Of a stretch of DNA of 64,000 bases, positions 1 through 64,000 are shown one piece after another. The stretch lies in sequence record NC_028780.1; one strand, given 5' to 3'. This stretch comes from Escherichia phage slur07. The translations under genes were made by a program, and so were the position numbers. The notes below the pieces were generated by a model. That model did no database searches. It was not told where the DNA came from and worked only from the letters and a program-made list of their open reading frames with translations. Every line of letters begins with the position of its first letter. Within the stretch, counting starts at the first letter, position 1.

Positions 1-1
1 T

Positions 2-340
2 GATCGTTTTGTTTTGGCGAAAGAACACCGTAGCGCTCACTCTGAATGGTCGTCTAAAAATGAAATTCATGCTGAACTAAATGCAATTTTGTTTGCTGCA
101 CGAAATGGTTCTTCTATTGAAGGTGCTACTATGTATGTAACACTTTCTCCTTGCCCAGATTGTGCAAAAGCGATAGCTCAATCTGGTATTAAAAAGCTAG
201 TTTATTGCGAAACATACGATAAAAATAAACCTGGCTGGGATGATATTCTGCGAAATGCAGGTATTGAAGTGTTTAATGTTCCTAAGAAAAACTTGAATAA
301 GTTAAACTGGGAAAATATCAACGAATTCTGTGGTGAATAA
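2..340 (+). CDS. cd: dCMP deaminase, C-terminal part (5' end upstream of window)
   Basis: ORF runs off the 5' edge; HAE and PCPDC zinc-ligand motifs of cytidine/dCMP deaminases; lies upstream of gene 31 and rIII as in T4. Confidence 0.85.
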   Translation, partial: DRFVLAKEHRSAHSEWSSKNEIHAELNAILFAARNGSSIEGATMYVTLSPCPDCAKAIAQSGIKKLVYCETYDKNKPGWDDILRNAGIEVFNVPKKNLNKLNWENINEFCGE

Positions 341-576
341 TGAAATTTCGTTTGGTAAAGCTCACAGCAATTAGTTCTTATTCTAACGAGAACATCTCAT
401 TTGCTGTAGAGTATAAGAACTATTTTTTCTCTAAATGGAAACAGTATTATAAAACTGATTGGACTAGTATTGATAGACCATATAGTTGGAAATCTGATTT
501 AGAAAAATGCCAAAAATTACTTTCCACCCTTAAAGAACGTGGAACAACTCATATTAAAACTGTGATAGGTAAATAA
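340..576 (+). CDS. hypothetical small early protein (78 aa)
   Basis: ORF start overlaps the cd stop (ATGA-type coupling); no recognisable motif. Confidence 0.5.
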   Translation: MKFRLVKLTAISSYSNENISFAVEYKNYFFSKWKQYYKTDWTSIDRPYSWKSDLEKCQKLLSTLKERGTTHIKTVIGK

Positions 577-885
577 ATGAAACTGACAACTGAGCAGAAA
601 GTAGCAATTCGTGAAATTTTGAAAACTAAACTGTCCATGGGTGTTTCAAACGTAGTTTTTGAAAAGTCTGATGGTACTATTCGTACTATGAAAGGTACTC
701 GTGATGCAGACTTTATGCCAACCATGCAAACTGGTAAATTGACTGAATCTACTCGGAAAGAATCTACTGACATGATTCCAGTATTTGATGTTGAACTTGG
801 TGCATGGCGAGGTTTTTCTATTGACAAATTGATTTCCGTTAATGGTATGAAAGTTGAGCATTTACTCCAATTTATTGGTAAATAA
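577..885 (+). CDS. hypothetical protein (102 aa)
   Basis: ORF immediately after previous stop; no recognisable motif. Confidence 0.5.
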   Translation: MKLTTEQKVAIREILKTKLSMGVSNVVFEKSDGTIRTMKGTRDADFMPTMQTGKLTESTRKESTDMIPVFDVELGAWRGFSIDKLISVNGMKVEHLLQFIGK

Positions 886-887
886 AT

Positions 888-918
888 GCTTTAAGAATTA
901 TTTGTTATTATTAATTCA
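888..918 (+). promoter_or_regulatory. candidate MotA-dependent middle promoter (TGCTTTA box, ~12 nt spacer, TATTAT) upstream of gene 31
   Basis: MotA-box-like TGCTTTA followed by -10-like TATTAT; same 31 nt recurs exactly at 60751-60781. Confidence 0.4.
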
Positions 919-941
919 TCTGTTAACAAAAAGGAAAAACG

Positions 942-1277
942 ATGTCTGAAGTACAACAGCTACCAATTCGTGCTGTCGGTGAATATGTTATTTTAGTTTC
1001 TGAACCTGCACAGGCTGGTGATGAAGAAGTTACAGAATCAGGACTTATTATCGGTAAACGTGTTCAAGGTGAAGTTCCTGAACTGTGTGTAGTTCACTCT
1101 GTTGGTCCTGATGTTCCTGAAGGTTTCTGCGAAGTTGGTGATTTGACTTCTCTTCCAGTTGGTCAAATTCGAAATGTTCCGCATCCTTTTGTAGCTCTGG
1201 GTCTTAAGCAGCCGAAAGAAATTAAACAAAAATTCGTTACTTGTCACTATAAAGCTATTCCGTGTCTTTATAAGTGA
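942..1277 (+). CDS. 31: gp31 co-chaperonin (GroES-like), needed for capsid protein folding
   Basis: 111 aa ORF, sequence matches recalled T4 gp31 ([22 protein letters not shown]...); between cd and rIII. Confidence 0.92.
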
Positions 1278-1285
1278 TATAAATA
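1278..1285 (+). promoter_or_regulatory. late-promoter-like TATAAATA between gene 31 and rIII
   Basis: Exact TATAAATA immediately after gene 31 stop. Confidence 0.3.
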
Positions 1286-1403
1286 ATAATATGAATTGAG
1301 TTTCAATTCTATGTGGTAGTCTACAACTGAGAGATCTGTCGAAAGAAGATGAAATTCAGAAGAACGTGACTACCGAGTTTTAATCTCTAACGAGAATTTT
1401 TAA

Positions 1404-1652
1404 ATGATTAAACAATTACAACACGCTCTTGAACTGCAACGAAACGCATGGAATAATGGTCACGAAAACTATGGCGCATCTATTGATGTTGAAGCCGAAG
1501 CTCTTGAAATCCTGCGTTATTTCAAACATCTGAATCCTGCTCAAACTGCATTAGCTGCTGAGCTTCAGGAAAAAGATGAACTTAAGTATGCTAAGCCTCT
1601 GGCTTCTGCTGCACGAAAAGCAGTTCGTCACTTTGTGGTAACATTGAAGTAA
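1404..1652 (+). CDS. rIII: rIII lysis-inhibition accessory protein
   Basis: 82 aa ORF matching T4 rIII size and position next to gene 31. Confidence 0.8.
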   Translation: MIKQLQHALELQRNAWNNGHENYGASIDVEAEALEILRYFKHLNPAQTALAAELQEKDELKYAKPLASAARKAVRHFVVTLK

Positions 1653-1940
1653 TTTATTGGAGATTCACTGCCTTAGTGTGAGCTAAATCGAGGAGCCGTC
1701 GAACTGTCTGATTAATGATTCGCAAATCATTATAGTTTTAAGACCCCGGCAGTTTTACGGTGTACCTCTTGAATGTTACTATCATGCGTCAGAAAAGTGT
1801 TATCTGTGTAAGTCTTGGTGGTATGATGACGAGGTTTATGGTTATCCTGTCGGTAAATATTCAAAACCTAAGTACCCCCTTGAGGGCTTGCGCAGGCAAT
1901 GCCAATAAGTCCTGCATTTTCATTTAAAAGAGAATTTATA

Positions 1941-2117
1941 ATGGCAAAACAAGTTAAAGCAAAGAAAGCAGTTGAAAAGAAAGTTGGTGATTCTAAACGC
2001 GCTGGCTACAAGCGTGGGTCGAACTCTCGTATCAATCAAACTGTTGAGAAGATCATGCGCCGAGCACGTGCGGTTCTTCGAGATGATGCTTCTCGTTTTG
2101 GTAAGCAGAAAGCATAA
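1941..2117 (+). CDS. small lysine/arginine-rich protein (58 aa), possible nucleic-acid binder
   Basis: ATG at 1941 (longer ORF from 1899 possible); very basic composition; followed by intrinsic terminator. Confidence 0.5.
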   Translation: MAKQVKAKKAVEKKVGDSKRAGYKRGSNSRINQTVEKIMRRARAVLRDDASRFGKQKA

Positions 2118-2120
2118 GTT

Positions 2121-2146
2121 GAGGACTCCTTCGGGAGTCCTTTTTT
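2121..2146 (+). terminator. intrinsic terminator (GGACTCC-TTCG-GGAGTCC plus T-run)
   Basis: Perfect 7 bp stem, tetraloop, TTTTTT. Confidence 0.7.
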
Positions 2147-2170
2147 ATTTTCCAAAGATTGCATAAAGTT

Positions 2171-2200
2171 GTTTACAGTATAGCTCCTTTGTGATAGTAT
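2171..2200 (+). promoter_or_regulatory. T4-type early promoter (GTTTAC -35, TAGTAT -10)
   Basis: GTTTAC then ~18 nt then TAGTAT; RBS and ATG 2228 downstream. Confidence 0.5.
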
Positions 2201-2227
2201 TATCTTACACAAACAAAGGAGAATAAA

Positions 2228-2560
2228 ATGAAAACGATTAATCTGAACGCTGCAGTTAAAACTAAATGCTTCAATGGTAAATATGATGAAACTATGTGGT
2301 TCTTAATGGCAGTTGAAGGTGATATTATTGAAGTAGAAACAACAGAAGGTATGGGAACAGATTTCACCTTTACAATTCAAGTTCATAATTTCTTTACTGG
2401 TTGGATTTATGAATTGAATACAGTAATCGTTGGAAAAATTGAACAAAATGAATTAGGCGAATGGCATTATGTTACAGCTCGCCAACGTGCAGAACGCTTA
2501 ATTGAGAAGATGAAAAAAGTTGGTAAACTTGACATGCAGCATTGGAAAGTAGTAAAATAA
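2228..2560 (+). CDS. hypothetical early protein (110 aa)
   Basis: ORF with AAGGAG RBS; conserved GGAGAATAAAATGAA initiation cassette. Confidence 0.6.
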   Translation: MKTINLNAAVKTKCFNGKYDETMWFLMAVEGDIIEVETTEGMGTDFTFTIQVHNFFTGWIYELNTVIVGKIEQNELGEWHYVTARQRAERLIEKMKKVGKLDMQHWKVVK

Positions 2561-2562
2561 TT

Positions 2563-2591
2563 GTTTACTTTGGTACAGGATATGATATTAT
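2563..2591 (+). promoter_or_regulatory. T4-type early promoter with stem-loop (GTTTAC / TATTAT; GGTACAGG...CCTGTACC inverted repeat)
   Basis: GTTTAC, 17 nt spacer, TATTAT; 8 bp inverted repeat brackets the -10 region. Confidence 0.5.
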
Positions 2592-2627
2592 ATACCTGTA
2601 CCGCAATTAAACATCTTGGAGAATAAA

Positions 2628-2993
2628 ATGAACTACATCAACTTTGAACGTAAATATGTTTCTAATGGTATTGCAGGTTCTATTGATACTATTTGCCTCT
2701 GGAAACATCAAAACGGATCAGTATGCGAAATTGAACAGTATATGACTCCTAACTACGTTTATATGCGATTTGAAAACGGTATCACGGTTTCAATCACGAT
2801 GGAAGGTTCCAACTTCAAAATCGCTCTGGATGATGATTTCCGTCAACGCGATTTAGGGACTCATCCTTGCTGGAATGGTGCTAATCGTAAACTCTTAGTT
2901 AAAACTTGGATTCGTCATATTCTGAGTAACAGAGCTAAACCTGAGCATCTTGAAGCAATCTTTGATGTAGTTCTTAACGAATTTGATATTTAA
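2628..2993 (+). CDS. hypothetical early protein (121 aa)
   Basis: ATG 2628 preceded by GGAG; track ORF from 2616 uses a TTG start. Confidence 0.6.
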   Translation: MNYINFERKYVSNGIAGSIDTICLWKHQNGSVCEIEQYMTPNYVYMRFENGITVSITMEGSNFKIALDDDFRQRDLGTHPCWNGANRKLLVKTWIRHILSNRAKPEHLEAIFDVVLNEFDI

Positions 2994-3033
2994 AATAAAA
3001 TAAAGGGCTTCGGTCCCTATTGAGGAAAATATT

Positions 3034-3321
3034 ATGTTTATGACTACTTATTTTGATACCCGCAAAAATTTCTGTGAAGTTGTTTTCTCAAAGGCACCTA
3101 AAGACCTTCCTGCACATTTGCAACCTACTAGCGAATCGATTAAAAACTACGTTGATGTGGTTTGTCCTTTAGAATTCCGTACAGTAAATGGGCGTGATAC
3201 TTTAGCTATCACTAAACTCAATCGCGAAATTGACATTGACCCTTCAATTGCGCGTGAAATTAACATTTCTGATATTGGCGGCGGTAATGTTAAATCGCAC
3301 GGTTTTCAGATGAGGTTCTAA
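3034..3321 (+). CDS. hypothetical early protein (95 aa)
   Basis: ORF in tightly packed same-strand array. Confidence 0.55.
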   Translation: MFMTTYFDTRKNFCEVVFSKAPKDLPAHLQPTSESIKNYVDVVCPLEFRTVNGRDTLAITKLNREIDIDPSIAREINISDIGGGNVKSHGFQMRF

Positions 3322-3518
3322 TGAAATTCTTTTTAGGTCAAACTGTTGAATTAAAGGGAGTTGGTATACCTGGATTAATTTCTAAGGTTCTACCTCCATT
3401 TAAATGGAGTGGTATTCAAATAAAAGAGGCTTATATTGTTTCCTGGGTAGATGGAAATGAAGACCTTCGTATGGGTGATGAATTATCTCCTATCTACGGA
3501 TTAAAGGAATTAGTATGA
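3321..3518 (+). CDS. hypothetical early protein (65 aa)
   Basis: Start overlaps previous stop (ATGA). Confidence 0.5.
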   Translation: MKFFLGQTVELKGVGIPGLISKVLPPFKWSGIQIKEAYIVSWVDGNEDLRMGDELSPIYGLKELV

Positions 3519-3721
3519 ATATAATTAATAAGATTTTTGGAATTCAGTACATTAAGGTCACATATAAAGTAACAGATAAAAATCCGTATACTGATGAACA
3601 CGAAGAACCACAAGTTAAGTCTATTATATTAGAAAAGGACCCTAACTGGCCAGTTGAATTTCGTCTTCCTTGCTATGGTCATTGGGCTGATGTTGAAATT
3701 ATAAGCATTGAAAATGTCTGA
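3515..3721 (+). CDS. hypothetical early protein (68 aa)
   Basis: Start overlaps previous stop. Confidence 0.5.
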   Translation: MNIINKIFGIQYIKVTYKVTDKNPYTDEHEEPQVKSIILEKDPNWPVEFRLPCYGHWADVEIISIENV

Positions 3722-4172
3722 GTTAGAGATTAGAAGTAATTTTAGATGGCCATCATGCGCATTAAGTAATTTTGCCCAATGGCCTTTCGTCATGGATGGT
3801 ATTCAATTCGGAGGTCTCGAAGGATTCCTCCAAGGATGTAAGGTGAAAAACGTTGAACAACAACGTCGTATATTTGGATTATCCGGGCTTGCCGCCCAAC
3901 AAGCTGGAAGGTCTTATGCTAGAGCTCAGGACCATGGGACCCTCTTCTGGCTTGGAGTTCCATTTTCAAGATACTCCCCGGCGTGGAAAGAATTATACAC
4001 AAATGCATATTTTGAAGCAGCGATCCAAAACAAGGGCTTTCGTGATGCATTACAAGCCTCGAAAGGAAAAGTTTTGAAGCACAGCATGGCTAGTGGTCTA
4101 ACAAAAGATGATACAATACTAACCGAAGCTGAATTTATTGATGTGTTAAACCTATTAAGAGACTCTCTATGA
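3708..4172 (+). CDS. NADAR/YbiA-like (DUF1768-like) protein, possibly divergent
   Basis: N-terminal LSNFAQWPF...DG...GLEGFLQGCK resembles the YbiA/NADAR signature (SNFA-WP...DG...E-YFQAQK); C-terminal half diverges. Confidence 0.55.
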   Translation: MKMSELEIRSNFRWPSCALSNFAQWPFVMDGIQFGGLEGFLQGCKVKNVEQQRRIFGLSGLAAQQAGRSYARAQDHGTLFWLGVPFSRYSPAWKELYTNAYFEAAIQNKGFRDALQASKGKVLKHSMASGLTKDDTILTEAEFIDVLNLLRDSL

Positions 4173-5005
4173 AGCCTACTATTTTAACTGATATTGATGG
4201 AGTATGTTTAAGCTGGCAATCAGGCCTTCCTTATTTTGCTCAGAAATATAATCTTCCGTTAGAACATATTTTAAAAATGATCCAAGATGAGAAATTTATT
4301 TCTCCTGGTAAACTCTTTAACTGTGATGAAGAACTTGGCGTTAAGCTAATTGAAAAATACAATCGATCAGATTTTATTCGTTACTTGTCTCCATATAAAG
4401 ATGCTCTGTGTGTAATTAACAAATTAAAAGAAGATTATAATTTTGTAGCTGTTACAGCATTGGGTGATTCTATTGACGCTCTGTTGAATCGTCAATTTAA
4501 TTTGAATGCTCTTTTTCCTGGTGCCTTCTCAGAAGTAATGATGTGTGGTCATGATTCTTCAAAAGAAGAGTTGTTCAAAAAGGCAAAAGAGAAATATAAC
4601 GTAATTTGTTATATTGACGATCTCGCTCACCACTGCGATCATGCGAGTGAAATATTACGTGTTCCTGTGTATTGGATGGCTCGAGGAGAGCGTGACAGTA
4701 TTCCAAAAACTGCACAGCGAGTTTATACATGGAATGATGTAGAGAATAAGCTTTTTCCATTGAAGGAAAATAAAGAAAGTTTTGATCGTGAAAAAGCTAT
4801 AAAAGATACAATCGAGAAGATGATTAAAAATGATTCTTTTCGTTGGAACACTACCTGGAGAACTCCTGGATTTAATCCTTATAATCCATATCATCCATAT
4901 CAGACGCATCCGTTTCAGACATGGAACTATATTAAACCCGGTGGTATAGAGTATTTGTATAATAGACCTACTTGTGGTGATAATATTTTCCAAGGAGCAT
5001 TCTAA
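4169..5005 (+). CDS. HAD-superfamily phosphatase/nucleotidase-like protein (278 aa)
   Basis: N-terminal LTDIDGV (DxDG) HAD motif I; start overlaps the NADAR-like ORF; C-terminal NPY/HPY aromatic-proline repeats. Confidence 0.6.
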   Translation: MKPTILTDIDGVCLSWQSGLPYFAQKYNLPLEHILKMIQDEKFISPGKLFNCDEELGVKLIEKYNRSDFIRYLSPYKDALCVINKLKEDYNFVAVTALGDSIDALLNRQFNLNALFPGAFSEVMMCGHDSSKEELFKKAKEKYNVICYIDDLAHHCDHASEILRVPVYWMARGERDSIPKTAQRVYTWNDVENKLFPLKENKESFDREKAIKDTIEKMIKNDSFRWNTTWRTPGFNPYNPYHPYQTHPFQTWNYIKPGGIEYLYNRPTCGDNIFQGAF

Positions 5006-5274
5006 TGTTTGTTGTTCACACTATTTATGAAAATGAAGGTAATACTACACGTGATTATGGTCACGTAAATCAATTTTTTAGATGCAATCCAGAATTCCGA
5101 GCTCAAAAAGACGAACGAATTTTTAAAAAATGTGTAGAGCAAGGTTTCATTTACGTCAAGCACTGGATGCAAGGAAATAAAGTTAGAACCACATATCATA
5201 GGTCTTTGACTGAGCTTAATGATGAATTGATTTATAATAGAGCTGTAAACCAAACTCTAAAGGATGAACAATGA
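5005..5274 (+). CDS. hypothetical protein (89 aa)
   Basis: ORF between HAD-like gene and ligase; overlapping stops and starts. Confidence 0.5.
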   Translation: MFVVHTIYENEGNTTRDYGHVNQFFRCNPEFRAQKDERIFKKCVEQGFIYVKHWMQGNKVRTTYHRSLTELNDELIYNRAVNQTLKDEQ

Positions 5275-6734
5275 TTCTTAAAATTCTGAACGAAATAGCA
5301 TCTATTGGTTCAACTAAGCAGAAGCAAGCAATTCTTGAAAAGAATAAAGATAATGAATTGCTTAAACGAGTATATCGTCTGACTTATTCTCGTGGGTTGC
5401 AGTATTATATCAAGAAATGGCCTAAACCTGGTATTGCTACCCAGAGTTTTGGAATGTTGACTCTTACCGATATGCTTGACTTCATTGAATTTACATTAGC
5501 TACTCGGAAATTGACTGGAAATGCGGCAATTGAGGAATTAGTAGGTTATATTACTGACGGTAAAAAAGATGATGTTGAAGTTTTGCGTCGAGTGATGATG
5601 CGAGACCTTGAATGTGGTGCTTCAGTATCTATTGCAAACAAAGTTTGGCCAGGTTTAATTCCTGAACAACCTCAAATGCTCGCAAGTTCTTATGATGAAA
5701 AAGGCATTAGTAAGAATATCAAATTTCCAGCCTTTGCACAATTAAAAGCAGATGGAGCTCGGTGTTTTGCTGAAGTTAGAGGTGATGAATTAGATGATGT
5801 CCGTCTTTTATCACGAGCTGGTAATGAATATCTAGGATTAGATCTTCTTAAGGAAGAGTTAATCAAAATGACCGCTGAAGCCCGCCAGATTCATCCAGAA
5901 GGTGTGTTAATTGATGGCGAATTGGTATACCATGAGCAAGTTAAAAAGGAGCCAGAAGGCCTAGATTTTCTTTTTGATGCTTATCCTGAAATTAGTAAAG
6001 CTAAAGAGTTTGCTGAAGTAGCTGAATCACGTACTACTTCTAATGGAATCGCTAATAAATCTTTAAAGGGAACTATTTCAGAAAAAGAAGCACAATGCAT
6101 GAAGTTTCAGGTCTGGGATTATGTTCCGTTGGTAGAAATATACGGTCTTCCTGCATTTCGTTTGAAATATGATGTACGTTTTTCTAAACTAGAACAAATG
6201 ACATCAGGCTATGATAAAGTAATTTTAATTGAAAACCAGGTAGTAAATAACCTAAATGAAGCTAAGGTAATTTATAAAAAATATATTGACCAAGGTCTTG
6301 AAGGTATTATTCTCAAAAATATCGATGGATTATGGGAAAATGCTCGTTCAAAAAATCTCTATAAATTTAAAGAAGTAATTGATGTTGATTTAAAAATTGT
6401 AGGAATTTATCCTCACCGTAAAGACCCTACTAAAGCGGGTGGATTTATTCTTGAGTCAGAGTGTGGAAAAATTAAAGTAAATGCTGGTTCAGGCTTAAAA
6501 GATAAAGCCGGCGTAAAATCGCATGAACTTGACCGTACTCGCATTATGGAAAACCAAAATTATTATATTGGAAAAATTCTAGAGTGCGAATGCAACGGTT
6601 GGTTAAAATCTGATGGCCGCACTGATTACGTTAAATTATTTCTTCCGATTGCGATTCGTTTGCGTGAAGATAAAACTAAAGCTAATACATTCGAGGATGT
6701 ATTTGGTGATTTTCATGAGGTAACTGGTTTATGA
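5271..6734 (+). CDS. 30: ATP-dependent DNA ligase
   Basis: 487 aa; KADGARC adenylation motif (KxDGxR); sequence matches recalled T4 gp30 (MILKILNEIASIGSTKQKQ...). Confidence 0.95.
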   Translation: MILKILNEIASIGSTKQKQAILEKNKDNELLKRVYRLTYSRGLQYYIKKWPKPGIATQSFGMLTLTDMLDFIEFTLATRKLTGNAAIEELVGYITDGKKDDVEVLRRVMMRDLECGASVSIANKVWPGLIPEQPQMLASSYDEKGISKNIKFPAFAQLKADGARCFAEVRGDELDDVRLLSRAGNEYLGLDLLKEELIKMTAEARQIHPEGVLIDGELVYHEQVKKEPEGLDFLFDAYPEISKAKEFAEVAESRTTSNGIANKSLKGTISEKEAQCMKFQVWDYVPLVEIYGLPAFRLKYDVRFSKLEQMTSGYDKVILIENQVVNNLNEAKVIYKKYIDQGLEGIILKNIDGLWENARSKNLYKFKEVIDVDLKIVGIYPHRKDPTKAGGFILESECGKIKVNAGSGLKDKAGVKSHELDRTRIMENQNYYIGKILECECNGWLKSDGRTDYVKLFLPIAIRLREDKTKANTFEDVFGDFHEVTGL

Positions 6735-6919
6735 AAGCTTACTTAGAAACAATTGTCGTGGCTCAAAAAGAAGGTGGAGATGTTTCTACTTCTGTATCAC
6801 AAATCATGATTGAATTTATAGATGCATATGCTTATAATAAATTCACAGAAACTTTTGATGCTTATGAAAAAGGTCCAAAGTTTGAAATATATCGTACTCT
6901 CTTACCAATAGATTATTAA
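6731..6919 (+). CDS. hypothetical protein (62 aa)
   Basis: ORF overlapping ligase stop. Confidence 0.45.
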   Translation: MKAYLETIVVAQKEGGDVSTSVSQIMIEFIDAYAYNKFTETFDAYEKGPKFEIYRTLLPIDY

Positions 6920-6935
6920 AGGCCTTCGGGCCTTT
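6918..6935 (+). terminator. stem-loop (AAGGCC-TTCG-GGCCTT) after the ligase operon
   Basis: Hairpin followed by T-rich tract. Confidence 0.5.
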
Positions 6936-6940
6936 AATTT

Positions 6941-6948
6941 TATAAATA
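6941..6948 (+). promoter_or_regulatory. late promoter TATAAATA for alt
   Basis: Exact T4 late-promoter consensus about 20 nt upstream of alt start. Confidence 0.6.
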
Positions 6949-6968
6949 GAATAAACACTAGAGAGGAT

Positions 6969-9059
6969 ATGATGGAACTCATTACAGAATTATTTGACGA
7001 AGATACTACTCTTCCGATTACAAACTTAAATCCAAAGAAGAAAATACCACAAATTTTTTCAGTTCATGTTGATGATGCAATTGAACAACCAGGCTTTCGT
7101 TTATGTACCTATACATCTGGAGGTGATACTAATCGCGATTTAAAAATGGGCGATAAAATGATGCATATCGTTCCTTTTACATTAACTGCAAAGGGGTCAA
7201 TTGCTAAATTAAAGGGTCTTGGACCGAGTCCTATTAATTACATCAATTCAGTATTTACCGTAGCAATGCAAACAATGAAACAGTATAAAATTGATGCATG
7301 TATGCTACGCATTCTTAAGTCTAAAACCGCCGGTCAAGCTCGACAAATTCAACTTATTGCTGATAGACTTATCCGTAGTCGTTCAGGTGGCAGATACGTC
7401 CTTCTTAAGGAACTCTGGGATTACGATAAAAAGTATGCATATATTCTTATACATCGTAAAAACGTATCACTAGAAGACATTCCAGGAGTTCCAGAAATTA
7501 GTACTGAACTCTTTACTAAGGTTGAATCGAAGGTCGGTGATGTTTATATCAATAAAGATACTGGAGCCCAAGTAACTAAAAATGAGGCAATTGCAGCATC
7601 AATTGCACAAGAAAATGATAAACGTTCTGACCAAGCCGTAATCGTTAAAGTTAAAATTTCCCGTAGAGCAATTGCGCAAAGTCAATCATTGGAATCTTCT
7701 AGATTTGAAAGTGAATTATTCCAGAAGTATGAATCTACCGCAGCTAATTTCAATAAACCTGCTACCGCTCCTTTAATTCCCGAAGCAGAAGAAATGAAGC
7801 TTGGAATTAATTCATTAGCTTCTAAAACTAAGGCAGCAAAAATTATTGCTGAAGGAACTGCAGATGAACTTCATTATGACTATAAATTCTTTTCAAAAAG
7901 TGAGGTTAATGAAGTTTCTGAAAAAATTAAAGATGTAATTCTTAATGCGATTAAAAATGAACCAACTACTTCAATAAAATGTTTAGAGAAATACGCAGCA
8001 GCTGTTAATCAACTCTTTGAAGAATATAAAGATAATTGGCTTGATAAACATAATAAAACTCGTAAAGGGCAGCCAGATGAAGTCTGGGAAGAAATAACTA
8101 AAAATGCCTGGAATGCAGCAAAAACTAAATTCCTCAAAAGAATGATTTATAGTTTTTCTGGAATTGGTGCAGGTCCAATGATTGATATTACTATTGCCCG
8201 TGATGGTTCTAAATATACTCCATCACAAAAGCGCGGCATTAGAGAGTATTGTGGTTCAGGATATACTGACATCAATAATCTTCTTTTAGGTCGTTACAAT
8301 CCAGAACGATATGATGTAATGAGTGAAAAAGAAATTGAATCTGCTATAAATAATTTAGATTCAGCTTTTGAAAATGGTGACCGCATACCGGAAGGCATTA
8401 CAGTTTATCGTGCTCAAAGTATGACTGCTCCTATATACGAAGCGCTAGTTAAAAATAAAGTGTTCTATTTCAGAAATTTTGTATCTACTTCTTTAACTCC
8501 TATCATTTTTGGGCGTTTTGGAATTACACATGCTGGTATTGGTCTTTTAGAACCAGAAGCTCGTAATGAATTGACAGTTGATAAAAATGAAGAAGGAATA
8601 ACTATTAATCCAAACGAAATAAGAGCGTATAAAGAAAATCCTGAATACGTTAAAGTTCAAATAGGATGGGCAATTGATGGAGCTCATAAAGTTAATGTTG
8701 TATATCCAGGAAGTCTAGGAATAGCAACAGAAGCTGAAGTTATTCTACCGCGTGGATTGATGGTCAAAGTTAATAAAATAACTGATGCTTCTAATAATGA
8801 CGGAACCACGTCTAATAATACAAAACTCATTCAAGCTGAAGTTATGACCACCGAAGAACTCACCGAATCGGTAATCTATGACGGAGACCGTTTAATGGAA
8901 ACCGGCGAAGTAGTTGCAATGACAGGTGATATAGAAGATAGAGTTGACTTTGCATCATTTGTTTCATCAAATGTTAAACAGAAAGTAGAATCATCTCTTG
9001 GAATTATTGCGTCTTGCATAGATATTACAAACATGCCTTACAAGTTCGTTCAAGGATAA
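6969..9059 (+). CDS. alt: Alt ADP-ribosyltransferase (virion-packaged, modifies host RNA polymerase)
   Basis: 696 aa; N-terminus MELITELFD... matches recalled T4 Alt; ART motifs YRAQS (R), FVSTSL (STS), TEAEVILPRG (ExE); start may be second ATG at 6972. Confidence 0.9.
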   Translation: MMELITELFDEDTTLPITNLNPKKKIPQIFSVHVDDAIEQPGFRLCTYTSGGDTNRDLKMGDKMMHIVPFTLTAKGSIAKLKGLGPSPINYINSVFTVAMQTMKQYKIDACMLRILKSKTAGQARQIQLIADRLIRSRSGGRYVLLKELWDYDKKYAYILIHRKNVSLEDIPGVPEISTELFTKVESKVGDVYINKDTGAQVTKNEAIAASIAQENDKRSDQAVIVKVKISRRAIAQSQSLESSRFESELFQKYESTAANFNKPATAPLIPEAEEMKLGINSLASKTKAAKIIAEGTADELHYDYKFFSKSEVNEVSEKIKDVILNAIKNEPTTSIKCLEKYAAAVNQLFEEYKDNWLDKHNKTRKGQPDEVWEEITKNAWNAAKTKFLKRMIYSFSGIGAGPMIDITIARDGSKYTPSQKRGIREYCGSGYTDINNLLLGRYNPERYDVMSEKEIESAINNLDSAFENGDRIPEGITVYRAQSMTAPIYEALVKNKVFYFRNFVSTSLTPIIFGRFGITHAGIGLLEPEARNELTVDKNEEGITINPNEIRAYKENPEYVKVQIGWAIDGAHKVNVVYPGSLGIATEAEVILPRGLMVKVNKITDASNNDGTTSNNTKLIQAEVMTTEELTESVIYDGDRLMETGEVVAMTGDIEDRVDFASFVSSNVKQKVESSLGIIASCIDITNMPYKFVQG

Positions 9060-9062
9060 ATC

Positions 9063-11120
9063 ATGGAACTTATTACAGAATTATTTGACGGCGCTTCGGC
9101 GCCGGTTGTTAACTTAAATCCTAAGCATAAAATACCACAAATTTTTGCTATCCAAGCCGGCGAAGAAAGCGTGCTTCCTGGATTTAGATTTTGTACATAC
9201 ACCTCTGGTGGTGATACAAATAAAAACGTTAAGCCAGGCGATAAAATGATGCATATCGTAATGATAGGTGTCAATGAGAAACTATCATTAGTTAAGCTTA
9301 AAAACTTGGGTGGAAATCCAATTGGTGTCATTAATGCCGTTTTTGATACTGCTCTTCAAACAATGAAACAGTATAAAATCGACGCATGCCTATTCCGCGT
9401 ACTAAAGAGTAAAACAAATGGCGCAGCTCGTCAAATGCAAGTTATTGCTGACCGTTTAGTACGTACTAAAGGAGCAGGTCGATATGTTCTCTTAAAGGAA
9501 ATCTGGGACTATGATAAGAAATATGCATATATTATGGTTTACCGTAAAAATGCCAATTTAGAAGACATTCCAGGTGTACCTCCTATTTCAACTGAGTTAT
9601 TCACAAAAGTTGAATCAAAGGTTGGTGATGTTTATGTAGACGTTAAAACAGGTAATGCTGTTCCTAAAGCTGTCGCTGTTGCTGCTTCTATTGCTTTAGA
9701 AAATGATAAGCGCACTGATCAAGCTGTTATTCAGAAAACTAAAATTAGTCGTCGATTAGCAGCACAAGCTCAATATTCTACTGTTGATGCTTCACTTCAG
9801 GGTGATAGCTTCGCTGCCAAGAAATATCAAGAGTTTGAATCTAAAGTTCCGGTATATAAAGCAGAAGGACCAATGAACTCTGGCGTTATCCAGATTGGTT
9901 CAAACTTCAGCAAAGGAGCTATCGGTGGTATGAGAAGTGCTTCTCGTTTTAAATCTAATGATTATGAACTAGAAAGTTTCCGAAATCATATTGCATTGAC
10001 CCATGCACGTTTACGCGATCCATCTATCAAGCTGCAGAGCGATATAACATATCAAGGTTCTCAAGAATATTTAAAGAATAAAGAATTCTTTGATTATAAA
10101 ACTGATAAAATTTTAAGCGATCTTGCTGACATTAATATTTCTAATAGCTTTGATGTTATTAAGAAAATTATCAATGATTTAGTTAAAGATTCTAAAGCTA
10201 CATCAGATGAAAAGACAGCTATTATTCAATTTGTAATGAATGGCATTTATAAATTGATTAATGAATCTGCTGCTCAGGCATATGAATACGCAAGCACCGA
10301 AGTAACTCCAAAAGGACTGACTCAGGCTGAATCTGATGTAATTGAAGATTATTGTGCAGATTCATATGTTGAAATGAACTCGTTCCTTTTGGGTAAACCA
10401 GATTCTACCCGTGAAGAATACATGGAAAGAGCTATTAATCACATCGAGACGTTAGATTCTGCCTTTGCCAAAGGATCAGTTCTTCCTCCAGGAACTACAC
10501 TTTACCGTGGACAAGAAGTTACCTTTAAAACTTTGCGTCATAACATTGAAAACAAAATGTTCTATTTCAAGAACTTCGTATCGACATCACTTAAACCAAA
10601 TATCTTCGGTGAGCATGGTAAAAACTATATGGCTCTAGATGATTCCGGCGCAGTATTTTCTGGCGAAGGAGAAGGTTCCGTTGATGCAGAAGATTTAATG
10701 CATATGGGTAGTCATTCTACATATGCCAATGAAGATGCTGAAACTAGCGTAGGTATGGTAATTAAAGGGGCTGAGCGAATCAAAGTTATCGTTCCAGGTC
10801 ATTTATCAGGATTTCCATCAGAAGCTGAAGTTATTCTACCACGTGGAATTTTACTGAAGATTAATAAAGTAAGTACGTACTTTATGAAAGAAACTGCTTA
10901 TAACAAGTATCTAATCGAAGGTACAATCGTTCCTCCTTCTGAACAATTAGAGGAATCGGTATATGATGGCGACCATTTAATGGAAACTGGTGAAGTTCGT
11001 CCAATGGCTGGATTTAATCAATTCCTTGTAGAAGAATCAAAAGAAGAGGAAAACGAAGTTTCTCAAATCTTGGCTTCTTTGGTTAACATCAACGGAATGT
11101 CTAAAAAGTTCAAAATGTAG
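9063..11120 (+). CDS. Alt-like ADP-ribosyltransferase paralog
   Basis: 685 aa, starts 3 nt after alt stop; shares MELITELFD N-terminus, QTMKQYKIDAC, and C-terminal YRGQ / FVSTSL / SEAEVILPRG motifs; central ~200 aa divergent. Confidence 0.85.
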   Translation: MELITELFDGASAPVVNLNPKHKIPQIFAIQAGEESVLPGFRFCTYTSGGDTNKNVKPGDKMMHIVMIGVNEKLSLVKLKNLGGNPIGVINAVFDTALQTMKQYKIDACLFRVLKSKTNGAARQMQVIADRLVRTKGAGRYVLLKEIWDYDKKYAYIMVYRKNANLEDIPGVPPISTELFTKVESKVGDVYVDVKTGNAVPKAVAVAASIALENDKRTDQAVIQKTKISRRLAAQAQYSTVDASLQGDSFAAKKYQEFESKVPVYKAEGPMNSGVIQIGSNFSKGAIGGMRSASRFKSNDYELESFRNHIALTHARLRDPSIKLQSDITYQGSQEYLKNKEFFDYKTDKILSDLADINISNSFDVIKKIINDLVKDSKATSDEKTAIIQFVMNGIYKLINESAAQAYEYASTEVTPKGLTQAESDVIEDYCADSYVEMNSFLLGKPDSTREEYMERAINHIETLDSAFAKGSVLPPGTTLYRGQEVTFKTLRHNIENKMFYFKNFVSTSLKPNIFGEHGKNYMALDDSGAVFSGEGEGSVDAEDLMHMGSHSTYANEDAETSVGMVIKGAERIKVIVPGHLSGFPSEAEVILPRGILLKINKVSTYFMKETAYNKYLIEGTIVPPSEQLEESVYDGDHLMETGEVRPMAGFNQFLVEESKEEENEVSQILASLVNINGMSKKFKM

Positions 11121-11180
11121 TTTACAAGTCCCTCGTGTTGTGTTATAGTAGTCTTACTGACATAACATGAGGAACACAAA

Positions 11181-11471
11181 ATGAAATCTTCTTTACGCTT
11201 TTTAGGTCAAGAACTTGTAGTTGAAGGCGTTATTCCTGTTGATAATGCTTTTAATGAAGCAGTTTACGATGAATTTATTAAAATTTTTGGAACAGATAAA
11301 AAGTTCGGAATTTTTCCTTCTGAAAATTTTTCAAAGCCAGAACAGACTGAAAGTATTTTTCAGGGTGTAGTAACAGGTAAATTTGAGTCAGAAGCTCCGG
11401 TAAAAATTGAAGTTTATATTGAAGACAGTTTAGTTGCTTCAGTTTCTGCTTTCATTTCATTCCGTAAATAA
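11181..11471 (+). CDS. hypothetical protein (96 aa)
   Basis: ORF with GAGGAA RBS; followed by bidirectional terminator. Confidence 0.5.
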   Translation: MKSSLRFLGQELVVEGVIPVDNAFNEAVYDEFIKIFGTDKKFGIFPSENFSKPEQTESIFQGVVTGKFESEAPVKIEVYIEDSLVASVSAFISFRK

Positions 11472-11475
11472 AAAT

Positions 11476-11497
11476 ATGGGGACCGAAAGGTCCCCAT
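11476..11497. terminator. bidirectional terminator hairpin (GGGGACC-GAAA-GGTCCCC)
   Basis: Perfect 7 bp stem between convergent genes. Confidence 0.7.
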
Positions 11498-11499
11498 TG

Positions 11500-12465
11500 T
11501 TATATTGCTCCTAATATTTTACTCTGCGAATTAACAATTCCTGTCATAGTATTAATGTTTGAAATGCTTCCAGCAGTCCCTCCTAATCTACTAAGTCGTG
11601 AAAGCGAATTAGATAGTCCAGTAACACCTCCACTATTTCCGAGAACGCTTTGAATACCATTTATAGCAGCAGATTCAAGCCATTCAAGCGCAGCTTGCCT
11701 ATCAACTGCTCCAGCCTGCATCACTCTATACGCAAAAGTAACATCAAATGTAGTTATTTGGTTATCTCCATCATATGATAACTCAGGAGCGCTCACTGAT
11801 ATTGGAATGCATCCAGTGAACATCACCGCAGTATGAGGCAATCCATTACGAGAATGAAGATTAACCTGAATATCTGCCTCGACATCCTGTGGCAAAGCGC
11901 GTAATCCAGTTACTGGGTCTTGAACGGAGTTAACCCAGTCTTGCATTGCACGATAGTTACAAGCTTCTGAATCCATTCTAAATGAAATAACCAAAGGGTC
12001 TAATTCTCTCCCGGTTATGCGAATATTAGGAGAATTGTAGTTCCAGTCAGTTTCATAGGATAATCTATTCTCTGGCATTTTTACAGAGTATATCATCAAT
12101 CCAGATGAGTTATATGCCATGTTAAAGAAGTCAATTAAATATGTACCAACTGTAAATGAGCCTAATAAACTTTGAACTGTACGTTGACTCATGGCACCAA
12201 TAAGATATTTACTAACCCCTGATTTTCTTATCAGTTTTTGTGTGCCAGCAGTAATTAGCGTGGTAATTCCCTGATTAATATCACCTTGAGTCAATCCTAA
12301 CCAATCTGAATTTAGGCCCAAGTTATTATAAGAAAAGTTGCTAATTGAACTTATCAACGAAGAGCTTTTAGTTGATGGAGTTGTCGCAAAAACGCAGCTA
12401 AACATATTATTACGTTGGAAATCTGCGTTTATTGCTTGATTATTAAATTCCTCTAAAGAATACAT
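11500..12465 (-). CDS. 54: baseplate tail-tube initiator
   Basis: 321 aa; size and order 54-48-29-28-27-51 as in T4. Confidence 0.88.
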   Translation of the reverse strand: MYSLEEFNNQAINADFQRNNMFSCVFATTPSTKSSSLISSISNFSYNNLGLNSDWLGLTQGDINQGITTLITAGTQKLIRKSGVSKYLIGAMSQRTVQSLLGSFTVGTYLIDFFNMAYNSSGLMIYSVKMPENRLSYETDWNYNSPNIRITGRELDPLVISFRMDSEACNYRAMQDWVNSVQDPVTGLRALPQDVEADIQVNLHSRNGLPHTAVMFTGCIPISVSAPELSYDGDNQITTFDVTFAYRVMQAGAVDRQAALEWLESAAINGIQSVLGNSGGVTGLSNSLSRLSRLGGTAGSISNINTMTGIVNSQSKILGAI

Positions 12466-13559
12466 TAAAAAGTCCCCGCATATAAAGAAGCACGGTTTAA
12501 CGTGATAATTTCTCTCATAGTAATCTCAAGAGTAAATGTACTAGGGAGGTTTGGAGCAATAGCTAATCCGTTAAAGTTACCATTAGGTGTTTTATCAAAT
12601 CTGATGCTTTGTATTTGGCATGGGCCAAATATTTCCGTTTTTCCATCAAACTTAGATGTTGCACCAAAGTTTTTCACCATCCAAATTGTCGGGTTTGAAA
12701 CTACTAGAACGTTAGTTAAACTCGATGTCATTTTCTCAAATAGTGTTTTATTTTTAGCTGCGTCTTCCGGAGATAAAGGTTCAATTAACGTAGAACGATA
12801 CCAATCATCTAAATACCCCTTTATTTCAGCAGCATATTGAGATTTACCAGTTTCACCATAAGAAAAATAGTTAAAATATTGATAGATATTAATAATAGCC
12901 ATTAAATCTTCTGTTGAACGTGGAGTCAAATCCCAAGTAAACACTTTAGTTCTATTTTCAGCACCACCATACATACTTCGAGCCGTAGTGTATATTTGTT
13001 CATTATTATCAGCCATTATACCTTGTGTTATACTTTCCAGTGCTCCAAATACTGCAGTTGAAGCAATATTACTTAGCACACCAGTAGCAGTACCTCCGCC
13101 TCTGCTGATAAGACTTTCTTGAACATCATTAAATCTATGTGATGATGTATCAACATCGGATTTAGATCTTGGTAAAAGAATATTTGCAACAGGGGCTTTA
13201 CTTATTGTTCCTGAATTATTATCTGATATTAATCCATTTGACAGTTTTGATACTGTATTACTGATAGTGTTTCTGGCTGTACGTAAAATACTCGAAGATG
13301 AAGAAGAGTAGTTAGATCTCATCGATCTAAGACTTCCAGAATCCCTAGATGACATATTGTATGCAGTAAATAATAATCCATTCTTATATAGATCTGTTAC
13401 CTGGAAGTCCCCTGTAGTGTCATTACCACTAGCACGCCCAGTTGGAAACTGGGCTGTGTATGTTTTAGTTCCTACTTCTGATTTAGTACTCTGTCCGGCT
13501 GAAATTTTCTCACCGGACTTTTTAATTAAATCAGCAGTTATTTCTTTAACAATTGCCAT
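12465..13559 (-). CDS. 48: baseplate tail-tube cap
   Basis: 364 aa, T4 gp48 size and synteny. Confidence 0.88.
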   Translation of the reverse strand: MAIVKEITADLIKKSGEKISAGQSTKSEVGTKTYTAQFPTGRASGNDTTGDFQVTDLYKNGLLFTAYNMSSRDSGSLRSMRSNYSSSSSSILRTARNTISNTVSKLSNGLISDNNSGTISKAPVANILLPRSKSDVDTSSHRFNDVQESLISRGGGTATGVLSNIASTAVFGALESITQGIMADNNEQIYTTARSMYGGAENRTKVFTWDLTPRSTEDLMAIINIYQYFNYFSYGETGKSQYAAEIKGYLDDWYRSTLIEPLSPEDAAKNKTLFEKMTSSLTNVLVVSNPTIWMVKNFGATSKFDGKTEIFGPCQIQSIRFDKTPNGNFNGLAIAPNLPSTFTLEITMREIITLNRASLYAGTF

Positions 13560-13567
13560 ATTATTCC

Positions 13568-15340
13568 TTAATTAACCCCAGTCGCATCAAATACACCAGG
13601 AGCAGTTGTGCTTGTGACAGGTGTCATATTATGAACGACAGTATTTTTCTTAATAACATTATTAGTATTGTTGATTGAAGGAGATGCTTGTTGAACAGGA
13701 GCTTGCTGTGCTTTGTTCTTTTCTATTACCTGGACTTGTTTTGCTTCTGGCGATTTAGCAGAAGTTTCAGGTTTGGCATTAGGCTGATTTTTCTTGAGCT
13801 CTTGATAAGTAGCATCAATTTTAGAAAATCTAGCAGCAAGTTCTTTTTTAACTGCCGGTGAATTATTTAAATCCGGGTCATCCATCCGTTTTTTAAGGTC
13901 TTCATAGGCAGATTCAACAGATTTAACCGTTGAGTCTTTACTCATATCAGCTGAATCAGCATATTTTTCAAAGCGAATCATTGCGGCACGGGCTTCATTA
14001 GCCTTCATTAAAGCATTTTTTCTTTCTTCAGGTGAAAGTTGCTTTAATTTTTCTTCTTCTGCTGCACGTTCTTCGTCGGTAGTTAGTGCTTCTTTATTAT
14101 CAACCCCACGAATCCAATTAGATGCACGAGTTTTCCAATTAGCAATTTTATCTAATCCTTTTGCTATCGGACCAAGGTCTCCGTTCATTCGTTTATCTTG
14201 ATAATTTGCAACTTTTTCCTGGTCTTCTTTATTGAGAGATGCTCCAGTAGAATTTTGGAAATTTTCTAATGCTCTTCCTTCTACTTCATCAGCAGTATCC
14301 TTCATACCAGGAATGACTCGAAGAATTGCTGCAGATAATTTAGCCATACCTAATTGAATAAGTTCACCTAAATTAAAAAGAACACTTCCGAGTCCTTCAA
14401 CAATAGCTGCTGTCAATCCACCCCAATCTCCCGCTTCCCAAAGTTGTTTAATTTTATCAATAGAATCAAAGATGCTCTGTAATAAAGGACCCCATGTTCC
14501 GGTTTCGCTAGAGAATTTAGTAAAGTCAGTATTAAATAAATCCCAGGCTTTTGAAAATTTATCTGACCAGTATTTAAAATGAACCATCAACAGGTCTATT
14601 CCAACAACAACAGCCAATATCATTGCAGTCATTTTAGCAGCTTCAATAGCAGCACTGATGGTGTACTTAAATAACATGCTTGATATTTTATCAGTAATTG
14701 AAATGGATTTTTTAAATCCAAAATCAACAGTCTTCGTTAATTTATCTAAAGCTTGAGATAATTTTAAGTTAAATGCTTCTTTTTTCTGTTTTTCTTCTGG
14801 CGATTCTTGTTTGGGTTCAACTGGCTGAGGGGTAGGGAAAAAATCAGCGTCAGGATCATTATTAACTGCTTCAGGGGCCGGTAATAAAGGACCCACAGAT
14901 TCAGCTGTATCATCCTCAACGACTTTAACAGGAATAGCGCTTTCAACTGTGGCTAAACTAGTTCCAGTCTGTTGAATTCCAGCTGTCTGAATTTTTTGCT
15001 CTAGTAAACTTGTTAATTTATCTAATTTACTTCCGAGTGATTCACCGATTTCTTTATTAATATTGTTGCCAATTTCGACAGTTTCAGCAATTAACTCAGA
15101 ACCGGCAGTAGTATCACTCACTGCGCTTTCTACGTTACCAATTGCTCCAACTATTTCATTCGATTTTTCTTCGACAGTTTGAGCTATTAATTCAGAAGCA
15201 GCTTGAGCATCATCCAATTTCGTAGATATATCATTAAGTCCAGATAAAGTGTTGGAAGCGGATTTAGCCGCTTCCTGTGTTGGTTTATTATCTGAAATAA
15301 CTTTTCTACGCATCGTTTGCATTTCTTGTGGCTTTTTCAT
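13568..15340 (-). CDS. 29: tail length determinant / baseplate hub protein (tape measure)
   Basis: 590 aa, T4 gp29 size; alanine/glutamate-rich helical repeats. Confidence 0.88.
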   Translation of the reverse strand: MKKPQEMQTMRRKVISDNKPTQEAAKSASNTLSGLNDISTKLDDAQAASELIAQTVEEKSNEIVGAIGNVESAVSDTTAGSELIAETVEIGNNINKEIGESLGSKLDKLTSLLEQKIQTAGIQQTGTSLATVESAIPVKVVEDDTAESVGPLLPAPEAVNNDPDADFFPTPQPVEPKQESPEEKQKKEAFNLKLSQALDKLTKTVDFGFKKSISITDKISSMLFKYTISAAIEAAKMTAMILAVVVGIDLLMVHFKYWSDKFSKAWDLFNTDFTKFSSETGTWGPLLQSIFDSIDKIKQLWEAGDWGGLTAAIVEGLGSVLFNLGELIQLGMAKLSAAILRVIPGMKDTADEVEGRALENFQNSTGASLNKEDQEKVANYQDKRMNGDLGPIAKGLDKIANWKTRASNWIRGVDNKEALTTDEERAAEEEKLKQLSPEERKNALMKANEARAAMIRFEKYADSADMSKDSTVKSVESAYEDLKKRMDDPDLNNSPAVKKELAARFSKIDATYQELKKNQPNAKPETSAKSPEAKQVQVIEKNKAQQAPVQQASPSINNTNNVIKKNTVVHNMTPVTSTTAPGVFDATGVN

Positions 15341-15870
15341 TCAAATAATCCAATAATATTGCCAATTCCAGTTATTGGACCATTAGGGCCAGGAATTGCT
15401 AAAGTTGTAAAAATATCATTTGCCCATTTTAAAACGAATGCTGGCATCTCAAGAAAATTAATTTCTTTAACTTCATCATTGACCTTAAGCAAGCATTTAG
15501 ATAACATATCGCTCACCGTTAAAAATTGTTCAAATTTTCCAGGAGGTCTAAAATAAAATGTATTTCCTTGGTATTGAAATTCTAATCTTTGGCATACATA
15601 AACATCATTAATGTCATAAGTATAGCCATCTATTTCTTTACGAGATTTAATCTTTCCATTAAATTCCAATAAATGAATAGAAACGAAATCAACTTCTGCC
15701 GGTGATAAATTCGGACAAATAGAATCAATAAGAAGTTTTAAATTTTCATCAGGGCCTTTAACATCTTTTAAAATGTTATAATGTTTAAGACCCATTTTAG
15801 GAATAGAAACTTCTTTATTACTTATTGGAAGAACTACTTTCTTCAGTGGTAGTATCAGATTTAAATTCAT
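15337..15870 (-). CDS. 28: baseplate hub distal subunit
   Basis: 177 aa, T4 gp28 size; overlaps gene 27 3' end. Confidence 0.8.
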
Positions 15871-16990
15871 TTTTAACCTTAACTGGGTCTATTGTTTCCA
15901 GTTTCGTTGCATTAGTGAACATATATAGATGAGTTACTGAATTATTATTGGATAATTCATGGATAACTTCATCAACGTAAAATTCTGTTTTAAATTGGTT
16001 TTTACTATCATTAAAAATAATTTTAACACCAGGAGTCAAGTTAAAATTACCGACAGTAGAACATTTAGCATAGCCGTCATATTGTGCCATAGTTTGAAGA
16101 CGAATAGCTTCTTCATATCCATTCCTATAAGTCATTTCAGAATAAGCACCTGACCTTGACACTACAATAGAGTTTTCGCCCTTTCCTGTAGTAATCATTG
16201 GCAGTGAAGAATCTAAAAATGAATGAGCATAGATAGTAGCATTTTTCATTGGGTCACGTTTGTGAGGATTCGATTTAGTCAACCAAACAAAATCATATGC
16301 TAATGGGTATTTTAATTCTTGGACAAATTGACCTATTAAAGATGGCTCACCGACAATCATTGGATATGGTTCTTGATTTATCATCATATCATAGTCCATC
16401 ATGTTAACTCCCATGATGTCTTGCCATACAAATACAAATTTGTCGCTTCCTACAGCTAGAGCAACTTCTCTTACATATGACAAATAGTTTTCAAATGTGC
16501 TAGTCCATGGAATATCAGGAACATAAGCATTTATAGCATTTATTGCTGGAGTTAATAATGTGCGATCCTGATAAATGACACCAAGCATTTCTTTTATAGA
16601 TTCACCTGCATCAGGGAAAAATGGTCTACCAAATTTAAGATTTTCTATAGAATGAATAGTTCCCAATTCAATAGCAATGATGTTATCACCTTTTGAATCT
16701 ACTGACACTGAAAAATGCTTACATCCATAAATTCGTGTTTTAACATTATTAATATCGTTTGCATTAGCTACAGAAATCTGAATTATTTCATTTCCATCCA
16801 TTTTTGTATGGATGTTTTTAGAATCATAAAACTGCAGCATTCCTTCATTTCGGCCATAAAGAGAATCCCGCATAGTTAATGTGGTAATAGTAGCAGCTAA
16901 TTCAACAAATCTATTATTACTCCAAGCGTCGTAGCTATCAAATAATTTAACGCTGAGATTTGGATATCCTGGGCGTTGCAACATACTCAT
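15818..16990 (-). CDS. 27: baseplate hub subunit
   Basis: 390 aa, T4 gp27 size and position. Confidence 0.88.
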
Positions 16991-17739
16991 TATTGTTTAT
17001 CCTTCTCAATCAGTTTTAATACGAATCCGCGCTCAGCAGGAATCATTTTCATTATTGAATTTAAGCTATAATTACTTTTTACGAGCGTGTGATTGATTTG
17101 ATAAAAAGTAAATATTTCATCTGGGTTAACTAATAGCTTAAACACATCTACTATATCAGTGTATTTTTTTACATACTTATTACAACATGACATATGCAAT
17201 GTTAAATTAATAGGATTCATTGCATCGAGAATTTTTTCTAATGTTTCTATCTCGATGGCATCAACAAGTTCTATTTGACTCGATTCGCTAATTTCCTTCC
17301 AATCATACCACATTTCATCTACTTGAACAGAATGAATATTTTCAGTAATCATCTTTGCTTTATTTTCATAAAACTCAGAAGGAAACTTTAATTTAATTTT
17401 AACATTAGCTACATCAAAAACAGGTTCCTTTAATTCTTTTTGATATATTTCAAATGGAACTGTCTTTTCTTTTTTGCATTTTGGACACACAAATGTGACC
17501 GGTACTTTAGTTTTACCTATTGACCCTACAAATACCTGCAAAAATATAAATGGTTGCCAAGTCTTCGGATAGTCTCCAAAATAATCAGCAATTAAATCAG
17601 CAATTATTTCTTTTTGTTCTTGTGGTGACCGATGTTCTATATCGTTTCGAACTAACAAAAAATCTCGATAATCTTCTACCGTAAATGGTTTAAAACGATG
17701 AACACCATCTGGTAATTTACAACGAATAATGTTTGCCAT
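16990..17739 (-). CDS. 51: baseplate hub assembly catalyst
   Basis: 249 aa, T4 gp51 size and position; Cys-rich. Confidence 0.85.
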
Positions 17740-17756
17740 AGATGCTCCTTTTATTC

Positions 17757-17768
17757 TATTTATAAATA
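17757..17768. promoter_or_regulatory. divergent overlapping late promoters (palindrome TATTTATAAATA) for genes 51 and 26
   Basis: TATAAATA on + (17761-17768) and on - (17757-17764), between divergent late genes. Confidence 0.6.
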
Positions 17769-17789
17769 TGATAAATAAAGGAGCTAAAT

Positions 17790-18416
17790 ATGTATGAATA
17801 CAAATTTGATGTGAGAGTTGGTTCTAAAATAATCAACTGTCGCGCATTTACTCTTAAAGAATATCTAGAACTTATTACTGCTAAAAAGAACGGTTCAGTA
17901 GAAGAGATCGTTAAAAAGCTAATCAAAGAATGCACAAATGCAAAAGATTTAAACCGCCAAGAATCAGAACTACTGCTGATTCATTTATGGGCACATTCTC
18001 TTGGAGAAGTTAATCACGAAAACTCCTGGAAGTGCACCTGTGGAACTGAAATACCAACCCATATAAATCTATTACATACACAAATAGATGCACCAGAAGA
18101 CCTCTGGTATACACTGGGTGACATTAAAATTAAGTTCCATTACCCTAAAATTTTTGATGATAAAAATATAGCCCACATGATAGTATCATGCATAGAAACG
18201 ATTCACGCTAACGGGGAAAGCATTCCAGTTGAAGACTTAAATGAAAAAGAACTGGAAGATTTATACTCTATCATCACAGAGTCAGATATTGTAGCTATAA
18301 AAGATATGCTTTTAAAGCCTACTGTTTATTTGGCTGTTCCAATTAAGTGTCCAGAGTGTGGAAAAACTCACGCTCATGTAATAAGAGGACTCAAAGAATT
18401 CTTTGAGCTATTGTAA
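17790..18416 (+). CDS. 26: baseplate hub subunit
   Basis: 208 aa, T4 gp26 size; CxxC pairs. Confidence 0.85.
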
Positions 18417-18814
18417 TGGCAAATATTAATAAGCTTTATTCTGACATTGACCCAGAAATGAAAATGGATTGGGACAAAGACGTTTCTAGATCCCTTGGAT
18501 TAAGGTCAATTAAAAATAGCCTTTTGGGAATTATTACAACCAGAAAAGGGTCAAGGCCATTTGACCCAGAATTTGGATGCGATTTATCTGATCAGCTTTT
18601 TGAGAATATGACTCCTCTTACTGCTGATACTGTTGAGCGTAACATTGAAAGCGCAGTAAGAAACTACGAGCCACGTATTGATAAATTAGCAGTTAATGTA
18701 ATACCAGTTTATGATGATTATACTCTGATAGTAGAAATACGCTTTTCGGTCATCGATAATCCTGATGATATTGAGCAGATAAAACTGCAACTGGCTTCCA
18801 GTAATAGAGTATAA
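18416..18814 (+). CDS. 25: baseplate wedge subunit (sheath initiator)
   Basis: 132 aa, T4 gp25 size; start overlaps gene 26 stop. Confidence 0.88.
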   Translation: MANINKLYSDIDPEMKMDWDKDVSRSLGLRSIKNSLLGIITTRKGSRPFDPEFGCDLSDQLFENMTPLTADTVERNIESAVRNYEPRIDKLAVNVIPVYDDYTLIVEIRFSVIDNPDDIEQIKLQLASSNRV

Positions 18815-18880
18815 TGCTTCACGTATAAACGTGGTATAATGAATCTAAGTCCATCCAATAACAATTGAATAGAGAACAAT

Positions 18881-19294
18881 ATGAAATTAGAAGATCTTCA
18901 AGAAGAATTGAAGAAAGATGTGTTTATAGATTCGACTAAATTACAGTATGAAGCAGCTAATAATGTGATGTTATATAGTAAATGGCTTAATAAGCATTCA
19001 AGTATTAAAAAGGAAATGCTTAGAATTGATGCACAGAAAAAAGTTGCTCTTAAAGCTAAATTAGACTACTACTCGGGACGAGGAGATGGTGATGAATTTA
19101 GTATGGATCGTTACGAGAAATCAGAAATGAAGACAGTTCTATCGGCTGATAAGGATGTTTTAAAGGTTGATACCTCGTTGCAGTATTGGGGGATTTTATT
19201 GGATTTCTGTAGCGGAGCTCTTGATGCTATTAAATCACGTGGATTTGCTATTAAGCATATTCAAGACATGCGAGCATTTGAGGCTGGAAAATAA
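18881..19294 (+). CDS. uvsY: UvsY recombination mediator
   Basis: 137 aa, T4 UvsY size; synteny with gene 25 and uvsW. Confidence 0.88.
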   Translation: MKLEDLQEELKKDVFIDSTKLQYEAANNVMLYSKWLNKHSSIKKEMLRIDAQKKVALKAKLDYYSGRGDGDEFSMDRYEKSEMKTVLSADKDVLKVDTSLQYWGILLDFCSGALDAIKSRGFAIKHIQDMRAFEAGK

Positions 19295-19518
19295 TGAGAT
19301 ATAGCATTGATGATGCTTTTAATTATGAAGAAGAATTTGAAACTGAGATTCAATTCTTAATGAAAAAGTATAATCTTAAGCGTCAGGATATTCGTATCCT
19401 GGCCGACCACCCGTGTGGTGAAGATGTCCTTTATATTAAAGGAAAATTTGCTGGATATCTTGATGAATATTTTTATTCTAAAGATATGGGCATTGATATG
19501 CATATGAGAGTTGTATAA
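19294..19518 (+). CDS. hypothetical protein (74 aa, uvsY-downstream)
   Basis: ORF overlapping uvsY stop. Confidence 0.6.
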   Translation: MRYSIDDAFNYEEEFETEIQFLMKKYNLKRQDIRILADHPCGEDVLYIKGKFAGYLDEYFYSKDMGIDMHMRVV

Positions 19519-19546
19519 ATAGATATATAATTCAGAGGAGACAATC

Positions 19547-19714
19547 ATGTCAGATAAGATTTGTGTTGTCTGTAAAACTCCAATCGATTCTGCATTGGTT
19601 GTTGAAACAGACAAAGGTCCTGTACATCCTGGGCCTTGCTATAATTACATTAAAGAACTACCAGTTTCAGAAAGTTCGGAAGAACAATTAAATGAAACAC
19701 AACTTTTGCTATAG
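19547..19714 (+). CDS. small Cys-rich protein (55 aa; CxxC...C), not in supplied ORF track
   Basis: ATG 19547 with GAGGAG RBS and upstream TATAAATA (19514-19521); CVVC...GPC. Confidence 0.45.
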   Translation: MSDKICVVCKTPIDSALVVETDKGPVHPGPCYNYIKELPVSESSEEQLNETQLLL

Positions 19715-19738
19715 TGTGACCTTTAGTCTATAGTTTTG

Positions 19739-19766
19739 GCCCTTCCTTTTTGGTTGGGCCTTTTTT
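19739..19766. terminator. stem-loop plus T-run between convergent genes
   Basis: GGCCC...GGGCC inverted repeat followed by TTTTTT. Confidence 0.5.
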
Positions 19767-19769
19767 AAT

Positions 19770-20012
19770 TTAAAAGCTTTCTTCTACTTCATCGTCTGAA
19801 TCTTCTAATTCAGCTCTTTTTCCTGCCAAAGCATCTCTCACAGAGATGTCATCAGTATCTTTTAATTCAGTTTCTTTGACTCTTTTCTTATAATAAGCTT
19901 CAAGTTCTTCTAAACCTTCTAATGTTTGACAAGAGGCAATTTTACCCATAAATTCATCAATAGAAGCTTCATAAAGAAATTGTTTAAATTCTAGTAACAT
20001 CTTTTTCTCCAA
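19770..20012 (-). CDS. UvsW.1 small acidic protein
   Basis: 80 aa ORF immediately downstream of uvsW on the same strand. Confidence 0.65.
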   Translation of the reverse strand: MEKKMLLEFKQFLYEASIDEFMGKIASCQTLEGLEELEAYYKKRVKETELKDTDDISVRDALAGKRAELEDSDDEVEESF

Positions 20013-20025
20013 AGGGCCGAAGCCC

Positions 20026-21534
20026 TTATAAATTAACTGTTTTCATTACGTAATTAAATTTTTCATCTGCGTAGCGCTGAATACGATCAATGCCGTGTTT
20101 TAAAAGATAGTTCAAATGAACATATTTCTTTTTAGTATTAGCAGATTTTGGCTTAACACCACAATCATCTATGAGGTCCCAGACTATTGCTATTGTCTTA
20201 GAACCATGCTTACGTAATACACGACCGATTGTTTGTAATACAATGATTTTTGATTTAACACCGTGCGCTAAAACAACGTGATGCAGATTTTTAACTGAAA
20301 TACCAGTAGAAAATACACCATAACTAGCTACTATAATTATTCCTTTACCATTTTCAGCTAAGGTTTTCATTATATTGCGGGTTTCGGTATCAACTTCCCC
20401 TGATACGTAATAAACTTTATCGTATTCATTTTTAATTAAATCGAAAATAGCTTTACCATGTGATACATGTTTAAACATGACAAAAGCGTTTTCATCTTTT
20501 TGCGCAAGCTTAATAGCTAATTTAGCGATCCATTTATTTCTTTTACTAAGCCCAGTAATAATTTTTATTTCTTCTTGATAAGTTTTTCCCTTTAATTTAG
20601 TAGTGAACTCATCTGGATAGCGAAGAAAAATACTATTAATTTTTAGCTCAGTTACTTGTCCATCTTCCATTAATTTAGAAGTCGTTACTGGCTTAAATAT
20701 TTCACCAAACATTCCAACATACTGCATGATATTAGCTTTGCCATCACGTAATGAACCTGATAGACCAAATTTAAACATACAGTTATTTAATCCTGATATG
20801 ATAGATGAAATACTTTTTCCTGTAGCAAGATGGCATTCATCATTCATCATCATTCCAAACTGTGAGAACCATTCTTTTGGTTGTTTTACTACAGTTTGCC
20901 ATGTACCAACAACGACTGGTGCATCATTTTTATATTTATCATCTTTTGATGCTCCGCCACCAATTTTCTTTATCATTGCATGGCTGAATAAACGATAGTC
21001 AACGAAGTCATCAGCCATCTGAGTTGTCAGAGCAGTTGTTGGAACAATGATAAGAATTTTACCTTCATAATTTTCCAAATAATACCGAGCAAGCAAAGCT
21101 TGAATTAACGATTTACCAGCGGATGTTGGAAGATTAAGAATTCTACGACGATTAACTAATCCTTCGAACACTGCATCTTTTTGATACCAGTGTGGTTCAA
21201 TTCTTTTATTTCCTGAATAGATTTCTAATTTAGAAAGCCATTCATCAAAATCTTTTCTTGATAATTCTTCTTTTTCGTTAATTTGTGGGTCAATCCAGGC
21301 TTTATAGCCAAAGTTATCACAGAACTTTTTAATTTGCCCGACTAAGCCGAATGGAAGAAGACGATTATAATCTAAAAGACGGATTCGTCCATCCCAGTTG
21401 CCATATCTGAAGCGAGGGTTAAATCTATATCCATCGGCCTCAAACGAAAAGAAATCTCTTAATTCGTGGAACGTGCTCTCTTCACAATCGATGCGTACAT
21501 GACTGAAGTCGTGAAAATGTACTTTAATATCCAT
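20026..21534 (-). CDS. uvsW: UvsW SF2 DNA helicase
   Basis: 502 aa; Walker A-like LPTSAGKS, DECH box, helicase C motifs. Confidence 0.92.
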   Translation of the reverse strand: MDIKVHFHDFSHVRIDCEESTFHELRDFFSFEADGYRFNPRFRYGNWDGRIRLLDYNRLLPFGLVGQIKKFCDNFGYKAWIDPQINEKEELSRKDFDEWLSKLEIYSGNKRIEPHWYQKDAVFEGLVNRRRILNLPTSAGKSLIQALLARYYLENYEGKILIIVPTTALTTQMADDFVDYRLFSHAMIKKIGGGASKDDKYKNDAPVVVGTWQTVVKQPKEWFSQFGMMMNDECHLATGKSISSIISGLNNCMFKFGLSGSLRDGKANIMQYVGMFGEIFKPVTTSKLMEDGQVTELKINSIFLRYPDEFTTKLKGKTYQEEIKIITGLSKRNKWIAKLAIKLAQKDENAFVMFKHVSHGKAIFDLIKNEYDKVYYVSGEVDTETRNIMKTLAENGKGIIIVASYGVFSTGISVKNLHHVVLAHGVKSKIIVLQTIGRVLRKHGSKTIAIVWDLIDDCGVKPKSANTKKKYVHLNYLLKHGIDRIQRYADEKFNYVMKTVNL

Positions 21535-21536
21535 AA

Positions 21537-22154
21537 TTATGCCTTACTAAATTTGCCTTTAGAATCTCTTTTCATGAGACGACCTTTAATAAATCCGTCG
21601 GGAATAATACCGTCTGGTTGTATTAATTTATTTATTGCACCATTATTGACCCAAAAAGTTCCTGTGGTAGTCGGTTTGACTTTACATCCTTTTCTGGACT
21701 TTCTATTAGGATGAACCATCCCTTTTACAAATCCTTCTGGAACAAGTTCTCCAGGTTTAATAAAAATATTTTTAGTTCCATTAGTGTAACAAGTTGTACC
21801 TAATACCGTGCCCGGTGAGTTTTCAAATCTCTTAGCGGAAGATTCTTTCATCTTTGCTATAACCTCTGTAGTCATAACAATTCCACCAATTCCACCAGGT
21901 TTCATATTATAATAATTTTTGCTTTTTATTATTTCAGGAGTTATAATTTCTTCTTCATACATGTACGCTTCTTCGGAAGTTTTAAACTCTTTTAGTATTG
22001 TTCTAGAGAAATTGTTTTCACCATATTTCTTTATAGCCTGCTGAATTGCCTTACCGGAACCAAGGTAACCATCATTCAAGTCATCAGTAGAGTGTTTTCC
22101 TATATACTTTTTACCATTTATTAGATTTGTTGTTTCATATACAAAGTGGTACAT
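21537..22154 (-). CDS. segE: GIY-YIG homing endonuclease
   Basis: 205 aa; N-terminal YHFVYETTN...KYIGKHS GIY-YIG module; adjacent to uvsW as in T4. Confidence 0.85.
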   Translation of the reverse strand: MYHFVYETTNLINGKKYIGKHSTDDLNDGYLGSGKAIQQAIKKYGENNFSRTILKEFKTSEEAYMYEEEIITPEIIKSKNYYNMKPGGIGGIVMTTEVIAKMKESSAKRFENSPGTVLGTTCYTNGTKNIFIKPGELVPEGFVKGMVHPNRKSRKGCKVKPTTTGTFWVNNGAINKLIQPDGIIPDGFIKGRLMKRDSKGKFSKA

Positions 22155-22203
22155 ACTATTTTCCGAGTAATAAATATATCTATATTTATACTGAGGAAAT
22201 ATT

Positions 22204-22884
22204 ATGATAGATAAAGATTATATTGCAGAGCTGAAGGCTCTTGATGATAATAAAGAAGCTAAAGCTAAACTAGCTGAATATGCTGAACAGTTTGGTATAA
22301 AGGTCAAAAAGAATAAATCTTTTGATAATATCGTTGTTGATATTGAAGAAGCCCTCCAGAAGCTCGCTAGTGAACCTATGCCAGAGACTGATGGGTTATC
22401 TATTAAAGACTTAATTGATGCTGCTGATGCCGCAGAGGGATTAAAATATGACGATGAAGAAGTCAATCCAGAAGCAGCACTTCTGATTGATTCTCCAGTT
22501 AAATCTGACATTAAAATTGAAGTAGTAGAAACGGATAAAATTCCTGAAAATACCGATGTTTTGATTGAAGATACTCCTTTTGTTGAAGAAAAATTCGAAC
22601 AAGCTGTAGCTGAGATTATTGAATCTGAAAAGCCGTCTGTATTTACTCTTCCGGAAAACTTTAGCCCGAATCTTCAGTTGATTGGAAAAAATCCAGGATT
22701 CTGCACTGTTCCTTGGTGGATTTATCAATGGATTGCTGAAACTCCGGATTGGAAATCTCACCCAACAAGTTTTGAGCATGCGTCAGCACACCAAACTTTA
22801 TTTAGCTTAATTTATTACATTAACCGTGACGGATCAGTTTTAATTCGTGAAACACGCAATTCTTCTTTCGTAACATTAAAATAA
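22204..22884 (+). CDS. inh: inhibitor of prohead protease
   Basis: 226 aa acidic protein directly upstream of hoc. Confidence 0.75.
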   Translation: MIDKDYIAELKALDDNKEAKAKLAEYAEQFGIKVKKNKSFDNIVVDIEEALQKLASEPMPETDGLSIKDLIDAADAAEGLKYDDEEVNPEAALLIDSPVKSDIKIEVVETDKIPENTDVLIEDTPFVEEKFEQAVAEIIESEKPSVFTLPENFSPNLQLIGKNPGFCTVPWWIYQWIAETPDWKSHPTSFEHASAHQTLFSLIYYINRDGSVLIRETRNSSFVTLK

Positions 22885-22893
22885 GGATAACTT

Positions 22894-24024
22894 ATGGCTT
22901 TTACAGTTGATATAACTCCTAAAACACCTACTGGAGTTATAGATCAGACTCAGCAGTTTACTGCTACACCCAGTGGTCAAACTGGAGATGGACCTATTAC
23001 ATATGCTTGGACTGTTGATGATGCACCACAGGAAGAAACGTCAGCAACTTTTAGTTATGTACTAAAAGGACCTGCCGGTCAAAAAACTATTAAAGTAGTT
23101 GCAACCAATCAAGTTGCCGATAGTAGTCCCGAAACAGCTGAAATTAGTACAACTATCACAGTTCAAAATAAGACACAAACAACTACCTTGGCAATAACTC
23201 CTGGTAGCCCTGATGCTGGAGTAATCGGAACAGCTGTTGAATTTACCGCTGCTTTAGATTCACAGCCACCAAGTGTATCTGCTACGTATCAGTGGTATGT
23301 AGATGATTCTCCTGTTAGTGAAGCAACTTCCGCTACATTTAGCTATACTCCAACTACAAGTGGAGTAAAAAGAATTAAATGCGTAGCCCAAGTAACAGCG
23401 ACAGATTATGATGCAAAGGAAGTTACTTCTAATGAAGTGTCATTGACAGTTAATAAGAAAACAATGAATCCACAGGTTACATTGACTCCTCCTTCTATTA
23501 ACGTCCAGCAAGATGCTTCGGCTACATTTACGGCTAATGTTACGGATGCTCCAGAAGAAGCACAAATCGAATATTCATGGAAGAAAGATTCTTCTCCTGT
23601 AGAAGGGTCAACTAATGTATACACCGTTGATACATCATCTATTGGAAGTCAAACCATTGAAGTTACTGCAACTGTTACCGCCGCTGATTATGATAGCAAA
23701 ACTATTACAGCAGAAGGCCAAGTTCAAGTGACTGATAAAGTTGCTCCGGAACCAGAAGGTGAATTACCTTATGTTCATCCTCTTCCACATCGTACTTCAG
23801 CTTATATCTGGTGCGGTTGGTGGGTTATGGATGAAATCCAAAAAATGACTGAAGAAGGTAAAGATTGGAAAACTGACGACCCAGATAGTAAGTACTACTT
23901 GCATCGTTACACTCTTCAGAAGATGATGAAAGACTATCCAGAAGTTGATGTTCAAGAATCACGTAATGGATACATCATTCACAAAACTGCTTTAGAAACT
24001 GGTATCATCTATACCTATCCATAA
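22894..24024 (+). CDS. hoc: Hoc, highly immunogenic outer capsid protein (Ig-like repeats)
   Basis: 376 aa; three repeated Thr/Val-rich Ig-like modules plus C-terminal capsid-binding domain. Confidence 0.9.
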   Translation: MAFTVDITPKTPTGVIDQTQQFTATPSGQTGDGPITYAWTVDDAPQEETSATFSYVLKGPAGQKTIKVVATNQVADSSPETAEISTTITVQNKTQTTTLAITPGSPDAGVIGTAVEFTAALDSQPPSVSATYQWYVDDSPVSEATSATFSYTPTTSGVKRIKCVAQVTATDYDAKEVTSNEVSLTVNKKTMNPQVTLTPPSINVQQDASATFTANVTDAPEEAQIEYSWKKDSSPVEGSTNVYTVDTSSIGSQTIEVTATVTAADYDSKTITAEGQVQVTDKVAPEPEGELPYVHPLPHRTSAYIWCGWWVMDEIQKMTEEGKDWKTDDPDSKYYLHRYTLQKMMKDYPEVDVQESRNGYIIHKTALETGIIYTYP

Positions 24025-24030
24025 TCGTAA

Positions 24031-24056
24031 GGGGCTTCGGCCCCCTTTCTTCATTT
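24031..24056 (+). terminator. terminator hairpin (GGGGC-TTCG-GCCCC) after hoc
   Basis: GC stem and T-rich tail. Confidence 0.5.
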
Positions 24057-24114
24057 TGAAAGCACGCAAAACACAATCAGAAAATGATGTATATAATGGC
24101 ACCAACTCGATAAC

Positions 24115-24330
24115 ATGAGATTGATTATGAGAACTGAGGTTGTGGTGTTTACTCTTCATGAGTCTGGAAAGTCATTCATTGAAATTGCTCGTGAATTGAA
24201 CTTACAGGCAAAAGAAGTGGCTGTATTATGGGCTCGAGCTATGACTGCTAAAAATAAATTTGAAACTCGAGAAAAAGTTGTCTATAGAAAAAGACATATC
24301 AATAAAAAGGTGAAAAATGGAACAGTATGA
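24115..24330 (+). CDS. small putative HTH DNA-binding protein (71 aa)
   Basis: ESGKSFIEIARELNLQAKEVAVLWARA resembles a helix-turn-helix; basic C-terminus. Confidence 0.5.
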   Translation: MRLIMRTEVVVFTLHESGKSFIEIARELNLQAKEVAVLWARAMTAKNKFETREKVVYRKRHINKKVKNGTV

Positions 24331-24595
24331 TCTTTATGAAAATGAATCTTTTGCTAATCAATTACGCGAAAAAGCATTCAAAAGTAAACAGTTTAATCTA
24401 GAGTGTTTTATTAAAGATTTTTCTGAACTTGCTAATAAAGCAGCTGAACAAGGTAAAACACATTTTAATTATTATTGTATTGCTCGTGATAAATTGATTA
24501 CTGAAGAAATTGGTGATTGGCTGAGAAAAGAAGGATTTAGCTTTAAAGTCAATAGTGATCAGCGTGATGGTGATTGGTTAGAAATTACATTTTGA
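24317..24595 (+). CDS. hypothetical protein (92 aa)
   Basis: ORF overlapping previous gene end. Confidence 0.5.
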   Translation: MEQYDLYENESFANQLREKAFKSKQFNLECFIKDFSELANKAAEQGKTHFNYYCIARDKLITEEIGDWLRKEGFSFKVNSDQRDGDWLEITF

Positions 24596-24604
24596 GGATT
24601 AATT

Positions 24605-25609
24605 ATGTTTAAAAAGTATAGCAGTCTTGAAAATCATTACAACTCTAAATTTATTGAAAAACTTTACAGTTTAGGATTGACTGGCGGCGAATGGGTAGCT
24701 CGTGAAAAGATTCATGGTACAAATTTCTCGTTGATTATTGAGCGTGATAAAGTAACTTGTGCTAAACGTACTGGACCGATTCTTCCTGCTGAAGATTTCT
24801 TTGGGTATGAAATTATTTTGAAGAATTACGCTGATTCCATTAAAGCAGTACAAGATATTATGGAAACCTCAGCGGTTGTATCTTATCAAGTCTTTGGCGA
24901 ATTCGCTGGACCTGGCATTCAGAAGAATGTTGATTATGGCGATAAAGATTTTTATGTATTTGACATTATTGTTACTACAGAAAGTGGTGATGTGACTTAT
25001 GTCGATGATTATATGATGGAATCATTCTGTAATACGTTTAAATTTAAAATGGCTCCACTTTTAGGTCGCGGTAAATTTGAAGAACTTATTAAATTGCCAA
25101 ATGATTTAGATTCTGTCGTCCAAGATTATAATTTTACAGTAGACCATGCTGGATTAGTTGATGCAAATAAATGCGTTTGGAATGCCGAAGCAAAAGGCGA
25201 AGTATTTACCGCTGAAGGATATGTATTGAAACCTTGTTATCCTTCTTGGCTGCCTAATCGCAATCGTGTAGCGATTAAATGCAAGAATTCCAAATTTAGT
25301 GAAAAGAAAAAGTCTGATAAGCCTATTAAAGCTAAAGTTGAACTATCAGAAGCTGATAACAAATTGGTGGGAATTTTAGCTTGTTACGTTACACTGAACC
25401 GGGTAAATAACGTTATTTCTAAAATTGGCGAAATTGGTCCAAAGGATTTTGGAAAGGTGATGGGGCTAACTGTTCAAGATATTTTGGAAGAAACTTCTCG
25501 TGAAGGTATTACTTTAACTCAAGCAGATAATCCTTCTTTGATTAAAAAGGAATTAGTTAAAATGGTGCAAGATGTACTTCGTCCAGCTTGGATTGAGTTG
25601 GTGAGCTAA
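24605..25609 (+). CDS. rnlB: RNA ligase 2
   Basis: 334 aa; KIHGTN nucleotidyltransferase lysine motif; T4 Rnl2 size. Confidence 0.88.
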
Positions 25610-25611
25610 AT

Positions 25612-25640
25612 AAAAAGGGACCGAAAGGTCCCTTTGTTTT
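25612..25640. terminator. bidirectional terminator (GGGACC-GAAA-GGTCCC) between rnlB and gene 24
   Basis: Perfect hairpin flanked by A-run and T-run. Confidence 0.7.
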
Positions 25641-26922
25641 ATTCATCAACGATAATTTTTGGTAGCTTAACACCTAATAAAACAGACAAATCTGAACGAC
25701 CCGCCATTTTATCCATGTCTCCACCATCAATTACTCTTGCTTCTTTTTCATCTTTTGCTACGGTGTAAGGATTTGCTGATAAAGCATATCTAACTAATAA
25801 ACCGATAGATGGCTGCAAACTTTCTGGGTCAACTACAACTTTAAATGCACCTACATGTTCAGGGTCATCTAAGTCGAGACCTTCTGTATACGGAGCATAG
25901 AAAATTGAACCAACAATTTCTTTTTCACCGATATTTTCTACTACCCCCACGATTACATAGTCTAATGGGCTGTTAGTATCGCAATAAAGCGGTAAACCAT
26001 TAGCTAAGAACCCGTAGGCATTTTGTGAAAGATATTTATCATCTTCCGGTTTATGTTTTAACCAACCTGATGCAGCAAGAATCGCAGCAGCACGAGCTGA
26101 AGCTACACAAAATGTTGCTGTATAAGTTGATTCTTTTTGGATATGTGAAACCATTTCACATACCATTCGATATAATGAACGACCAGCTTCAGGTGCAGAT
26201 GCATAACTCAAATCGATGAATCCATTATCAGTAATTCCTGTAACTTTATAGCGTTTTGACACTGTAATCAAAGACTGCAGAATATCTTTATTGATTTCAT
26301 CTGCCATTTCAGTTGCAAGCAAATCTTCCAAGAAATTAGGAGCATCGAATCCATTTGCTTCTAAATCTTGCGCTAATTCAACTGTGATGCCAGTTTTAAG
26401 TTTACGAGATTTAACTGCGGTTTGCCATTTATTAATCTGGAATCTAGCATCCGCAATTTCACTATCAGAGCTTTCAAATTTGCTTGTTGACGCTGCGTCA
26501 GAAAATAGACGAACCTTTAAAAGAACAATTGCAATCTGAAGAGCTAACTCTAAGTCGCTTTCTTCAATATCAGCAAATGGAGTATCTTCTAATACTTTAT
26601 AAACGATATTATTATATTTGAATAAATCGCCTTTATTGAGAGTTAATTTAGACTCTTCTGTTAATTCTGTGATTTGTTCTCGGTCTACATATCCAGCTTC
26701 GCCAGCGTAAGTAGCACCAGTTTTAAATGTAAATTCATTGTCTGGGTTAAGGTATTTGATACCATAAAAAGCAGCAACAGGTTGATTAGTTCTTTGCGTT
26801 GCTACAATGTCAGAATATATTAATTTAGTGGTAGCGCGAGTCAAAGCAACGAGATTTGGGCGACCGATTGAGTTGCTATTCGTTGTGGTTGATTCGCGCA
26901 GAAGTTCGTTGATTTTAGCCAT
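25639..26922 (-). CDS. 24: head vertex protein
   Basis: 427 aa, T4 gp24 size; paralogous to major capsid protein. Confidence 0.9.
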   Translation of the reverse strand: MAKINELLRESTTTNSNSIGRPNLVALTRATTKLIYSDIVATQRTNQPVAAFYGIKYLNPDNEFTFKTGATYAGEAGYVDREQITELTEESKLTLNKGDLFKYNNIVYKVLEDTPFADIEESDLELALQIAIVLLKVRLFSDAASTSKFESSDSEIADARFQINKWQTAVKSRKLKTGITVELAQDLEANGFDAPNFLEDLLATEMADEINKDILQSLITVSKRYKVTGITDNGFIDLSYASAPEAGRSLYRMVCEMVSHIQKESTYTATFCVASARAAAILAASGWLKHKPEDDKYLSQNAYGFLANGLPLYCDTNSPLDYVIVGVVENIGEKEIVGSIFYAPYTEGLDLDDPEHVGAFKVVVDPESLQPSIGLLVRYALSANPYTVAKDEKEARVIDGGDMDKMAGRSDLSVLLGVKLPKIIVDE

Positions 26923-26949
26923 TGCGCTTTCCTTTCAGTTTATATGATT

Positions 26950-26957
26950 TATTTATA
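26950..26957 (-). promoter_or_regulatory. late promoter (TATAAATA on minus strand) for gene 24
   Basis: TATTTATA on + strand just upstream of the gene 24 start. Confidence 0.55.
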
Positions 26958-27005
26958 CCATAAAAACAACTAAAGGGACCCGAAGGTCCCTTAAATCGTC
27001 AAAGA

Positions 27006-28571
27006 TTAGATACCTTTAACATATACACGGCGGAAGTAAGCGTTCTTACCAAGGCTGTTCAGGATAGAAGGCATACCACTCTGAATGCGAGAAGCCGGAG
27101 CCTGAGCAGCGGATTCTGCAAATGGGTTGATACCGATACCGTAACGAGTTTTGAATCCCATTACTGGTTGGAAGTTCTTCGGATCGGAACCACGCAGCGG
27201 AGTCAGAGCTACATATGGAGCATAGTAAATACCAGCATCCATTTCGTTCGGACCTTTATAACCTACAGTGAAATAATCCTGTTTAGCATACTGGTCGATG
27301 TATACGCGGTATTTACCACCAAGTACACCGGCAAATACAGACTTAGTAGTGTCGGTATTAAAACCGGAAGCCAGACCCTGTGCAGCGTAAGAAATACCAG
27401 TATCAACAGAAGCCAGTACGTTAACTACGTTACGGGAAGCGATAATGAAGTTACCTTCGCCGCGACCAGTCTGACGAGCAATTTCAACTGCTTCTTTATC
27501 AATCTGGAACAACAGAGATTTAAAGCTTTCACCGGCCCAACGAGCACCACGGATATCAATCGGGTCCTGGAAGTCAAATACACCAGCTTTAGAACCCGGA
27601 GTCAGGGTCATACCAGATTTACCAACCTGTGCAGAGTAGTTAATCCAATCAACAACTTCACGGTTGATTTCCAGCATGATTTCGGTAGCCAGAATACCAG
27701 ACAGTTCAGCATCAGCATCCATACCGTGAACAGCGCGGAGGTCTTGTGCTAATTCAATAGAGTAAGCAGCTTTCAGCTGACGAGATTTAGCTTCGATAAC
27801 TTGCTTATCGATACGGAAGCCCATTTCATTCCATGGGTTATCGGTAGAACCATTGAAACCTTCCTGAAGTTCAGCGATAGAAGTAGCCATACCTTCAGCG
27901 ATTTCTACCAGTGCACCAGCTTCCATTTGTTTCTTAATTTCAGCATCTAATTTAGCAGCATCAGTCGCACCAGCATCGATTGTTACTTGAACAGAAGCTT
28001 GCAGATACACAGTACCAGTGTCCTGGAAGAAGTGAGTATAGATATCACCTACTGTGGTTTGTGTGCTAGCAGCCAGAGCTGGGAATTTCTTAGCAGCACC
28101 CTGACCAGAGAACATTGCATCTGGACCATACATTGGGTGGAATGCTTCTTTAGCATCGGCAGCGATTGGGTCTTTACCGTATACAGCGCGCAGTGCGAAT
28201 ACCTGACCAGTCGGGCTGTTCATCGGCTGAACACCGCAAATATCGAAAGCAATCAGGTTAGGAATAGCACGACGTACCATACCCATAACAGCTGGGCCAA
28301 TCTGAGTTACTGCGCCAGAAGTCTGACCTGCAGCGATGTTGGTAGCATTGTAACCGTGGTCACCACCGATTTCAGCTTCTGTTAAGAAAGAACCGAATGC
28401 CTGAGCAATTTTTTCGTCTTTATATTCCGGAGCTGTCTGGAAATCTTTTTCCTGGTTTTCAAAGATTTTAGCGATAATCGCTTGTTTGCTATTAGCAATT
28501 TCCGGTAAACCTTCACCTTCCAGTAATGGCTTCCATTTGTTCAAAAGTTCAGCTTTAGTTTTGATAGTCAT
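27006..28571 (-). CDS. 23: major capsid protein
   Basis: 521 aa, T4 gp23 size; strong codon bias typical of a highly expressed late gene. Confidence 0.95.
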   Translation of the reverse strand: MTIKTKAELLNKWKPLLEGEGLPEIANSKQAIIAKIFENQEKDFQTAPEYKDEKIAQAFGSFLTEAEIGGDHGYNATNIAAGQTSGAVTQIGPAVMGMVRRAIPNLIAFDICGVQPMNSPTGQVFALRAVYGKDPIAADAKEAFHPMYGPDAMFSGQGAAKKFPALAASTQTTVGDIYTHFFQDTGTVYLQASVQVTIDAGATDAAKLDAEIKKQMEAGALVEIAEGMATSIAELQEGFNGSTDNPWNEMGFRIDKQVIEAKSRQLKAAYSIELAQDLRAVHGMDADAELSGILATEIMLEINREVVDWINYSAQVGKSGMTLTPGSKAGVFDFQDPIDIRGARWAGESFKSLLFQIDKEAVEIARQTGRGEGNFIIASRNVVNVLASVDTGISYAAQGLASGFNTDTTKSVFAGVLGGKYRVYIDQYAKQDYFTVGYKGPNEMDAGIYYAPYVALTPLRGSDPKNFQPVMGFKTRYGIGINPFAESAAQAPASRIQSGMPSILNSLGKNAYFRRVYVKGI

Positions 28572-28589
28572 TTGTGTTAACCTTTAAAA

Positions 28590-29399
28590 TTAGAAACGAG
28601 ATGCGACTTTCGCATATACACTTACAATATCTTCTGCACCAGGTGCAGCTTTATCTTCTACAGCTTCAGTGACGAAATTCAGTCCGGCTGCTTCAGTATC
28701 AGGAGTATTTATACTCTCAGTAATAGTGCTTTCATCTTTATTAGATTTCTTCACCATTTCTACGATTGCACTCAATTTACTTGAGAATGCATCTGAATAA
28801 TCCATACCTTCGACCAGAGCAGAGACTTTTTCTTTTTGAGACTCAGTCAGATCTTTAGTACTTTCGCTCAATGCCACTTCACGCTGCACATAATTGATAT
28901 ATGCGTCACGCTTATTGAGTTCTTCGAACAGACGAGCTGATTCTTCTTTATGTTCTTGCAGCTCTTCTTCCATTTCAGCTACAACATCAACTGATTCTTC
29001 TGGAACAACAACGTTGTGTTCAACAAAGAGCTCTTTTAATCCACCAAGCATGGATTCAAACAGTTCGGCTTTGATGCCTTTATCAACTGCTAATTTATTT
29101 TCAGCGAGCCATTCTTTTGCAAGATGGTCAATGAATTTAGAAGCTTGCTCAGCGATTTTCTTCTCAGCTTTTTCTTCGGCTTCTTCTTTATTTTTTTCTA
29201 CTTCTTCTTCTGCTTTTTCAGCAATTTTAGCGATATGAGATTCAGCTAATTTAACGGCGTGCTGCTTGACGGTAGCTTCGAATACAGTGCCGAAAGTTTC
29301 TTTTGCTTCCGGAGAAATATTAACTGATTCGAAAATACTATCAAGAGCAACGGAAGCATCAATTTTCTGCGCTTCAGCAATCAGTTGTTCTTTAAGCAT
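28590..29399 (-). CDS. 22: prohead core scaffold protein
   Basis: 269 aa, highly acidic coiled-coil, T4 gp22 size. Confidence 0.9.
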   Translation of the reverse strand: MLKEQLIAEAQKIDASVALDSIFESVNISPEAKETFGTVFEATVKQHAVKLAESHIAKIAEKAEEEVEKNKEEAEEKAEKKIAEQASKFIDHLAKEWLAENKLAVDKGIKAELFESMLGGLKELFVEHNVVVPEESVDVVAEMEEELQEHKEESARLFEELNKRDAYINYVQREVALSESTKDLTESQKEKVSALVEGMDYSDAFSSKLSAIVEMVKKSNKDESTITESINTPDTEAAGLNFVTEAVEDKAAPGAEDIVSVYAKVASRF

Positions 29400-29429
29400 T
29401 TTGTAGTCCTGTTGTTTAGATAATAATAT

Positions 29430-30068
29430 TTATAACGCTTTTTTCATGGCCTCTGCGAGAGCCATATAGGCGTCATCGGCACTTGTATCGGCTTCCGCCG
29501 TCTGTGATTCGGTAATTTCCTTAGGAGTTACCCATGCATCTGGAGCACTTGGACCCCATACTGCATCAACACCTACAGTTAATTTGAATCCTTCGTTTAC
29601 GATACGATAACCTTTATTTGTGTCAGTCAATGAACCTAATCCACGAGAAGAAACTCCTGGAATCCATCCGGCACGAATATTAGCTGCTAATTTATCTCCA
29701 GGACCATGGTCACCTTCAATAACACGAGCTCGTCCGTATACGTCATTTCCTTTCCACCACATATCTTCTATAATGATAGCGGCTTGCATCGGGTCAACAT
29801 TAGCGCGTGGAGGATGATTTAATTCTCCGAGAGCTTGTTTAGTTAAAACTTGCTCATTAATATAGTCTTTTACCGCTTTTTCTAATATACGTTTTGGATA
29901 AAGACGTTTATTTCTATTGACGACTTCCGCTTGCATGAATATTCCTTCGATGTATAAACCCGGTTTTAAACCTAAGTCTTTTCCATCGTGAGATTCAAGC
30001 ATTGGCACGCCATCAATAATTTCGCCAGGTTGACCCCAAGTTTCAATTAGTAATTGGGGTTCATTCAT
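29430..30068 (-). CDS. 21: prohead core protease
   Basis: 212 aa, T4 gp21 size; gene 22 late promoter (29427-29434) abuts its 3' end. Confidence 0.9.
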   Translation of the reverse strand: MNEPQLLIETWGQPGEIIDGVPMLESHDGKDLGLKPGLYIEGIFMQAEVVNRNKRLYPKRILEKAVKDYINEQVLTKQALGELNHPPRANVDPMQAAIIIEDMWWKGNDVYGRARVIEGDHGPGDKLAANIRAGWIPGVSSRGLGSLTDTNKGYRIVNEGFKLTVGVDAVWGPSAPDAWVTPKEITESQTAEADTSADDAYMALAEAMKKAL

Positions 30069-30493
30069 TAGCTTAATCCTAATGCTTTACGGCGTTTAAG
30101 AGCTTTTTTACGCTTACGCTGAGCACGAGATTGACCTGCTGGATTGGCAATCTTCGTTTTGGTAGCTTTACGAGCAATTTGTCTACGTTTTGCTTTAGAC
30201 AGCCCAGTGGTTTGAAATGCATTACGTTCACGCGTTTTGCGGTCTTTAGTGCGAGTAATTTCACCACGGGCGGAAACATGTTTAACGATAAATTCATTTA
30301 ACGGCATATTTTCATTAATAGAAGCTAATGCAACCGCTAAATCAGTTTCATCATCAAGCATATTCTCGACAATTGTATTTATATCGTCTTTATTTAAAGC
30401 AGAAGACAATTCGTCAAAGCGACCCTGTGCTTCAGGAATAAGTGCTTCGACATTCTCGAGAACTAATTCATGAGTTTCAGGGATCAGAAGCAT
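30068..30493 (-). CDS. 68: prohead core protein
   Basis: 141 aa; basic C-terminus; position between 67 and 21. Confidence 0.8.
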
Positions 30494-30740
30494 TATTCAT
30501 CATCCTCGTCTTCGTCATCTTCATCAGAGTCTTTGTCTTTTTTGTCGTCTTTATCATCACTATCTTCGTCTTCGTCATCATCCTCGTCATCAGGTTCTTC
30601 ACCTTCGATTAAGAAATTACGAGCGATAGCGATTTTTTCTTCTTTAATTAAATCAATCGTTCTTGCAGCCATGGCTTCAGCAAATAATTTACGAGCGGCT
30701 ACGAGGTCGTTTGATTTAATAGCTTCAATTAAACCTTCCA

Positions 30741-30741
<1 letters not shown>
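30493..30741 (-). CDS. 67: prohead core protein with poly-acidic tail
   Basis: 82 aa; C-terminal D/E run. Confidence 0.8.
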
Positions 30742-32366
<1,625 letters not shown>

Positions 32367-32398
32367 TTAAGCAGGATGGGGATTTCTCCCCATTCATT

Positions 32399-32890
32399 TT
32401 ATTCCCAATAATCGAGAGCAAGAGTTACTTCAAATGTTTGGATTTCATTGTTTGAATCCCAATCTAATTGAAGTTCACCCACGTTAGTAGGCCACAGACC
32501 TTTAATTTCAATTTCTTTTGTTACTGTTTTAGCGTCACGAGCATATTGACGAACGATAGCGCTCTTTTTATACTCTGCAGGTTTTCCACCAGTAATTTCG
32601 TTTCCTTGTCCCGCAGCAATGCTTTGCCAATCAACGAACTTCTGGCGAGCATCATGAGCTTCATCGTTCATTACTGTAACAGTCCAGTCATCGAATGTAC
32701 GATCGCCTGCTACGTTAATTTTACGGTTCATAAATCCGACTGGAATTTTTTCTACAATACCAGCTGGTAAAGCAGTGGCTTTACATTGAAACGTAAAATT
32801 TTGTCCAAGATAAGAAATTTCTACTTGGAATAAGTTAGGTCGCGCAAAATCACCCGATTCAAACGCGCGTGTTACATCATCTACAAACAT
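32399..32890 (-). CDS. 19: tail tube protein
   Basis: 163 aa, T4 gp19 size; late promoter at 32905-32912. Confidence 0.92.
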   Translation of the reverse strand: MFVDDVTRAFESGDFARPNLFQVEISYLGQNFTFQCKATALPAGIVEKIPVGFMNRKINVAGDRTFDDWTVTVMNDEAHDARQKFVDWQSIAAGQGNEITGGKPAEYKKSAIVRQYARDAKTVTKEIEIKGLWPTNVGELQLDWDSNNEIQTFEVTLALDYWE

Positions 32891-33006
32891 ATTAGCCTCT
32901 GTAGTATTTATATCCCTATGTTTAACCTAGGGCATATAGAATTAAAGAATTAAGGATATAGTGTATTTATATGGCCTGTCGAAACAGGCCTTTAGAATGC
33001 ACCGTA

Positions 33007-34986
33007 TTAACCTGCAAGACCAGTTAACTCATCGAAGTCTGCGCCAGTAGCAGTTGCTACGAAGTTTAAGGTAATGTAGTTAATGCTTCTAGCCGGTTGG
33101 ATGTAGAATGTTGCAACAAACTCATTTCTATCAATTACTGACGGAGTATTATTTGTTGTATCGCAAACTACACGATATTCATAAATTCCACCGAGAGCTT
33201 TAATTCCCTGTAAGTACTGGGCAGTTTCTGTGCGGAATGATGAACGAGTAAACGCGTTGTTTAATTCGAACAAACGATATTTTGAACTACGTCCGATATT
33301 CGTTTTCAACATATTAAACAGACGACGAACGTTAATACGATCAAACGGAGAAGGAACAGAAGTAGCTGTTTTATCACCATACAATACGTAACCATCACCA
33401 CCTGTACCAGTTACTGGGTTGATAGCTTCTTGATATAAACGGTCGCGCTGAGCTTGGCGAGTTTCAATAGCCAGTTTAATAACGTTAAGAATCTGACCAC
33501 GATTATAACCAGCTGGAGACATCCAAGTCTGAGATACGTTATCAGTTCTTGCGCATAAACCAGCAATATCAGCTGCTAATGGAACCCAACGATTCACATC
33601 ATTATATTTGTCATACTGATACTTATAGTTACCATCAATTGCTGCGTAGGTTGAACTGATATTAAAGTTATTATCAGTGTATGAACCTGCTGCAGTTCTC
33701 CAATTGACTAAGTTATCAACAGCACGAGTTACAGGAATTCCAACTACAGTTTCACGCGGAGGAGAGCATAATACTAAGCAATCTTGGCGAGCATCCCCAA
33801 TTGAAACGACGTGTTTTTGGACAGTAGATGCTGTTTCTAAAGATTCACCGGCACAAGAACCCGCAATAAACAGCTGAACGTCAACAGATTCACGGTCAGC
33901 AAAGAAGTCCCAAGCTTCCATCAAATCTCCTGCTGTTACTTCAGCATTTGATGATAATCCACCAGACAGAGTTAAAATTCCAGAGAAGCCTTCTGGCCAG
34001 TTTTGTGCAGTTGCAAAAATATATTCTGAGCCACCTTTTGCGAAAAAGTCATCGATATAGATGTTACTATCGTAAATATCTTTTTCACCACGCTTAGTTG
34101 AAAGAACAACGCTTTGAACAATAGCATCATTACGACGAACTATAATAGCGTACTGTGAATCAGTTTGTGGTCCATATCCAAACACTGCTTTAGCAGTAGA
34201 TGCACGAGTACCACCACCTGGATAAATTGGGAGTAATGCAGAAGCTCCTTTTGCATAGTCAGCTTTAGATACGATTTCAATTTCAATTTTATCGCCTAAT
34301 TCGCCTGGATAAAGAGCTACTACTCCTGGAATTCCATATTTTTCGAGATTTGCTTGAAAGTCAACAGCTGTCATAGCAGCTTCGGCATTTTCAATTTCAG
34401 CTAATAAAATACCAGAATCAGTAATAATTTTTCCAAGAGTTATTACTGCAGCTAAACCAGAGGAAGACGAAGAAATTTCCGCAGTCCAGTTAGAACCTAA
34501 TGCTGGATATTCGCCTACTTCTTTCGCTTTAGCGATAATTTTTGCGGTAGGAATATTAATTTTCTTAATTTTTCCATCAGCATCTACTTCAGTAATTTTA
34601 CCTTCTGTTTCAACATCTTCTGAAACATACTTAACAGTGATTTTATCTCCAACCGCGTAGTTACTACCTGGGGTAGAAATAGTGTATTCAATATTACCGG
34701 CAATCGGAGATGAGTTTTTAGCGGTATCTCTATCGACAGCACGCACAACTCGCAAATCATTTCCGTATTGTAAGAAATTCATTGCAGACATAAAATAGTC
34801 AGCAGTTTCAGCTGTAGGTTGACCAAAAGTATTAACTAAATCTACTTCATTTGTAACCTGTTTAATTTGAAAAGCAGGACCCCACTGGAATTTACCGGCC
34901 AAAGCTGCTGTACCAGTAGAGTTATTAACCACGGTGCTTTGAACCGTAGTTTCTTTGAGCTCAATGCCCGGAGATAATAAAGTCAT
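33007..34986 (-). CDS. 18: tail sheath protein
   Basis: 659 aa, T4 gp18 size. Confidence 0.93.
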   Translation of the reverse strand: MTLLSPGIELKETTVQSTVVNNSTGTAALAGKFQWGPAFQIKQVTNEVDLVNTFGQPTAETADYFMSAMNFLQYGNDLRVVRAVDRDTAKNSSPIAGNIEYTISTPGSNYAVGDKITVKYVSEDVETEGKITEVDADGKIKKINIPTAKIIAKAKEVGEYPALGSNWTAEISSSSSGLAAVITLGKIITDSGILLAEIENAEAAMTAVDFQANLEKYGIPGVVALYPGELGDKIEIEIVSKADYAKGASALLPIYPGGGTRASTAKAVFGYGPQTDSQYAIIVRRNDAIVQSVVLSTKRGEKDIYDSNIYIDDFFAKGGSEYIFATAQNWPEGFSGILTLSGGLSSNAEVTAGDLMEAWDFFADRESVDVQLFIAGSCAGESLETASTVQKHVVSIGDARQDCLVLCSPPRETVVGIPVTRAVDNLVNWRTAAGSYTDNNFNISSTYAAIDGNYKYQYDKYNDVNRWVPLAADIAGLCARTDNVSQTWMSPAGYNRGQILNVIKLAIETRQAQRDRLYQEAINPVTGTGGDGYVLYGDKTATSVPSPFDRINVRRLFNMLKTNIGRSSKYRLFELNNAFTRSSFRTETAQYLQGIKALGGIYEYRVVCDTTNNTPSVIDRNEFVATFYIQPARSINYITLNFVATATGADFDELTGLAG

Positions 34987-35017
34987 TTTTAATCCTCTTT
35001 AATATGCTTTAATATAT

Positions 35018-38155
<3,138 letters not shown>

Positions 38156-38196
38156 GATTTCTCCTAATCTGGGCTTTAATTAGTTTATAATATTTA

Positions 38197-39898
<1,702 letters not shown>

Positions 39899-39910
39899 TT
39901 AAAATCCTTT

Positions 39911-39926
39911 GGGGCCTTGCGGCCCC
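39911..39926 (-). terminator. hairpin (GGGGCC-TTGC-GGCCCC) after wac
   Basis: Perfect 6 bp GC stem between wac stop and gene 13 start. Confidence 0.5.
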
Positions 39927-39929
39927 ATG

Positions 39930-41393
39930 TTATGCTGGTGATAAAAAGGTAGAAAGCAATACCCATTCGCCGTCTTTACGAACGTAAGCTTGCCCATCTC
40001 TTGGCGCTTCAGGAATATAACCGGCTTCTTGGAGAGCTTGAACATCGCCTTGTAAAGAAGATATATTGCCTTTAGCTGTATTCACTTCTTGTGTAACTGA
40101 TGCAATGTTGGTTTCGTTAGCTTTTATTGAATTGGTTAATCCGCGTTCTTCAACAGTTGAACCGTTTGGATTAGTTCCATTTACTAAAGTATTTAACGCT
40201 ACAACTTGCCCTTTAATTCCTGTGCTGTTATTACCAATCTCTACTTGTAGGTTTTGAACATCATTATTCAAGCCTGAAACAGAAGTTTCAATTGTAGAAA
40301 CTCGGTTTAAAAGAGACCCAGGAGGAGAAGGTTGTCCACCACTAGAATCAGTTCCAACAATTTGGTTTAACCATGAAACATTCGCTCTTAAACCAGATGA
40401 AGTGTTTTCACCGACGATTCCATTTAGAGATTCGATTGAAGTTGTATTATCTTTGATTTGGCCTTTAATACTTGAAGGAATATCGTCTGATCCAATAGAA
40501 GTTTCAATAACGGTTAAACGCTGTTTAATACCTCCACTTTGATTTAGCTCTAAATTAATAGATGCAATATTATCAGTGTTTGTATTAACACTCGTGATAA
40601 TCGAATTATTTCCTGGATATCCTATTGAGGTATTAATAGCACTAATGTCAGACTCAACTGTTGTCTGTTTAGTGTCAATTTCATTTAAACGACTGTAAAC
40701 GTTCTGTGAAAATGACGGTGGTTTTGGTCCAAGCTCTTCGCGAAGATTACCAACTTCAATAGTCAAAGAACCTACATCAGATTCAATAAATTTTGTTTCT
40801 AATTCGCTTAAACGTATTCCCTGTGAAGTAATGACATCAGTATTATTAATAATGCGATGCTTCATTCCACTACTAGGATTTCCTACAACAGGAAGACCAT
40901 TAATATCTTGACCTGTGTATTGTCCAAGTTCACGCTTTATCCATAGTAAATCATTTCTGATCGTTCTGTATACAGAGTTGGCCTCGGAGTTAAATGGACC
41001 AATATCAGCAAGAATGCTGTCAACTGTACTATTAGTCCCATTTAATATTTCTGTATGTTCACTGGTTAGCGTTTTAAGGTCAGAAATATCATTTTTATTG
41101 ATACTTATTTGGGCCAAAGCTTCAATATCACCAGATACATCTAAGATGCCCTGAATTGTTTTAATATCACTATTTGCGGTTTCTAAAGATGTTTTAAGTA
41201 TTCCAATGTTTTTATCAAGAACTTCAACATTTCTTAGTACAGAAACTGTAGGTCTATTCATTGAACCTTCGCTTCCATACTGTGTGTCAGCTCCTAATAT
41301 TTCTTCGCCGTTTTTAATCCAGGAAATGCGGCTCTGGCCCTCTGCAGGAGGGCCGTCAACGAATGGTAAGTCATTCAGTACAATATCTGTCAT
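39930..41393 (-). CDS. wac: fibritin (whisker) coiled-coil protein
   Basis: 487 aa; heptad-rich; C-terminal [27 protein letters not shown] foldon. Confidence 0.93.
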
Positions 41394-42973
41394 TCTTTTA
41401 CCTTAATTATGTAGTTTAAAGAAATGTTCCATGGACGTGTTTCATTTCCAATTAATTCAGGGCGATTTAACGTATATTTGGAATTTCGCTGCGATGCCGG
41501 GTCAATTTCATATCCATCATTGGTGAAGTATGAACGGTTATCCCAGTCAAGTCCTTTACGTGTACCAACAAAATTTGATCTACGGGTATTACCGAATGCC
41601 CCAGAATCATCATGCTCACCAAATCCACCAGCATGTTTATGATAAGACATCTGCTGTTTCTGTACTTCACCAACATATCCACCAGTACAACCTACACCTA
41701 ATCTAGGTTTACCAAATTGGTCATTACCATTAACATTTGGATTTGTTAAGTGAGAGCCACGACCAGAGCCACGAACAAAAAGACCACGCATGTCAGGCAA
41801 TCCAGGATTTGATGAGCTTCCGCCATATCTTGTTCCAATTCTAGAAGCATATAATGGACAATCTGACGCTGAAACAGTTCCACCGTGGCAAAAACGCCAA
41901 GCATCACTAGGAAGACTATCAGCGGCCCACATCATAATAGCTCCGACAGGAATAGTTCTATCAATTTCATTTTGTGTTACGACACGCTTACCTTGAATAT
42001 AACCACCGGTCATGTTAACTGTTCCGGTAATATTTGCTCCACCTGAAGCTATTGTAAGCGTGTTATTAATGCGAAGTGTTCCATTGATAGTTTGACCGCC
42101 TCTTTGGTGGATAACGTCAGCATTCCAAGCTAAGGCTGATGAAGCATCTCCTCCACTCTGTGAACCGGCCGTTGTTGTTAATCTAACTACGCCTCTCATT
42201 GACGTTGTAGAACCACGACCATTAAGAGTTGCGCCAGTAACCGCAACAGAAGCATTATTCGAGTTAACTTCTGATTGTGTTCCTAATTTAATTACGCCTT
42301 TATATTCTTCAGTAGCAGATGAATTCATAAACGTATAAGGAGAAATTGCATAGCCTTCTCTCAAAGTTCCCTGACGAACCTGCGCTACTGTTGCTAATTG
42401 AACAACACCTTGGTCCGATTCAGTAGCTGTGGTTTCAGAAGGAGCAATTTGCGCAATTAATTTAATAGCTAACTGCTGTGTTTTTAATGGAGTCATTGCA
42501 GTAGTATCATCTGCACCAGCTAATGCTTGCGGTAGAGATGAAATTTTAATAACACCATTCGAGGATTCAGTTGAAACTCGTGTTTCAAACGCATTATTAA
42601 GAGCAACAGTAAATTTAGCTGGAGTTATAGAAGATTCATTATTAACTCCGGCAATGGCTTCATCATTGGTTGAATATCTTGTTAATCCGTAAACAGTTTC
42701 AGTTGCGTTTGGATATGATAATCTTGTTGCCAACGTTGCTGGTGTAACTGCTTTGGTATTATTAGTTCCATCTATAACTTCCTGTTCAGTGGCAAGAAAT
42801 AAAATTCCCTTTGTTGTTGACGATGCATCAGGAACTCCATTTACGCCAGCAGGAGAAATGGCTGCTATAGCAGCCTGAACATCAGTAATCTCTGGTGGAA
42901 AATTCGTATCGGTAGGATCAAATTTTACATAACGAGATTCATTAGAAACGTGTTGATATGTATTATTACTCAT
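41390..42973 (-). CDS. 12: short tail fibre protein
   Basis: 527 aa, T4 gp12 size. Confidence 0.9.
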
Positions 42974-43629
42974 GCTGTTCTCTCAAAATGATAAAGTACT
43001 GTAGGAGTCTGCTGATTATCTAAAGTTACAGTTTGTGCGCCTAATAAATTCCATGTACCGTAGCCAGGTTTAGACTCAGAAATAATTTCCTGCGAAATAG
43101 TTATTCCATATGTAGAATATGTGCTTAATACATGTTTTTGATTGTCTAAATAAGTAACTTCTAATTTACTACCATCTGTTGGATGGTCTTTATATGAATT
43201 GATAGCAGTAAATGACGCAATAGCTTCTTGTAGTGCAACACGAACTTTGGCAACAAACTCGATAGCTGTCATTCCGGTTGTTGCTGAAACTGGAAGACCA
43301 AATACTAATACAGTAACAGGAGAACCAGGAGGAAGCGAATCATCTGTCACAGTTCCTGAAAATGCCCAATAATCAGTTTGAGAAACGCCCTCAGGAGAAA
43401 CACCAGTTTTATTAGTAATAATTGTACCAACGTCTTTTATAGAAAAATTATGAACGTCATTAATAGCTGATTCTACGTTTGGTTCATAAAATCCTTTCGC
43501 TAATTGAGAAATTGTCACTGACCCAACTGATTGACGATTCATTACATCTATATTACCAGCTTTAGGTCTAAAACCAAGAAAATCGGCTAAGCGGGAAATA
43601 ACTCCCGCTTTATTATTAAGTAAACTCAT
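42970..43629 (-). CDS. 11: baseplate wedge subunit / short tail fibre attachment
   Basis: ORF to 43647; start placed at Met giving recalled 219 aa of T4 gp11, overlapping gene 10 stop. Confidence 0.85.
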
Positions 43630-45437
43630 TATGCAATCCTTATCCAACGATAAACTGTAATATATGGTTGAATGTTAGTTATTGATGTTGGCGGAGTGTG
43701 AGTAGAGTTAGTAGATGCTTTAGCTTCACGGTATTTAGTGTAGATTGGACCGGATTCATCTGGATCGTATTGACACCCACCAACAATGACTGATCCATTT
43801 TCATCAACTATTAGAACTTCTTCATCTGTTTCAGTTGCAGGAAGATTAGCATTTTCCAATGTAATAGAAGTAGAACCACCTGTTCCACCTGCAGTATGCG
43901 AAGGATTTCCGCCAGAATCTAAATCGTTGTTATTTAGAGCAAAATTCGGATCCGAAATATCTTCATTCCATCCAACTAAAACTTTTCCTTGCCCAAATAA
44001 TTTCCATGAGCCAAATCCCATATATGTAACAGGGTTGTTTGGATTAACAGCGTTTTCATATATAGTTCCAATAGGATAAATCGTATCAAAGATATTTGAA
44101 ACAGCATTAAATTCGCGTTGATAAGATTGAACTGCTTCTACATTTGGCCAACCAATTTTATCGAAGTCTGTTAAATTTACATCACCAGAAATATCTACTC
44201 CCGGTCCTTGAGATACATAAAGATTATCAGTTTCATCAATAATCTCGTCTTTTGTTAATAATGTGCCTAAATCATTATTAAACCAGGTGATATTGATAAT
44301 GTCACCATGCTCAAATACTCTATCGAAATGTAAAATTTCCGGTATGCCGTTTTCATCAGTTTCAATTGAATAATCGGTATGAGATTGTTCCCAAGTTCCA
44401 CCTAAAACAGAGCATTCTACTTCATCGTCTGAATCGGCACCAACACAATGAAATAATGGCATTCCAACTGTGCCAGCTAATTCCTGCAAAATTCCATTAA
44501 AACGAACCTCAAGAGAGTTAGGATTAATAGGTTCTCCTGGAATTAATCCAAAAGCAGAAAATGGAATTGATTTCATTGTTGATAAATCAGTAACGTAAAT
44601 ACTTCCTTCTAAAGAAGTTTTTGACGTTAATTTTGAATCTAACAATCTAATTTGACGTCTTGTATATGAACTTCTCCACTGCGATACACCATCCATAAAT
44701 GTTTCAATTTGAACAGTGTCACCAATATTACAAGGCTGTCTTAATCGAATATTAAATCCATCAAGAGGAACTAGTTCTCCTTCATTTTCGCCCGGAGAGC
44801 CAAAATCGCTGTTTTCGCTAAACACATCGCCGTAATACAATTCGTTACCACGATGTTTTACTCTGATGTTATTTACATTATAACTGGTTCCACGGAAAAC
44901 ATCTAAAAAGTCTGTTTGTCCTTGGACTTCGACTAAAAATTCTTTACGAGCTACATTACTAATGTCTGAACTGGTAATTTTGTCAATTTGTTTATTTTTG
45001 ACATATTCCCAACGTCCTGGGGCACAATACACTAGTTCTAAATCGCTGAATTGAACATTAATTTCAACTGGTACTGCAGACCCTTTAATCGTATCGCCGG
45101 AAGCAGCTACTAGTGTAACTGGGTTGACGTTCCATGTAGCAAATACGTCTCTAGCTCTAATTACCTTGTTGTAATCATTAACTGTGCCCTTTGGAAGATT
45201 TATAGTCACTCTTCCAGAAGATGTATTAATAGCGTATGATTTTCCCCATTCTGCTGTTAATGTTTGTCCTGATGAAGCATTATAAGTTTTCCAGGCACCG
45301 GCTGAATATGGAACATCACCATCACCGAGTTCATAATAAAGCTCATCAAAGTTTTCATTTATTTTTATACCACCTTTACGCAGGTAGTCACCGGTACCAT
45401 CATCTACAACATTACCGATATTAATATTTTGTTTCAT
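43629..45437 (-). CDS. 10: baseplate wedge subunit
   Basis: 602 aa, T4 gp10 size. Confidence 0.9.
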
Positions 45438-46303
45438 TATTGAGCCACCCCGATTTTCTGCGTAGCGATAACTTTAACTGCTGCTCTCATACCGACAGTT
45501 GAAGAACTTATAGTCGCCGTTACGTAATTTTCTTTAATACTAAATGCAATATTAGCGATTTCGTCTTCTTCGGTTTCATTCCCAACTCGCATGACAGCAT
45601 ATTCAGAAGAAATGACCTCTGAATTAACAGTATCCACAAGAATATTTATTTCTGCTGTTTTAATTTTTCTTCCATCTACCGATTGGCATGTAACTAGTAA
45701 TTTAGCCATATTGTATTCAGTGCGATGAAATAGTGGAATATCAACTGATCCAGATGTAGAAATATTCCATGTACCTTCAGCTGGTGATTCCTTTTGTCCA
45801 AACATACTTTCAATAGAATAATTCCAAACCGACGTAGAATTATCAGATGAAATACAGCGTAAAGTTACTTTACTATATGGACTAGTTACTACTAAATTAC
45901 CCGAAACACCTTTAATTGAATCAATAGCTTGAATTGTTAAAGGATTAGTAACTGATATTGATCCATTTGAGTTAATGAATTCAACACAATCGCCGAGTTC
46001 GCCTCTTTCAATGATAACTTTAACACCTACAGTAGAGGTATCAATATCATGTCTAGTGCCAACTTTCACTGGAGTTGCATACTCTGCAATAGAGTGTTTT
46101 TGATAATATCCAGTAGCATGGATAATTTGACCATCTGCTCCGGTGCCATTTGCTACTGCCATTTTACGTTGATCGCCAAACGCATTATAAATTGCGTTAA
46201 AATCACTATTAATTTTATTACCACCGTCGAATAAGATATCACCAGTAGAAGCGTTACCAATTTCGCCGGTATCAATCAATTTCTTTGGTTCTTGAATGAA
46301 CAT
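45437..46303 (-). CDS. 9: baseplate wedge subunit, long tail fibre socket
   Basis: 288 aa, T4 gp9 size; late promoter at 46328-46335 and hairpin 46344-46361 upstream. Confidence 0.9.
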   Translation of the reverse strand: MFIQEPKKLIDTGEIGNASTGDILFDGGNKINSDFNAIYNAFGDQRKMAVANGTGADGQIIHATGYYQKHSIAEYATPVKVGTRHDIDTSTVGVKVIIERGELGDCVEFINSNGSISVTNPLTIQAIDSIKGVSGNLVVTSPYSKVTLRCISSDNSTSVWNYSIESMFGQKESPAEGTWNISTSGSVDIPLFHRTEYNMAKLLVTCQSVDGRKIKTAEINILVDTVNSEVISSEYAVMRVGNETEEDEIANIAFSIKENYVTATISSSTVGMRAAVKVIATQKIGVAQ

Positions 46304-46366
46304 AGCGGTTTCCTTATGAGTTTATAGTATTTATAAAGAAAAAGGGAGCCCATGGGCTCCCTTAAT

Positions 46367-47371
46367 TTAAAATGTAAACAGAATATTGATTTCTTCTGTT
46401 TGATCCATTGCCATGATAATAGGTGGCCTATTTTCCATATAAATCATTTCGCCCGAATGCCTCATTAAATCTTCCGGATCATAATAATCCTTTTCAGCTT
46501 TAACGTTTGGGTCATTTGGATGAGCTTTAGCTTCAAGAGGATTCGTGATTATTGATATTTGTCTAAATCCTTTATTTCCTGGCAATGCAGCTTCAGGAAA
46601 ATAAACTGAATCTAAATATGCTTTAAAACGGATAGTATTTGCCTTAACACGGTAAATTAATCCAAAATCATCTTGCTGCCAAGTGAGATTATCTTCATAT
46701 CCCCATCTAGTCGGGTCTTCTTTTAATTCCTCAGGCCAAGGAACCACGATATATTCATTCGTGCATCTATTTATAGATACATCAGGCGGAATCTCAAATA
46801 GATATTCCCAAACATATCCGTCCCCAGGTTCAATTGTTCCTTCAGCATCTCCTCGACCTTCAGGAGGAGTCATTGACCTAGCAGAAGGAGTCCATTTTCC
46901 ACCTAACTTAAGGCATTCATCCTTATCAGTTAAAGATGCGATTGAACACATTCCGGTATCAGGAACATCTAAACAACGATATACTAACCAGCCTGCGCCT
47001 GATTCAGTAGCGTTGTAAGGAGCTGAGTTACACACTACAATATCGTTAATTCTAAATGTGTATGGATCCGGATATCTAGTATCTCCCCAATCTCTACGAG
47101 GAATAACAGCATCAAGCATTGATGGAAGAACCTTTACTGTTCCCATCATATGCGTCCACATGTCAGTTACGCCTAATACAGAATCGGTAGGATAAGGTGG
47201 GGCAAAGCCCACCTCATTTTCATTTGATGACCATGGTTCTGATCTTCCAAATGTGATAAAGATAGTGTTTTTATCCGGACCACTTCCAATTGAATTATAA
47301 AAATTCAACATTTTTTCTGTTCTAAATTTTGAAGTAACTATCGCACGATAGATAACACTTGAATCATTCAT
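46367..47371 (-). CDS. 8: baseplate wedge subunit
   Basis: 334 aa, T4 gp8 size. Confidence 0.9.
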   Translation of the reverse strand: MNDSSVIYRAIVTSKFRTEKMLNFYNSIGSGPDKNTIFITFGRSEPWSSNENEVGFAPPYPTDSVLGVTDMWTHMMGTVKVLPSMLDAVIPRRDWGDTRYPDPYTFRINDIVVCNSAPYNATESGAGWLVYRCLDVPDTGMCSIASLTDKDECLKLGGKWTPSARSMTPPEGRGDAEGTIEPGDGYVWEYLFEIPPDVSINRCTNEYIVVPWPEELKEDPTRWGYEDNLTWQQDDFGLIYRVKANTIRFKAYLDSVYFPEAALPGNKGFRQISIITNPLEAKAHPNDPNVKAEKDYYDPEDLMRHSGEMIYMENRPPIIMAMDQTEEINILFTF

Positions 47372-50300
47372 CTATTTTAACCTGTGTTGGATTTTCAGGG
47401 TCTCTTGGATTTCCTATATTATCTTTTAGACGTTTATTAACTAAATCTCTAAATTGCGCAAATGTTGTTCCAGATGCATCAAATAAAGGACTCATTAATT
47501 TACGTCGTTCAGACGGCAATTGACCTTGAAATATTGAATTGTTATTTTCAGCATTATAGTCATCAGGAAGAGGATATTCTACACCAGCCATTGGGCCAGG
47601 CTCATAAATTGCTTCGCCTGTTACCGAATCATGCTCAATTTCACCAGTTGGAGTCAATTTAGCTACTCTATCAGCATATTCAGTAGGCAATCCAGAATCC
47701 CATTTATAGTTTTTGTATTTATTAATTATAGTCTCTGTATGTTTAAGAGTTAAACCAACATTAATAAACATTGTTAAAAGGGTAATTGCTATAAATCCAA
47801 ATCCTACTGGATGAACAAAACGAATAACGTCAGATTTCCAGCGGGAAGAAGGTAAATTGGATTTAATTTTCATTACATAGTATGATCTACTTCTATTAAT
47901 ATAGTCTATATTGTTTTGAAGCAAATCCTTTCCTTTAACCCCACGAATAATTTCGCCTTCAAAACTAGGGAGTCTTTCTGCTTTAACTTCTTGACCAGCA
48001 ATTAATCGTCCTAAAAGATTATGAATAGTTACGGTCCATTGCAATTTACCATTAGAATAGCTTCTTTCTATATAAGTAACATTACATCTTCCTGTTGCCG
48101 TATAAATCGTTTGTCCTACTAAATCTTCAGTCAAAGAATCAGATTGAACAATTATATCATATTCAGTACCAGCCCCAGATTCAATTTCAATTTCAACTTC
48201 TTCATTATAAAGAACTTTAAAAAGAAATTTGTATGATGCTTCAATTCCTTTAGTAGAATAAAAATCATAGCTACGTGATTCAAAGAATCTTGCAACAGCA
48301 TCGCGTTTGTCAGCATTTAAATAAATGTTTCTTTTATATATCTCTGACCACAAATATTCCCATGCATGCTCTTCTCGTGGATATTGGTTACGAATTAAAT
48401 TTCGTAAATTGTTATACTGAGTTCCATATCCATCAGAAAGATATTGAATATATGCTTCGCAAAATGCTTCAAAATTCGAATCCTGTAACAAATAAGAATC
48501 AGGCATCATTGTGCCAATTAATGGTCTTAAATCAGGGTCAGCTAATCCACGCTCTTCTTCTGGTGACCAAGGAGTCTCATGCTCTTGGTTTTGTAAAAAT
48601 GCTTTTAAAAATACTTCAGTTGGCTTCCAAATAATTTCTACTGTATCTCTCACACGATAGTTAAAATCATAGTAAGAAATTATTTCACCGGAGGCTTTGT
48701 AGAAAAGCATTCCTGATGCGTATTTTTTAAATCCAGTGAATTTGACATTTGGCATTACTATAGTGCAATCACCATCATCCCAGTATTCATGAACTAATCT
48801 ATCTGGTGATGTTTCCGGAATATTTTCTATAACTTTAGTGTATTTTAAATCGGCATAAACTACTACAGCTCTATCAGAGTTGTTTATCCAACAACGTGTG
48901 TTAGATTTTTTAGACCAGTTAAAGAACGGTTCTGCGTAGTATTTCATTGGTTGAGGAGTAAAAGTCTCCCAATCAGATTTTTCATCCGCTATAAATGCCA
49001 TCATATGATAATGCTTATCAGCTAACCATTCACGAGGAAATTCATATTTAACAGCACCGATTAACTGATATTTTGCTGCAGTTTCAGGGTCATTAACAAC
49101 ATTATCGCTTAAAAATTTAAAATTACTCGAAGACAGAGAAACTAATTTACCGTCAGTTGACATATTCGCATATCCGGGTTGAATACGTCTTCTTTCTTCT
49201 TCGGTATTACCAAAAACTCTTTTCCATGTTTTTTCATCATGATTTAAAACATATATTCCTTTATCAGCAGAATCAATTATTTTTGATGTTCTCGGATTAG
49301 CATTCAATGTTTCAACTTCACCAATAATAAGAGCAAAAACTTTATCACCGATAGAATCCATTTTATAGCATACTGCTTTAGGATTTCCAGTTATAGTCAT
49401 GGTATCAGGTTCAAAAAGTCTTTCCGAATATGTTGGAGATAATGGATCAGAATCTATAGGTGCATTACTCGTTTTTATGTATCTAACTTTGTCTCTGGCG
49501 ACAACGTAAATGTAATCATCGGTGCAAGTAATAGCTTCTGCAATGCGGTATACATTCGCTGGTAAAGTCGCATAAGTGGCAAAAATTTCTACATCAAATC
49601 CTAAATGTAATTGGTCGCCAAGTTTAGCGAATGTTATATCCTGAGAACTAAATCTGACATCGTCAGCTGACCATCTAACATCAGTCGATTTGCGGCCATA
49701 GAAAATCTTGTCGTATCCTAGAACGTATGTTGTGTTCGCAGATTGGTAATATACTGTCTTAGATAAAGGATATCCTACGCGGTCATTGAAGAGCTTTACA
49801 GCTTTCCAAGTTTGTCCTTTATCATTGGATACTTTAACTACGGGTTGATAGCGCTCAAAAAGATATAGAATCCCTTCTGATTCCATCAAATAAACACGGT
49901 TAATATCCTTACATACTTGCTGAATAGAACCTTGTATTTCATGATACTCATTTTCACCAATAATAAAATTACTTATTGATGAAACATCAACATATGATGG
50001 GCTGAATTGGAACGATTCATTCATCAATGCAGCCATTATAGTGTCATTATTAAAATTAACATAATCAGAATTATTAAGAGTAAATTTTTCCTGAATGAAT
50101 TTATTGGCTAATTGCATTTCAATCATGTTTTGAAATGTATAAGCATTTGTAGCAAAAGTTTCAAACTCTTCTGTATAAATCCAGTCAGACTGCTCAAAAT
50201 CTTGCGCAGCTGTGGCTACTCTAATAATGTATGTTGTTAATGGATCAGCATCATCAAAAAAGAAACTATTATTTGCTGTATATCCTAAATTAATCCAACG

Positions 50301-50462
50301 ATATTGATTACTCGGGAGTTTTTCCCCCGAGTTTGTTTTTGTCTCAGCGATTTCTACAAAATAGTAGAAATTAGCACCAACGTCATCCCAGCGTACTTGC
50401 ACCTGATTTGCGGATAACTTGGAAATTCTGAGACTAGTGACTGAAGGTGCTTTTACTGTCAT
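47364..50462 (-). CDS. 7: baseplate wedge initiator
   Basis: 1032 aa, T4 gp7 size. Confidence 0.92.
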   Translation of the reverse strand: MTVKAPSVTSLRISKLSANQVQVRWDDVGANFYYFVEIAETKTNSGEKLPSNQYRWINLGYTANNSFFFDDADPLTTYIIRVATAAQDFEQSDWIYTEEFETFATNAYTFQNMIEMQLANKFIQEKFTLNNSDYVNFNNDTIMAALMNESFQFSPSYVDVSSISNFIIGENEYHEIQGSIQQVCKDINRVYLMESEGILYLFERYQPVVKVSNDKGQTWKAVKLFNDRVGYPLSKTVYYQSANTTYVLGYDKIFYGRKSTDVRWSADDVRFSSQDITFAKLGDQLHLGFDVEIFATYATLPANVYRIAEAITCTDDYIYVVARDKVRYIKTSNAPIDSDPLSPTYSERLFEPDTMTITGNPKAVCYKMDSIGDKVFALIIGEVETLNANPRTSKIIDSADKGIYVLNHDEKTWKRVFGNTEEERRRIQPGYANMSTDGKLVSLSSSNFKFLSDNVVNDPETAAKYQLIGAVKYEFPREWLADKHYHMMAFIADEKSDWETFTPQPMKYYAEPFFNWSKKSNTRCWINNSDRAVVVYADLKYTKVIENIPETSPDRLVHEYWDDGDCTIVMPNVKFTGFKKYASGMLFYKASGEIISYYDFNYRVRDTVEIIWKPTEVFLKAFLQNQEHETPWSPEEERGLADPDLRPLIGTMMPDSYLLQDSNFEAFCEAYIQYLSDGYGTQYNNLRNLIRNQYPREEHAWEYLWSEIYKRNIYLNADKRDAVARFFESRSYDFYSTKGIEASYKFLFKVLYNEEVEIEIESGAGTEYDIIVQSDSLTEDLVGQTIYTATGRCNVTYIERSYSNGKLQWTVTIHNLLGRLIAGQEVKAERLPSFEGEIIRGVKGKDLLQNNIDYINRSRSYYVMKIKSNLPSSRWKSDVIRFVHPVGFGFIAITLLTMFINVGLTLKHTETIINKYKNYKWDSGLPTEYADRVAKLTPTGEIEHDSVTGEAIYEPGPMAGVEYPLPDDYNAENNNSIFQGQLPSERRKLMSPLFDASGTTFAQFRDLVNKRLKDNIGNPRDPENPTQVKIDE

Positions 50463-52441
50463 TGTGATATAGGCTCCAAATCGATAGTTAAGTATTGTGG
50501 ACGTAAGTCATTTTCAAATACAATCAGTGAACCATCGCGAGTAAAGATAACATCATCGGTTGGGTCAGAATATAATTCAATGGTCTGAACTTCAAATTTT
50601 TCAGATGTTAAATTAATTTTAGCGATATTCCAATAAATCATGTCAGCCGGATAATTTATTTCACCGATAACATAATATTTGTCACGTCCATCAGAATTTG
50701 CTAATTTATTAAAATCATTGCCTGTATACGGCTGAATGTTTTCATTTTCTGTAACATCGCCAGAAGCAAATGGACCAATAATAACTTTACCAATTCCTTT
50801 AGAATCTCGGTCTGTTGATACTATACGAACGTCATATAATACATCTTCTTCTAAACCAGTATCAGGATTTACAACCTTTCGTCCAGAATTAAATGAAAAC
50901 GTATTAGATTCCATAGAACGATCTTTTATTTGATTATTGTATTTAATACCTGCTTCAGGCGTTTTATAGAAGTTTTGTACTTCACGAACAATTTGAATTG
51001 TCGCTGATGAACCAATGATAGAATGATCTGCATCATCTACATATGTCAACATCTTAGACTTGGCAAAAGACGAGTTAAAAATTTCTACATCTTCGGTATA
51101 ATAACGATCAATTTTATCAATTATTTGACCTTCGAGCCACTGTTCGGATTCTTGCAGCTTATTTAAAGCATATGTGACTTTTAAATTAGTCTTAATAAAA
51201 AGATAATTAGGAGAAATAATTGATGGCGTAATAGGAGCTAAATTATAGTCTTTGAGATAATTTTTAATATCTTCACGTTGCACAGTAGTTAAATACAATC
51301 CTGATTTAGGTTTAGCAGCAATAAATGCATACCCAGGTTTAGTAGAATCAGTGAAAGTCTGAACAGCTTGAATAATAGAACCAAATCTCTCTGAAACGAA
51401 TGTATCATAATCAGTCGCAGTTACGCAGCGTTGCTGGGTTTCGCGTTTAATAGTACCCAATTCGCGAATACGCTCAATATCTTCTGGATCACCGCCGCCA
51501 TCTGCTCCGACAAAATCTGGGTCGTCGTTTGGATTTTCATTAATATTGATGACAGTTATATTTGTTAATGTATCTGCATATGAAAATCCGACTGCACCAT
51601 TCGCATCTGCACCGTTAGTACTGATGTACTCAATAACAATCGTAGAGTTCTGGGTAGGTTTAAGACCTCCGATATAATTAGCGGTCAAAGCTCCTTCAGA
51701 AGCATTAACAGAAATTTCACCTTCACCAAAATAGAATTCAGTGTTTCCATCAATAGTTTCACGCATATAGTAAATCGTTGATGTTGAACCAGCATGAACC
51801 ATTGACTTTCTCGTCCAGTTAATCCATTCCGCTCCATCAACATATAATTTAACCTGGTTTCTATCAATATTTTTATCATAAATGATAATAGGTGTTAATT
51901 TATCATAAATGATTTCAGTTCTTACTATACGTCCCTGGGCCAATTTTAAACGCGGAAAATATTGGTTATTTTTATCACGAATGGCAATAACGTCTTCGGT
52001 AGAAACGAAGTTATATGGATTAACAGAAGTATCTTTTGCATATGCTAAAAAGCGAGTTCCGCGAGGAATAGTAATGTAATTCCTATTCAATGCGTCGGTG
52101 CATGTTAACATAATTTCGGTCTGCGCAGCGGATTTTGAAGTAGGTAAATATCCGTTATCTTGTGCAGCTTGAACAACTGAACTTCGTAAGTTAGCAGTAC
52201 GCATAAAGCTTTCATACACAGCAGCATTACCAAACTGTTGAATGTACAGCGTATTATAAGCCAAAAGGTCACACAGAACGTTTAATCTTGAGCCTTCAAA
52301 ATCATAATCCAAAAATTCATTTTGGCCATTAAGCCATTCAATGAGGTTTTGTTTTATTTCAGCAAACGTACCCCCGACGAATATCTCGGGAATAGCATTT
52401 GCTGTTCTTGTTAATTGATAATTTACAGGGGTATTTGCCAT
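50459..52441 (-). CDS. 6: baseplate wedge subunit
   Basis: 660 aa, T4 gp6 size. Confidence 0.92.
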   Translation of the reverse strand: MANTPVNYQLTRTANAIPEIFVGGTFAEIKQNLIEWLNGQNEFLDYDFEGSRLNVLCDLLAYNTLYIQQFGNAAVYESFMRTANLRSSVVQAAQDNGYLPTSKSAAQTEIMLTCTDALNRNYITIPRGTRFLAYAKDTSVNPYNFVSTEDVIAIRDKNNQYFPRLKLAQGRIVRTEIIYDKLTPIIIYDKNIDRNQVKLYVDGAEWINWTRKSMVHAGSTSTIYYMRETIDGNTEFYFGEGEISVNASEGALTANYIGGLKPTQNSTIVIEYISTNGADANGAVGFSYADTLTNITVININENPNDDPDFVGADGGGDPEDIERIRELGTIKRETQQRCVTATDYDTFVSERFGSIIQAVQTFTDSTKPGYAFIAAKPKSGLYLTTVQREDIKNYLKDYNLAPITPSIISPNYLFIKTNLKVTYALNKLQESEQWLEGQIIDKIDRYYTEDVEIFNSSFAKSKMLTYVDDADHSIIGSSATIQIVREVQNFYKTPEAGIKYNNQIKDRSMESNTFSFNSGRKVVNPDTGLEEDVLYDVRIVSTDRDSKGIGKVIIGPFASGDVTENENIQPYTGNDFNKLANSDGRDKYYVIGEINYPADMIYWNIAKINLTSEKFEVQTIELYSDPTDDVIFTRDGSLIVFENDLRPQYLTIDLEPISQ

Positions 52442-52449
52442 TTTAAATC

Positions 52450-52743
52450 CTATTTAATGAATACTTTAGATGATGCCTGAGCCACAGTATCACCGCATGA
52501 TATTGGATCAGCCATTTGAACAGCTTTCTTTCCAGTGACATATACCTTAGAAGTTCTGGGTTGTGTCACTCCGCCATGTGTTTCATATGGCTTTTTAATT
52601 TCTGTATGTTCTGTAATTGGATCACCTGCTACGAGAACAGCAATTCCTCCAGTGAATACTTTACTTTGTGTAGCATTCACAACTGTTGGAGGCCATGCTT
52701 CATGTCCAGCAGTAACACACTTATCATAACTTAATCCTGGCAT
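52450..52743 (-). CDS. 5.4: PAAR-repeat spike tip protein
   Basis: 97 aa; PAAR-like fold expected downstream of gene 5. Confidence 0.8.
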
Positions 52744-53301
52744 TTATGACCTCTCATATACATAGCTTCTCAATTTATTAGCCCAACGGCTCCAATTTCC
52801 AACTATAGTTTTAGTATAATTTTTAACAAGAGTTTTTCTTACTGGAGCAGGAGGATCCGTTGGTTCAGTAGTATCAGAAGATGACCTAGAATTACTGCCA
52901 GAACCTCCAGATTCACTTTGTTCTTGGTAGTCATATATTAATGTTACTTCGTAAGTGAATGTCTTCTGGAGATTCTGAGGAGCTTTCCACAAATACAACT
53001 GAGTGTCAGAATCAGTTGGAAGGTCTTCCCATGAAGCAGCAGTTTTAAATTCATCATCTAAACGATATTTCAACGCGTCATTTCCGAAACCAAATACAGA
53101 TTCATATGTTCCATATAAGCGATTTTCTTCTACTAAAACCCCAGGAGTTTCTTCGTAACTAGTTATATTTATAGATACTAACGTTTCACCTGTTTCTAAT
53201 TGAGCGGTAAAGGTGACGTCGATAGAAGAACCTTCCATGGATTCTCCTAAATCAGCGCTCATTGGAAGTATATTAGCCAATGTCAATCCTCGATCCATCA
53301 A
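52744..53301 (-). CDS. hypothetical baseplate-associated protein (185 aa)
   Basis: ORF between gene 5 and the PAAR gene; acidic, Ser/Gly-rich linker. Confidence 0.6.
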   Translation of the reverse strand: MMDRGLTLANILPMSADLGESMEGSSIDVTFTAQLETGETLVSINITSYEETPGVLVEENRLYGTYESVFGFGNDALKYRLDDEFKTAASWEDLPTDSDTQLYLWKAPQNLQKTFTYEVTLIYDYQEQSESGGSGSNSRSSSDTTEPTDPPAPVRKTLVKNYTKTIVGNWSRWANKLRSYVYERS

Positions 53302-55000
53302 TTGTGTATTGACCAGATGAAATAGAACTCATAGATGCCATTTTTTCTGTCCAATCACCACCAACGTCCCAATCAACTGTTCCAGCAACTTTCCAAGAAA
53401 GATTTCCATTTACTGTATTAGTTTGATTTCCTTCAACTAAAGTGGTAGCATCTCCTTTAACTGTAATGTCAGCATTACCTTCAACTACAATAGTAACATT
53501 ACCTTTAACTAGGATAGTTCCATTACCTTCAACCGTCTTAGTTTCATCGCCACGTACAAATATTGTATTGCTTCCATCTATTTGGTGAAGACGATTATCC
53601 ATGTTGTAATAAATTTCTGATCCACCGACGTTAGTCTTTTTATCACCGGCTACCAAAAAATTACCATCAGCGTTGGTTATATCATACAAATTATCAACAG
53701 TTTTTCTTGTTCTTCTTCCTGACGGTGATACTTCTTCATAAGTTCCAGTTGGATGAACTAATCTGTATCGTTCTTGCCCAGGGGTATCATCAAATTCTTG
53801 GATATGTCCACTTTCAGTTTCCATTGTATGCACATAAGGATATTCACCTTTATATGAAGAAACTGGTTCTTTGAATAAAATTCTCGAGTCATTTGGAATA
53901 GGAGGATCAGCAGGGTCAGAAGATTTAGCTACAGTAGCAGCCATTGCTGATAGAGACCTAGCTGGGGTTTTCACTTCAACACCATATGATTCCAAATTCC
54001 CTGTAAGAATAATCATAGTAACACGGGATGCACGGCCTTTTGTTTGTTGATACCACAATGAATCACGACCAGCTTTATATGCTTTTTCCCAATCTCCGGC
54101 TAACATAGCAGTTAACATTGTGTTAAATTTAGCTACACCGCCAACACCCATCTGAAATGCCATATTTTCTAATGCCATTTGACGAGAACGGTTGACAGCT
54201 TGCCAGACTGGTCCTACTTTAGAATGTGATTTAATGTCACGTTGCATATCAGCCAAATCACGCTCAAATAAAGCTGTAGCTTCTTCCATTGTAATAGAAC
54301 CTGGATTTCCTGTAATTTCACGACCAACTTGTTTTGATAAAACTTTATTAATTTGAGCCATATCACGAACTGGCTGCTTCATGATAAGATGACCAATACC
54401 AATTGTCGGATATCCTTCGGTATCCCAATAAACTTTTAGTCTTAATCCTTCATCACGGCGAAGCATTTCAGCCATTGACATATTTGGATTATCATCAGTT
54501 GGAATTTCTGATAGTGGTCTATCATCGGGATTTATTGCAGTGTCTAGATTACTATCTTGGATAATATTAGAAGACGAATCATATCCTACTTCTCCGCCTT
54601 GGTTTAATACGTTAGTATCATTTCCTAAACGTCTAGGATATTGCCCAGTTGGGTCAGAAAATCCTTCAAGTCTATTCGGTTTTTCGCGAACTATTCCACC
54701 ATACGTGCCAAGGACAATTCCGTTAGTTTTCCATTTGTCTAAAAAATGACCATAAACTCTAGTTCCTTCTACCGGTCCAGTAACAGAACCTCCAATTCCT
54801 GACATTGCTGCAGAAGTTATAGGTTGAATAACTGACATCCATGGTAATTTTTCAGTTGGAATACCCATTACATCACCTTGTGCTCTTTGAGGTGGATGCA
54901 AACCAACCACACGAACACGAACACGACCTAATTTTAATGGGTCCATTCTATCTTCAACAACACCAACAAACCAATTAAGGTTATTACTTATCATTTCCAT
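53273..55000 (-). CDS. 5: baseplate hub spike with tail lysozyme domain
   Basis: 575 aa; central lysozyme-like segment; C-terminal VxGxxxxx beta-helix repeats. Confidence 0.93.
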   Translation of the reverse strand: MEMISNNLNWFVGVVEDRMDPLKLGRVRVRVVGLHPPQRAQGDVMGIPTEKLPWMSVIQPITSAAMSGIGGSVTGPVEGTRVYGHFLDKWKTNGIVLGTYGGIVREKPNRLEGFSDPTGQYPRRLGNDTNVLNQGGEVGYDSSSNIIQDSNLDTAINPDDRPLSEIPTDDNPNMSMAEMLRRDEGLRLKVYWDTEGYPTIGIGHLIMKQPVRDMAQINKVLSKQVGREITGNPGSITMEEATALFERDLADMQRDIKSHSKVGPVWQAVNRSRQMALENMAFQMGVGGVAKFNTMLTAMLAGDWEKAYKAGRDSLWYQQTKGRASRVTMIILTGNLESYGVEVKTPARSLSAMAATVAKSSDPADPPIPNDSRILFKEPVSSYKGEYPYVHTMETESGHIQEFDDTPGQERYRLVHPTGTYEEVSPSGRRTRKTVDNLYDITNADGNFLVAGDKKTNVGGSEIYYNMDNRLHQIDGSNTIFVRGDETKTVEGNGTILVKGNVTIVVEGNADITVKGDATTLVEGNQTNTVNGNLSWKVAGTVDWDVGGDWTEKMASMSSISSGQYTIDGSRIDIG

Positions 55001-55574
55001 AAGATTTCTCCATTATACGTATAAGGTCGTTCATAAATGAATTGATGTCTGATTTTGCTATTATTTTTATTTGACGAAGTTTTTCATTTTCAAGAACAGC
55101 AGCTTCATACGTATCGACCGCAGCAAGTGCTCCTTCATATTGAGGATATTTTCTAGCTTTATCACCTTTGTCATACCAAACATATGGATTATCATCGTAT
55201 GATATTAAATTATAAAATTTTTCACCGTTCTCATTCACATGATATACTATCTGGTCTCCACCCACATTTTTGTATTTTTGTATAGATGCTTGATAAGCAG
55301 CTTCTTGTGAAGTAATCCATCCATAATACGGATCATAATTATCATTACACATCAATAAAACCCAATACAACTGTGGATTTCCATATATAGTATTTGCTAA
55401 TTCTTCCGGGCGTGGTGAACCTTTGATATAATAAGTACGTAAGCGGTATCCCGCAAGAGCACGTTTAAAATAGTCTTTATAGTTTCTAAAAATATCTGTC
55501 ATAGGAATAGTCGGCGCGTTTTTATTCACCGTTTTGGCCGCATATTCAATCGGATCAAAAAATGTAAAGAGCAT
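54984..55574 (-). CDS. 53: baseplate wedge subunit
   Basis: 196 aa, T4 gp53 size. Confidence 0.88.
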   Translation of the reverse strand: MLFTFFDPIEYAAKTVNKNAPTIPMTDIFRNYKDYFKRALAGYRLRTYYIKGSPRPEELANTIYGNPQLYWVLLMCNDNYDPYYGWITSQEAAYQASIQKYKNVGGDQIVYHVNENGEKFYNLISYDDNPYVWYDKGDKARKYPQYEGALAAVDTYEAAVLENEKLRQIKIIAKSDINSFMNDLIRIMEKSYGNDK

Positions 55575-55587
55575 GGGCCCTCCTGTT

Positions 55588-55610
55588 TATAAATATATTA
55601 TCTATTTATA
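55588..55610. promoter_or_regulatory. divergent late promoters for gene 4 (+, 55588-55595) and gene 53 (-, 55603-55610)
   Basis: TATAAATA on each strand in the 47 nt divergent intergenic region. Confidence 0.6.
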
Positions 55611-55621
55611 AGGAGAATCCA

Positions 55622-56074
55622 ATGGCATATTCTGGAAAATGGGTTCCTAAAAATATATCAAAGTATAGAGGTGACCCTAAAAAAATTACGTATAGATCAA
55701 ATTGGGAAAAATTCTTTTTTGAATGGTTAGATAAAAATCCAGAAATTATTGCATGGGGTAGTGAAACAGCAGTAATTCCTTATTTTTGTAATGCAGAAGG
55801 GAAAAAACGTAGATACTTCATGGATATTTGGATGAAAGATTCTTCTGGACAAGAATTTTTTATTGAAATAAAACCTAAAAAAGAAACACAACCACCAGTT
55901 AAACCAGCACATCTAACAACCGCAGCGAAGAAAAGATTTATGAATGAAATTTATACCTGGTCTGTGAACACTGATAAATGGAAAGCAGCACAATCTTTAG
56001 CTGAAAAGCGTGGAATAAAATTTAGAATTCTAACAGAAGATGGATTACGAGCTCTTGGCTTTAAGGGGGCATAA
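55622..56074 (+). CDS. 4: head completion protein
   Basis: 150 aa, T4 gp4 size. Confidence 0.85.
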
Positions 56075-56898
56075 TGGCTATTTTTCAAATAATTAATGAA
56101 AGCACTCCCCAAGTTCCAAAGGTTAAGCAATCATTAAACGAAAAGAAATGGATTCAGATAGGTCTTGAATACAGAAAGGCCAAAGCAAAAGGAATGACAG
56201 GAAAGCAATTTGCTGAAGAAAGAGGAATCAAATACTCTACGTTTACTTCGGCAATGTCAAAATATGCTTCAGGAATTAAAACGGCTGAAAAGATTCAAAA
56301 GCTTGAATCAAAACCAATGAATAAACTCAATAAGCAAGAAAGACAACTGCTTATGATAAATTCATTCAGGCAAACATTGCGTGATAAAATTCGTAATGAA
56401 GGTGCAGCAATTAATAATAAAACCAGAAAGTGGTTTGCTGAAACTATTAAGCAAGTAAAAGGACATAAAGTTGTTCGCCCGCAGCCGGGACGAATATATG
56501 CTTTTGCTTATGATGCTAAACACAAGGAAACTCTTCCTTATTGGGATAAATTTCCTTTGATAATTTACCTTGGTTTAGGTAAGCATAATTTAATGTACGG
56601 ATTGAACTTGCACTATATTCCACCTAAAGCTCGTCAGCAATTCCTAGAAGAGCTTTTAAAGCAATATGCAAATACACCTACTATTACTAATAAAACGAAA
56701 TTAAAAATTGATTGGAGTCAAGTGAAAGGATTTAGGGGCGCAGACCAAATGATTAAGGCATATATACCTGGTAATATTATGGGTAGCCTTGTTGAAATCG
56801 CCCCGAAAGACTGGGCGAACGTTGTGTTGATGCCACTTCAGCAGTTCGTTTCAAAAGGAAAACGTTTCTCTGCAAACAAAGTCTGGTCAAATATCTAA
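56074..56898 (+). CDS. 2: DNA end protector protein
   Basis: 274 aa, T4 gp2 size; start overlaps gene 4 stop. Confidence 0.85.
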
Positions 56899-57004
56899 TT
56901 CTATTATCTTCCATTCTTTTCTGTTGTTTGTTCTAAATGGAATTGAATGGAAGGGACTTAGACCCATTATACCACCAACAGTTATAAAGCATTATGAGGA
57001 ATAT

Positions 57005-57535
57005 ATGTCGCAAGCTCTGCAACAAATTTTTAACCAAGCAAATACAACTAACTTTGTAGTATCAATACCACATAGTAATACTACATCTGCTTTTACTTTA
57101 AATGCTCAGTCAGTTCCTATTCCAGGAATTAGAATACCTGTTACTGATACTGTGACTGGGCCGTTTGGACTGGGCCGAGCACAACGTCCAGGTGTTACAT
57201 TTGAGTATGATCCACTCATTGTGAGATTTATAGTTGATGAAGAACTTAAGTCGTGGATAGGAATGTATGAATGGATGCTAGGAACTAGCAACTATCTTAC
57301 AGGTGAAAATACTGCCCAAAAAACAGGTCCTGAATACATTACGCTTTACATCTTAGATAATAGCAAAACTGAAATCGTGATGTCAATAAATTTTTATAAG
57401 CCTTGGGTTTCTGACCTATCTGAAGTAGAATTTAGCTACACAGAAGATTCAGACCCGGCTTTAGTATGTACTGCAACGATTCCTTACACATATTTTCAAG
57501 TAGAAAAAGATGGAAAAATTATAGCAGAAGTTTAA
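57005..57535 (+). CDS. 3: tail completion / sheath stabiliser protein
   Basis: ORF from 56924; start placed at Met giving recalled 176 aa of T4 gp3. Confidence 0.8.
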   Translation: MSQALQQIFNQANTTNFVVSIPHSNTTSAFTLNAQSVPIPGIRIPVTDTVTGPFGLGRAQRPGVTFEYDPLIVRFIVDEELKSWIGMYEWMLGTSNYLTGENTAQKTGPEYITLYILDNSKTEIVMSINFYKPWVSDLSEVEFSYTEDSDPALVCTATIPYTYFQVEKDGKIIAEV

Positions 57536-57584
57536 TGCTTCAGTTTTGTGTGTTATAATCTTAATTAAATTTGAGGAGAAACAC

Positions 57585-58309
57585 ATGAAACTAATCTTTT
57601 TAAGCGGTGTAAAGCGTAGTGGAAAAGATACTACTGCTGATTTTATCATGAGCAATTATTTTGCAGTTAAATACCAACTTGCTGGTCCTATTAAGGATGC
57701 ATTGGCTTATGCATGGGGCGTATTTGCAGAAAACACTGACTATCCTTGCTTAACTCGTAAAGAGTTTGAAGGAATTGACTATGATCGTGAGACTAATTTA
57801 AATCTGACTAAATTAGAAGTAATCACGATTATGGAACAAGCATTTTGCTATCTTAATGGTAAAAGCCCGATTAAAGGTGTGTTTGTTTTTGATGACGAAG
57901 GACAAGAATCAGTTAATTCCGTAGCATTTAACAAGATTATTGACGTTATAAATAATATTGAAGATCAATGGTCAGTCCGTCGTCTGATGCAAGCCCTAGG
58001 TACGGATTTGATTGTTAATAACTTCGACCGCATGTACTGGGTAAAATTATTTGCTTTAGATTATCTTGATAAATTTAACTCAGGTTATGATTATTATATC
58101 GTTCCTGATACTCGTCAAGATCATGAAATGGATGCGGCTAGGGCGATGGGTGCTACAGTAATTCATGTAGTTCGTCCTGGTCAAAAATCCAATGATACAC
58201 ATATTACAGAAGCTGGATTGCCAATTCGTGATGGCGATTTAGTAATTACAAACGATGGTTCTCTTGAAGAACTTTTTTCTAAAATTAAAAATACACTAAA
58301 GGTACTATA

Positions 58310-58310
<1 letters not shown>
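57585..58310 (+). CDS. 1: deoxynucleoside monophosphate kinase
   Basis: 241 aa from MKLIFLSGVKRSGKDT P-loop; ORF extends upstream to 57546. Confidence 0.9.
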
Positions 58311-59007
<697 letters not shown>

Positions 59008-59016
59008 TTTCACAAA

Positions 59017-59051
59017 GTTGTTTACATGGGGTTTTAGTAGTGATACTATTA
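59017..59051 (+). promoter_or_regulatory. early promoter / stem-loop cassette (GTTTAC ... TGATACTAT within GGGTA...TACCC)
   Basis: GTTTAC -35, 17 nt spacer, extended -10; 24 nt identical to copy at 59331. Confidence 0.5.
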
Positions 59052-59067
59052 CCCTATCAAAACAAAT

Positions 59068-59319
59068 GTGAAATTGGAGAACAAAATGAAAACGTATCAA
59101 GAATTTATTGCTGAAACTGCTGATGTAAAAGTTGAGTTTATTTACACTGGCAAGAAAGATAAAATGGGTGAAATGCCTCATGGAGTTCTTCGTGATGCAT
59201 TAGATGATTTCGGTCAACTCGGTGGTGAAGAGTTTGGCGATTACTTTGTTATCTATGGCCCGGCAAAAGTCATTGAGAAATGGGCTGATAAATATAAATC
59301 AATTTTTCGTAAAAAATAA
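59068..59319 (+). CDS. candidate capsid-targeted internal protein (IP-like, 83 aa)
   Basis: N-terminus MKTYQEFIAE matches recalled capsid-targeting sequence ending in an I-A-E gp21-type cleavage site. Confidence 0.7.
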   Translation: MKLENKMKTYQEFIAETADVKVEFIYTGKKDKMGEMPHGVLRDALDDFGQLGGEEFGDYFVIYGPAKVIEKWADKYKSIFRKK

Positions 59320-59320
59320 G

Positions 59321-59355
59321 TTTACTTTTAGATAGGGTAGTGATACTATTACCCT
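59321..59355 (+). promoter_or_regulatory. early promoter / stem-loop cassette, second copy
   Basis: GTTTAC + 17 nt + TGATACTAT; shares GTAGTGATACTATTACCCTATCAA with 59017 cassette. Confidence 0.5.
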
Positions 59356-59377
59356 ATCAACTACCGAGGAGAATAAA

Positions 59378-59563
59378 ATGAAACGTTGTGAATTAATTCG
59401 AAATGTTGCTATTGCAATTTCTGCTTCTGCATTTAGTTTTTCAATGTTTGTTGGATTTATATGCGGATTATTGACTACAGCAGAAAATGTATTTTCACTT
59501 GTAGTAGCATTTTTAATTGGTTTAATTGCTATCGTTATGGATAAAATTTCTAAAGGTGAATAG
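59378..59563 (+). CDS. small hydrophobic membrane protein (61 aa, two predicted TM helices)
   Basis: Strongly hydrophobic; GGAGAATAAAATGAA initiation cassette. Confidence 0.55.
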   Translation: MKRCELIRNVAIAISASAFSFSMFVGFICGLLTTAENVFSLVVAFLIGLIAIVMDKISKGE

Positions 59564-59566
59564 AAT

Positions 59567-59945
59567 GTATAAAGTGTACGCTGATTATCAGGCTAATCCA
59601 TCTGAAAAGCCAGATTGCCAAATTGGATGGGCTCATGATACCCTGCTTGAAGCAGTAGATGCTGCTCAAAAATTAGGATATAGTTATGTAGATATTGTTC
59701 AACCTGGTGGAACAGTTATTACTCTTGAAGAGTTTAATAATATTAAACCAAACTTTTTACTTTTTGCAGGTGATAATTATTATCCTCGTGGTGGATATGC
59801 TGATTTAATCGCGAAAGCCGCTACCGAAGATGAACTCCGTGATATTATCAAAGAAAATGAAAACAAACCGATGTATGGTTCTAATCGCTTTGATTGGTGG
59901 CAAATTGTAAATGCCCACACTCATACTATTGTTGATGAAGGCTGA
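59567..59945 (+). CDS. hypothetical protein (126 aa)
   Basis: ATG 59567 with AAAGGTGAA RBS (track ORF from 59526 overlaps upstream gene). Confidence 0.5.
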
Positions 59946-59947
59946 TA

Positions 59948-60238
59948 ATGATTCTTTATGCTAAAGTATCATCCATTGAAAATGGATATAAATATGATCA
60001 AGACGCGGCTAAAGCCTTGATTGATGATTATGGCATTTTAACATGTTTTGAAGTTGAAAAGGTTTACATTGACCGTTCATCTTCTCAGGTTAAATTAGTG
60101 AAGGAAGACCGTAAATTTAATACAGTAAATTTTGATTTCTTTATTGAAACAGAAAAAGGTCCTCTTGAATATGATATTTTCAAGAATCCTTTGGGTCTTG
60201 AATGTATTCAGAAAACGTATATTAATGCAGCGTGGTGA
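59948..60238 (+). CDS. hypothetical protein (96 aa)
   Basis: ORF in same-strand array. Confidence 0.5.
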   Translation: MILYAKVSSIENGYKYDQDAAKALIDDYGILTCFEVEKVYIDRSSSQVKLVKEDRKFNTVNFDFFIETEKGPLEYDIFKNPLGLECIQKTYINAAW

Positions 60239-60240
60239 AA

Positions 60241-60756
60241 ATGAATATTTGTTTAGGTACTACAATTCCGCAGGGTTACGTAATTGATGTCACTACCTGG
60301 GAAAATGATGGTGACAACTATAAAACTAAAACACTGTTTGGCGTAGAAGAGCATGAAATCTTACAATTCCAATATCTTTTAAAGAAGTTTAAAAGCAGAC
60401 ATTCTAGTACTAAAGCTGAACGTTATTGTGGTAATGGCTTGTTCAGCGAGCAATCGCTTTTTATTTATGAATACTTGGTTGAAGGACTGTTCTCAGAACA
60501 ACTTTATCCAGAATTCATTAAAAAGGTCTTTGACATAGAAGTTGACCTTGGTAATAAATCCGAAGAAGACGAAGAACGTGTATTTGACTTATTCTTTGTG
60601 AATGGTAATAAAGTGCTTGAAGGACTTATTAATATTTTAGGCAGTGCTTCTGAGTATTATGATTATGATTTTTTGCGTGTAGTTGAGAGTGTTAAATACT
60701 CTTATATAGAAAAAGAAATTGTTTTGCCGACCGTTAAAATGTTTAATTTGCTTTAA
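60241..60756 (+). CDS. hypothetical protein (171 aa)
   Basis: ATG 60241; track ORF begins at 60232. Confidence 0.5.
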   Translation: MNICLGTTIPQGYVIDVTTWENDGDNYKTKTLFGVEEHEILQFQYLLKKFKSRHSSTKAERYCGNGLFSEQSLFIYEYLVEGLFSEQLYPEFIKKVFDIEVDLGNKSEEDEERVFDLFFVNGNKVLEGLINILGSASEYYDYDFLRVVESVKYSYIEKEIVLPTVKMFNLL

Positions 60757-60781
60757 GAATTATTTGTTATTATTAATTCAT
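60751..60781 (+). promoter_or_regulatory. candidate MotA-dependent middle promoter for the tRNA cluster (exact repeat of 888-918)
   Basis: 31 nt identical to 888-918, TGCTTTA box and TATTAT -10. Confidence 0.4.
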
Positions 60782-60842
60782 ACCGCACTGATTAATACCC
60801 TCTATCATCAAGGGTTCTTGTTTGAGAGCCTTTGTTAATAAT

Positions 60843-60915
60843 TGGGAATTAGCCAAGTTGGTAAGGCACTGGATTTTGATTCCAGGATGCAAAGGTTCGA
60901 GTCCTTTATTCCCAG
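60843..60915 (+). tRNA. tRNA-Gln (anticodon UUG)
   Basis: Cloverleaf: acceptor TGGGAAT/ATTCCCA, anticodon stem CTGGA/TCCAG with loop TTTTGAT, GGTTCGAGTCC T-loop. Confidence 0.85.
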
Positions 60916-60916
60916 C

Positions 60917-61003
60917 GCGAGAATGGTCAAATTGGTAAAGGCACAGCACTTAAAATGCTGCGGAATGATTTCCTTGTGGGTTCGAGTCCCACTTCTCGCA
61001 CCA
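60917..61003 (+). tRNA. tRNA-Leu (anticodon UAA), long variable arm
   Basis: Acceptor GCGAGAA/TTCTCGC, anticodon loop CTTAAAA, T-loop GGTTCGAGTCC, encoded CCA. Confidence 0.85.
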
Positions 61004-61008
61004 AATTT

Positions 61009-61082
<74 letters not shown>

Positions 61083-61086
61083 ATTT

Positions 61087-61737
61087 ATGACTCGTCGTGA
61101 GACGCTCAGTTCTTTATTAGGGACTGATATGCATTTTTATCTTTATAAAATAACAAATAAAATTAATAATAAAATTTATATTGGTGTGCATTCTACCGAA
61201 AATTTAGATGATGGATATATGGGTTCTGGTAAATTATTAAAAAGAGCCCAAGATAAATATTGTATAGAAAATTTTTCTAAAGAAATATTAGAGTATTTTG
61301 ACGATAAAGAATCTATGCTTGAAGCCGAGAAAAATATTGTCACAGAAGAGTTTTTAAATAGACCAGATGTGTATAATTTAAAACTTGGAGGTGAAGGTGG
61401 ATGGGATCATATAAATAATTATCCTATGACAGATCAGCAACGCGAATTAATTTCATTGGGTGTTAAAAAGGCACATTCTAACGGAAAATTAAAAGGATGG
61501 TCTTCAAATGGATTAATGAAGAATGGCTTTGCTGGTAAAACTCATTCTCAAGAAGCTAAACGTAAAATAGCAAAAGCAAACGAAGCAAAAGTTTCTGCGG
61601 ATGAAAGAAAAAGAAGAATAGAAATTTCTAAATTATATGATTTTTCTAAACGTGGCGAATTGTCTAAATATGCTAAGCATATTGGCGTAAGTCATACTCA
61701 AGCAAAAAGAATTCTAAATCAAATTAACAATATATAA
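61087..61737 (+). CDS. segB: GIY-YIG homing endonuclease embedded in tRNA cluster
   Basis: ORF between tRNA-Gly and tRNA-Ser; FYLYKITNKINNKIYIGVHS GIY-YIG module and DDGYMGSGK shared with segE; start may be ATG 61129. Confidence 0.82.
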   Translation: MTRRETLSSLLGTDMHFYLYKITNKINNKIYIGVHSTENLDDGYMGSGKLLKRAQDKYCIENFSKEILEYFDDKESMLEAEKNIVTEEFLNRPDVYNLKLGGEGGWDHINNYPMTDQQRELISLGVKKAHSNGKLKGWSSNGLMKNGFAGKTHSQEAKRKIAKANEAKVSADERKRRIEISKLYDFSKRGELSKYAKHIGVSHTQAKRILNQINNI

Positions 61738-61743
61738 ATATTT

Positions 61744-61833
61744 GGAGGCGTGGCAGAGTGGTTTAATGCACCGGTCTTGAAAACCGGCAGTCGCTCCGGC
61801 GACTCATAGGTTCAAATCCTATCGCCTCCGCCA
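61744..61833 (+). tRNA. tRNA-Ser (anticodon UGA), long variable arm
   Basis: Acceptor GGAGGCG/CGCCTCC, anticodon stem CCGGT/ACCGG with loop CTTGAAA, T-loop GGTTCAAATCC, CCA. Confidence 0.85.
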
Positions 61834-61839
61834 GTTTTT

Positions 61840-61915
61840 GCTGATTTAGCTCAGTAGGTAGAGCACCTCACTTGTAATGAGGACGTCGGCGGTTCGATTC
61901 CGTCAATCAGCACCA
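61840..61915 (+). tRNA. tRNA-Thr (anticodon UGU)
   Basis: Acceptor GCTGATT/AATCAGC, anticodon loop CTTGTAA, T-loop GGTTCGATTCC, CCA. Confidence 0.85.
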
Positions 61916-61916
61916 A

Positions 61917-61991
61917 GGCCCTGTAGCTGGAAGGTTCAAGCAAGCGACTCATAATCGCCAGATGGTGGTTCAATTCCACCCAGGGCCACCA
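61917..61991 (+). tRNA. tRNA with CAU anticodon (Ile-lysidine type or Met)
   Basis: Acceptor GGCCCTG/CAGGGCC, anticodon loop CTCATAA, T-loop GGTTCAATTCC, CCA. Confidence 0.8.
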
Positions 61992-62003
61992 AATTATGAA
62001 TTA

Positions 62004-62090
62004 GGGGAGTTATCCCGTAGAGGTAGCGGTGTGGACTGTAAATTCATTGTCATTGCGACTCGGGTGGTTCGACTCCACCACTCCCCACCA
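62004..62090 (+). tRNA. tRNA-Tyr (anticodon GUA), long variable arm
   Basis: Acceptor GGGGAGT/ACTCCCC; anticodon loop CTGTAAA; variable arm GTCATTGCGAC resembles bacterial tRNA-Tyr; T-loop GGTTCGACTCC, CCA. Confidence 0.7.
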
Positions 62091-62094
62091 ATTT

Positions 62095-62169
62095 GGATGT
62101 GTAGCTCAATGGCAGAGCGATCGCCTGTTAAGCGATTGGTTATAGGTTCGAATCCTATCACGTCCGCCA
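62095..62169 (+). tRNA. tRNA-Asn (anticodon GUU)
   Basis: Acceptor GGATGTG/CACGTCC, anticodon stem ATCGC/GCGAT with loop CTGTTAA, T-loop GGTTCGAATCC, CCA. Confidence 0.75.
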
Positions 62170-62173
62170 AATA

Positions 62174-62249
62174 CGAGGCATAGCTCAGAAGGAAGAGCAA
62201 GGACCTTCTAAGTCCTGGGTCGTAGGTTCGATCCCTACTGCCTCGACCA
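62174..62249 (+). tRNA. tRNA-Arg (anticodon UCU)
   Basis: Acceptor CGAGGCA/TGCCTCG, anticodon stem AGGAC/GTCCT with loop CTTCTAA, T-loop GGTTCGATCCC, CCA. Confidence 0.85.
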
Positions 62250-62565
62250 GACAAGAAGCCGGGTCGCTACCGGCAAGTCGTCGGACTGATGTTCCCTGTT
62301 TAAGGACTGGCATTAATAAATCTTTATGTTTTGTTAATGCCCCCTTATATCACAGCAGAAACGGCGCACCGAATTATCGATTCGAGGAAATATCTTTGCC
62401 ATAAGCCGAGTAGCGTTTTTGACGGAACGTTCGGATATGGTCGAGATATGGCCTTTTAAAAATATTGAGTAGCGTCAACTACTTAATAACCGGGTTCGAA
62501 TCCCGGCGTTTCGTACAAACACTTGCCTTAGCAGGTGGAACCCCGACAAGGTTGCCGCAAGGCTT
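62250..62565 (+). ncRNA. structured non-coding region after tRNA-Arg: candidate small stable RNAs or degenerate tRNA
   Basis: No credible ORF; tRNA-like T-arm CCGGGTTCGAATCCCGG at ~62490; 8 bp inverted repeat GGCATTAA...TTAATGCC at ~62309-62341; ends at intrinsic terminator. Confidence 0.35.
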
Positions 62566-62593
62566 AGCCCCGACCGAAAGGTTGGGGCTTTTT
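62566..62593 (+). terminator. intrinsic terminator (AGCCCCGACC-GAAA-GGTTGGGGCT plus TTTT)
   Basis: 10 bp stem, tetraloop, T-run; near-identical copy at 63125. Confidence 0.75.
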
Positions 62594-62643
62594 AGTATAA
62601 ATATAGTAGTATATTAAATCCACGAATTAAAACAGGAAATAAG

Positions 62644-63117
62644 ATGAAATCATATGCTCAATTTTTAAATGAAGCGGTGTTAAATGAAGCATCTAGCACC
62701 GAAATTCAAGCTGTCGCAAAAGCAGCCATTGCAGCGGGTAAATATTCCTATAAAGATGCTTCTGACGAATCACGATTCCAATTTGCTCGCGACATGAAAG
62801 CAGAAGGATTTACGGGAAATGCAGTTAGTATGGCCTGGAAAAGTTTAGTTGCTACTGGCGCTGCTTTTGCAAAGGCTTCGGGTAAACCTGCTCCTAAAGC
62901 AGATCCTAAAGTCACACAAGAGAAAAATATCGTTAAAGGAATTATCTCCAGATATGAAGCTATCCTTAAAGAGCTTTTAGTAATCAAAACTGAAGGTCAA
63001 AAGTTAGCTCGTGCTTATAGTTTCAAAGATAATCCACATGCTCATGACCTAGAGTATGTTGAAGACATCCAAAAAATTATTAAAGACCGCATTTGGTCTG
63101 CTAAACAAATCAAATAA
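62644..63117 (+). CDS. hypothetical protein with capsid-targeting-like N-terminus (157 aa)
   Basis: N-terminus MKSYAQFLNEAVLNEA resembles the MKTYQEFIAE internal-protein leader; Ala/Lys-rich; flanked by twin terminators. Confidence 0.6.
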   Translation: MKSYAQFLNEAVLNEASSTEIQAVAKAAIAAGKYSYKDASDESRFQFARDMKAEGFTGNAVSMAWKSLVATGAAFAKASGKPAPKADPKVTQEKNIVKGIISRYEAILKELLVIKTEGQKLARAYSFKDNPHAHDLEYVEDIQKIIKDRIWSAKQIK

Positions 63118-63124
63118 CATTCTT

Positions 63125-63152
63125 AGCCCCGACCAAAAGGTTGGGGCTTTTT
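63125..63152 (+). terminator. intrinsic terminator, second copy (loop AAAA)
   Basis: Same stem as 62566-62593, T-run. Confidence 0.75.
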
Positions 63153-63287
63153 GGTATCTAGGCCTTTCCGGGCCTCTCTAGGCATCATTTAGTTTATACC
63201 CTTTATAATATATTATCCTACCTTTTAATTGCCCCTCCTGACCCTAGAATTCCCTAAAACTTTTTAAAAATTTTTTCACAAAACTGT

Positions 63288-63322
63288 TTACATCCCTGTT
63301 CTTCCATGGTACTATACAACTA
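63288..63322 (+). promoter_or_regulatory. T4-type early promoter (GTTTAC ... TGGTACTAT)
   Basis: GTTTAC, 17 nt spacer, extended -10. Confidence 0.45.
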
Positions 63323-63358
63323 TCAACTACTGATACAGAAAAACAACTTGGAGAATGA

Positions 63359-63623
63359 AATGGATAATTACGGCGAACTGTTCAACTTCTTTATGAAATG
63401 CGTTTCAGAAGATTTCGGTCGTACAGTGAATGATATTAAAGTTATCGGTCCTGACCATCCGATGTTTGAAACCTACGCAGTAATGGGTAATGAAGATGGT
63501 CAGTGGTATACTGTAAAAGTTGTGATTAATATGTTCACAGCTGAAAGTTATGTTAAACTGTCTTCTAAAGTTTACCACGATAACGACGAAATCGCAGAAG
63601 AATATTTCAATAATATGAAATAA
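63359..63623 (+). CDS. hypothetical early protein (88 aa)
   Basis: ATG 63359 with GGAGAATGAAATGG initiation context; track ORF from 63306 is likely over-extended. Confidence 0.55.
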
Positions 63624-63656
63624 GTTTACACAGGCTCATGATTGAGATATTATGAG
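63624..63656 (+). promoter_or_regulatory. early promoter within stem-loop (GTTTAC; GGCTCAT...ATGAGCC around TATTAT)
   Basis: GTTTAC, 17 nt, ATATTAT; 7 bp inverted repeat enclosing the -10. Confidence 0.45.
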
Positions 63657-63678
63657 CCTGTAACTTGAGGAGAACATT

Positions 63679-64000
63679 ATGAAACGTAACTTTAGTAAAG
63701 CTTTTTGTAATCGAAATTATTATCCCGAAGAGCTTTTTGAATCTAAGGAATTTAAAGAGTTTAACGAACGTTCTCAAAACATGCCTGTACAGTGGGTATT
63801 GGATTATGCTAACCGTATCTTTGAAGGTGTACGTTTCGTTGGCCCTGATGATGAAGCTCCTTATTTTAAAAAGGCTTGGGAACTTGCTAACCAAGCATAT
63901 ATCAATGCTTTAGAATCTTCTAAAGGCACTGACGATGATTTTACTTTATTGGCTATCAATGATGCCGTTATCGAGGCCATTGACGTCTTTATCGATGAGA
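63679..64000 (+). CDS. hypothetical early protein, 3' end beyond window
   Basis: ATG 63679 with GAGGAG RBS; frame open to window end (MKRNFSKAFCNRNYYPEELFESKEF...). Confidence 0.5.
   Translation, partial: MKRNFSKAFCNRNYYPEELFESKEFKEFNERSQNMPVQWVLDYANRIFEGVRFVGPDDEAPYFKKAWELANQAYINALESSKGTDDDFTLLAINDAVIEAIDVFIDE

Follow-up and report, generated by a model that had tools for sequence, protein, structure and literature searches.

Why should two places about 60 kb apart in a phage genome carry exactly the same 31 nucleotides? The question arises from a window of 64,000 nucleotides of Escherichia phage slur07 (NC_028780.1; "the window" is this whole stretch), in which GCTTTAAGAATTATTTGTTATTATTAATTCA occurs exactly twice, both times on the plus strand, at positions 888–918 and 60750–60780. 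The repeat had been picked out in a first-pass annotation of the same DNA, which was right about the exact identity and about the position of copy 1, and which placed copy 2 one nucleotide too far downstream (60751–60781). The window belongs to a T4-like phage of the genus Tequatrovirus and runs opposite to the T4 map, as its reverse complement. Around copy 1, where genes cd, 31.2, 31.1, 31, and rIII lie, the sequence is ~96% identical to T4; the region around copy 2 is a tRNA cluster. Our analysis indicates that the two copies are, with little room for doubt, the cores of two MotA/AsiA-dependent (sigma-appropriation) middle promoters, the counterparts of P31 and PtRNA in T4 (Table 1).

The identity between the two copies reaches one further T on each side, giving a 33-nt block, TGCTTTAAGAATTATTTGTTATTATTAATTCAT. 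No other exact dispersed repeat in the window is as long, and the next exact one on the list measures 21 nt. The edges of this block are sharp, with identity dropping to background just outside it: between the copies, the 40 nt on the two sides of the block are only 30% and 22.5% identical. Based on base composition, the number of exact 33-mer pairs expected by chance in 64 kb is ~3e-10, and none of 100 dinucleotide-preserving shuffles contained a match, even when up to three mismatches were allowed.

Both copies display the architecture of a T4 middle promoter, which consists of a MotA box with the consensus (a/t)(a/t)(a/t)TGCTTtA, centered near −30, and a TAtaaT hexamer 12 ± 1 bp from it, often with a TGn (PMC2988021). 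The MotA box is represented by AAATGCTTTA at 884–893 in copy 1 and by ATTTGCTTTA at 60746–60755 in copy 2, each at −34 to −25 from the start site transferred from T4 (see below). The hexamer TATTAT, preceded by TGt, lies exactly 12 bp past TGCTTTA in both copies, in agreement with the published consensus and with the earlier proposal that TGCTTTA, a gap of some 12 nt, and TATTAT fit a middle promoter. In both copies, the −10 element is TATTAT rather than TATAAT; it matches the consensus −10 at five of six positions, including the T at −12, the A at −11, and the T at −7. The hexamer spans −12 to −7 and is followed by TAATTC and then by the A at +1. A consensus scan of the plus strand for −35/−10 sigma-70 promoters called none at either copy, as expected for the middle class. 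Some initiation independent of MotA could occur through the TGn extended −10.

Transcription start sites for the T4 counterparts are available from the table of identified T4 middle promoters, which includes P31 (start site 131540) and PtRNAE, also named PtRNAsc1 (start site 72593) (PMC2988021). The P31 site is credited there to Nivinskas, Raudonikene, and Guild (1989) and the PtRNAE/PtRNAsc1 site to Guild et al. (1988), both as cited in PMC2988021. A newer genome-wide map of T4 start sites was looked for, as were data on P31 transcription in PMC9409239, and neither yielded anything useful. Both tabulated start sites map to the A of an AATTCAT or AACTCAT sequence, and this A corresponds to the final base of the 31-mer. 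Hence, the 33-nt block extends from −31 to +2, which marks it as a promoter element acting at the level of DNA. Since the identity stops at +2, there is nothing common at the level of RNA, the two transcripts sharing their first two bases only. We therefore rejected a shared RNA element, be it a leader, a ribosome-binding site, or a processing site.

The correspondence with T4 holds at each site separately. T4 P31 occupies the same place between genes 31.1 and 31, has the same start base, and is identical to copy 1 at 32 of 33 positions, the exception being a C at −20 where copy 1 has T. T4 PtRNA lies ~60 nt upstream of tRNA-Gln, again with the same start base and 32/33 identity, here to copy 2, from which it differs by a C in place of T at −3. 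The two settings differ upstream of this second promoter, where T4 has trna.2 and the window adds an ORF of 174 amino acids (aa) with its stop codon inside the promoter. Annotations of related sequences point the same way: in the original GenBank entry for the T4 tRNA region (X03016), the element at the tRNA site is annotated, with its boxes, as putative middle promoter PM2, and the record of phage Lutter has a promoter annotated at the gene 31 site. The suggestion that a middle promoter precedes gene 31 and a second expressed unit, which we identify as the tRNA cluster, thus appears well founded in that it matches the mapped T4 promoters P31 and PtRNA.

Table 1. Features of the two promoter copies and their surroundings, in window coordinates
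Feature	Position	Strand	Remarks
Gene 31.1 homolog (WYL_2 / SH3-like)	577..885	+	ends just before copy 1
Copy 1: gene 31 middle promoter core, counterpart of T4 P31	887..919	+	−31 to +2
MotA box core TGCTTTA, copy 1	887..893	+	−31 to −25; AAA before it at 884–886
TGt extended −10 (903–905) and −10 hexamer TATTAT (906–911), copy 1	903..911	+	
Predicted start (+1 A), gene 31	918	+	transferred from T4 131540; 24-nt leader to ATG at 942
Gene 31 (GroES-like co-chaperonin, Cpn10)	942..1277	+	unit predicted to be driven by copy 1
174-aa ORF	60232..60756	+	stop codon 60754–60756 inside copy 2
Copy 2: tRNA-cluster middle promoter core, counterpart of T4 PtRNAE/PtRNAsc1/PM2	60749..60781	+	−31 to +2
MotA box core TGCTTTA, copy 2	60749..60755	+	ATT before it
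TGt and −10 hexamer TATTAT, copy 2	60765..60773	+	
Predicted start (+1 A), tRNA precursor	60780	+	transferred from T4 72593; 63-nt leader to tRNA-Gln at 60843
tRNA cluster, predicted to be driven by copy 2	60843..62249	+	Gln, Leu, Gly, GIY-YIG ORF, Ser, Thr, Met, Tyr, Asn, Arg

The immediate surroundings of the two copies are not equivalent. Both had been described as overlapping the stop codon of a small ORF; this is true of copy 2, with the stop codon of the 174-aa ORF, whereas copy 1 begins 2–3 nt past the stop of the gene 31.1 homolog. The 174-aa ORF, for which a Pfam search gave no match, sits between the trna.2 homolog (59948–60238) and the tRNA promoter. It is present in AR1, KIT03, and HX01 (Mosigvirus) and absent from T4, RB14, and many other genomes, and in the genomes without it, homology to the window restarts at ~60734–60737, ~14 nt upstream of the MotA box. 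Short similar motifs, TGGTGAAAATG and AAAATGTTTAAT, are present where trna.2 and the 174-aa ORF end, a similarity that would suit a microhomology deletion.

Further downstream, the tRNA cluster differs from that of T4 in having tRNAs for Met, Tyr, and Asn and in being without Pro and Ile. An ORF resembling GIY-YIG/NUMOD3 homing endonucleases (61087–61737; annotated segD in AR1) lies between tRNA-Gly and tRNA-Ser; T4 instead has segB between tRNA-Ile and tRNA-Arg. Beyond the cluster, two terminator-like copies of 36 nt at 62563–62598 and 63122–63157 are 94% identical and 559 nt apart, each consisting of a GC-rich hairpin followed by a T run (CTTAGCCCCGACCGAAAGGTTGGGGCTTTTT), and a related family of hairpins, GGGACCGAAAGGTCCC, is found at 11469, 25607, and 26965. 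Elsewhere in the window, several collinear direct repeats, 70–78% identical and at a constant spacing of ~2.09 kb, connect 7014–9221 with 8449–11011; at the sequence level, they indicate two tandem paralogous genes.

A short regulatory sequence repeated at the boundary of a variable module is reminiscent of the PeSLs (promoter-early stem-loops) of T4-type phages (Arbiol et al. 2010, PMC2839356). In these cassettes, a strong early promoter of sigma-70-like type is coupled to a terminator stem-loop; they are numerous and recombine with nearby copies (PMC2839356). The likeness extends to the ORF indel, which ends ~14 nt upstream of copy 2. The element in the window differs in being a middle promoter present only twice per genome, with its copies 60 kb apart. 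A terminator-like stem-loop adjoining either copy was looked for and none was called, and with neither a −35 element nor such a hairpin beside the copies, we rejected their identity as PeSL cassettes.

If the copies are middle promoters, then does the middle-promoter consensus account for their similarity? When aligned on the −10 element, P31 and PtRNA share 34 of 40 positions, whereas for 152 other pairings of MotA-type candidates from the window the mean is 15.4 and the maximum 27. As the pair lies well above this maximum, the two promoters would be related by descent or conversion and not by consensus alone; at the sequence level, this argues for shared descent. The other middle-promoter candidates in the window have nothing beyond the consensus elements in common, with TATAAT and unrelated spacers. 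Promoters of the PuvsY (18815 in the window) and PuvsX type resemble the pair in having a MotA box near −30, a −10 element 11–13 bp downstream, often a TGn, and no −35; the pair is set apart from them by its TATTAT, its 12-bp spacer, and the extension AAGAA...TATTATTAAT.

The runner-up among these comparisons, at 27/40, includes the known uvsY promoter at 18815. Its partner is a very good MotA-type match on the minus strand at ~56991–56955 (ATAATGCTTTA, 13 nt, TGGTATAAT), at the 5′ end of the ORF at 56924–57535 and opposite in direction to the surrounding genes. As a candidate promoter, it would run antisense to this ORF, in the direction of a neighboring 274-aa ORF at 56074–56898; the T4 middle-promoter table has no promoter at the equivalent T4 position (PMC2988021). 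A different group of repeats, GTTTACA...GTAGTGATACTATTACCCTATCAA, is found upstream of small ORFs at 59020–59060 and 59320–59360 and also at 2149, 11098, and 58998. These look like T4 early-promoter regions, to judge from their sequence, and at 72–80% identity they show the consensus-level similarity typical of promoter families, compared with 100% for the P31/PtRNA pair.

The exactness of the repeat can be placed in context by examining the same two sites in other phages. All listed Tequatrovirus records in which the match is near-full-length contain the element exactly twice per genome, and both sites carry the promoter in hundreds of Tequatrovirus genomes, in which the two copies are usually identical at 32 of 33 positions. 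(Population counts are taken from an annotated phage collection; a viral-contig collection contained the exact 31-mer in only 4 contigs.) Both copies are known in nine genomes, three of them with 33/33 identity, five with 32/33, and T4 with 31/33. The differences fall at −3. The window has T at both sites, and fPS-90 and slur11, the other two genomes with perfect identity, have C at both; G28, AR1, pSs-1, 236Ecol005PP, and ECML-134, all with 32/33 identity, have T at P31 and C at PtRNA. T4 shares this last combination and owes its lower score to the additional C at −20 in P31.

The window type of P31 is found in 459 exact-match records and the type with C at −3 in 55, whereas PtRNA with T at −3 is found in about 6 + 5 exact-match records (~11). 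Phage PhiZZ6 carries the reciprocal pair, C at P31 and T at PtRNA, such that all four combinations occur. Exact identity within a genome is the minority state, accounting for at most ~10% of records, and each of the two identical states (T/T and C/C) lies one transition away from the common T/C state. Judged from these sequences, the perfect identity seen here is one of the combinations of alleles at a single variable position. The outgroup genera have T at −3, which suggests that the T/T state of the window may be ancestral.

Outside Tequatrovirus, at least five other genera retain a common skeleton. It consists of TGCTTTA, (A/C)GAA, a variable mid-spacer, and TG(T/G)TATTATTAAT; the phages furthest removed deviate from it at one or two positions. 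At the gene 31 site, it is found in HX01 (Mosigvirus), JS98 (Dhakavirus), S16 (Gelderlandvirus), and PEi20 (Kanagawavirus); at the tRNA site, the same skeleton is shared by HX01, JD18 (Jiaodavirus), and dhaeg (Dhakavirus), the HX01 copy being 32/33 identical to the window. The middle of the spacer is the same at both sites within Tequatrovirus, and that of P31 is different in HX01, JS98, and S16, in the same gene context. Taken together, sequence comparison identifies the two promoters as one old lineage kept at both sites throughout the genus, with a related form in other genera. Enterobacter phage PG7 (NC_023561.1 77191–77523, ~155–190) has yet a third promoter-like copy of related sequence, TTGCTTAAAGATATTTTTGTTATTATAAAT, inside the tRNA cluster between tRNA-Ile and tRNA-Lys.

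Could near-identity across the genus nevertheless be kept by more than the contacts made by MotA and sigma-70, either through ectopic conversion or through a constraint on the spacer and the region from −6 to +2? We consider this improbable overall. The first of these two routes, concerted evolution through occasional ectopic gene conversion across 60 kb, would interpret T/T (the window) and C/C (fPS-90 and slur11) as converted states. It would explain why, in three of the nine genomes, the two copies agree at −3, with the change running in opposite directions, and the agreement of the Tequatrovirus mid-spacers between sites where those of P31 in HX01, JS98, and S16 differ is compatible with an older homogenization. 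However, because all four combinations are found at −3, including the C/T of PhiZZ6, and the identical states are a single transition from the majority, ongoing homogenization is not needed. Given the large majority of C at PtRNA, any T-to-C mutation at P31 yields C/C without conversion, and both minority alleles are rare relative to the common P31 type. Homologous recombination would also have only a very short tract, 33 bp, to act on. Conversion of one copy by the other is possible but not needed, and as an account of the identity we regard it as unlikely.

A longer conversion tract was also considered, as in T4-type genomes the similarity reaches another 9 nt upstream (TGGTAAATA, interrupted by a 2-nt indel). 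We judged this similarity ambiguous, because the T4-type flank is itself related to AAATGGTTGATT (KIT03), the flank of genomes with the 174-aa ORF, and because it coincides in part with the stop codons and with the A/T-rich portion of the MotA consensus.

The second route is a shared extra element, also proposed in the first-pass annotation. It would be a further functional site in the spacer or at −6 to +2, common to gene 31 and the tRNA unit, whether the binding site of another regulator or a special structural requirement. The AAGAA that follows the MotA box and TGTTATTATTAAT are indeed kept at both sites across genera (again apart from one or two substitutions in the phages furthest removed), the spacer of PtRNA hardly varies among Tequatrovirus, Mosigvirus, and Dhakavirus, and the other candidates in the window, with their TATAAT hexamers, have unrelated spacers. 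On the other hand, the limits of the block, −31 and +2, are those of the core promoter itself. The divergent P31 mid-spacers of HX01, JS98, and S16 show that this part is dispensable, which speaks against an extra element being required. Besides the promoter elements, no repeat, palindrome, or known motif was seen in the block, and the review of T4 prereplicative transcription describes no such factor (PMC2988021). We therefore consider an extra element quite improbable.

Recent duplication, by which one promoter was lately copied to the other site in this lineage, was the other explanation first offered for the exact identity, and it would account naturally for 33/33 matches that fall off sharply at both edges. 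It is very hard to reconcile with the occupation of both sites, two per genome, in hundreds of Tequatrovirus genomes, with the usual state of 32/33, with a related promoter at both sites in other genera, or with the T at −3 in the outgroups, which would make T/T the possible ancestral state; we consider it highly improbable. Least credible of all is that the similarity arose by chance or reflects an ordinary sigma-70 early promoter, since, although the region is rich in A and T and the host polymerase could use TGt-TATTAT as an extended −10, the chance expectation and the shuffles speak against the former, and the lack of a −35 element at either copy and the tabulation of the T4 counterparts as middle rather than early (PMC2988021) against the latter.

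We return to the reading of the two copies as conserved middle promoters. By analogy with T4 (PMC2988021), AsiA would act a few minutes after infection to remodel host sigma-70 at its region 4, and MotA would bind the TGCTTTA box near −30 together with the C terminus of sigma-70, replacing the −35 contact. Region 2 of sigma-70 would then read TGt-TATTAT, with transcription predicted to begin at the A seven bases downstream, at 918 and 60780, so that transcription of gene 31 and the tRNA precursor would start in the middle period. The genes motA and asiA lie beyond the 64-kb window (T4 positions 160.9 and 163 kb), and we infer that both proteins are present in this phage. A search for MotA matched 1140 phage records, of which 492 show ≥95% identity, including the close relatives JLBYU24, AR1, and RB27 at ~97% identity, and MotA is also encoded by the other genera with the promoter pair.

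The feature is already known in the form of two mapped T4 middle promoters, and it is real but ordinary. Beyond annotation, its import is small: it provides two confident calls of a middle promoter and its start site (918 and 60780) for a T4-like genome, and it illustrates that a striking exact repeat can be simply a conserved pair of related promoters. Should more than MotA and sigma-70 contacts maintain the near-identity after all, the pair would lend itself as a natural reporter of ectopic conversion over short tracts or of the influence of the spacer on sigma appropriation. For the family as a whole, P31 and PtRNA represent a distinct old sub-type of MotA promoter (AAGAA...TGTTATTATTAAT) that has been kept across several genera of T4-like phages, and this sub-type could serve the study of how spacer and discriminator affect sigma appropriation.

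Follow-up and report, generated by a model that had tools for sequence, protein, structure and literature searches.

Probable early-promoter cassettes in Escherichia phage slur07 and the exchange of small accessory genes

The 64,000-nt stretch of DNA analysed here (the window; Escherichia phage slur07, NC_028780.1) originates from a Tequatrovirus (T4-like) genome and contains seven copies of a promoter module in front of small genes. We consider it highly probable that these repeated motifs are T4-type early promoters held in compact intergenic cassettes that shuffle open reading frames (ORFs). The first-pass annotation had described early promoters with stem-loops bracketing small accessory ORFs, and this core reading is correct. 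All six of its GTTTAC sites are present, with the initial G at 2171, 2563, 59020, 59320, 63286 and 63624; the third, fourth and fifth had been read as 59017, 59321 and 63288, a shift of 1-3 nt. The genes downstream are 30.8, 30.7, an internal-protein gene at the ipI locus, trna.4, e.8 and e.7. A seventh module, absent from that list, lies at 11120, 5' of alt.-3. All seven are intergenic and on the plus (early-gene) strand, with a start codon 19-60 nt downstream, and the downstream products have 61-121 aa.

GTTTAC at -36..-31, containing the -35 element TTTAC[A/T], is exact in all seven modules and is the -35 signature of T4 early promoters (Nolan 2006, PMC1524935). Among the six originally listed sites, 17 nt separate GTTTAC from the -10 hexamer at 2563 and 18 nt do so everywhere else, in agreement with the 17-18 nt first proposed; in the sigma-70 convention, with TTTACW as the -35 element, these spacers become 16 and 17 nt, and the modules carry a -10 TAnnnT 16-17 nt after TTTACW. 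The extended -10 elements are TGTGATAGTAT, TATGATATTAT, TAGTGATACTAT (twice), ATGGTACTAT, TGAGATATTAT and TGTGTTATAGT; the T4 early -10 consensus is TGTG(A/G)TA(C/T)(A/T)AT (bioRxiv 2024.04.04.588121), and the PeSL (promoter-early stem-loop) consensus of PST/T4 is TTTACW-N17-TAYWAT (Comeau 2014, PMC4122927). On a qualitative judgement, the 12 nt 5' of the -35 element are A/T-rich (e.g. AAAAATAA, AAAATAATT, TTTTTAAAAATTTTTTCACAAAAC), which fits an UP element.

The pattern GTTTAC-N16-19-TANNNT has nine matches in the window, all on the plus strand, against 3.39 expected; two of 100 shuffles give nine. Scanning both strands with a PWM built from the modules revealed no further site in the window. 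Generic sigma-70 scans, which are uninformative in this AT-rich genome, were not enriched (28 hits for 30.7 expected, 32 for 27.1), and the relaxed two-hexamer pattern TTTACW-N16-18-TAYWAT, at 11 or more of 12 matches, gave 18 and 9 hits for 16.9 and 15.5 expected. Because the hexamer scans remain at chance level, the signal sits in the extended T4-specific consensus and in position, not in the hexamers alone. The T4 early promoters, or PE class, are reportedly the subject of work by Liebig and Rueger in 1989 and by Miller et al. in 2003. A T4 site identical to the 30.8 promoter is annotated as 'early promoter' in X54536.1; the T4 records AF158101.6 and NC_000866.4 hold no promoter features. 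The T4 genes 30.8, 30.7, e.8, e.7, ipI and trna.4 give early RNA, and for the 30.8 orthologue early protein is also recorded (PMC9697503 supplement). In T4 coordinates, the predicted +1 positions of the six originally listed sites correspond to about 130274, 129883, 73903, 73536, 70660 and 70322.

The first two modules belong to the 30.9-30.5 region, over which T4 and the window are 98.6% identical. The features there are:

2121..2148, plus strand: intrinsic terminator after 30.9, GAGGACTCC-TTCG-GGAGTCCTT, then a T-run
2171..2200, plus strand: early promoter of 30.8, GTTTAC(A), extended -10 TGTGATAGTAT, predicted +1 at about 2207
2184..2221, plus strand: long-range stem at 30.8, in which the spacer CUCCUUUGU (2184-2192) pairs with ACAAAGGAG (2213-2221)
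2218..2232, plus strand: SD GGAG of 30.8 within a perfect RegB/S1 site, GGAGAATAAAA, overlapping the 30.8 ATG
2228-2560, plus strand: 30.8 (Pfam Phage_30_8)
2563..2603, plus strand: early promoter of 30.7, GTTTAC, -10 TATTAT at 2586-2591, predicted +1 at about 2598
2618..2632, plus strand: SD/RegB site of 30.7, GGAGAATAAAA, with the 30.7 ATG
2628-2993, plus strand: 30.7 (Pfam Phage_T4_Gp30_7)

The terminator after 30.9 has a 9-bp stem with five GC pairs, followed by the T-run (fold -17.1 kcal/mol, z -3.4). The long-range stem at 30.8 (-14.6 kcal/mol, z -2.9) uses the SD/RegB site as its 3' arm and, because its 5' arm lies upstream of +1, would be restricted to read-through RNA. An anti-SD sequence in the promoter spacer is present at 30.8 only and was rejected as a general feature. 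A literature search on 30.7 and 30.8 returned no relevant paper. The genes 30.9 to 30.6 keep their order across genera, out to Dhakavirus JS98, and exchange in this region is one of alleles, not of gene content: in phage A2, T4-like flanks enclose a 30.8 allele of the JK45 type, and the junctions lie at GGAGAATAAAATGAAAA and GTTTACTTTGGTACAGG.

An identical 15-nt sequence at three gene starts had been described as an initiation cassette, in keeping with modular shuffling. The match is exact (GGAGAATAAAATGAA at 2218, 2618 and 59368), and with up to two mismatches there are nine hits against 0.53 expected. The sequence is, however, the optimal RegB/S1 site GGAGAAUAAAA, a target of the phage endoribonuclease RegB, fused to ATG; as 13 of its 15 bases are dictated by this optimum and the start codon, its identity reflects function and not common descent. 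Efficient cleavage by RegB needs GGAGAAUAAAA, within the consensus GGAGRAYARAA (Durand 2006, PMC1702504). This consensus is matched perfectly four times in the window (0.44 expected), three times by the optimum itself, and each match overlaps the SD and ATG of the gene directly after an early-promoter module. Sites with at most one mismatch precede five of the seven module genes (30.8, 30.7 and trna.4 with GGAGAAUAAAA, the ip gene with GGAGAACAAAA, and e.8 with one mismatch) and none of the other plus-strand genes in a crude gene call, which lists 22 and misses some real genes. The sites of e.7 and alt.-3 have two mismatches each (e.7 by eye). In predicted folds the RegB sites at 2618 and 59368 are unpaired, and that at 59076 lies in a weak 3-bp stem that is absent or reduced in the centroid; the site at 2218 is paired in the model of read-through RNA and free in RNA starting at about 2207. 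The regB gene lies outside the window (62279-62740 in T4) and is found at full length and at least 95% identity in 500 phage records, a number that covers essentially all Tequatrovirus.

That function alone can make sequences alike also bears on the modules as a whole. They could be landmarks of shuffling and not its agents, resembling each other through independent constraints on promoter and ribosome-binding site (RBS), with viable breaks simply falling between genes. The composition of the 15-mer speaks for this explanation, as do the modules at 2171 and 2563, which have little in common beyond the consensus, and the synteny from 30.9 to 30.6 that is kept as far as JS98. We nevertheless regard it as unlikely, given the structure of the junctions at the ip locus, where the window contains the following features:

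59020..59057, plus strand: early promoter of the ip-locus gene, GTTTAC, TAGTGATACTAT, predicted +1 at about 59056
59076..59319, plus strand: RegB-consensus SD GGAGAACAAAA and 77-aa internal virion protein (phrog_8111)
59320..59358, plus strand: trna.4 early promoter, predicted +1 at about 59356; 12-bp hairpin (59331-59358) around the -10
59368..59563, plus strand: SD/RegB site GGAGAATAAAA and trna.4 (61 aa, predicted membrane protein)

The internal virion protein of 77 aa, encoded at 59086-59319 and with the N-terminus MKTYQEFIAE, occupies the place of T4 ipI, and its neighbour 57B is Acb1. From 57B to trna.4, the ip locus has no gene in PTE-Eco15, one in the window and in T4, two in Solly and in IME340, and four in VEc74, and in the compared phages each gene of the locus is bracketed by the module. 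The 59320 module is a 41-nt direct repeat of the 59020 module at 80% identity. Direct repeats of 41 nt and 16 nt, spaced 300 nt apart, were observed among the modules. The junctions argue against mere convergence and survivorship: they join the left and right halves of different module variants within an invariant core, GTGATACTAT; inserted genes are flanked by direct repeats of 30-41 nt that reach into the upstream coding sequence; and PTE-Eco15 has one fused module precisely where the other phages hold one to four genes. The extra ip gene of Solly, for example, is flanked by the 30-nt direct repeat GATTTAAAATAATTTCACAAAGTTGTTTAC, which includes the final three codons of the upstream gene together with its stop. 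In RB49/phi1, moreover, excised mini-circles formed by recombination between neighbouring PeSL cassettes have been demonstrated physically, and only there (PMC2839356).

Agency of the cassettes in shuffling thus remains the preferred reading, and the remaining modules can be compared with it. Their features are:

11120..11149, plus strand: early-promoter module of alt.-3; a stop codon TAG overlaps GTTTAC; -10 TGTGTTATAGT; predicted +1 at about 11156
11181-11471, plus strand: alt.-3, downstream of the 11120 module
62563-62598: first copy of a 36-nt direct repeat
63125..63153, plus strand: intrinsic terminator 5' of the e.8 promoter, second copy of the 36-nt direct repeat
63286..63315, plus strand: early promoter of e.8, GTTTAC, GGTACTAT, predicted +1 at about 63322, no hairpin
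63350, plus strand: e.8 SD GGAGAATGAAA, one mismatch to the RegB consensus
63360-63623, plus strand: e.8
63624..63661, plus strand: e.7 early promoter, abutting the stop codon of e.8, predicted +1 at about 63660
from 63679 past the window end, plus strand: e.7

An IP-like ORF at 62644-63117 lies between the two terminator copies. Near e.7, which is present or replaced in relatives, synteny breaks exactly at 63623/63624, between the e.8 stop codon and GTTTAC, and at alt.-3 the junction between relatives coincides with the 11120 module, which has neither a hairpin nor a RegB consensus. No junction of gain, loss or replacement was seen at 63286 among the relatives compared. Modules therefore coincide with gain, loss or replacement breakpoints at the ip locus, at the e.8|e.7 boundary, at 30.8 (in A2) and at alt.-3, as had been anticipated. 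The comparison was confined to module-bearing gaps, and junctions in intergenic DNA are partly expected through survivorship alone.

Most -10 hexamers had been placed inside inverted repeats. A significant hairpin encloses the -10 at four of the six sites, namely 2563, 59020, 59320 and 63624 (z -3.9 to -6.9 against dinucleotide shuffles), but not at 2171 or 63286; at these two sites and at 11120 folding gives no local hairpin. The individual structures are 2571-2584/2589-2603 at 30.7 (z -4.9 to -5.0), 59026-59057 at the ip gene (z -3.85), that of trna.4 (z -4.4) and, at e.7, a 13-bp stem formed by 63630-63642 and 63649-63661 (z -6.5 to -6.9). Among the ip-locus modules of six phages, 14 of 16 fold significantly, and an Rfam search returned tRNAs only, with no match at the hairpins. 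The 3' arm ends at about the predicted +1 (1-5 nt past it); since the hairpin spans the -10 and ends there, its formation is limited to read-through RNA. All of these stems lack a U-tract and are thus not canonical intrinsic terminators. The T4 record X04567.1 annotates -10 boxes 5' of ipIII, ipII, denV and regB as lying within stem-loops, which it names as terminators of the upstream gene.

It is very unlikely, in our view, that the hairpins are functionless by-products of a partly palindromic early -10 consensus (TAGTGATACTA) combined with complementarity that arose by chance or by hitch-hiking. The consensus itself does supply the 4-5 apical pairs at the ip locus, a hairpin is missing from three of the seven window modules, and the recombinant modules VEc74_3 and IME340_2 persist after losing theirs. 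The outer arms, however, lie outside the consensus and vary between variants yet stay paired; there are two pairing registers (GGGTTTTAGTA... and ...GATAGGGTA, both with TACCCTAT); a Klebsiella phage variant has gained one pair (GGGTT/AACCC); the 30.7 hairpin is unchanged from T4 to JS98 while its flanks diverge; and z-scores reach -6.9.

Action of the inverted repeats in DNA is a different proposal, in which a cruciform or single-strand hairpin promotes recombination or endonuclease VII cutting, or a dimeric protein binds to shut off early promoters. The repeats straddle the -10, where a repressor or structural change has its greatest effect, the shut-off of early promoters is described as 'not completely understood' (PMC3014915), and a stem-loop-binding recombination protein was the subject of speculation by Arbiol 2010 (PMC2839356). 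The arms differ from site to site (GGTACAGG, TAGGGTA, GATGAGGTA, ACAGGCTCAT), and a common operator, or protein-binding palindrome, was rejected on this basis. Stems with up to four G.U pairs, the inner ones deriving from the promoter consensus, and the fact that 15 of 17 distinct modules fold better as sense than as antisense strand (by a mean of 3.9 kcal/mol, in related sequences) fit RNA and not a two-strand cruciform. We regard action in DNA as highly improbable.

The description of each small early ORF as a self-contained expression unit was overstated. Besides the lack of a U-tract in the hairpins, a canonical terminator is found upstream of 30.8 and e.8 alone, 25-140 nt before the promoters at 2171 and 63286; none precedes the promoter at 11120. 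Furthermore, 30.7 is followed by 30.6 to 30, which are separated by short gaps or none and lack promoter modules of their own. With three of seven modules lacking a hairpin and two of seven lacking a good RegB site, promoter, hairpin and RegB site are frequent companions and not an obligatory unit. The suggestion that the ORFs carry anti-defence functions has only indirect support, and this for the 77-aa internal virion protein, as T4 Ip1-3 are GmrSD inhibitors; it is the only one of the six products for which a known function was found, and the other five give the suggestion no support.

Taken together, each cassette combines A/T-rich upstream DNA with GTTTAC at -36..-31 and an extended -10 (TGTG-R-TA-Y-W-AT), and its consensus match and the T4 data suggest use by unmodified host sigma-70 RNA polymerase in the first minutes after infection. 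Four of the seven cassettes have a predicted hairpin, built from the spacer and the bases that directly follow the -10; RNA from the cassette's own promoter would lack it, and read-through RNA would carry it. By analogy with the PeSLs of RB49/phi1, this hairpin in slur07 most likely attenuates, pauses or 3'-stabilises upstream transcripts. In five of the seven the RBS bases match the RegB target within one mismatch, and cleavage there would switch the early message off minutes later. Cassettes sharing 20-45 nt of near-identical sequence could serve as substrates for homologous recombination, and recombination between two of them would insert, delete or swap the intervening ORF, an outcome seen in the comparison with relatives.

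A coupled 'cut-and-cap' device of hairpin and RegB site is an extension that we consider quite unlikely. The RegB site lies 7-19 nt past the hairpin end at +1, and a RegB cut of read-through RNA might leave the upstream cistron with an exonuclease-blocking 3' hairpin while inactivating the downstream cistron. Arms that tolerate G.U pairing, for instance GAUGGGGUA with its ability to pair with either 3'-arm variant, would preserve the cap when cassette variants recombine. If this were true, each cassette would have an independent mRNA lifetime, and the PeSL concept of 'terminator plus promoter' would widen to a RegB-linked post-transcriptional insulator.

Raw sequence alone suffices to reconstruct how T4 early genes are regulated, along with the logic of T-even accessory-gene cassettes, in which the swapped genes include injected anti-restriction proteins. 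As annotation landmarks, the modules show where early transcription units lie, allow RegB-sensitive messages to be predicted and indicate likely slots for new ip-type or other accessory genes in new Tequatrovirus genomes. The pattern is accurate but already known: it is the PeSL and T-even IP-locus shuffling described by Repoila (1994), Arbiol (2010) and Comeau (2014). Promoters of this kind, and structures with the -10 in a stem-loop, were annotated earlier still, in T4 GenBank entries of about 1986-1990, so that the description spans literature and records from 1986 to 2014. For phage biology there is nothing new in it: early promoters, -10 stem-loops, RegB sites and PeSL-mediated shuffling are all published.

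The promoters show no substantive difference from T4 early promoters, with which they share GTTTAC at -36..-31, the extended TGn/-10 and the A/T-rich UP region (PMC1524935; Hinton 2010, PMC2988021), as well as their position on the early strand, immediately 5' of early genes, with orthologous sites in T4; the window phage shows point substitutions in the spacers and another ip gene after the 59020 promoter. As in known RegB/S1 targets, GGAGAAUAAAA is identical to the stated optimum and lies, intergenic, in the SD region of early genes (PMC1702504; Uzan & Miller 2010, PMC3014915). Pairing protects such targets against RegB, and in read-through RNA the predicted fold pairs the 30.8 site.

PeSL cassettes (Arbiol 2010, PMC2839356; Comeau 2014, PMC4122927) likewise repeat an early promoter and stem-loop 5' of small ORFs in hyperplastic regions, at junctions of insertion, deletion and replacement, and in a phi1 subclass the stem overlaps the -10 as in the window. 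The RB49/phi1 stems consist of a G-run and a C-run and terminate transcription, with termination or attenuation demonstrated for phi1 PeSL211/210 by a lacZ reporter, whereas the window stems are AT-richer and have no U-tract; the PST figure legend (PMC4122927) places the stems upstream of the promoter. The elements of the T-even IP locus have been called 'analogs, not homologs' of PeSLs (Arbiol 2010, PMC2839356). As far as that locus is described in the accounts of Repoila 1994 given in PMC2839356 and PMC12373910, it shares with the window a 57B-trna.4 interval in which the number of ip genes varies, a conserved N-terminal packaging sequence and a conserved flanking promoter and stem-loop. To that extent there is no difference, and the window represents a further allele combination, with one 77-aa IP and the IP-like ORF at 62644. 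Lambdoid morons and integron cassettes, an analogy drawn by Arbiol 2010, are also single accessory genes exchanged as units with their own expression signals. In contrast to these, the window modules have no integrase or attC-type site and would rely on general homologous recombination between promoter cassettes, and their genes are sense-oriented inside early transcription units.

Over window positions 1900-3400, identity is 98.6% with phage T4 (reverse complement of NC_000866 129079-130581) and 99.8% with Escherichia phage vB_Eco_CP; the T4 early-transcription strand corresponds to the window + strand. The modules noted in the first-pass annotation, each an early promoter often carrying a hairpin around its -10 element, are confirmed. 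All six are present, with the G of GTTTAC at 2171, 2563, 59020, 59320, 63286 and 63624; three of the original coordinates were exact and three shifted by 1-3 nt. They lie upstream of these genes:

2228-2560, + strand: 30.8; the upstream intergenic space is part of the region first described (2160-2635)
2628-2993, + strand: 30.7; the upstream intergenic space is part of the same region
59086-59319, + strand: internal-protein gene in the ipI slot
59378-59563, + strand: trna.4
63360-63623, + strand: e.8
from 63679, + strand: e.7

The pattern GTTTAC-N16-19-TANNNT occurs nine times in the window against 3.39 expected, always on the + strand. A position matrix made from the modules and run on both strands recovers the cited sites with a 17-nt spacer and one extra site at 11120, with no match on the - strand. 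Scanning the window for generic sigma-70 promoters, or for a looser pair of hexamers, gave chance-level results, and the evidence therefore lies in the extended consensus and in placement between stop and start codons. At 11120, a module absent from the first-pass list, the stop codon TAG overlaps GTTTAC upstream of alt.-3; this module (11120-11180) follows an Alt-like ADP-ribosyltransferase gene.

In T4, the published early -35 signature is GTTTAC at -36 to -31 (PMC1524935), and the early -10 is TGTG(A/G)TA(C/T)(A/T)AT (bioRxiv 2024.04.04.588121). Such promoters are described as combining UP, -35, TGn and -10 sequences and out-competing host promoters (PMC2988021). The T4 orthologue of window 2171-2200 is annotated 'early promoter' in GenBank X54536.1. 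RNA and protein of T4 30.8, 30.7, e.8 and e.7 are early, trna.4 RNA is early, and ipI has early RNA but late protein (PMC9697503 supplement). We infer that transcription initiates at the predicted promoters of this phage. A separate element that departs from the GTTTAC module, TTTAAT-N17-TATAAT preceded by TGTGTGT (57531-57559), sits some 25 nt before the start of gene 1 (57585); it is possibly a middle promoter or a weak early one.

The annotation also placed the -10 of most modules inside an inverted repeat, which holds at 2563, 59020, 59320 and 63624 (hairpin z -3.9 to -6.9); folding found no hairpin around the -10 at 2171, 63286 or 11120. With GTTTAC set at -36, the predicted +1 positions are ~2207, 2598, 59056, 59356, 63322 and 63660. 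The four hairpins extend 1-5 nt beyond +1, to 2603, 59057, 59358 and 63661, so RNA from a module's own promoter cannot fold them; they can form only in read-through RNA started upstream or in single-stranded DNA. None is followed by a U-tract, and the canonical terminators at 2121 and 63125 are separate elements. The 30.8 promoter has no local hairpin; its spacer CUCCUUUGU (2184-2192) is predicted to pair over 9 bp (z -2.9) with the Shine-Dalgarno/RegB site ACAAAGGAG (2213-2221), one pair being changed to G.U in T4. This pairing would be possible solely in read-through RNA, where it would mask ribosome binding and cutting by the phage endoribonuclease RegB.

The sense-strand fold is stabler than the antisense fold in 15 of 17 distinct modules, which favours a role at the RNA level, although these sequences are related and their inner G.U pairs come from the promoter consensus. 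Action of the repeats as DNA or as a protein operator is unlikely, given that the arm sequences differ between sites and use G.U pairs. A lack of any function fits poorly with pairing maintained in two registers and with a 30.7 promoter-hairpin invariant across genera, as far as Dhakavirus JS98.

The identical 15-mer GGAGAATAAAATGAA occurs exactly at 2218, 2618 and 59368, as first reported. Its first 11 nt are the optimal RegB site, the final A of which opens the ATG, and AA comes after the start codon; RegB cuts were mapped in T4 by Durand et al. 2006 (PMC1702504). Four matches to the RegB consensus lie in the window, where 0.44 would be expected, and each falls in a Shine-Dalgarno region directly 3' of a module. 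Allowing at most one mismatch, the site precedes five of seven module genes; it precedes none of the remaining + strand genes in a crude gene call that listed 22 and missed some real genes. The regB gene lies outside the window, nearby (T4 62279-62740), and is full-length at no less than 95% identity in 500 phage records, essentially the whole genus set. In T4 30.7 (L001, the T4 locus, ~3215-3230; window 2618-2630) an additional A separates the Shine-Dalgarno sequence from ATG (GGAGAATAAAAATG); hence T4 30.8 and 30.7 share the 11-nt optimum but not the exact 15-mer. The identity is thus explained by function and is not itself evidence of common descent. It is doubtful that a hairpin ending at +1 and a RegB site 7-19 nt downstream jointly cap the upstream message upon RegB cutting, an idea for which we found no counterpart in the cited literature.

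Modules coincide with synteny breakpoints at the ip locus, at e.8/e.7 and at the 30.8 allele of Shigella phage A2, junctions having been scored at module-bearing gaps. Between 57B and trna.4 there is no gene in PTE-Eco15, one in the window and in T4 (ipI, different from the window's), two in Solly and IME340, and four in VEc74, with the same module before and after every gene. Junctions could simply survive between genes, the modules playing no part. Against this as the whole story stand hybrid modules, direct repeats flanking inserted genes and published mini-circles formed by such cassettes (Arbiol et al. 2010; PMC2839356). Alignment of the 16 modules shows a mosaic in which a small number of left-half variants and of right-half variants meet at the invariant core GTGATACTAT; the two that have lost folding are left/right hybrids. 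Solly's additional gene is bracketed by a 30-nt direct repeat, GATTTAAAATAATTTCACAAAGTTGTTTAC, that takes in the upstream gene's final three codons and stop codon. In Klebsiella phage Roth80 (L013 1470-1545) the same module (TTTCACAAAGTTGTTTACA...GTAGTGATACTAT...GGAGAATAAAATGAAACGTTGTGAATTAAT) lies between the homologues of 57B and trna.4, with 93% identity over 73 nt and its stem altered to GGGTT/AACCC; megablast matched no other part of the query.

Past the stop codon of e.8, one module and e.7 follow in the window, T4 and PTE-Eco15. Solly, VEc74 and IME340 have a different module and small ORF, followed by e.7 in Solly and directly by the e.6 module in the other two; similarity breaks precisely at 63623/63624. 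Gene order across 2160-2635 is kept as far as JS98. In A2 (L009 2267-2846; window 2160-2700) a divergent JK45-type 30.8 allele (369 nt versus 333 nt) lies between T4-like flanks, with junctions GGAGAATAAAATGAAAA and GTTTACTTTGGTACAGG; JS98, of another genus, has the T4-type allele, so 30.8 alleles do not track phylogeny. For the 11120 module, similarity to a subset of relatives starts at window 11101, breaking off 20 nt upstream of it, and a single phage matches nothing but the 54-nt module.

Two copies of a terminator, AGCCCCGACCnAAAGGTTGGGGCTTTTT, form a 36-nt direct repeat of 94% identity (62563-62598 and 63122-63157) around ORF 62644-63117, a 157-aa internal-protein-like product (N-terminus MKSYAQFLNEA, phrog_2280). 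The aligned T4 stretch just upstream of the e.8 promoter has a single copy and no such ORF; from this arrangement, the ORF looks like a cassette insertion via terminator repeats, not promoter modules. An eight-tRNA gene cluster (60843-62246) is split by a 216-aa ORF (61087-61737) in the T4 position of the homing endonuclease gene segB, and the tRNA set and adjoining ORFs vary among the relatives examined.

The module-gene products fit the label 'accessory': the 77-aa ORF (59086-59319) falls in a family of internal virion proteins, and the rest in families of unknown function. The 57B product is Acb1 (Pfam PF23474), and T4 Ip1, Ip2 and Ip3 are inhibitors of GmrSD type IV restriction enzymes, with a different enzyme for each (PMC12373910). 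The first-pass interpretation is essentially right, with the corrections given above, among them that the 15-mer reflects the RegB site and is not in itself a sign of cassette shuffling.

All important points on the modules are already published, and their interest is therefore low. The modules are the promoter-early stem-loop (PeSL) concept. Arbiol et al. 2010 described repeated early promoter and stem-loop cassettes, one subclass with the stem overlapping the -10, upstream of ORFans in hyperplastic regions, where they mediate insertion, deletion and replacement (PMC2839356). The authors credit Repoila et al. 1994 with such elements at T-even IP loci, built on early promoters of T4 and having AT-rich stems that are weaker. 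Comeau et al. 2014 widened the concept to the PST/T4 pair (PMC4122927), and their 'degraded 1/2 PeSLs' resemble a tandem half-module, AATAGTTTATAAACCGTTTAC, in two relatives (L005 6948-6966, L007 6626-6644), where a degenerate -35 lies immediately 5' of an intact one. The window modules with the -10 within inverted repeats share their architecture with sites upstream of ipIII, ipII, denV and regB in T4 record X04567.1, where the repeats carry the label 'potential transcription terminator', referring to the gene upstream.

What the first reader, a model, noticed from the sequence alone, without database searches (positions are those of the whole stretch)
3708..5005. Overlapping NADAR-like and HAD-like early genes next to DNA ligase
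The ORF at 3708-4172 carries an N-terminal SNFAQWPF...DG...EGFLQGCK block resembling the YbiA/NADAR signature (a family reported to hydrolyse ADP-ribose adducts, including on DNA). Its C-terminal half diverges, so it may be catalytically altered. Its stop overlaps the start of a DxDG HAD-type phosphatase whose C-terminus is an unusual aromatic-proline repeat (NPYNPYHPYQTHPFQ). A translationally coupled pair of this kind beside the ligase could reverse or process nucleotide or DNA ADP-ribosylation.
Basis: partly seen in the sequence, partly recalled or inferred. Interest (0 to 1): 0.55.

Follow-up and report, generated by a model that had tools for sequence, protein, structure and literature searches.

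The report
T4 adfN NADAR plus neighbouring HAD phosphatase
The first gene is phage T4's already published AdfN enzyme, which strips ADP-ribose off phage DNA to defeat the bacterial DarTG1 defence. The overlapping second gene is an uncharacterised phosphatase that published transposon data show is not needed for that job.

Summary
The window is a Tequatrovirus: 100% identical to Escherichia phage vB_Eco_TB37 and 97.4% to T4.

**ORF 1 is T4 gene 30.3 (adfN).**
- The true start is ATG 3714, not TTG 3708, giving 152 aa, 150/152 identical to T4.
- It matches Pfam PF08010 at E 5e-70.
- Catalytic E36 and K43, the phage-clade H123 and the C-terminal helix are all present.
- T4 AdfN is a published guanine-ADP-ribosyl-DNA glycohydrolase that counters DarTG1. 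The NADAR guess is right but already known, and the "catalytically altered" idea is wrong.

**ORF 2 is T4 gene 30.2.**
- It is a C1-capped HAD phosphatase with all four motifs invariant.
- Its nearest family is NT5C deoxyribonucleotidases, below Pfam's thresholds.
- Its aromatic/proline tail is predicted to be disordered and is variable.

**The functional-pair idea is not supported.**
- The ATGA overlap is one of seven consecutive stop/start overlaps.
- Most distant NADAR loci have no HAD nearby, whereas the HAD sits just upstream of DNA ligase in 69/75 loci.
- T4 transposon sequencing on DarTG1 depletes 30.3 (log2FC −7.25) but not 30.2 (−0.12).

Verdict: ordinary and already explained. gp30.2's substrate remains unknown.

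The parts
3714..4172 (+). Gene 30.3 = adfN: a NADAR-fold DNA (guanine) ADP-ribosylglycohydrolase, 152 aa. The start is ATG 3714, not TTG 3708.
3819..3842 (+). Codons for catalytic E36 (3819-3821, GAA) through K43 (3840-3842, AAG), within the EGFLQGCK block.
   Evidence: Read directly from the sequence. E36 is invariant and K43 at least 90% conserved in 54 relatives. E36A and K43A impair T4 AdfN.
4080..4082 (+). Codon for H123 (CAC). This is the last-strand histidine that replaces the Glu of YbiA or the Asp of DarT1-linked NADARs in the gp30.3 clade.
   Evidence: Invariant in alignment A2. It follows strand 120-122 in the model. The clade-defining residue is described in PMC11125620.
4125..4169 (+). 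C-terminal helix of AdfN (residues 138-152). It is intact here; the RB69 allele lacks it.
   Evidence: Helix 138-151 in the model. RB69's frameshift removes the last 15 residues and reduces activity.
4169..4172 (+). ATGA stop/start overlap between 30.3 and 30.2.
   Evidence: It is one of seven consecutive overlapped junctions from 30.6 to alt.1.
4169..4753 (+). Gene 30.2, catalytic part (residues 1-195): a HAD-superfamily phosphatase core with a C1 helical cap, nearest to NT5C-type nucleotidases.
4754..5005 (+). Gene 30.2 C-terminal extension (residues 196-278, plus the stop codon): one helix (197-221), then a tail predicted to be disordered and rich in aromatics and proline. The NPY-NPY-HPY-QT-HPF repeat lies at 4874-4915.
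   Evidence: pLDDT is about 41-58 from residue 222. The repeat was found. The tail is absent or different in many homologues of 196-230 aa.
3515..3721 (+). Gene 30.4 (68 aa). Its stop overlaps the adfN start by 8 nt, so it probably drives adfN translation by coupling.
   Evidence: There is no Shine-Dalgarno sequence before the adfN ATG. 30.4 insertions are depleted on DarTG1 (log2FC -1.79, adjusted p 0.014).
5005..5274 (+). Gene 30.1 (DUF3045), lying between 30.2 and the ligase.
   Evidence: PF11243 at E 2.9e-64.
5271..6734 (+). Gene 30, the ATP-dependent DNA ligase. It is the conserved downstream neighbour of the 30.2-type HAD.
   Evidence: PF01068 at E 3.8e-32. A ligase lies within 2 kb downstream of the HAD in 69/75 viral loci.

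Best explanation
The two ORFs are T4 genes 30.3 (adfN) and 30.2, in a T4-like phage.

**AdfN.** AdfN is a small NADAR-fold glycohydrolase made early in infection. When the host toxin DarT1 ADP-ribosylates guanines in phage DNA and blocks replication, AdfN cuts the ADP-ribose off the base, using E36, K43 and the clade-specific H123. Replication can then proceed. This is shown experimentally for the 99%-identical T4 protein and inferred here by identity.

**gp30.2.** gp30.2 is a separate enzyme: a Mg-dependent HAD phosphatase with a C1 cap. By the general HAD rule (my own recall of the literature), a cap implies a small-molecule substrate. The substrate is most likely a nucleoside or deoxynucleoside monophosphate (inferred). 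The protein also carries a fast-evolving tail that is predicted to be disordered.

**Relationship.** The two genes are neighbours because of the compact T-even gene string running cd-31-rIII-30.x-30-alt, not because they act together. gp30.2's stable partner in evolution is the DNA ligase gene, and it is dispensable for DarTG1 resistance.
For: **Identity**
- the window matches T4-like phages and both proteins match T4's.

**NADAR fold and residues**
-.

**Published function of T4 AdfN**
- PMC11825919: deleting adfN sensitises T4 to DarTG1; purified protein removes ADP-ribose from DarT1-modified DNA; E36A and K43A impair it.
- PMC11125620: it hydrolyses guanosine-ADP-ribose but not thymidine-ADP-ribose.
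- HIDEN-SEQ preprint: 30.3 log2FC -7.25 on DarTG1.

**HAD fold, motifs and cap**
-.

**Independence of the two genes**
- 30.2 shows log2FC -0.12 on DarTG1, -0.10 in M9 and 0.02 with RnlAB, and all 72 of its TA sites were hit in the reference library.
- Seven junctions in a row overlap.
- Only 6 of 65 distant NADAR loci have a HAD within 4 kb.
- In Raoultella phage Ra_O-2 the two genes lie 59 kb apart, while 30.2-30.1-ligase stay together.
- The HAD is followed by a ligase in 69/75 loci.
Against: - No experiment was done on this phage's own proteins. AdfN differs from T4's at R74H and I125M; both are non-conserved or consensus positions.
- A NADAR lies within 4 kb of the HAD in 36/78 HAD loci, so a loose linkage exists.
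- Redundancy could hide a 30.2 phenotype in transposon sequencing.
- T4 AdfN works fully only during T-even infection, for unknown reasons.
Confidence: 0.85

Rival explanations
1. One reading: AdfN and gp30.2 form a translationally coupled two-enzyme module. The HAD phosphatase either processes the released ADP-ribose (or a phosphorylated intermediate) or is the cofactor AdfN needs.
For: - The genes overlap by ATGA.
- They are directly adjacent in all 13 T-even-type loci with enough flank, and in Acinetobacter phages.
- A NADAR lies within 4 kb of 36/78 HAD loci.
- T4 AdfN needs an unidentified T-even factor for full activity.
Against: - 30.2 insertions (71 TA sites) are not depleted on DarTG1 (log2FC -0.12, adjusted p 1.0), while 30.3 is lost.
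- AdfN alone is active in vitro.
- The overlap is generic for this gene string.
- 59 of 65 distant NADAR loci have no HAD within 4 kb.
- The HAD tracks the ligase, not the NADAR.
Confidence: 0.05
2. AdfN here is a catalytically altered or inactive NADAR (a binder or decoy) because its C-terminal half has diverged.
For: - Sequence similarity to YbiA covers only residues 14-66.
- Pfam NADAR does not hit.
- The YbiA-type last-strand Glu is missing.
Against: - The whole chain has the NADAR fold.
- E36, K43 and H123 are conserved.
- The T4 protein (99% identical) hydrolyses guanine-ADP-ribose on DNA, and catalytic mutants lose function.
- No binding to DarT1 was seen in a two-hybrid assay.
Confidence: 0.02
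3. gp30.2 acts on nucleic-acid ends, as a DNA or RNA 3'-phosphatase working with the adjacent ligase in the manner of the T4 Pnk phosphatase domain, rather than on free nucleotides.
For: - A ligase lies within 2 kb downstream in 69/75 loci.
- There is a weak PHROG hit to polynucleotide kinase (E 0.0034).
- Several BFVD structural hits are PNK phosphatase domains.
Against: - The model has a roughly 70-residue C1 helical cap between motifs I and II. In HAD enzymes a cap generally goes with small substrates, and PNK-type phosphatases have none (my own recall of the HAD literature).
- The best specific matches are NT5C-type nucleotidases.
- Conserved synteny in T4-like core regions need not mean shared function.
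Confidence: 0.1

Closest known systems
T4 AdfN (gp30.3; Pfam PF08010 Phage_30_3), the anti-DarT factor NADAR
   Same: 150/152 identical. Same length, same catalytic residues (E36, K43, H123), same C-terminal helix, and the same genomic position between 30.4 and 30.2.
   Different: Two substitutions, R74H and I125M, at non-conserved or consensus positions. The T4 ATG of the internal 30.3' ORF is ACG here.
DarG1 / DarT1-linked NADAR antitoxins (e.g. Geobacter lovleyi 8bat) and E. coli YbiA (2b3w)
   Different: It is an orphan with no DarT partner. It has His instead of Asp or Glu in the last strand. It does not rescue DarT1 toxicity in uninfected cells and works fully only in T-even infection. 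Sequence identity is 15-20%.
NT5C family 5'(3')-deoxyribonucleotidases (Pfam PF06941; human cdN 6g2n, mouse 2jao, S. epidermidis 3bwv)
   Different: The matches fall below Pfam's threshold, and this protein itself has no Pfam hit. It carries an 83-residue C-terminal extension with an aromatic/proline tail that is predicted to be disordered. No activity data exist.
T4 Pnk phosphatase domain and other phage HAD phosphatases
   Same: DxDxT/V HAD chemistry, a phage early gene, and a neighbourhood of nucleic-acid enzymes.
   Different: gp30.2 has a cap domain and no kinase domain, and the similarity is weak (PHROG E 0.0034).

Membership tests
NADAR superfamily (YbiA fold) | [quoted passage not shown] | tested here: met
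NADAR superfamily (YbiA fold) | Conserved N-terminal catalytic Glu and Lys (E36 and K43 in T4 numbering). | tested here: met
   Both are present in the window. E36 is invariant and K43 at least 90% conserved in 54 relatives. A family profile aligns this block to YbiA (E 0.0074).
NADAR superfamily (YbiA fold) | A match to Pfam NADAR (PF08719) above its threshold. | tested here: not met
   No PF08719 hit at E <= 1. The protein belongs to the separate model PF08010. One relative (P0180) carries both precomputed hits.
gp30.3 / AdfN clade of phage NADARs | A full-length match to PF08010, and His in the last strand in place of Glu or Asp. | tested here: met
   PF08010 at E 5.2e-70, covering profile positions 1-138 of 138. 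H123 is invariant. The criterion comes from PMC11125620.
gp30.3 / AdfN clade of phage NADARs | An intact C-terminal helix, needed for full anti-DarTG1 activity (truncated in RB69). | tested here: met
   The protein is 152 aa with helix 138-151. The requirement is described.
gp30.3 / AdfN clade of phage NADARs | Guanine-ADP-ribosyl-DNA glycohydrolase activity and DarTG1 counter-defence. | not testable with these tools
   Shown for T4 AdfN, which is 99% identical. Inferred for this allele.
HAD superfamily phosphatases | Four catalytic motifs: DxD(G/x)(T/V), S/T, K and DD. | tested here: met
   D8, D10, G11 and K132 are invariant. T96, D150 and D151 are at least 90% conserved in 43 relatives.
HAD superfamily phosphatases | A Rossmannoid HAD core fold, plus the cap type. 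| tested here: met
NT5C 5'(3')-deoxyribonucleotidases (PF06941) | A match to the family model above its gathering score. | tested here: not met
   This protein has no Pfam hit. 10/43 relatives give sub-threshold NT5C hits, the best at E 1.2e-4. The profile hits 2jao at E 0.095.
NT5C 5'(3')-deoxyribonucleotidases (PF06941) | dNMP phosphatase activity. | not testable with these tools
   No biochemical data on gp30.2 were found in the paper library.

The most novel reading that the evidence does not exclude
T4-type AdfN works fully only during T-even infection, and the reason is unpublished. The small upstream gene 30.4 (3515-3721) could be the missing T-even-specific helper, rather than merely a translational-coupling leader.
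- It overlaps the adfN start by 8 nt.
- It was found in about as many phage records (719) as carry a T4-type AdfN of at least 80% identity (727). It lies directly upstream of adfN in all the T-even-type loci sampled, and never beside distant NADARs.
- It is the only other gene significantly depleted on DarTG1 in T4 transposon sequencing (log2FC -1.79, adjusted p 0.014).

A second, weaker novel reading is that the 30.2-type HAD is a functional partner of the phage DNA ligase (adjacent in 69/75 loci).
Probability: 0.12. Interest if true: 0.5.

Novelty: already known. Interest (0 to 1): 0.15.

Why it matters
AdfN matters as a clear case of a phage borrowing an antitoxin-like enzyme to undo a host DNA modification. 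That story was published in 2023-2025 for T4 itself, and this window holds a near-identical allele, so nothing new is added there.

What remains open is modest:
- the substrate and role of the widely conserved gp30.2 phosphatase, which so far has no phenotype;
- why T4-type AdfN needs a T-even context.

The value of this check is that it removes an attractive but unsupported "coupled pair" hypothesis.

Tried and rejected
**Searches that led nowhere**
- Single-sequence searches of both proteins against PDB sequences gave only chance hits.
- NCBIfam and PADLOC gave nothing useful.
- The afdb50 fold library was unavailable.
- Literature searches for gp30.2 or gene 30.2 function found nothing. The Cas13b T4 paper mentions gp30.3 only as a guide target.

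**Ideas considered and rejected**
- *gp30.2 is the T-even-specific factor AdfN needs.* Transposon sequencing shows no DarTG1 phenotype for 30.2.
- *The ATGA overlap marks a special pair.* Seven consecutive junctions overlap.
- *The start is at TTG 3708.* The T4 annotation and the published residue numbering fit ATG 3714.
- *A dedicated promoter or terminator brackets the pair.* The scan gave counts no higher than shuffled sequence, and no convincing site lies between 30.4 and 30.1.
- *gp30.2 matters under nutrient limitation.* There is no effect in M9 medium.

Full report
**What the region is**

The window is a T4-like phage (Tequatrovirus). Bases 3400-5400 are 100% identical to Escherichia phage vB_Eco_TB37 and 97.4% identical to T4.

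Aligned to the annotated T4T record, the gene order is cd, 31.2, 31.1, 31, rIII, 30.9 ... 30.4, 30.3 (with the internal 30.3'), 30.2, 30.1, 30 (DNA ligase), alt.1, alt.

The protein from ATG 3714 is 152 aa and 150/152 identical to T4 gp30.3.
- ORF 2 is gene 30.2, 278 aa and 270/278 identical to T4's.
- The TTG at 3708 reported by the mechanical ORF list lies two codons upstream of the annotated ATG. The published catalytic numbering (E36, K43) fits only the ATG start.

**Observation check**

All the described features are present:
- the ALSNFAQWPF...DG...EGFLQGCK block;
- the ATGA stop/start overlap at 4169-4172;
- the DIDGV motif at residues 8-12 of ORF 2;
- four x-Pro-aromatic triplets (NPY, NPY, HPY, HPF) at residues 236-249.

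The family matches are far beyond chance: PF08010 at E 5.2e-70 and PHROG 420 at E 2e-93.

**ORF 1 is AdfN, a published NADAR DNA ADP-ribosylglycohydrolase**

Evidence from my own tests:
- A profile built from 54 relatives hits E. coli YbiA (2b3w) at E 0.0074, but only over the N-terminal block.
- The AlphaFold2 model is confident (pLDDT 93.5, pTM 0.89).
- In the family alignment E36 and H123 are invariant and K43 is at least 90% conserved.

Evidence from the literature:
- Cihlova et al. [quoted passage not shown] They also show that T4 gp30.3 hydrolyses guanosine-ADP-ribose on DNA but not thymidine-ADP-ribose.
- Johannesman et al. 2025 (PMC11825919) mapped DarTG1 resistance of T-even phages to gene 30.3 and renamed it adfN. 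They showed that deleting it sensitises T4, that purified protein removes ADP-ribose from DarT1-modified DNA, and that E36A and K43A impair it. RB69 is sensitive because a frameshift removes the last 15 residues, the C-terminal helix.
- The window allele is full length, with helix 138-151 intact.
- A T4 transposon-sequencing preprint (10.1101/2025.11.20.689424) independently finds 30.3 conditionally essential on DarTG1.

The suggestion of altered catalysis is contradicted.

**ORF 2 is a capped HAD phosphatase of unknown substrate**

- gp30.2 has no Pfam, NCBIfam or PADLOC hit of its own.
- In an alignment of 43 relatives the HAD catalytic positions are fixed. D8, D10, G11 (motif I) and K132 (motif III) are invariant. 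T96 (motif II) and D150-D151 (motif IV) are at least 90% conserved.
- The model is confident for residues 1-195 (pLDDT above 90), followed by helix 197-221. From about residue 222 onward it is low-confidence (pLDDT roughly 41-58) and probably disordered. That stretch includes the aromatic/proline repeat.
- The family profile's only PDB sequence hit is mouse 5'(3')-deoxyribonucleotidase 2jao (E 0.095).
- Among the 43 relatives the commonest specific Pfam hit is NT5C (10 members, best E 1.2e-4, below threshold).
- Viral predicted structures that resemble it and carry names are mostly "5' nucleotidase".
- The helices between motif I and motif II (residues 16-86) form a C1 cap. In HAD enzymes a cap generally goes with small-molecule substrates (my own recall of the HAD literature).

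I therefore infer a nucleotide or deoxynucleotide monophosphatase. Membership in NT5C was tested and not met, so this is a "works like" statement only.

The tail is not conserved. Many homologues are 196-230 aa and lack it, and others carry different Pro/aromatic-rich tails with a loosely shared GIEYL-x-x-PT element.

**Are the two genes a functional pair?**

Four lines of evidence say no.

1. *The overlap is not special.* Every junction from 30.6 to alt.1 overlaps (by 1, 4, 8, 4, 1, 4 and 4 nt). The 30.3/30.2 ATGA is one of seven in a row.
2. *NADAR-centred synteny.* In 80 IMG/VR loci found with the NADAR profile, all T-even-type loci with enough flank (at least 84% identity) have the HAD immediately downstream. 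Only 6 of 65 distant NADAR loci have any gp30.2-type HAD within 4 kb. In Raoultella phage Ra_O-2 the NADAR (42% identical) lies 59 kb from the 30.2-30.1-ligase block. In Acinetobacter phage Lazarus the order NADAR-HAD-ligase is kept.
3. *HAD-centred synteny.* In 79 loci found with the HAD profile, a DNA ligase follows within 2 kb in 69 of the 75 loci with enough flank. A NADAR is directly upstream in 18 of 78, elsewhere in the 4-kb flank in 18, and absent in 42. The HAD's stable neighbour is the ligase.
4. *Published transposon data (the most direct evidence).* The table for T4 on a darTG1 host (Data S6; identified, read) gives:
   - 30.3: log2FC -7.25, adjusted p 0;
   - 30.4: log2FC -1.79, adjusted p 0.014;
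   - 30.2: log2FC -0.12, adjusted p 1.0, over 71 TA sites.

   gp30.2 also shows no effect with RnlAB (0.02) or in M9 versus LB (-0.10). It is non-essential in the reference library, with 72 of 72 sites hit.

**What is left unexplained**

T4 AdfN does not rescue DarT1 toxicity in uninfected cells and only weakly rescues T5 and Bas25. The authors suggest an additional T-even protein may be needed. gp30.2 is a poor candidate, given the transposon data.

Gene 30.4 is worth a look:
- Its stop overlaps the adfN ATG by 8 nt, and adfN has no Shine-Dalgarno sequence.
- It was found in 719 phage records, close to the 727 records that carry a T4-type AdfN of at least 80% identity.
- It sits directly upstream of adfN in all the T-even-type loci, and never next to distant NADARs.
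- It is the only other significant DarTG1 hit.

The simplest explanation is polarity, or loss of translational coupling onto adfN. A helper role is not excluded.

**Verdict**

The NADAR and HAD assignments are right. The main claim is already published for T4, and the "catalytically altered" and "coupled pair" ideas are not supported. Novelty: already known. Interest is low.

Noticed in passing
window 3515-3721 (gene 30.4) and the junction at 3714-3721: Gene 30.4 (68 aa, PHROG 2042) overlaps the adfN start by 8 nt, and adfN lacks a Shine-Dalgarno sequence. In published T4 transposon sequencing, 30.4 is the only other gene significantly depleted on DarTG1 (log2FC -1.79, adjusted p 0.014). It was found in about as many phage records (719) as carry a T4-type AdfN of at least 80% identity (727). 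The likely cause is polarity or translational coupling, but a helper role for AdfN is not excluded.
   Followed up: partly
window 3853-4077 (+ strand, alternative frame inside adfN): The T4-annotated internal gene 30.3' has lost its ATG here (ACG, followed by TTG). The alternative frame nevertheless stays open for 76 codons in this window, in T4, and in 10 of 11 T-even-type IMG/VR loci, down to 85% AdfN identity.
   Followed up: partly
window 4169-6734; loci L085-L163: The gp30.2-type HAD phosphatase is followed by an ATP-dependent DNA ligase within 2 kb in 69 of 75 viral loci. That linkage is much tighter than its linkage to the NADAR. Whether it reflects function or only conserved synteny is unknown.
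   Followed up: partly
window 3034-6919: Seven consecutive stop/start overlaps (1, 4, 8, 4, 1, 4 and 4 nt) chain genes 30.6, 30.5, 30.4, 30.3, 30.2, 30.1, 30 and alt.1 into one tightly packed translational string.
   Followed up: yes
window 6969-9059: The Alt ADP-ribosyltransferase (PF03496, E 1.8e-37) lies two genes downstream of the ligase. The region therefore encodes both an ADP-ribose 'writer' acting on host proteins and an 'eraser' acting on phage DNA. This is known T4 gene content.
   Followed up: no
window 4874-5002 (gp30.2 residues 236-278): The aromatic/proline tail is predicted to be disordered (pLDDT roughly 41-46 over residues 241-278). It is replaced by different Pro/Trp/Tyr-rich tails in other genera, some of which share a GIEYL-x-x-PT element, and it is absent in many homologues. 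It may be a docking motif, but no partner is known.
   Followed up: partly
window 2121-2142 and 2529-2558: A strong terminator-like hairpin (9 pairs plus a T-run) follows gene 30.9. A near-consensus promoter-like site (TTGACA-18-TAAAAT, 11/12) lies upstream of gene 30.7. These probably mark transcription-unit boundaries upstream of the 30.x string.
   Followed up: no

Follow-up and report, generated by a model that had tools for sequence, protein, structure and literature searches.

Taken as a whole, the alt locus of Escherichia phage slur07 is best explained, with a probability of about 80%, as a pair of standing alt paralogs in a Tequatrovirus. Judged from their sequences, the two genes are members of old paralog lineages, type A (which includes T4 Alt) and type B, that differ across the central region, the ADP-ribosyltransferase (ART) domain and the tail. 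The same comparisons, together with the analogy to T4 Alt, support the view that both genes encode active, packaged enzymes.

Identity and distribution of the pair

In the window (the whole 64,000-nucleotide stretch of NC_028780.1 that we analyzed), two ORFs lie head-to-tail between the DNA ligase gene (gene 30) and gene 54 of Tequatrovirus, copy 1 at 6969..9059 (696 aa) and copy 2 at 9063..11120 (685 aa), with a gap of 3 nt; the pair and the features described around it are on the plus strand. The two proteins share 41% identity over 719 columns (BLASTP, E = 1e-158), a resemblance far beyond chance. Both match Pfam PF03496 (ADPrib_exo_Tox; 129 bits for copy 1 and 71 bits for copy 2, against a cutoff of 23.4 bits) and, end to end, PHROG 802, “Alt-like RNA polymerase ADP-ribosyltransferase” (E = 1.6e-272 and 2e-256), and cluster representatives 98-99% identical to the copies carry PF26846 and PF03496. 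The coordinates, the BLASTP alignment and the Pfam matches bear out the original prediction of two adjacent full-length Alt-type ADP-ribosyltransferases of ~690 aa. Copy 1 occupies the T4 alt position and belongs to Alt type A (6972..9059, 695 aa when counted from its second ATG); copy 2, of Alt type B, represents in full length the gene that T4 has as alt.-1/alt.-2.

The same tandem pair is present at 95-100% identity in about 400 phage records (Tequatrovirus), including RB32 and T2, where it is intact. It is annotated there as “Alt-like RNA polymerase ADP-ribosyltransferase (x2)”, the copy 2 gene of RB32 being named “alt.-2”, and none of these pairs differs materially from that of slur07. 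At the nucleotide level, the window phage itself matches its nearest records at ~97-98% identity, and 400 records contain the copy 2 type at 90% identity or more. The tandem pair is thus the usual, previously annotated state among T4 relatives, real but ordinary rather than new.

Predicted expression and processing

A GC-rich hairpin read by eye, aaaggccttcgggccttt (6920..6937), separates the alt.1 homologue from the alt promoter; it is absent from the terminator scan listing. It is followed by a T4 late-promoter box, TATAAATA (6941..6948), located 23 nt ahead of the start of copy 1. The window contains 25 matches to this box (9.06 expected), of which this is the sole one placed to drive both genes, the 3-nt gap preceding copy 2 containing none; both genes would be transcribed late from it as one message. 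Copy 1 begins ATGATG, and the start given in the original prediction (6969) is the upstream in-frame ATG. We favor the second, at 6972 (MELITE, 695 aa), because of the Shine-Dalgarno sequence GAGAGGA at 6961-6967 and the T4 annotation. For copy 2, we read a Shine-Dalgarno sequence AAGGA at 9052..9056, ending 1 nt ahead of the copy 1 stop codon (TAA, 9057-9059); this location at the end of copy 1 suggests that translation of copy 2 is probably coupled to that of copy 1.

T4 Alt has been shown experimentally to be cut at ITE-6 and LTE-619, with the removal of 63 C-terminal residues (PMC5694885). Both gp21 motifs of T4 Alt are kept in both copies, and the window contains the genes for gp21 (the protease, at 29430-30068), gp22 and gp23. 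By analogy, gp21 would trim both ends of both proteins. The putative N-terminal propeptide is MELITE in each, its gp21 motif ITE standing directly before LFD (6972..6989 in copy 1, 9063..9080 in copy 2). The predicted C-terminal propeptide comprises aa 633-695 of copy 1 (8868..9056), after LTE and starting SVIYDGDRLMETGE, and aa 632-685 of copy 2 (10956..11117), after LEE and starting SVYDGDHLMETGE. Both are disordered in the AF2 models, where pLDDT is below 50 over residues 651-695 of copy 1 and over 630-681 and 683-685 of copy 2.

These motifs bear on the “ESV..YDGD..LMETGE” tail, where an alignment of 24 sequences from types A and B shows no variation at E632, Y636-D-G-D639 and E643. The original prediction had treated a shared ESVxYDGDxLMETGEV tail as a feature of the enzymes. 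The motif occurs in both copies, but as ESVIYDGD in copy 1 and as ESVYDGD, without the extra residue, in copy 2. Moreover, since both gp21 motifs are kept, the tail is predicted to be the start of the discarded C-terminal propeptide and, because it stands just past the C-terminal cut, to lie outside the mature enzyme.

Domain architecture and catalytic sites

Each protein would be composed of the 6-residue N-terminal propeptide with the gp21 site ITE at its end, an alpha/beta N-domain of ~225 aa, a helical middle of ~190 aa, an arginine-specific ADP-ribosyltransferase domain with R-S-ExE motifs and of the C3/VIP2/Vis type, a linker of ~27 aa and a C-terminal propeptide of 54-63 aa past an L-x-E gp21 site. 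The N-domain spans aa 7-232 in copy 1 (6990..7667), where it ends at an invariant KISRR and where PF26846 is found on near-identical database proteins, and aa 7-231 in copy 2 (9081..9755). The all-helical centers follow at aa 233-422 (7668..8237, family A) and aa 232-426 (9756..10340, family B), respectively.

The ART domain occupies aa 423-604 of copy 1 (8238..8783), with Arg480, S505-T-S507 and E587-A-E589 in 695-aa numbering, and aa 427-604 of copy 2 (10341..10874), with Arg482, S507-T-S509 and E587-A-E589. The motifs MELITE, YRAQ, FVSTSL, EAEVILPRG and YDGDRLMETGE start at residues 2, 480, 504, 588 and 637 of copy 1 (696-aa numbering), and MELITE, YRGQ, FVSTSL, EAEVILPRG and YDGDHLMETGE at 1, 481, 505, 587 and 634 of copy 2, so that the catalytic signature and the MELITELFD start are kept in both, as first described. 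Copy 2 has its catalytic Glu and Arg intact, and R480/R482, STS and E587-x-E589 are invariant in the 24-sequence alignment of types A and B. In T4 Alt, mutation of the second Glu of ExE abolishes activity (PMC11404850). The best matches of the AF2 models are arginine-specific ARTs, and the copy 2 type shows a whole-gene dN/dS of 0.04-0.06 against three relatives. Together with the gp21 motifs and the late box, these features suggest that the two proteins are active and packaged, as had been proposed.

Divergence and history of the paralogs

Over the N-domain, center, ART domain and tail, copies 1 and 2 are 68/21/38/36% identical. Only the N-terminal ~232 aa are well conserved; the ART domain and tail retain conserved motif islands, and the loops between STS and ExE are unrelated. 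When the two families are compared by hhalign, the N-domain, ART domain and tail give probabilities of 100%, 100% and 99.5%, whereas the family A and family B centers show no profile homology (3.4%). The claim that the central ~200 aa are unrelated thus stands as far as sequence goes, but the divergence is not limited to them. Similarly, the copy 1 center is all-helical, as described, but only mildly enriched in Ala and Lys (K 12%, A 11%, E 10%). Both AF2 models have very similar helix patterns in the center, in order and in length, and the two centers may therefore represent one fold that has diverged past sequence recognition, rather than different modules.

Comparison with other Alt proteins dates this difference. 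For the same four segments, copy 1 is 99/37/62/90% identical to T4 Alt and 46/68/95/61% to the first copy of a Dhakavirus-like locus (L016@3913); copy 2 is 68/20/40/36% identical to T4 Alt and 46/45/60/60% to the second copy of that locus (L016@5998). In quartet bootstraps, the N-domains group by genome and the center, ART domain and tail group by paralog, each in 1000/1000 replicates. In the Tequatrovirus and Dhakavirus-like loci type A is always at position 1 and type B always at position 2, and type B centers at position 2 are also found in the L008 group and in L030 (best matches Acinetobacter-phage Alt proteins). The A/B split is older than the divergence of Tequatrovirus and Dhakavirus, and the N-domains have been homogenized or shared within each genome, through either gene conversion or repeated re-fusion. 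Exchange has also occurred between phages. T4 Alt and copy 1 differ by replacement of the whole center-plus-ART block, their third-position identity being near saturation over aa ~241-600 of the codon profile, and lateral transfer has involved copy 1 and the Dhakavirus-type alt, which share a segment that takes in most of the copy 1 ART domain (aa ~461-620, ~92% nt identity, third-position identity 0.78-0.82).

Alternative explanations

The original prediction saw in the pair an exchanged target-recognition module, that is, a foreign, non-homologous segment replacing the central ~200 aa after a recent duplication and leaving the rest unchanged. The center is indeed the least similar segment, devoid of profile-profile signal, and block replacement is known in the family (T4 Alt against copy 1, and the position-2 copies of L021 and L016). 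We nevertheless consider this improbable: the ART domain and tail have diverged as well, and the center shares one tree with them, which indicates that the three travelled together and that the center was not swapped alone. In addition, type B centers at position 2 in several groups make the difference an old one, and the two centers are both all-helical, of near-equal length and with matching helix order. A less distant possibility, though still doubtful, concerns the likeness of the N-domains, which could reflect independent recent duplications in each genus with imported center-plus-ART cassettes instead of gene conversion between old paralogs. In the three-copy locus L025, the N-domains of copies 2 and 3 are 90% identical but their cassettes are unrelated (center 20%, ART 35%); the L021 position-2 copy has an N-domain 94% identical to that of L016 and a different cassette; and ART segments demonstrably move between genera. 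However, the fixed order of types in Tequatrovirus and Dhakavirus-like loci argues against this, as does the uniform divergence of copy 2 from L016@5998, as vertical descent would give. Gene conversion and duplication with cassette import are not mutually exclusive.

Two further alternatives concern the role of copy 2. It could be a redundant duplicate serving only dose or robustness, with essentially one set of host proteins modified by both enzymes (among them RNA polymerase alpha, at Arg265). The promiscuity of T4 Alt, the ExE arginine-specificity motif common to both copies, the survival of T4 and ~18% of matching records without copy 2, and the repeated decay of extra copies (split in L009, truncated in L028, and “split” Alt proteins listed in Acinetobacter phages) would all fit. 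Pure dosage duplicates, however, would be expected to remain similar or vanish, and here the centers have no detectable homology, the ART domains are only 38% identical with unrelated STS-ExE loops, and the lineages have remained separate, with strong purifying selection on both, from a time before Tequatrovirus and Dhakavirus diverged; we regard redundancy as unlikely, if worth keeping in mind. Very improbable, in our view, is a copy 2 that is catalytically silent, either a structural or core protein kept for head assembly or a decaying gene not yet lost. Alt is reported to form part of the head core in addition to its enzymatic role (PMC11404850), copy 2 has the weaker Pfam ART score and the gene was lost in T4, but its catalytic residues are intact and invariant in sampled homologues of both types, and neither its conservation across 400 records nor its low dN/dS suggests decay. 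Two standing paralogs remain our preferred reading.

Comparison with known systems

T4 Alt (gp alt, 682 aa) is a head-packaged, injected NAD:arginine mono-ADP-ribosyltransferase. Like copy 1, it lies between gene 30/alt.1 and alt.-3/gene 54, and it has the same R-S-ExE and gp21 motifs (ITE-6, and LTE followed by SVIYDGD). It differs from copy 1 in carrying another allele of the middle block, and from copy 2 in being a different paralog; the T4 allele is the only one with identified substrates (RNAP alpha R265, EF-Tu, MazF R84 and others). Dhakavirus phages (JS98, JS10, Bp7, QL01) also have tandem alt genes, with type A first, its ART domain 95% aa-identical to that of copy 1 (L016), and a type B orthologue of copy 2 second, but their N-domain identity to the window proteins is no more than 42-46%, and one such locus, L025, has three copies. 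The T4 proteins ModA and ModB are likewise phage R-S-E ARTs that target host transcription and translation proteins; they are single-domain enzymes of ~200 aa without the Alt N-domain or propeptides. According to published reviews, they are early products made after infection and are not injected.

The arginine-specific R-S-E toxins Vis, C3, iota/CPILE-a, VIP2 and Certhrax share 16-24% sequence identity with the Alt copies. Unlike them, the Alt copies have no secretion or translocation partner, delivery being by phage ejection, and no second ART-like adaptor domain was detected in them. In the polymorphic toxin/MuF-effector architecture (Aravind group, PMC9503650), a conserved delivery domain is joined to an exchangeable C-terminal effector. 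The lineage-specific N-part of Alt, its fixed KISRR junction and its fast-evolving, laterally exchanged effector blocks resemble this plan, but all Alt cassettes seen are ARTs of one superfamily, and we found no MuF domain in the pair and identified no immunity gene.

Loss of type B in T4 and implications

In contrast to the intact copy 2 of slur07, its T4 counterpart is split and cut down. T4 alt.-1 (61 aa) and alt.-2 (67 aa) match copy 2 over its initial ~116 codons (348 nt, ~97% nt identity), and the loss of 1 nt from an A-run separates the two fragments; the 1.69 kb that follow (9411..11100) are deleted, between the 9-nt repeats CTAAAGAGT (9402-9410) and CTAAAAAGT (11101-11109). T4 thus lost type B through a frameshift and a microhomology-bounded deletion, and this deletion junction is contiguous in only 91/498 records. 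Nolan and colleagues reportedly recognized alt.-1 and alt.-2 as remnants, or paralogous duplications, of alt in 2006.

By analogy with T4 Alt, both slur07 proteins would be built into the prohead core and, once trimmed, ejected with the DNA, mono-ADP-ribosylating arginines of host proteins ahead of any phage gene expression. Different substrates for the two enzymes are plausible from their sequences; their spectra would most likely differ because the helical middle of one copy is essentially unrelated to that of the other, as are the surface loops of the ART domain, although this is the least certain step of the model. The original suggestion that the second enzyme could hit a different host protein, possibly a defense factor, matches an “expanded targets” speculation in print in a 2026 paper (PMC13600099). 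Since T4 Alt acts promiscuously on at least 27 targets, the two spectra are likely to overlap. Finally, T4 grows well without type B and its alt gene is non-essential (PMC9026906), which makes the second enzyme dispensable on laboratory hosts; it could be largely redundant.

Organization and expression of the alt locus

The window comes from a Tequatrovirus genome whose nearest records are ~97-98% identical at the nucleotide level, none of them being identical. Downstream of the DNA ligase gene (gp30; 5271-6734, + strand), it carries two Alt-type ORFs, copy 1 (6969-9059, +; 696 aa from the upstream ATG) and copy 2 (9063-11120, +; 685 aa), which are separated by 3 nt. A location between gene 30 (ligase) and gene 54 is a trait of the T4 Alt family and, judged by gene order, it fits both copies. 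Copy 1 opens with ATGATG. Judged by the distance to the Shine-Dalgarno sequence and by the annotation of T4, the second of these ATGs (6972) is the likelier start, which gives a protein of 695 aa starting with MELITE. The ligase gene is followed by the coding sequence of a 62-aa “Phage blade protein” (6731-6919, +; PF24647, E = 7.5e-29), a homologue of alt.1 that overlaps the ligase stop codon (4 nt) and whose RB32 equivalent is annotated as alt.1. On the other side of the pair lies a 96-aa alt.-3 homologue (11181-11471, +; DUF5498, PF17602), and beyond it gp54, gp48 and gp29 are encoded on the minus strand.

A T4 late-promoter box, TATAAATA, is present at 6941-6948, 23 nt 5' of copy 1. The 3-nt gap between the two copies holds no promoter, and the Shine-Dalgarno sequence of copy 2 ends 1 nt ahead of the copy 1 stop codon. 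Based on this arrangement, the two genes are likely co-transcribed late in infection, as expected of head-core proteins. A second exact TATAAATA is found within copy 1 (8345-8352, +), ~710 nt 5' of copy 2, and was considered as a copy 2 promoter. In addition, a GC-rich hairpin, aaaggccttcgggccttt (6920-6937, +), which the terminator scan did not list, stands immediately 5' of the alt late-promoter box and probably terminates the early ligase transcript. The alt.-3 homologue has a sigma70-type promoter match of its own (11121-11149; TTTACA-17-TATAGT, with TG), and a bidirectional terminator-like hairpin lies next to it (11476-11497). When Alt.-3 of T4 is lengthened by read-through to 110 or 117 aa, the phage escapes the CmdTAC defence system (PMC11618068). 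The window also encodes, on the minus strand, the prohead core protease gp21 (29430-30068; PF03420), the scaffold gp22 (28590-29399; PF25623) and the major capsid protein gp23 (27006-28571; PF07068), which make up the machinery by which both Alt proteins would be packaged and trimmed.

Catalytic residues and prohead protease sites

The two proteins align end to end with 41% identity (E = 1e-158). Both exceed the PF03496 (ADPrib_exo_Tox) cutoff of 23.4 bits, copy 1 scoring 129 bits and copy 2 scoring 71, and both match PHROG 802, the Alt-like RNA polymerase ADP-ribosyltransferases, over their full length (E = 1.6e-272 and 2e-256, respectively). PF26846 is precomputed on the database proteins P0007 and P0127 (98-99% identical), and the local Pfam copy used here came without this model. 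All of the sequence motifs quoted in the original prediction were recovered in the two ORFs. The R-S-ExE residues are YR480AQ, S505TS and E587AE589 in copy 1 (695-aa numbering) and YR482GQ, S507TS and E587AE589 in copy 2, and the ExE of both aligns with E574-M-E576 of T4 Alt. The published inactivating mutation of T4 Alt is named E577A (PMC11404850). It corresponds to E576 of this motif in the 682-aa T4 record, which looks like an off-by-one numbering, perhaps from counting an upstream in-frame ATG.

T4 Alt is trimmed by gp21 at ITE-6 and at LTE-619, the latter established by mass spectrometry, with removal of 63 C-terminal residues (PMC5694885). These sites at both ends, a trait of the T4 Alt family, are present as motifs in both copies: ITE followed by LFD at the N-terminus, and L-x-E directly before SV(I)YDGD at the other end (LTE-SVIYDGD in copy 1, LEE-SVYDGD in copy 2). 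The Glu of the L-x-E site and the YDGD...E.GE motif are invariant in type A (copy 1, T4 Alt and relatives) and type B (copy 2 and relatives). The shared ESVxYDGD tail that had been described thus exists in both proteins, although copy 2 reads ESVYDGD, without the extra residue. As both copies keep the gp21 motifs of T4 Alt, this common tail would be, by analogy, the start of a discarded C-terminal propeptide lying outside the injected enzyme, and the predicted mature forms comprise aa 7-632 (copy 1) and aa 7-631 (copy 2). Approximately 40 copies of T4 Alt are packaged in the head and ejected with the DNA. For the second paralog (type B), we found no proteomics or biochemistry in the literature, and Petrov 2010 is silent on alt.

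Divergence between the two copies

We cut the proteins at conserved anchors into an N-domain (to KISRR), a centre, an ART domain (from IxxY to nine residues past ExEVILPRG) and a tail. Identity between copy 1 and copy 2 is 68% in the N-domain and falls to 21% in the centre, 38% in the ART domain and 36% in the tail. When the type A profile was compared with the type B profile, the probability of relationship was 100% for the Alt-specific N-terminal domain (hhalign, E = 4e-118), 100% for the ART domain (E = 4e-51), 99.5% for the tail and 3.4% for the centre. Iterated HMM searches sorted the central regions into a family A of 29 members, a family B of 19 and two further small ones, with no crossing between A and B. 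At the sequence level, therefore, the centres are unrelated as had been claimed, but the rest of the C-terminal two-thirds is strongly diverged as well. We also considered homology of the centres through PHROG 802, as both match the same columns of that profile (E = 6e-30 and 6e-24), and rejected it as an artefact of a mixed-family profile in view of the direct profile-profile comparison and the absence of crossing.

In AF2 models (mean pLDDT 75 and 74), the two proteins share a common architecture, with an alpha/beta N-domain, an all-helical stretch of ~220 residues in which the order of helices matches closely, an ART beta-core and a disordered C-terminus. The best BFVD match, SP18 Alt (679 columns, TM 0.65-0.70), shows, at the level of models, an overall architecture in common and leaves the centre undecided. 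Searches of both the N-domain and the centre against Pfam (E = 10), and of the N-domain profile and full-length copy 1 against PDB sequences, yielded nothing usable, and NCBIfam gave nothing. A search with the N-domain only, for fusions to non-ART effectors, returned six hits, all of them Alt fragments, and thus no evidence of other effector types.

Evolution of the paralogs

Across 30 IMG/VR loci, we found one to three tandem alt genes each. Compared with T4 Alt, copy 1 is 99% identical in the N-domain, 37% in the centre, 62% in the ART domain and 90% in the tail; compared with the first copy of a Dhakavirus-like locus (L016), the values are 46, 68, 95 and 61%. Copy 2 and the second copy of L016 share 46, 45, 60 and 60%, a uniform divergence, as expected of vertical descent. 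Identity at third codon positions between copy 1 and the Dhakavirus-like gene reaches 0.78-0.82 at aa ~461-620, against 0.23-0.5 across the N-domain and over most of the centre, which indicates that a segment of the ART domain moved laterally, and fairly recently. Between copy 1 and T4 alt, it is ~0.9 at aa 1-240 and 621-695 and ~0.45 in between. In quartets with L016 and a second Dhakavirus-like locus (L021), the N-domains group by genome (1000/1000 bootstraps), and centre, ART domain and tail group by paralog (999-1000/1000). The original prediction had proposed that a central module was exchanged between two otherwise active enzymes. A simple swap of this kind does not hold, as centre, ART domain and tail are all diverged (21, 38 and 36% identity) and all follow the paralog. 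Rather, segment identities, codon profile and bootstraps indicate that A and B represent paralog lineages of long standing. Within a genome, their N-domains have stayed similar, either through gene conversion or because imported cassettes were re-fused to the N-domains already resident there. At the locus L025, the N-domains of copies 2 and 3 are 90% identical and their cassettes are unrelated. The junction falls directly after the invariant KISRR.

All four combinations of the position-1 allele (copy 1 type or T4 type) with the position-2 state (intact or T4-type remnant) were found: besides T4 and the window, L004 has a T4-type allele followed by an intact copy 2, and L007 a copy 1-type allele followed by a T4-type deleted remnant. 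The two positions therefore reassort by recombination within Tequatrovirus. Extra alt copies are repeatedly gained and decaying. There are three tandem genes in L025 (1864-8124), a position-2 gene split into 392 and 315 aa in L009 (6001-8123) and a truncated one without ExE in L028 (6001-8025), and BFVD holds “split RNA polymerase ADP-ribosylase” proteins of Acinetobacter phages. Such a mosaic, in which the N-domain tracks the genome and the effector blocks track the paralog type or cross genera, fits injected phage effectors under host-conflict pressure.

The second alt gene in T4 and its relatives

The tandem pair is the normal state of the relatives of T4 and is already known and annotated. 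A 4.8-kb query of the locus was covered to at least 80% in 377 phage records, mostly at 95-99% identity. RB32, RB27 and RB33 are among them, as are numerous recent isolates, and most are annotated with two ADP-ribosyltransferases. In RB32, the genes are named alt and alt.-2, the latter with the note “apparent insertion in alt.-2; similar to alt”, and T2, one of the classical phages, likewise carries the pair. The T4 ORFs alt.-1 and alt.-2 were described as paralogous duplications of alt, and phage 44RR as carrying a full-length alt duplicate (Nolan et al. 2006, PMC1524935). A 2026 genome paper reports two Alt-like paralogs with 43% identity, and the interpretation first offered for the window, a second paralog with different targets, is printed there almost verbatim. 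As a discovery, the pair thus carries little weight, being present in hundreds of annotated genomes with its paralogy noted since 2006. Three points are nevertheless of use: T4 naturally lacks type B, the common C-terminal motif is the mark of a predicted propeptide, and the evolution of the locus is mosaic by domain.

T4 has alt (682 aa) at the position of copy 1, and alt.-1 (61 aa) and alt.-2 (67 aa) at that of copy 2. These two small ORFs are the first ~116 codons of copy 2, at ~97% nucleotide identity, and result from two lesions: a 1-nt deletion within an A-run, which splits the reading frame, and a deletion of 1.69 kb (9411-11100 of the window) that is flanked by two 9-mers, CTAAAGAGT and CTAAAAAGT, which are nearly identical. 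Of the 498 matching records, only 91, many of them T4 derivatives, show a contiguous deletion junction, so T4 is the exception.

Function and broader significance

Copy 2 might be regarded as a pseudogene or a purely structural relic. Its intact catalytic Arg, STS and ExE, a dN/dS of 0.04-0.06 against three relatives and its near-invariance (this type is at least 90% identical in 400 phage records) argue strongly against this. Of the proposal that the locus encodes two active injected enzymes, the activity of both therefore seems probable from motifs and selection, and injection stands by analogy with T4 Alt. By the same analogy, both proteins would enter the prohead core, be trimmed by gp21 and be ejected with the DNA, and would mono-ADP-ribosylate arginines of host proteins at time zero. 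T4 Alt has at least 27 targets, including RNAP alpha R265, EF-Tu and MazF R84, a list that belongs to the T4 allele only; identity to its ART domain is 62% for copy 1 and 40% for copy 2. From divergence alone, we infer that the substrate spectra of the two copies may differ, and since T4 Alt already modifies so many proteins, a partial overlap is likely.

Among systems that resemble this one, the enzymatic components of binary toxins (iota Ia, C2-I, VIP2, CdtA) consist of two tandem ART folds, an inactive adaptor at the N-terminus and an active domain at the C-terminus, unlike the Alt copies. The Alt copies also differ from MuF-fused phage ARTs, which carry an N-terminal MuF (head morphogenesis) domain: the N-terminal 240 aa gave no match of any kind in Pfam even at E = 10 and no PDB sequence hit. 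There is a likeness to modular effectors of the polymorphic-toxin kind, in which a conserved N-terminal part is joined to exchangeable C-terminal effector blocks, a pattern that the identity matrices, codon profile and quartet bootstraps reproduce at the alt locus. Polymorphic toxins have a cognate immunity gene beside each toxin cassette. The sole gene 3' of the alt pair is the DUF5498 alt.-3 homologue, conserved whatever the cassette type; to our knowledge, immunity is neither known nor to be expected in the case of an injected effector. Our tentative reading, to which we would give roughly one chance in three, is that the alt locus is an arsenal of injected arginine ADP-ribosyltransferases with two, occasionally three, slots, in which the N-terminal head-packaging domain is particular to the genome and is joined by recombination, at a fixed junction (KISRR), to effector blocks that are exchanged laterally, and that type B acts on a host target of its own, such as a defence or stress-response protein, and affects host range on natural isolates.

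T4, the model in which the biochemistry of Alt was all worked out, naturally lacks the second enzyme, so that type B has apparently gone unstudied, and T4 carries a different allele of the first enzyme too. What has been concluded on the action of Alt may not hold for T2, RB32 or most therapeutic Tequatroviruses, and T2 or RB32 set against T4 is a ready-made genetic comparison for finding what type B acts on.

What the first reader, a model, noticed from the sequence alone, without database searches (positions are those of the whole stretch)
59014..59368. Candidate capsid-targeted internal protein in a cassette bracketed by duplicated promoter/stem-loop modules
The ORF at 59068-59319 begins MKTYQEFIAE, matching the recalled capsid-targeting leader that sends T4 internal proteins into the head, ending in an I-A-E prohead-protease cleavage site. 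It is flanked by two copies of an early-promoter/stem-loop module sharing an exact 24 nt core (GTAGTGATACTATTACCCTATCAA). The arrangement fits a swappable cassette carrying an injected effector; T4 internal protein I is a known anti-restriction factor, so the processed ~73 aa product is a candidate inhibitor of a host defence nuclease.
Basis: partly seen in the sequence, partly recalled or inferred. Interest (0 to 1): 0.6.

Follow-up and report, generated by a model that had tools for sequence, protein, structure and literature searches.

The report
T4-type internal protein Ip6 cassette
This is the already-named ip6 gene of a T4-like phage, a small protein predicted to be packed into the phage head and injected with the DNA, sitting in the classic swappable "internal protein" slot between repeated promoter/hairpin modules; the arrangement is known, and only Ip6's target is still open.

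Summary
A 77-aa ORF (ATG 59086, stop 59319) starts MKTYQEFIAE, which matches the first 10 residues of T4 IPII and IPIII exactly. It is bracketed by two promoter/hairpin modules that share an exact 24-nt core 300 bp apart. The window is a Tequatrovirus, and the ORF lies in the ipI slot between 57B and trna.4. Its protein is 100% identical to that of phage RB18, occurs in 249 phage records, and is annotated Ip6/ipVI "internal head protein". Across 11 related phages the slot holds one to three unrelated ORFs. All carry the MKT[FY][KQ]EF-type leader, N cassettes come with N+1 modules, and indels are exactly one cassette with junctions inside the modules. All of this is published (Repoila 1994; Arbiol 2010; the 1980s T4 record X03016). 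Packaging, cleavage, injection and an anti-restriction role are inferred, not shown. T4 Ip1, Ip2 and Ip3 each block a distinct GmrSD nuclease. No target for Ip6 turned up in the papers searched. Verdict: real, correctly interpreted, already known, low novelty.

The parts
58552..59007 (+). Gene 57B, the conserved left flank of the slot. It is an Acb1-type anti-CBASS phosphodiesterase.
   Evidence: Pfam PF23474 Acb1 at E 2.6e-60. Same position as T4 57B.
58998..59019 (+). AT-rich upstream part of the first module (TTTAAAATAATTTCACAAAGTT). It overlaps the 57B stop codon and is a second homology patch for recombination.
   Evidence: 83% repeat with 63264-63293 (D7). The same stretch follows Ip5 in e11/2 and T6. 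The Ip5 indel between e11/2 and the window has 17 nt of exact junction homology here.
59020..59060 (+). Upstream promoter/hairpin module: -35 TTTACA 59021-26, TGn 59041-43, -10 TACTAT 59044-49. The 24-nt core is 59037-59060.
   Evidence: Homologous to promoter PE2 plus 'pot. stem-loop' of T4 record X03016. Fits the PST/T4 PeSL promoter consensus TTTACW N17 TAYWAT (PMC4122927).
59026..59057 (+). Hairpin 1. It spans the promoter spacer and -10 and is not followed by a U tract.
   Evidence: -14.3 kcal/mol, z -3.6. Covariation across 14 modules.
59076..59079 (+). Shine-Dalgarno GGAG, 6 nt before the ATG.
   Evidence: Sequence.
59086..59319 (+). ip6 coding sequence, 77 aa plus stop.
   Evidence: phrog_8111 at E 3.9e-51. 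100% identical to the RB18 and PhiZZ23 proteins and present in 249 phage records.
59086..59115 (+). Capsid-targeting leader MKTYQEFIAE, with the gp21 cleavage motif I8-A9-E10.
   Evidence: Identical to residues 1-10 of T4 IPII and IPIII. CTS sufficiency and the L/I-x-E rule come from PMC9026906.
59320..59360 (+). Downstream promoter/hairpin module, starting at the base after the ip6 stop codon: -35 TTTACT 59321-26, -10 TACTAT 59344-49. The 24-nt core is 59337-59360. It drives trna.4.
   Evidence: Homologous to T4 PE1 plus 'pot. stem-loop pot. IpI terminator'.
59331..59358 (+). Hairpin 2: a 12-bp stem with a 4-nt loop and no U tract.
   Evidence: -16.4 kcal/mol, z -6.2.
59378..59563 (+). trna.4 homologue (61-aa membrane protein), the conserved right flank of the slot.
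   Evidence: phrog_1692 at E 6e-35. Same position as T4 trna.4.

Best explanation
The feature is the ip6 gene of a Tequatrovirus, one interchangeable cassette in the ipI locus between 57B and trna.4.

Shown here:
- The protein carries the exact 10-residue capsid-targeting sequence of T4 IPII and IPIII, ending in the I-x-E motif cut by the prohead protease gp21.
- It occupies the ipI slot.
- It is flanked by T4-type early promoter/hairpin modules sharing 24 exact bases 300 bp apart.
- In related phages whole cassettes of 286-330 bp are present or absent, with junctions inside these modules.

Inferred:
- Ip6 is made early from its own promoter and late by read-through from upstream late promoters.
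- Its leader docks it to the prohead core.
- gp21 cuts after Glu10.
- The 67-aa, near-neutral, ferredoxin-like product stays in the head and is injected with the DNA.
- There it most likely binds and blocks a modification-dependent (Type IV, GmrSD-family) restriction nuclease other than the three already assigned to Ip1, Ip2 and Ip3.

The modules serve as promoters for each cassette. They probably attenuate or process read-through RNA. They also provide short homology patches through which the phage recombination machinery adds, deletes or swaps cassettes without disturbing neighbouring genes.

Confidence by step: identity and locus about 0.95; packaging and processing about 0.8; Type IV nuclease inhibitor about 0.45.
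For: Leader identity to IPII and IPIII. In IPIII these first 10 residues were the only ones required for incorporation into the head and carry foreign proteins in; residues 4 and 7 set targeting and residues 8 and 10 set processing (PMC9026906).

Same slot as T4 ipI. Family and annotation: phrog_8111, Ip6/ipVI.

The leader is kept (MKTYQEF[IM][AT]E) in homologues only 35-46% identical from other genera, always in this slot. This argues for selection on the leader itself.

Slot survey: 1-3 cassettes, N+1 modules, at least 6 unrelated mature proteins. Indels are exactly one cassette with 14-44 nt of junction homology. MLF4 and Shfl2 carry chimeric modules, the predicted product of an Ip6 deletion within the core.

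Hairpins fold well and covary: 8 of 12 pairs change on both sides, and 0 of 500 shuffles reach the observed score.

Late-promoter motifs TATAAATA lie upstream at 55588 and 57947 on the + strand, and the hairpins lack U tracts, so late read-through is plausible.

Functional precedent: Ip1, Ip2 and Ip3 each inhibit one GmrSD variant, and the authors propose that all proteins of the two Ip loci do likewise (PMC12373910).
Against: No virion proteomics, cleavage data or phenotype for Ip6 was found in the papers searched.

T6 carries an 83%-identical Ip6 and is still restricted by GmrSD-ECOR21 and GmrSD-ECOR17. Those two enzymes are therefore not its targets.

The hairpins have no U tract, so any terminator function is unproven.
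Confidence: 0.6

Rival explanations
1. Ip6 is packaged and injected (or made early) but acts on something other than a Type IV restriction nuclease. The target could be another immunity system or a host takeover function.
For: Mature Ip6 is near-neutral, unlike the basic Ip1, Ip2, Ip3 and Ip5. Its predicted ferredoxin-like fold is unrelated to the described IPI* fold. The T6 allele does not protect against two tested GmrSD types. The neighbouring gene 57B is an anti-CBASS enzyme, so the region is not devoted to restriction alone. Alt, another head-delivered protein, is an ADP-ribosyltransferase.
Against: All three Ips with known targets hit GmrSD-family enzymes despite being unrelated in sequence. 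GmrSD diversity is large enough to hold further subtypes.
Confidence: 0.25
2. Ip6 is a generic internal head protein that fills space or neutralises charge on packaged DNA, with no specific host target.
For: T4 IPs were first described as abundant (about 300 copies each) basic proteins that bind DNA at low salt (PMC9026906).
Against: Mature Ip6 carries no net positive charge: 12 K+R against 12 D+E, pI 6.5. The gene is dispensable and is replaced by unrelated proteins in many relatives. That pattern fits an arms-race accessory gene, not a structural need.
Confidence: 0.08
3. The protein is not packaged. The leader codons are kept only because they belong to the recombining module, and Ip6 works purely as an early cytoplasmic protein.
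For: The gene has its own strong early promoter and no late promoter of its own. IPIII lacking its CTS still works when expressed in the host (PMC9391042).
Against: Junction homologies of the observed indels lie in the promoter/hairpin and the AT-rich upstream part, not in the leader codons. The leader is conserved at protein level in homologues 35-46% identical whose flanking DNA has diverged. These first 10 residues alone carried foreign proteins into T4 heads.
Confidence: 0.05
4. The two modules are just ordinary early promoters. Their similarity reflects promoter consensus and the hairpins are incidental, so no cassette mechanism exists.
For: The scan for sigma-70-like sites finds about as many as shuffled sequence does (30 against 23.8 +/- 4.4). 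T4 early promoters share an extended consensus.
Against: The core is 24/24 identical, against 61-63% identity to other early-promoter modules in the same window. Hairpins persist with different stem sequences and compensatory changes. Indels between phages end inside the modules.
Confidence: 0.05

Closest known systems
Ip6 / ipVI of T-even phages (T6, RB18, vB_EcoM_VR7/VR25, Yersinia phage PST, JK1)
   Same: It is the same gene. The protein is 100% identical to those of RB18 and PhiZZ23 and 77-95% identical to most other records. It has the same slot and the same flanking modules. The BFVD model of VR7 Ip6 superposes at TM 0.97.
   Different: Nothing of substance. This window has Ip6 alone in the slot, whereas T6 and e11/2 have Ip5 plus Ip6.
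T4 internal protein I (ipI; IPI*), inhibitor of GmrSD from E. coli CT596
   Same: Identical genomic slot (57B | ip | trna.4). The same promoter/hairpin modules lie on both sides. It has an N-terminal leader ending in I-x-E and a small mature product.
   Different: The mature sequences are unrelated, with no BLASTP alignment. The IPI leader is MKTFKEF...ITE (19 aa) against MKTYQEFIAE (10 aa). Mature pI is 9.0 against 6.5. The described IPI* fold is two beta sheets flanked by terminal helices, against a predicted beta-alpha-beta-beta-alpha-beta fold. The target of Ip6 is unknown.
T4 IPII and IPIII, inhibitors of GmrSD-ECOR21 and GmrSD-ECOR17
   Same: Identical 10-residue capsid-targeting sequence MKTYQEFIAE. 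Both are injected accessory proteins.
   Different: They are encoded in the other Ip locus (denV-e). Their mature parts are unrelated. T6, which has an Ip6, is still restricted by both of those enzymes.
PeSL (promoter-early stem-loop) cassettes of RB49/phi1 and PST/T4 (Arbiol 2010; Comeau 2014)
   Same: An early promoter plus a stem-loop that overlaps the spacer and -10. The unit runs from the stop codon of the upstream gene to the SD and ATG of the next. It flanks variable small ORFs, and indels are explained by recombination between neighbouring units.
   Different: Arbiol et al. call the IP-locus elements analogues, not homologues, of RB49 PeSLs. They are built on the T4 early-promoter type, with AT-richer stems and no polyG/polyC. 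Terminator activity and mini-circles were shown for RB49/phi1, not for this locus.

Membership tests
T4-type internal proteins (CTS-bearing, gp21-processed, injected) | N-terminal capsid-targeting sequence of the MKTYQEFIAE / MKTFKEF type | tested here: met
   Residues 1-10 are identical to T4 IPII and IPIII. Y4 and F7 (targeting) and I8 and E10 (processing) are all present.
T4-type internal proteins (CTS-bearing, gp21-processed, injected) | gp21 cleavage motif L/I-x-E at the end of the leader | tested here: met
   I8-A9-E10 is the only L/I-x-E motif in the protein.
T4-type internal proteins (CTS-bearing, gp21-processed, injected) | Encoded in one of the two variable Ip loci (57B-trna.4 or denV-e) | tested here: met
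   Lies between 57B and trna.4, exactly where T4 ipI lies.
T4-type internal proteins (CTS-bearing, gp21-processed, injected) | Physically present in the mature head in processed form | not testable with these tools
   Needs virion mass spectrometry. No such data were found in the literature searches.
T4-type internal proteins (CTS-bearing, gp21-processed, injected) | Injected into the host with the DNA | not testable with these tools
   Experimental only.
T4-type internal proteins (CTS-bearing, gp21-processed, injected) | Non-essential and variably present among close relatives | tested here: met
   Present in 249 records and absent from T4, fPS-2, Shfl2, MLF4, TB004 and others whose flanks are conserved.
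Ip6 sequence family (phrog_8111) | Full-length sequence match to the family profile | tested here: met
   E 3.9e-51 over residues 1-77 of a 77-position profile. 11 clusters in 5.8 billion proteins, all from T4-like phages. No remote relatives in 1.84 billion representatives.
IPI* family (T4 Ip1 GmrSD inhibitor) | Homology of the mature domain to IPI* | tested here: not met
Inhibitors of Type IV (GmrSD) restriction enzymes | Relieves restriction by a defined GmrSD enzyme | not testable with these tools
   Experimental. Indirect: T6, which carries an Ip6, is still restricted by GmrSD-ECOR21 and GmrSD-ECOR17.
PeSL-type regulatory cassettes | Early promoter fitting TTTACW N17 TAYWAT (T4/PST type) between the upstream stop codon and the downstream SD/ATG | tested here: met
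   TTTACA N17 TACTAT and TTTACT N17 TACTAT, both with TGn.
PeSL-type regulatory cassettes | Stable stem-loop within or overlapping the promoter | tested here: met
   Folding at z -3.6 and -6.2. Covariation in 8 of 12 pairs.
PeSL-type regulatory cassettes | Stem-loop terminates or attenuates upstream transcription | tested here: inconclusive
   No U tract follows either hairpin, and the terminator scan does not call them. The old T4 annotation says only 'pot. IpI terminator'.
PeSL-type regulatory cassettes | Insertions, deletions and replacements between relatives have junctions in the modules | tested here: met
   One-cassette indels of 286-330 bp with 14-44 nt of exact junction homology. Chimeric modules in MLF4 and Shfl2.
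PeSL-type regulatory cassettes | Formation of excised mini-circles | not testable with these tools
   Requires inverse PCR on infected cells, as was done for RB49/phi1.

The most novel reading that the evidence does not exclude
Ip6 differs from the basic Ip1, Ip2 and Ip3: it is near-neutral, has a predicted ferredoxin-like fold, and has no relatives outside T4-like phages. It could be an injected inhibitor of an immunity system that is not a GmrSD-type Type IV nuclease. That would show that the head-delivery route and the ipI cassette slot serve counter-defence in general, not only anti-restriction.
Probability: 0.2. Interest if true: 0.5.

Novelty: already known. Interest (0 to 1): 0.2.

Why it matters
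The locus is a clear natural example of a plug-in site for injected counter-defence proteins. Each cassette brings its own promoter, its own head-targeting tag and its own recombination handles. That architecture has been known since 1994. What remains open, and is under active study since Ip2 and Ip3 were assigned to GmrSD subtypes in 2025, is which host defence each of the many other Ips blocks. Ip6 is one of the commonest unassigned ones (249 phage records, including T6), so finding its target would help explain the host range of therapeutic T4-like phages. This window adds no new information to that question beyond a confident structure model and the exclusion of sequence or fold similarity to known inhibitors.

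Tried and rejected
- Family libraries: Pfam, NCBIfam and PADLOC scans of Ip6 gave nothing.
- PDB sequence search gave only chance-level hits to DyP peroxidases, best E 0.067.
- Exhaustive HMMER with mature Ip6 against 1.84 billion representatives gave two Ip6 relatives plus one 428-aa protein. On inspection that protein is a low-complexity repeat, and I rejected it as spurious.
- Rfam found only tRNAs in 58900-64000.
- The cassette has no match in 5,426 complete E. coli genomes, so I found no sign of a bacterial origin.
- Repoila 1994 and Bair 2007 could not be read and are cited only through other papers.
- I considered the upstream GTG at 59068 as the start, as some records annotate it (P0001, 83 aa). 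I rejected it because it has no SD, is too close to the transcript start, and would bury the leader.
- I considered the minus-strand ORF 58999-59181 (60 aa). I dismissed it because it overlaps the promoter and the ip6 5' end and no relative annotates it.

Full report
**What is in the sequence**

The 24-nt string GTAGTGATACTATTACCCTATCAA occurs exactly twice in the window, at 59037 and 59337 on the + strand. No occurrence is expected by chance. The similarity extends to a 41-nt module at 59020-59060 and 59320-59360, 80% identical.

Each module reads as a T4-type early promoter:
- -35 TTTACA (59021-26) or TTTACT (59321-26);
- a 17-nt spacer;
- an extended -10, TGn-TACTAT.

Each module also contains a hairpin that covers the spacer and the -10. 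The first is 59026-59057, -14.3 kcal/mol, z -3.6. The second is 59331-59358, -16.4 kcal/mol, z -6.2. Neither hairpin is followed by a U tract.

Between the modules lies one ORF. The mechanical ORF list starts it at GTG 59068. The sequence MKTYQEFIAE begins at ATG 59086, which has GGAG 6 nt upstream. The protein is therefore 77 aa. The next module's -35 begins at the base after the stop codon.

**Where the window comes from and what the ORF is**

The gene order on the + strand is 4, 2, 3, 1, 57A, 57B, this ORF, trna.4, trna.3, trna.2, then the tRNA cluster. This is the T4 order, with the ORF exactly where T4 has ipI. The region is 99.4% identical to phages KIT03, PhiZZ23 and teqhal.

The protein is 100% identical to that of RB18. 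It occurs in 249 phage records and is annotated 'ip6', 'ipVI' or 'internal head/virion protein'. The T6 record labels the two genes in this slot 'Ip5 ... replaces ipI' and 'Ip6'. The protein matches phrog_8111 'internal virion protein' end to end at E 3.9e-51.

The family is small and confined to phages. There are 11 clusters among 5.8 billion proteins. A search of 1.84 billion representatives found no credible remote relative.

**The leader**

Translating the T4 genes shows that MKTYQEFIAE is the exact N-terminus of IPII and IPIII. IPI starts MKTFKEFTSTTTPVSTITE|A.

According to the review of Black's work (PMC9026906):
- residues 4 and 7 matter for targeting;
- residues 8 and 10 matter for processing;
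- gp21 cuts after Glu in L/I-x-E.

Ip6 has all of these, and I8-A9-E10 is its only such motif. Cleavage would leave 67 aa (7.7 kDa, pI 6.5).

Homologues only 35-46% identical keep MKTYQEF[IM][AT]E and the same slot. They come from a Gaprivervirus, an unclassified Yersinia phage and a Karamvirus. This argues that the leader is under selection as a peptide.

**The cassette behaviour**

I extracted the 57B-to-trna.4 interval from the window and ten relatives.
- The interval holds one, two or three small ORFs. Five occur in Yersinia phage P8 and phage MN01.
- Every ORF starts MKT[FY][KQ]EF or a close variant.
- N ORFs come with N+1 promoter/hairpin modules.
- At least six mature sequences occur: IpI, Ip5, Ip6, and proteins of 90, 102 and 74 aa. 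They have no detectable similarity to one another.

Pairwise comparison shows that differences between phages are whole cassettes of 286-330 bp. Their ends fall in the modules, with 14-44 nt of exact homology at the junction.

The Ip6 indel between e11/2 and MLF4 or Shfl2 is 300 bp, the same as the spacing of the 24-nt cores in this window. MLF4 and Shfl2 carry chimeric modules: the 5' half matches the Ip6-upstream module and the 3' half matches the trna.4 leader. This is the product expected from a crossover inside the core.

The hairpin is conserved as a structure rather than as a sequence. Across 14 modules, 8 of 12 pairs show changes on both sides, no shuffle out of 500 reaches the observed covariation score, and slid registers score lower. 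Other modules in the window (2563, 63624) have completely different stems.

**How it most likely works**

Shown: gene identity, leader, locus, module anatomy, and cassette-sized indels.

Inferred:
- Ip6 is expressed early from its own promoter.
- Late transcription reads through from TATAAATA motifs at 55588 and 57947, across hairpins that lack U tracts.
- The CTS docks Ip6 onto the prohead core.
- gp21 cleaves after Glu10.
- The mature protein is retained in the head and injected.

For function, the best precedent is recent. Ip1, Ip2 and Ip3 are unrelated in sequence, yet each inhibits one GmrSD-type Type IV restriction enzyme with no cross-protection. The authors suggest that all proteins of the two Ip loci do the same (PMC12373910). 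IPIII is required on ECOR17 and works without its CTS when expressed in the host (PMC9391042).

I therefore rank 'inhibitor of a further Type IV nuclease subtype' first, at roughly 0.45. T6 carries an 83%-identical Ip6 and is still restricted by GmrSD-ECOR21 and GmrSD-ECOR17, so those two are not the target.

**What the protein looks like**

**Comparison with what is known, and novelty**

Everything structural here has been published.
- T4 record X03016 from the 1980s annotates promoter PE2 plus a 'pot. stem-loop' upstream of ipI. Downstream it annotates a 'pot. stem-loop pot. IpI terminator' plus PE1.
- Repoila et al. 1994 described the polymorphic IP loci with a conserved CTS (cited).
- Arbiol et al. 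[quoted passage not shown] They add that more than 30 IP variants are known, and that these elements may drive plasticity in the IP loci.
- Comeau et al. 2014 give the T4/PST PeSL promoter consensus, which these modules fit.

The remaining unknown is Ip6's target, for which I found no report.

**Side observations**

The most interesting is a 157-aa ORF at 62644-63117.
- It starts MKSYAQFLNE|A. Tyr4, Phe7, Leu8 and Glu10 are all in place.
- A perfect late-promoter motif lies at 62596-62603.
- It is bracketed by two 94%-identical copies of an intrinsic terminator (62563-62598 and 63122-63157).
- T4 has one copy of that terminator and no such ORF.
- Homologues in Mosigvirus, Jiaodavirus and a Yersinia phage keep the leader.
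- All 25 sampled records of the 510 hit that carry an annotation call it 'hypothetical protein' or 'Phage protein'.
- It lies outside the two classical IP loci.
- Its model is helical, of moderate confidence, and has no fold match.

It looks like an unannotated head-targeted protein and deserves the same proteomics test.

Noticed in passing
window 62563-63157 (ORF 62644-63117, + strand): A 157-aa ORF starts MKSYAQFLNE|A, a capsid-targeting-like leader with Tyr4, Phe7, Leu8 and Glu10 in place. A T4 late-promoter motif TATAAATA lies at 62596-62603. The ORF is bracketed by two 94%-identical 36-nt copies of an intrinsic terminator; T4 has one copy and no ORF. The leader is conserved in Mosigvirus, Jiaodavirus and Yersinia-phage homologues. 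All 25 sampled records of the 510 hit that carry an annotation call it 'hypothetical protein' or 'Phage protein'. It is a candidate unrecognised internal protein outside the two classical Ip loci.
   Followed up: partly
window 61087-61737 (+ strand): A GIY-YIG homing-endonuclease ORF has an N-terminal 115 aa that is 83% identical to T4 SegB, but its C-terminal ~100 aa is unrelated. It sits between tRNA-Gly and tRNA-Ser, where JK1, e11/2 and T4 carry tRNA-Pro, and the window has no tRNA-Pro. T4 segB lies at a different site, between tRNA-Ile and tRNA-Arg.
   Followed up: partly
window 58552-59007 (+ strand): Gene 57B, the left neighbour of the cassette, is an Acb1 anti-CBASS phosphodiesterase (Pfam PF23474, E 2.6e-60). 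RefSeq records and PHROGs still label it 'RNA ligase'. The ip slot thus sits next to another counter-defence gene.
   Followed up: partly
L013 (Yersinia phage vB_YenM_P8) 580-2035; L017 (phage MN01) 280-1734: In these phages the same slot holds five consecutive leader-bearing ORFs, including Ip5- and Ip6-like ones. The first three are separated by only 8 nt with no promoter module between them. The later ones are separated by diverged promoter/hairpin modules whose stems differ but still pair.
   Followed up: partly
window 2563-2607 and 63624-63669 (+ strand): Two further early-promoter modules have strong hairpins over the spacer and -10 (-16.1 and -19.9 kcal/mol), with stem sequences unrelated to the ip6 modules. 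The module at 63286 has the promoter but no hairpin.
   Followed up: partly
L014 (Enterobacter phage KMB19) 1262-1504: In this Karamvirus the 57B/Acb1 gene upstream of the Ip6 homologue is annotated as only 80 aa, starts at GTG, and corresponds to the C-terminal half of 57B. It may be a truncated or mis-called gene.
   Followed up: no
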